From IMG/VR virus record IMGVR_UViG_3300029728_000081, positions 1-6,118 of that record: a DNA stretch of 6,118 bases; one strand, 5' to 3'. The stretch's first letter is position 1, and the number at the start of each line of letters is the position of its first letter. Position numbers and translations under genes: made by a program. This document shows, piece by piece, positions 1 to 6,118 of the stretch. The notes under the pieces were generated by a model. That model saw only the letters and a list, made by a program, of their open reading frames with translations. It was not told where the DNA came from and searched no databases. Origin of the DNA: a virus.

Positions 1-1
1 T

Positions 2-1048
2 AAGGATAGGAGGCTCCTTTACATACCTGCGAAATGTGGAAATTGTATTGAATGTCGAAAAGAAAAACAAAGAGAATGGAGAGTAAGATTAGAGGAAGAA
101 CTACGTTTGAGATATGGGTATTTTACTACATTAACTATAAGTCCAGACGGTATAAAGGAAATCGAAGAAAAAACCGGCTTAAAATGGAAAGAAAATCCAA
201 ACGAAATCGCAACAAAAGGTTTAAGACTGTTTTTGGAAAGGGTAAGAAAAGAAACGGGAAAGAGCATAAAGCATTGGTGCGTTACAGAACTGGGCGAGAA
301 AAGAGACAGAATACATTTGCACGGTATCTTCTTCGGCCAAAAATCGGCAGCACTTATAAGAAAACACTGGAAATACGGTTTTGTATTTATCGGAGATTAT
401 TGTAATAGCAGAAGTGTCAACTACATGACAAAATATATGTTAAAAGTCGATATTAAGCACCCAGAATTTAAACAAATTGTATTAGCCAGTCCCGGAATAG
501 GATCCGGGTATATGGATAGACTTGACTATCTATGGCAAAAACAAAACTACAAAAATATAAACGTAGCTACCTATACCTTTCGGAACGGAACAAAAATGGC
601 TATGCCGAAATATTATAAAAATAAAATATTTTCCGAGAAAGAAAGGGAAGTCATGTGGACTAATAACCTTAATAGAGGATTATTATGGATCTATGGAGAA
701 AAAGTAAAAGCTGACGACTGGAAAACTATAAATAACCTTAGAGAATATTGGCAAAGATATGGACGCGAAGTAATGGGAGACGATCCTATCGCTTGGAACG
801 CTATGAAAGAGCGTAGAAAAGAAGAAAAACAACGACGGGCTATCGCAGAGGCTCGAAAACATCCTGAAAAATTCAGGACGGAAAATCTAACAGAGTTGCC
901 GTTACAGGCCGATTTTCCTATGCAAGAAATAAAAACAGAATGGGATAGAGCTATAGAAAAACATATCGAAGAAAGTTTATATTTATTTGAATGTATTGAT
1001 GAACAAGACGCCTTGGACTATTACGACGACTTGAGTTATATTGAGTAA
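2..1048 (+). CDS. Replication initiator protein VP4 (rolling-circle Rep). This is the 3' portion in the window; the full gene wraps the circular junction (ATG at 5952, 374 aa total).
   Basis: The frame is open from window position 2 with no start codon. The upstream in-frame sequence at 5952..6028 (MCLYPQYFKNPKYLPNKKNKGKPPIC) joins seamlessly across the 90-nt repeat. RCR motif 1 reads YFTTLTI at about 119..139. Motif 2 (HUH) reads IHLHGIFF, with HLH at 314..322. Motif 3 reads NYMTKYMLK, with the two catalytic Tyr at 422..424 and 434..436. N-terminal CGNCIEC is a zinc-finger-like element typical of Microviridae VP4. The ORF track's start at 107 is an internal Met. Confidence 0.9.
   Translation, partial: KDRRLLYIPAKCGNCIECRKEKQREWRVRLEEELRLRYGYFTTLTISPDGIKEIEEKTGLKWKENPNEIATKGLRLFLERVRKETGKSIKHWCVTELGEKRDRIHLHGIFFGQKSAALIRKHWKYGFVFIGDYCNSRSVNYMTKYMLKVDIKHPEFKQIVLASPGIGSGYMDRLDYLWQKQNYKNINVATYTFRNGTKMAMPKYYKNKIFSEKEREVMWTNNLNRGLLWIYGEKVKADDWKTINNLREYWQRYGREVMGDDPIAWNAMKERRKEEKQRRAIAEARKHPEKFRTENLTELPLQADFPMQEIKTEWDRAIEKHIEESLYLFECIDEQDALDYYDDLSYIE
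52..405 (+). CDS. Overprinted, extremely basic (K/R-rich) 117-aa ORF in the +1 frame inside the rep gene. Possible J/VP5-like DNA-binding protein or a compositional artefact.
   Basis: An ATG-initiated 117-codon ORF sits entirely within the VP4 coding region in another frame. The product is about 40% Lys+Arg. Purine-rich (gaaaaagaa) rep sequence would produce K/R/E codons in the alternate frame by chance, so this is weak. Confidence 0.2.
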   Translation: MSKRKTKRMESKIRGRTTFEIWVFYYINYKSRRYKGNRRKNRLKMERKSKRNRNKRFKTVFGKGKKRNGKEHKALVRYRTGREKRQNTFARYLLRPKIGSTYKKTLEIRFCIYRRLL

Positions 1049-1103
1049 ACTTGAAATAATATCAGACAGGAATCAGACGATATTTTTTTTAAATGTTTAA
1101 GGC

Positions 1104-1189
1104 GGAAAACTTCGTTTTCCTTAGTCGCTTCGCTCCGGAAGAAGTACGCTCGACGGCAGAACTCGTCTCGCTGTATTCCTTGCAGGAAT
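1104..1189. promoter_or_regulatory. GC-rich structured island in the rep-distal intergenic region. Candidate origin or regulatory region.
   Basis: Hairpins GGAAAAC-ttc-GTTTTCC (1104..1120) and ATTCC-ttgca-GGAAT (1175..1189). About 53% GC across 1101..1200 in an otherwise AT-rich genome. Preceded by a T8 run at 1083..1090. Confidence 0.3.
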
Positions 1190-1235
1190 CGGGCAATAGT
1201 TAAAGATGTTAATGGCATAGGTTAAAAATGGGATT

Positions 1236-1271
1236 TTTGTTTATAAAGAGTGGGACCTCGTGTTATCTTTG
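1236..1271 (+). promoter_or_regulatory. Candidate Bacteroides-type promoter (TTTG ... TAtcTTTG) upstream of the first accessory ORF
   Basis: TAtcTTTG at 1264..1271 matches the Bacteroides -7 consensus TAnnTTTG. TTTG at 1236..1239 could be a -33 element, though the spacing of about 24 nt is longer than the canonical 19-21 nt. Confidence 0.2.
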
Positions 1272-1295
1272 TCGTGTAACAAAAAACAAACAATT

Positions 1296-1604
1296 ATGAA
1301 AAAGAGATTTATTTTACTAGCAAAAATCCATTCAAGTGGAAATTTTTTTATGAAAGTGTCTTACAATGAGAGAGATATGATGAGTCGATCAGAAATGATC
1401 TACCGTAAGGATATGGGAGACATTATAGGTCATTTCGTAGAAAATGAGACTGGACACAGATATCTCTTAAATATTAAAGATTGTGAAAATCCAGAACTAA
1501 GACCAGACATCAAATTCTGCACAATAAAAACCGCTAAATTTGCAAAGAAGGCATTAATAGAATACGACGGAACTTTAAAAATAGATATAATTAAACTTTA
1601 CTAA
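1296..1604 (+). CDS. Hypothetical protein (102 aa). The ORF track extends it to a GTG at 1260.
   Basis: ATG at 1296 (MKKRFILLAKIHSS...) preceded by A-rich leader caaaaaacaaacaatt. Stop TAA at 1602..1604. Same strand as all core genes; follows the largest intergenic region. No recognisable motif. Confidence 0.5.
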   Translation: MKKRFILLAKIHSSGNFFMKVSYNERDMMSRSEMIYRKDMGDIIGHFVENETGHRYLLNIKDCENPELRPDIKFCTIKTAKFAKKALIEYDGTLKIDIIKLY

Positions 1605-1606
1605 TC

Positions 1607-1825
1607 ATGAAAGAAGAAATCAAACAGTATTTTAAAGAGAACTGGAAAACAGTAGCAATTGCTATAGGTTCAGCTATATTATTAGCAATATCCTATATAT
1701 TCGAAGGATGCGGAAGTACTTGGAAGATCTCAGGGAATACCGTGAATGTAAACAACAAATGTAAAAATGATTCAATTGAAAATTACAATGATACCATCAA
1801 TGACGAAATACGGCAAATTCCGTAA
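1607..1825 (+). CDS. Small single-pass membrane protein (72 aa). Candidate lysis or membrane-targeting protein.
   Basis: ATG lies 2 nt after the preceding stop (ctaatcATGaaa), suggesting coupling. The predicted transmembrane helix is TVAIAIGSAILLAISYIF, flanked by charged residues (N-terminal KQYFKENWK). The C-terminal tail is polar (N/D/T-rich). Confidence 0.5.
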   Translation: MKEEIKQYFKENWKTVAIAIGSAILLAISYIFEGCGSTWKISGNTVNVNNKCKNDSIENYNDTINDEIRQIP

Positions 1826-2045
1826 AAAGGAATGGATTGGGAGTGCTAAAATACCATTCGAATCATTCAGCGAAGGAAGTTACGCTCTTATGTGGGAAGG
1901 TTTCGAATGGGACACTGGATGCGTGGTGAAGGGGTTCAGGATCGTCATGAACTGCTGCCTCTTCAAGGAAGCGGAACGACTCGAAGACGAATTACGAAAA
2001 AGTAGAATTATATTGACAAAAATTGAAGCAACTAAAAATATTTAA
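1800..2045 (+). CDS. Hypothetical protein (about 81 aa from ATG 1800). The ORF track gives 1767..2045 at 92 aa; it overlaps the preceding ORF in another frame.
   Basis: It fills the otherwise noncoding 1826..2045 gap on the gene strand. Alternative starts are 1767, 1788 and 1800. The product is W/F-rich (EWIGSAKIPFESF...MWEGFEWDTGCVVKGF). Stop TAA at 2043..2045 lies 2 nt before the next ATG. Confidence 0.35.
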   Translation: MTKYGKFRKKEWIGSAKIPFESFSEGSYALMWEGFEWDTGCVVKGFRIVMNCCLFKEAERLEDELRKSRIILTKIEATKNI

Positions 2046-2047
2046 TT

Positions 2048-2302
2048 ATGAACAGAGAAGAAGATTTGAGATGGTGTAACAGCCAAAATGTAGTAAATGT
2101 GTCGTGCATTAAAGAAGGAGAAGACGATAAATTTATTTTTACAGTAGGTCAATACGGAGTAGCTCCTTTAAAATTTGATAGTCGAGAAGAAGCAGAAAAA
2201 TACCTTGAAGAAAATTTTAAACTCACCAACTTAGAATTATCCATAATAGGGGCTATGTGCCAGAGACTTAATGAACTTAAAGAAAAACACGGAGAACAAT
2301 AA
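2048..2302 (+). CDS. Hypothetical small acidic protein (84 aa, about 17 D/E versus 11 K/R).
   Basis: ATG 2 nt after the upstream stop (tttaattATGaac). Clean ORF ending TAA 2300..2302, 12 nt before the VP1 start. No homology assignable by eye. Confidence 0.5.
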   Translation: MNREEDLRWCNSQNVVNVSCIKEGEDDKFIFTVGQYGVAPLKFDSREEAEKYLEENFKLTNLELSIIGAMCQRLNELKEKHGEQ

Positions 2303-2314
2303 AAATTTAAAATT

Positions 2315-4339
2315 ATGAAAGTAAGTATCGGAAAAAATACCCTCGGTGGGGGAAAAAAAATGATGACGCGGTTAAATAATTATAACCGTAGTACACATGA
2401 TCTTAGTAATGTAATACGAACTACTATGGCGCCAGGAGTGTTAGTGCCAACTTGGAAACAATTAGTATTACCAGGTGATACCTTTCCTATTCAAACAAGG
2501 TGTCATACCTTAACACATCCTACGATAGGACCATTATTTGGAAGTTTTAAACAGCAAAACGATTTCTTCTTCTGTCCGATAAGACTCTATAATGCTATGT
2601 TGCATAACAATGCATTAAATATAGGGTTGGACATGAAGAAGGTGAAATTCCCTTATGTAAGATTAACAACTTCAAAATATGAAGACGCCTTCATAGAAGG
2701 AAGTGGCAACACATTAAAAAAACAAATACACCCATCAAGTTTACCGGCATATCTCGGATATAAGGCACTGTCCGATATAAAATCCAACAGCGATCGAGGA
2801 CAAATACAGGTATTACCCATACTCATGTATTACGATATTTTCAAAAACTACTACGCAAACAAACAAGAAGATTCATTTTATCAAATTGTCGCTGGTGGAG
2901 ATTACCAATATTCAAGAATTAGCGCGCCCAAAAGAAAAACATTTTATCTTAATGTGCAATCCAAAGTTTCATCAAAATGGGTTGAAATTTCCAAAATAGG
3001 AGAAAATCCTCCTTCCTACTCTTATAACGTACCCGCTGGGGCAGAATATTTTGTAGGATTTGTTCTCACCTCTGACAATGAAATAGATGAAGATCATACC
3101 TATATACATATGGGAGATGTAACTTTTGACGGTAAAAGATATGGAGTAATAGAAGGGTATTTATCAGATCTATTAAATAATGGAACAATAGCAAGAAGTA
3201 CACCTGCGGCGCAGAACACGAAGGGTTATGTGATAAACGTGTCAAAAGCAGCACAAGGCACATATACTTTCTTCAGCTCAAAGAAGGTCCAAGCAAAAGA
3301 TGATAATAGCTCTTATGCAAAAATACCATTAACCGATATAGATGATATGAGAGAAGCTATATTATCAGCAGGAAAAACTGCATATGAAGCTAATAGCTCT
3401 TTTATAAACAACATATTTAAATCATTGATAAATCCCGAACCAGCAAATCCTAACAAAAACGAATACCCTGCTTGTGCAAATCCAATGGTGGGTTTAGTGT
3501 TAAAAACATATCAAAGCGATATCAATACAAACTGGGTAAACACTGAATGGATAGATGGAGAAACAGGAATCAACGCAATTACAGCAATCGACACGAGTGG
3601 AGGTAGTTTCACTTTGGACACTCTCAACCTCGCAAAAAAAGTATATACCATGCTTAATAGGATTGCCGTGAGCGACGGAAGTTATAACGCATGGATCCAA
3701 ACTGTATACACAAGTGGTGGTTTAAATCATATCGAAACTCCTATATATCTCGGAGGAAGCTCTCTTGAAATCGAATTCCAAGAAGTCATTAACAACAGCG
3801 GATCCGAAGACCAACCGTTAGGAACACTAGCGGGTAGAGGTGTTGCATCAAACCACAAGGGAGGAAATATTATATTTAAGGCCGATGAACCGGGCTATCT
3901 ATTCTGTATCACTTCTATCACACCAAGAGTCGACTATTTCCAAGGTAATGATTGGGATTTATATTTAGAAACAATGGACGACCTTCACAAACCTCAACTT
4001 GACGGTATTGGATTCCAGGATCGACTATATAGACATCTAAATGCAAGCGCAACACCTACCGATTTGGAAAAGACTATCGGAAAACAACCTGCATGGATAG
4101 AATACATGACAAATGTTAATAGAACTTATGGGAACTTTGCACTTATAGAGAATGAAGGATGGATGTGTTTAAATCGTATATTCGGAAATATAGACACATA
4201 TACTACTTATGTATTTCCTCATCTATATAATAACATCTTTGCAGACACAGAAATTACAGCACAAAATTTCTGGGTACAAATTGCCTTTAATACGAATCCT
4301 CGTAGGGTGATGTCGGCAAAAGTAATTCCTAACATTTAA
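2315..4339 (+). CDS. Major capsid protein VP1 (Microviridae F-like jelly-roll MCP), 674 aa. Alternative start ATG at 2360.
   Basis: Conserved Microviridae VP1 N-terminal signature: ...NYNRSTHDLSNVIRTTMAPGVLVPTWKQLVLPGDTF. It is the longest ORF, and its size matches the large VP1 of Alpavirinae-like microviruses. The gene order rep...VP1...VP2 is consistent. The G5A8 tract (2348..2359) immediately before ATGATG at 2360 may mark the true start. Confidence 0.93.
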   Translation: MKVSIGKNTLGGGKKMMTRLNNYNRSTHDLSNVIRTTMAPGVLVPTWKQLVLPGDTFPIQTRCHTLTHPTIGPLFGSFKQQNDFFFCPIRLYNAMLHNNALNIGLDMKKVKFPYVRLTTSKYEDAFIEGSGNTLKKQIHPSSLPAYLGYKALSDIKSNSDRGQIQVLPILMYYDIFKNYYANKQEDSFYQIVAGGDYQYSRISAPKRKTFYLNVQSKVSSKWVEISKIGENPPSYSYNVPAGAEYFVGFVLTSDNEIDEDHTYIHMGDVTFDGKRYGVIEGYLSDLLNNGTIARSTPAAQNTKGYVINVSKAAQGTYTFFSSKKVQAKDDNSSYAKIPLTDIDDMREAILSAGKTAYEANSSFINNIFKSLINPEPANPNKNEYPACANPMVGLVLKTYQSDINTNWVNTEWIDGETGINAITAIDTSGGSFTLDTLNLAKKVYTMLNRIAVSDGSYNAWIQTVYTSGGLNHIETPIYLGGSSLEIEFQEVINNSGSEDQPLGTLAGRGVASNHKGGNIIFKADEPGYLFCITSITPRVDYFQGNDWDLYLETMDDLHKPQLDGIGFQDRLYRHLNASATPTDLEKTIGKQPAWIEYMTNVNRTYGNFALIENEGWMCLNRIFGNIDTYTTYVFPHLYNNIFADTEITAQNFWVQIAFNTNPRRVMSAKVIPNI

Positions 4340-4350
4340 TATTTACAATT

Positions 4351-4686
4351 ATGATTAAACCAAAGTTTTTTCCAAAACCTCCAAAAACAAATTATGAATT
4401 TCAAGATGGAGAAAGTATTGAAAACAAAGTACGACGAATCACTGAGAACAATGAACCTATCACCGACGGAGCTCCAATTATCTATACCAATAGAGAAGAT
4501 GGAGTCCTTCCGGCTTACAATATTAGAACAGATCGTTGGGAAGTAGCTCAGCAAGCAATGGACGCTGTCAACCAAGCTAATTTAGCGAAATCCAAAAATT
4601 ACGGAAAAATAGAACAACAAGAACAGAATGCCCTCGATTCGAAGGAAGTAGGAGACACTTCTTCGCAGCAGGAATCGGCGGGATAA
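4351..4686 (+). CDS. Hypothetical protein (111 aa) between VP1 and VP2. By position, possibly a VP3-like internal scaffolding protein.
   Basis: ATG 11 nt after the VP1 stop. Pro/Lys-rich N-terminus (MIKPKFFPKPPK). Central block ITDGAPIIYTNREDGVLPAYNIRTDRWEVAQQAMDAV. Acidic Q/E/S-rich C-terminus. Followed by a strong hairpin plus T-run. Confidence 0.55.
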   Translation: MIKPKFFPKPPKTNYEFQDGESIENKVRRITENNEPITDGAPIIYTNREDGVLPAYNIRTDRWEVAQQAMDAVNQANLAKSKNYGKIEQQEQNALDSKEVGDTSSQQESAG

Positions 4687-4705
4687 ACCGCACATCTAAG
4701 AGGCT

Positions 4706-4742
4706 GGGAGTTAGAGATTTAATCTCTACTCCCTCCATTTTT
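4706..4742 (+). terminator. Putative rho-independent terminator
   Basis: GGGAG(t)TAGAGAT-tta-ATCTCTACTCCC forms a 12-bp stem with a one-nt bulge (4706..4733). It is followed by tccaTTTTT (T-run 4738..4742) and lies 20 nt after the stop of the 111-aa ORF. Confidence 0.5.
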
Positions 4743-4789
4743 CACAAAATGGTACGCATGTAGCATATATTATCTAGTAATATGTATAA

Positions 4790-4809
4790 CCCTTGTAAAA
4801 TTACAAGGG
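4790..4809. promoter_or_regulatory. Perfect 9-bp inverted repeat CCCTTGTAA-aa-TTACAAGGG, about 25 nt upstream of the VP2 start
   Basis: Read directly from the sequence. No T-run follows it, so it is not a classic terminator. It could be a regulatory or processing hairpin in the VP2 leader. Confidence 0.35.
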
Positions 4810-4834
4810 CGAAGAATTAAACAAATAGAATAAT

Positions 4835-5950
4835 ATGGGATTTAAGGAATCATTTATAAGTGGATTAGGATCCTCAGCAGCAAGCACAGGAGTAGGAGCC
4901 ATCGGAAATTTGATGAGCCAAGCTCTTGGTTTAAGCTGGTCTCCTCAAAAAGCCATGAAAGAACAATGGAAATATAACAAAAATATCATGGCTCTGCAAA
5001 ACAAATATCAGCAAGAAGCAGCAGCTCAATCTCAACAATATGCGAAGGATTATTGGGATTATACTAATACGGAAAATCAAATCAAACATCTGAAAAATGC
5101 CGGTCTAAATATCGGATTAATGTATGGACAGAGTGGAGCCGGAGGTATGGGTGCAAGTGGCGGAGCTCACCAATCCGCACCAGAACAGCCACAAGGTAAT
5201 CCAGTAGGTATGGCATTACAAGTGCAACAACTTGAACAGCAAGAGAGGATGAACAATGCCCAAATAGCACTAGCGGAAGCACAAGCTGAGAAGGCGAAGG
5301 CGGAAGCCTCAAAAATCGGAGGTGTTGATATTCAAGAGAGTCTTGCACGAATTGAAAATTTATTAGCCGGAGCTGAAAAATCAAGAAAAGAAGGAAATGT
5401 ATTTGAAGCAACAGTAGGACTCGTTGAAGCTCAAAAAAATTTGACCCAAAAATTAGAGGATAAAACATATTGGGAAACGGAACTGGCAAAGGCAAGGACA
5501 GGAACCGAGCAAGAACAGAAGGAAAATCTAAAAGTATTGCGGCAAAATATGATCAACGAAGGTTTTAAAATCCTCGAAGAATGGAATAATCTTAAAAAGG
5601 ATGGACGAGCTAAAGATATTATGAATTACATCAATGGCGCAAGCATGAATGAGCAAATTAGAGCATTTGCTTTAAACAACGCAAGAACAGTGGCAGAAAC
5701 TGCATTAGATAACGCAAAGAACAAACTAACAGCTCAACAAATTAACACGTTAGCTCGTGAAGAACAATTACTCATAGAACGTGCTGTCTCAGAAAAATGG
5801 GATAGAGAAACGCGCCGGCGCCAAGTTGAAGCTTTTGAAAAACGAGTACACGACCAAAATGTAAACGAAAAATGGGGTCTCGTAAATGAAGATATTAAAA
5901 TAATTTCAGATAGCGCATTAAAAGCAATGGATACCTTAATACCTTGGTAA
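4835..5950 (+). CDS. Minor capsid / DNA pilot protein VP2 (371 aa)
   Basis: Gly/Ser/Ala-rich N-terminus (GLGSSAASTGVGAIGNLMSQALGLSW). Conserved VP2-type block NKNIMALQNKYQQEAAAQSQQYAKDYWDYTNTENQIKHLKNAGLNIGLMYG, followed by a Gly-rich stretch and a long Q/A/E/K-rich predicted coiled coil. It sits immediately upstream of rep, whose ATG is 1 nt after the VP2 stop. Confidence 0.85.
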   Translation: MGFKESFISGLGSSAASTGVGAIGNLMSQALGLSWSPQKAMKEQWKYNKNIMALQNKYQQEAAAQSQQYAKDYWDYTNTENQIKHLKNAGLNIGLMYGQSGAGGMGASGGAHQSAPEQPQGNPVGMALQVQQLEQQERMNNAQIALAEAQAEKAKAEASKIGGVDIQESLARIENLLAGAEKSRKEGNVFEATVGLVEAQKNLTQKLEDKTYWETELAKARTGTEQEQKENLKVLRQNMINEGFKILEEWNNLKKDGRAKDIMNYINGASMNEQIRAFALNNARTVAETALDNAKNKLTAQQINTLAREEQLLIERAVSEKWDRETRRRQVEAFEKRVHDQNVNEKWGLVNEDIKIISDSALKAMDTLIPW

Positions 5951-5951
5951 T

Positions 5952-6118
5952 ATGTGTCTATATCCTCAATATTTCAAAAATCCAAAGTATTTACCTAATA
6001 AGAAAAATAAAGGAAAACCTCCTATCTGTAAGGATAGGAGGCTCCTTTACATACCTGCGAAATGTGGAAATTGTATTGAATGTCGAAAAGAAAAACAAAG
6101 AGAATGGAGAGTAAGATT
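5952..6118 (+). CDS. Replication initiator VP4, 5' portion (truncated by the window end; continues as 1..1048 through the circular junction)
   Basis: ATG at 5952, 1 nt after the VP2 stop. The frame is continuous into the terminal repeat. MCLYPQYFKNPKY...IPAKCGNCIECRKEKQREW is the typical Microviridae VP4 N-terminus. Confidence 0.85.
   Translation, partial: MCLYPQYFKNPKYLPNKKNKGKPPICKDRRLLYIPAKCGNCIECRKEKQREWRVR
6029..6118. repeat. Terminal redundancy: exact 90-nt copy of 1..90, marking a circular genome of about 6,028 nt
   Basis: 1..90 and 6029..6118 are identical by direct comparison. An ORF (rep) runs through the junction in frame. Confidence 0.95.

Follow-up and report, generated by a model that had tools for sequence, protein, structure and literature searches.

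Few phages of the human gut are as abundant as microviruses. To our knowledge no mechanism of host exit has been described for those outside the phiX174 group, and the first Bacteroides-infecting microvirus isolate was reportedly described only in 2025, with a different gene set that includes an M15 peptidase. In phiX174, protein E inhibits MraY and stays uncleaved; its activity resides in the TM helix, in which a Pro is essential, and its gene is nested entirely within gene D. Among small lipoproteins that act on the Gram-negative envelope, the outer-membrane o-spanin Rz1 has a mature part of about 40 aa whose single Cys forms intermolecular disulfides, T5 Llp folds into a 61-aa domain that contains an internal disulfide, and a Pfam model exists for the colicin lysis protein/BRP family. 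According to reviews by van der Wal, Luirink and Oudega, the BRP signal peptide is reportedly stable and adds to lethality.

We compared these systems with a small gene in a microvirus sequence of 6,118 nt (IMG/VR record IMGVR_UViG_3300029728_000081), and the whole of this stretch is called the window below. A preliminary description had placed a 72-aa ORF at 1607-1825, with one hydrophobic helix behind a charged N-terminus, in the accessory (non-structural) block and in tight coupling to the upstream ORF, and had proposed it as a candidate lysis protein of single-TM or holin-like architecture. Its observations are confirmed, and its interpretation is partly supported. The features are as follows.

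1293..1604, + strand: upstream fast-evolving ORF of ~103 aa, with 36% aa identity and pN/pS 0.60 in the clade
1607..1825, + strand: complete CDS of the target, 72 codons plus TAA, putative precursor of a small lipoprotein-like protein, with 543 homologous clusters and pN/pS 0.24
1607..1648, + strand: N-region, MKEEIKQYFKENWK, codons 1-14, charged, amphipathic and predicted to be cytoplasmic
1649..1708, + strand: hydrophobic core plus lipobox-like F-E-G, TVAIAIGSAILLAISYIF-EG, codons 15-34, the "TM helix" of the preliminary description
1709..1711, + strand: invariant Cys35 (TGC; 120/120), proposed lipidation and cleavage site and +1 of the mature peptide
1709..1762, + strand: conserved core of the putative mature peptide, CGSTWKISGNTVNVNNKC, codons 35-52, predicted beta-hairpin
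1769..1777, + strand: first sequon, D-S-I, codons 55-57, inside the gene overlap
1790..1798, + strand: second sequon, D-T-I, codons 62-64, with D-[ST]-[ILV] kept in 120/120, also in the overlap
1767..1825, + strand: dual-coding overlap of 59 nt between the 3' end of the target and the start of d92, which is read in the +1 frame from its ATG at 1767
1767..2045, + strand: downstream 92-aa gene d92, a cytoplasmic alpha/beta protein, with 111 homologous clusters and pN/pS 0.12

The target ORF runs on the + strand from an ATG to a TAA stop at 1823-1825 and encodes 72 aa (MKEEIKQYFKENWKTVAIAIGSAILLAISYIFEGCGSTWKISGNTVNVNNKCKNDSIENYNDTINDEIRQIP), and its ATG lies 2 nt past the stop codon (1602-1604) of the upstream ORF, and the gene call, the tight coupling and the placement in the accessory block all hold. 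The protein has 543 homologous clusters in the databases, nearly all of 72 aa and many on ~6-kb contigs. The pN/pS ratio is 0.23 in the target frame versus 0.50 and 1.05 in the other two frames (0.24 in the target frame in a second data set), and purifying selection is confined to the gene's own reading frame. Looking for conservation at the same locus, as the preliminary description had suggested, gave a syntenic copy in all relatives whose capsid is 60% or more identical; synteny is kept down to 33% identity, and the gene is present and strongly conserved in all ~30 genomes of the window's clade. The exact protein is also found in human gut metagenomes. The ORF is a real conserved gene of a human-gut microvirus. 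The target is followed two genes downstream by the capsid gene, whose product binds the receptor. Outside its last 19 codons the target is free-standing, and no other + strand ORF of the window has a hydrophobic segment. Searches of Pfam, PHROGs, NCBIfam, PADLOC and PDB sequences with the window protein gave no significant match, and tblastn with it against 50,697 deposited phage genomes gave no match. The weak PHROG matches, namely phrog_557 'outer membrane protein' (E 0.013) for the window protein and 'Rz-like spanin' (0.035), 'holin' (0.088) and 'secreted protein' (0.015) for its relatives, were treated as noise, because all have E>0.009, are spread across unrelated families and lie over the hydrophobic region. 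The family carries no annotation, we found no published description of it, and ORFs of this type are held in databases only as hypothetical proteins. What had been a vague "small TM ORF" is now a defined object that recurs at one constant position across hundreds of gut microvirus genomes. It has a processing site predicted at Cys35, a topology prediction, possible sites of glycosylation and two segments under sharp constraint.

These two segments, codons 1-14 and the first 18 residues of the putative mature peptide, are the most constrained of the genome. Residues 1-14 hold 4 Lys and 3 Glu (net +1), in agreement with the charged N-terminus described earlier, and codons 1-14 show pN/pS 0.04 and 93% aa identity within the clade, which is unusually strong for the n-region of a signal peptide. 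Codons 35-52 show pN/pS 0.06 and 92% identity, whereas the capsid in the same genomes is 55% identical with pN/pS 0.50, and residues G36, S37, W39, G43, N44, T45, N47 and V48 of this core are invariant. Compared with the receptor-binding capsid, this core has changed far less (0.06 versus 0.50), a contrast that we counted toward the lysis role discussed below. The hydrophobic core between the two segments is the least constrained part of the protein, with relaxed constraint at pN/pS 0.42. The single hydrophobic helix described earlier is also found, as a stretch at residues 15-32/33 that falls within an AlphaFold2 helix at 13-31; the stretch is merely moderately hydrophobic, given its maximum Kyte-Doolittle(19) value of 1.95 and its position-independent Hessa-scale sum of +2.0 kcal/mol. 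AlphaFold2 gives helices at 3-11 and 13-31 with pLDDT 85-90, interrupts the helix exactly at F-E-G-C-G, and places strands at 37-42 and 45-50 with low pLDDT; in this model the mature 38 aa (pLDDT <55) are mostly disordered, with no globular fold.

The pattern around Cys35 points to a signal-peptidase-II lipoprotein precursor with a mature peptide of about 38 aa, because an invariant Cys follows a small residue at -1, canonical lipoboxes occur in distant relatives, and strong constraint lies just past the Cys. The protein has a charged n-region, an h-region at 15-32 and its Cys at position 35, where lipoproteins have theirs within about 15-35 residues of the start. Among the aligned members Cys35 is kept in 120/120, the -1 position is G in 83 and S in 37, -2 is E in 108/120, and -3 is F, I, L, M or V. 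The PROSITE-type lipobox rule, {DERK}(6)-[LIVMFWSTAG](2)-[LIVMFYSTAGCQ]-[AGS]-C, is satisfied by 8/120 close relatives and is failed by the window's own I-F-E-G-C, in which the Glu at -2 is disallowed; processing in the window's own family is thus not assured, since this Glu breaks the standard lipobox rules. The Cys is found in all distant homologues, after a small -1 residue except in one with Asn at -1. The nine most distant HMMER homologues have little in common beyond a hydrophobic core, a small residue and C-G-S-[TA]-W, and their lipoboxes include VLSAC, TIIGC and VTGSC. Distant homologues and sister families satisfy the PROSITE-type rule or come close to it, and rule-conforming lipoboxes are present in Dulem virus 224 (IQS|CGSTW) and 213 (VQS|CISSW), copies detected solely by a scan for motif and architecture. 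Moreover, many contigs with 40-46% capsid identity carry at the same locus a 63-72-aa ORF of like architecture with a lipobox of LQAC, LGGC, AQSC, ITGC, GVSC or VQSC type, and a local jackhmmer search connects several of these ORFs to the window's protein. In a control, the architecture detector gave 60 detections on coding strands (59/90 loci) versus 7 in 5603 minus-strand segments. A Cys35-Cys52 disulfide that would staple the hairpin was considered as the cause of Cys35 conservation and rejected, as P0128, P0129, Dulem 213 and all families of VQSC, LGGC and LQAC type lack Cys52 yet keep the first Cys.

In Bacteroidota the surface-export signal of lipoproteins is C-x-K-(D/E)2, or S-D-D-D-D in B. 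fragilis (PMC5080379). The mature N-terminus here is CGSTWKISG, with D or E at +2 to +8 after the Cys in 0/120 and 0/118 members, and the acidic export signal of surface-exposed lipoproteins is missing from the target; its absence suggests that the lipid-anchored peptide would be on the periplasmic side. The O-glycosylation sequon of Bacteroidota is D-[ST]-[ALVIMT] (PMC12871550), and at least one such sequon lies within the predicted periplasmic tail in 120/120 members. The mature peptide is probably O-glycosylated by the host at D-S-I and D-T-I. Sequons also occur in 9/10 diverged tail clusters versus 1.16 expected, and they persist in families without the gene overlap. For the family of the window itself, sequon conservation is confounded, because both sequons lie inside the d92 overlap, where the d92 frame is dominant: the target's third codon positions are frozen from about codon 50 while its first positions vary, the synonymous-difference rate of target codons 50-72 is 0.0, and d92 has pN/pS 0.10 in the overlap. 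The ATG of d92 at 1767 sits within Asn54-Asp55 of the target (aATGat). That the D-[ST]-x triplets are a by-product of this downstream start codon was rejected for the superfamily, where the triplet is kept without overlap; within the window's own family this reading stands as a confounder. The likely host is a member of the gut Bacteroidales, for instance Phocaeicola or Bacteroides. The host signal derives from the capsid protein, which is 57% identical in a Phocaeicola MAG prophage and the window, and the target protein was absent from all 185,579 species genomes scanned.

A lysis or release role is our leading guess for the target, held at somewhat less than even odds and drawn from sequence comparison. 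Comparison of the window's ORFs with Pfam, PHROGs and NCBIfam detected no peptidoglycan hydrolase, endolysin or other lysis gene, and a search for a hidden overlapping gene in the capsid, pilot, p111 and d84 genes found no region of suppressed synonymous change. The target is a legitimate lysis candidate because no other product of the genome is membrane-targeted and the genome encodes no recognisable peptidoglycan hydrolase, and to this extent the earlier lysis proposal stands. It is weakened by the lack of a match of the protein to known lysis families, and by mar60, the Phocaeicola prophage L030 and several complete relatives of 4.7-5.7 kb, which have neither the target gene nor an M15 peptidase, so the wider clade must have another lysis route. 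A further point for the lysis role is that the only two relatives with an M15 peptidase, phiHBP1 and L055, are both without the target ORF; with two such genomes, mutual exclusivity of M15 peptidase and lipoprotein is anecdotal.

In the explanation that we favour, with a probability of roughly 0.38 as a whole, the target is a small exported lipoprotein that would serve as a lysis/release effector. The precursor would enter the inner membrane through Sec, Cys35 would be diacylglycerol-modified, and the signal peptide would be removed by signal peptidase II, leaving a 38-residue lipid-anchored peptide (CGSTWKISGNTVNVNNKC...) that would face the periplasm and carry host-added O-glycans at D-S-I and D-T-I. 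This peptide, possibly jointly with the conserved N-terminal or signal-peptide part (a more speculative addition), would be the effector, acting from the periplasmic side against a conserved target in the envelope. Such a mechanism would be closer to the colicin lipoprotein lysis proteins than to the membrane-embedded phiX174 E or a holin. The colicin lysis proteins/BRP (ColE1 Kil, ColE7 Cel, cloacin DF13 BRP) are likewise made as tiny lipoprotein precursors (45-52 aa versus 72 here), from which comes a short mature peptide that is polar and unstructured (about 28-35 aa versus 38 here), and they serve a small selfish replicon in exporting a macromolecular product from a Gram-negative cell, as the target would. 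A lethal, stable signal peptide of the BRP kind would fit the strongly constrained N-region of the target. On the other hand, the target shows no sequence similarity to colicin lysis proteins/BRP and matches no Pfam family at E<=0.1, the BRP hosts are Enterobacteria rather than Bacteroidota, and BRP lack the long conserved amphipathic N-region, the mature hairpin motif and the O-glycosylation sequons. BRP cause quasi-lysis via outer-membrane phospholipase A, whereas the target would need to let 25-30-nm virions pass through peptidoglycan; the ColE7 lysis gene is the subject of PMC2896534.

The spanins are a less fitting comparison. The o-spanin Rz1 and the target are both very small lipoproteins or candidate lipoproteins whose gene overlaps its neighbour in another frame, and the 'Rz-like spanin' match of one family member (E 0.035) is not significant. 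Unlike spanins (Rz1, u-spanin gp11), the target has no TM-anchored i-spanin partner, C-terminal TM helix, endolysin or holin, and its peptide is rich in Asn, not in Pro. No hydrophobic segment other than its own occurs on the + strand of the window, its tail is polar and disordered, and the overlapping neighbour d92 is cytoplasmic and without a TM helix. As a functional partner, whether spanin or enzyme, d92 was rejected, having no signal peptide, no TM helix and no significant fold match; its AF2 model has pLDDT 75, and the best hit of the fold search, also not significant, was its own homologue in mar60.

The main rival to the lysis/release effector is superinfection exclusion or receptor masking, in which a lipopeptide in the outer-membrane inner leaflet would inactivate the phage receptor from the periplasm, block superinfection and shield progeny from cell debris. 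We consider it unlikely, although the small periplasm-facing lipoprotein architecture fits it. In PMC9586334 and a 2026 FhuA:Llp preprint, T5 Llp and phi80/N15 Cor are small periplasm-facing phage lipoproteins that act on the host envelope, on the TonB-dependent transporter FhuA, Llp being a small FhuA-binding lipoprotein in the inner leaflet of the outer membrane. In the Bacteroides outer membrane the predominant components are SusC-like TonB-dependent transporters and lipoproteins (PMC4319957), and phase-variable susC/susD loci played a part in resistance to phiHBP1, a microvirus of B. fragilis (PMC13064476). The closeness of the target gene to the receptor-binding capsid gene, two genes downstream, and its dispensability in mar60, L030 and small complete genomes, as for an accessory function, also agree with receptor masking. 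However, a receptor-specific blocker should diverge with receptor usage, and the core is 92% identical where capsids are 55% identical, with no co-variation with the receptor-binding capsid. The sole integrated prophage relative, in which exclusion would pay most, lacks the gene, and none of the 185,579 species genomes has a copy. Unlike the folded Llp domain with its internal disulfide, the mature part of the target would have one free Cys among 38 largely disordered residues, and no globular fold; homology to Llp or Cor was not detected, nor was any Pfam or PHROG family matched. If the target is a receptor-masking factor, this would be the first such function in Microviridae.

Another envelope-directed accessory role, in surface or vesicle biology, in countering an envelope-associated defence, or as a signalling micro-peptide related to 'smalltalk', seems to us quite improbable. 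Smalltalk (NCBIfam NF033879) is an about 30-aa Bacteroides micro-protein with no function assigned, and it terminates where the mature peptide of the phage protein would start. Among sister lipoproteins of VQSC type, 21/22 align to NF033879 over the N-region, the hydrophobic core and Q-S-C, the best at 23.4 bits, all falling short of the curated cutoff of 24.7 bits. These near-matches, the strong constraint on the N-region and the lack of the gene in some complete relatives speak for such a role; against it, the window protein has no match to NF033879 at E<=0.1, PADLOC gave no matches, and 6-kb genomes rarely carry non-essential genes while the target is universal in its clade of ~30 genomes.

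The model of the preliminary description, an uncleaved N-in/C-out single-pass protein that acts as a single-gene lysis protein or holin-like pore, with Cys-Gly-Ser-Thr-Trp as merely a conserved juxtamembrane motif, has a slim chance in our view. The ~18-residue helix is flanked by aromatic residues (W13; Y30, W39) like a true TM helix, the Glu at -2 is unfavourable for signal peptidase II, and the target is the genome's only membrane protein. A pN/pS of 0.04 suits retention of the cytoplasmic N-segment in the working protein; such constraint goes far beyond what a disposable signal peptide would require and fits either an uncleaved protein or a functional signal peptide. But the superfamily-wide constant is a Cys that follows a small residue and ends the hydrophobic stretch, often in a canonical lipobox, the strongest constraint lies just past this Cys, and the hydrophobic core is the least constrained part and only marginally hydrophobic, which tells against the single-TM architecture. 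The holin-like part of the claim fails because the window's ORFs include no endolysin or peptidase that a holin could release. With phiX174 E, the target shares the virus order, a very small genome with no muralytic enzyme, one N-terminal hydrophobic helix and overlapping-gene coding nearby. Unlike that of E, the helix of the target is under the weakest constraint in the protein, runs into a lipobox-like Cys and lacks Pro, the sole Pro being residue 72; there is no similarity to E, with no Pfam or PHROG match to it, and the target gene is not embedded in another. Lastly, a chance ORF in AT-rich DNA, to which the mere 72 codons and the absence of database annotation might point, is refuted by the comparative data, namely the 543 length-conserved clusters, the frame-specific purifying selection and the synteny kept down to 33% identity.

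If the lysis/release effector reading is right, lipoprotein-type single-gene lysis would be a new class beside phiX174 E, Q-beta A2, LysM and MS2 L, its functional signal peptide would possibly be related to the Bacteroides smalltalk micro-proteins, and the molecule that it attacks would be a new weak point of the Bacteroidales envelope, as the term "protein antibiotic" implies. A wider version of this reading, which we regard as possible but lean against, is that an unannotated superfamily of tiny, probably O-glycosylated lipoproteins may be the missing lysis effector of Bacteroidales-infecting gut microviruses. In the two branches that were sampled, the superfamily comprises over 1,300 database clusters. 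Gln is common at -2 across the superfamily, one base change away from the Glu found at this position in the window.

The window is a complete microvirus genome, in which nt 1-90 are identical to 6029-6118 (a circle of 6,028 nt plus an assembly overlap), and all of its genes lie on the + strand:

Spanning the window ends, +, Rep (Pfam REP_ORF2-G2P), 374 aa in the identical contigs L093-L096
Ending at 1604, +, fast-evolving upstream ORF
1607-1825, +, ORF of 72 aa considered here
1767-2045, +, unannotated gene d92, 92 aa
2048-2302, +, unannotated gene d84, 84 aa
2315-4339, +, major capsid protein (Phage_F)
4351-4686, +, unannotated gene p111, 111 aa
4835-5950, +, pilot protein

Because Rep crosses the junction and has the full length listed, the 313-aa "Rep" ORF at 107-1048 is its C-terminal part only. 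The 72-aa ORF is a real gene, and the preliminary description, which proposed it as a candidate single-gene lysis protein, had delimited it exactly: the ATG is at 1607, 2 nt past the upstream stop, in keeping with the tight coupling claimed, and the product indeed has a charged N-terminus (4 K and 3 E among the first 14 residues) and a single hydrophobic stretch (residues 15-32). Wherever capsid identity is 60% or more, the genome has the gene at the same position, and the gene order (Rep, small ORFs, the 72-aa gene, an overlapping ~85-aa ORF, a ~80-aa ORF, capsid) is retained down to 33% identity. We found 543 homologous clusters (90% identity), nearly all of 72 aa and many on ~6-kb contigs. 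In codons 1-50, most of the differences among 22 IMG/VR relatives are synonymous, with pN/pS of 0.23 in frame vs 0.50 and 1.05 out of frame; a second set of 16 genomes gives 0.24 for the gene.

Right after the hydrophobic stretch, Cys35 is invariant in 120 close relatives, preceded by Gly (83) or Ser (37) at -1 and by F, I, L, M or V at -3. Only nine clusters came up when 1.84 billion representative proteins were searched with a profile. Apart from the K-rich N-region, the hydrophobic core and a small residue followed by C-G-S-[TA]-W-x-[IL]-x-x-N, these distant proteins have little in common with the window; VLSAC, TIIGC and VTGSC are among their lipoboxes. Scanning for architecture recovered same-locus copies missed by sequence searches, such as those of Dulem virus 224 (...VVIGIQS/CGSTWNLKDNQIKV) and Dulem virus 213 (...TIVLVQS/CISSWNVNKN...NDSTNFKIELKK). 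Moreover, of 58 contigs whose capsid identity is only 40-46%, about half bear, 250-500 nt 5' of the capsid gene, a 63-72-aa ORF in which a K-rich N-region and a hydrophobic core are followed by LQAC, LGGC, AQSC, ITGC, GVSC or VQSC and then by a 34-40-aa tail rich in Asn/Gln/Ser/Thr; a single branch of this set holds 789 database clusters. In a control, the detector fired 60 times on coding strands, in 59 of 90 genomes and always at this locus, and 7 times in 5,603 minus-strand segments, each time on Cys-rich junk. A local iterative search joins the window protein to the Dulem type and to the LGGC and VQSC types (sister branches named by the residues ending at the conserved Cys), a link that is suggestive, because the database is small and the sequences are hydrophobic.

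What the whole set has in common is thus limited to an N-terminus resembling an export signal, a Cys that follows a small residue, and a peptide that is short and polar; judged from sequence, this conserved pattern is the signature of signal-peptidase-II (SPII) lipoproteins and not of a membrane-embedded effector. Three results agree with such a signature: the stretch before Cys35 has only moderate hydrophobicity (KD 1.95, Hessa-scale sum +2.0 kcal/mol), constraint on the protein is weakest there (pN/pS 0.42), and in the AlphaFold2 model the helix stops precisely at F-E-G-C-G, giving way to a hairpin predicted with low confidence (37-42, 45-50) and then to a disordered tail. These observations do not favour the single-TM lysis or holin-like architecture of the preliminary description; a small lipoprotein precursor describes the protein better.

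The window's own lipobox, F-E-G-C, breaks the standard rules in having Glu at -2 (108 of 120 members), a residue one base change away from the Gln that is common there in sister branches; SPII processing of the F-E-G-C family is predicted but unproven. The N-terminal 14 residues show pN/pS of 0.04 and 93% identity, which is not expected for the disposable n-region of a signal peptide, and because of this extreme constraint either the protein is uncleaved, or its N-region and signal peptide have a function of their own. The constraint is possibly connected with a likeness seen in VQSC-type proteins, 21 of 22 of which match NCBIfam NF033879 "smalltalk protein" just under the cutoff (best score 23.4 bits vs 24.7; 29-position model), always across the N-region, hydrophobic core and Q-S-C (L056, L057, L060, L067, L070-L076 and L089 among relatives' loci; proteins P0130-P0249). 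Smalltalk is a Bacteroides micro-protein, with a B. thetaiotaomicron locus listed in PMC10434189; the window protein itself does not match NF033879. In several branches the conserved Cys is also preceded, at a distance of 3-4 residues, by another Cys (IISCQGC, TLCAGC, TLCVQSC; L025 5273-5479, L032 5621-5827, protein P0124 and VQSC-type proteins), the two giving either alternative lipoboxes or a CxxC-like pair at the membrane edge.

The first 18 residues of the predicted mature peptide, CGSTWKISGNTVNVNNKC, have pN/pS of 0.06 and, with the N-region, are conserved more strongly than any other segment of the genome (capsid 0.50, Rep 0.16). A Cys35-Cys52 disulfide was rejected as the reason for Cys35 conservation, the second Cys being missing from many branches. 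Surface export of Bacteroidota lipoproteins is signalled by C-x-K-(D/E)2 or S-D-D-D-D (PMC5080379), and acidic residues at +2 to +8 are found in none of 120 and none of 118 members; because this signal is absent, the predicted peptide should remain facing the periplasm. The tail matches the Bacteroidota O-glycosylation sequon D-[ST]-[ALVIMT] twice (D55-S-I and D62-T-I), a sequon that is used on non-cytoplasmic proteins only and suffices when introduced into a protein by engineering (PMC12871550). At least one sequon occurs in 9 of 10 tail clusters (<50% mutual identity) vs 1.16 expected by shuffling, although the clusters are related and this gives no true probability. Both sequons of the window family fall within the overlap with d92; because distant branches keep the D-S-T triplet though their gene does not overlap its neighbour, the triplet is a protein-level feature of the superfamily.

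The exact protein is present in human gut metagenomes. Among deposited genomes the nearest are the Dulem, bajarodmic and Tortoise viruses, microviruses from the faeces of lemurs, rodents and tortoises, with ~70% identity that is confined to core genes. PMC13064476 puts phiHBP1, the first Bacteroides fragilis microvirus to be isolated, beside these groups, and a relative with 57% capsid identity, L030, is integrated in a Phocaeicola MAG (contig CAZAUU010000012.1, about 3090-8470) between upp and a gene for a 915-aa surface lipoprotein (lipobox FTSC, then SDYDDD). A host within Bacteroidales is therefore very probable. The L030 prophage retains d84, capsid, p111, pilot and Rep genes but has no upstream ORF, no lipoprotein gene and no d92. 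In most of the relatives examined, microvirus mar60 and the L030 prophage included, d84 (motif GEDDK-[FY]-I-[FI]-T-[VC]-G) lies immediately 5' of the capsid gene, and in nearly all of them p111 comes after that gene; both are unannotated core genes of the clade.

As to function, our main reading is a lipoprotein acting in lysis (probability roughly 0.38), a role that is plausible but unproven. A part in lysis or release is favoured by the lack in the window of a peptidoglycan hydrolase or other recognisable lysis gene, by the absence of any visible hidden overlapping gene in the capsid, pilot, p111 and d84 genes, and by the protein itself, which is the genome's only membrane-targeted product, is universal and strongly constrained within its clade, and does not co-vary with the receptor-binding capsid. 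Both relatives carrying an M15 peptidase, phiHBP1 and L055, also lack its gene, although this pattern consists of two genomes only. Against the role count mar60, the L030 prophage and several complete relatives of 4.7-5.7 kb, in which neither the lipoprotein gene nor M15 is present; among them, L048, L052, L068, L080, L082, L085 and L090 are circular, with terminal repeats of 107-127 nt, and bear no lipoprotein-type ORF. Given these genomes, the wider clade must have some other route to lysis.

The main rival, which we regard as less likely, is receptor masking (superinfection exclusion) as by T5 Llp or Cor. What makes it attractive is that SusC-like transporters dominate the outer membrane of Bacteroides (PMC4319957) and that phiHBP1 resistance was mapped partly to susC/susD loci (PMC13064476), but a mature core 92% identical across capsids that are 55% identical is a poor fit to this role. 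Some other envelope role is somewhat less likely again, and the uncleaved TM lysis protein first proposed, though one of the two options raised by the N-terminal constraint, is improbable.

In its mode of action the protein would come closest to colicin-type lysis lipoproteins or to exclusion lipoproteins of the Llp/Cor type. Colicin lysis proteins are small lipoproteins causing lysis; their mature peptides are similarly short and polar, and their signal peptides are themselves active. The ColE7 lysis gene is the subject of PMC2896534. Homology searches placed the protein with neither of these types, and membership tests for E, holins and spanins went against it; annotation-library and sequence searches assigned it to no described family, and literature searches on microvirus lysis and lipoproteins returned nothing describing it. 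Its O-glycosylation sequons and lack of an export signal are Bacteroidota-specific features. We rate it as a putative member of the phage- and plasmid-encoded mini-lipoproteins acting on the envelope and, as far as the searched literature shows, the first in Microviridae.

From about codon 50 of the gene, third positions are frozen and first positions vary (synonymous-difference rate 0.0 in codons 50-72), which is the footprint of d92. The d92 ATG at 1767 sits within Asn54-Asp55 (aATGat), and 1767-1825 is a true dual-coding overlap in which the d92 frame dominates selection (pN/pS 3.09, with pS 0.045, for the 72-aa gene vs 0.10 for d92). Gene callers differ on the d92 start (ATG 1767, 92 aa, or ATG 1788, 85 aa). 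The gene is well conserved (111 clusters, pN/pS 0.12), and its predicted fold is a small alpha/beta protein (pLDDT 75) with no export signal and no significant structural match. Nothing points to d92 as a partner of the lipoprotein. Synonymous variation is suppressed in its last 17 codons (1992-2042; 0.09 vs 0.35), just 5' of the next ATG at 2048, and this may be a translation-initiation or other regulatory element.

A very basic 117-aa ORF at 52-405 (+) overlaps the Rep coding region in an alternative frame and is probably not a gene, because synonymous change is not suppressed in that part of Rep. Such suppression is strong in Rep codons 247-281 (845-949; rate 0.06 vs 0.39 gene-wide), where no + strand ORF accounts for it. 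Within it lie a hairpin at 863-877 (CCTGAA-AAA-TTCAGG; stem of 6 bp, loop of 3 nt) and an 8-nt inverted repeat, GGAAAATC/GATTTTCC, at 880-887 and 911-918, and the stretch could be a replication origin or other cis element.
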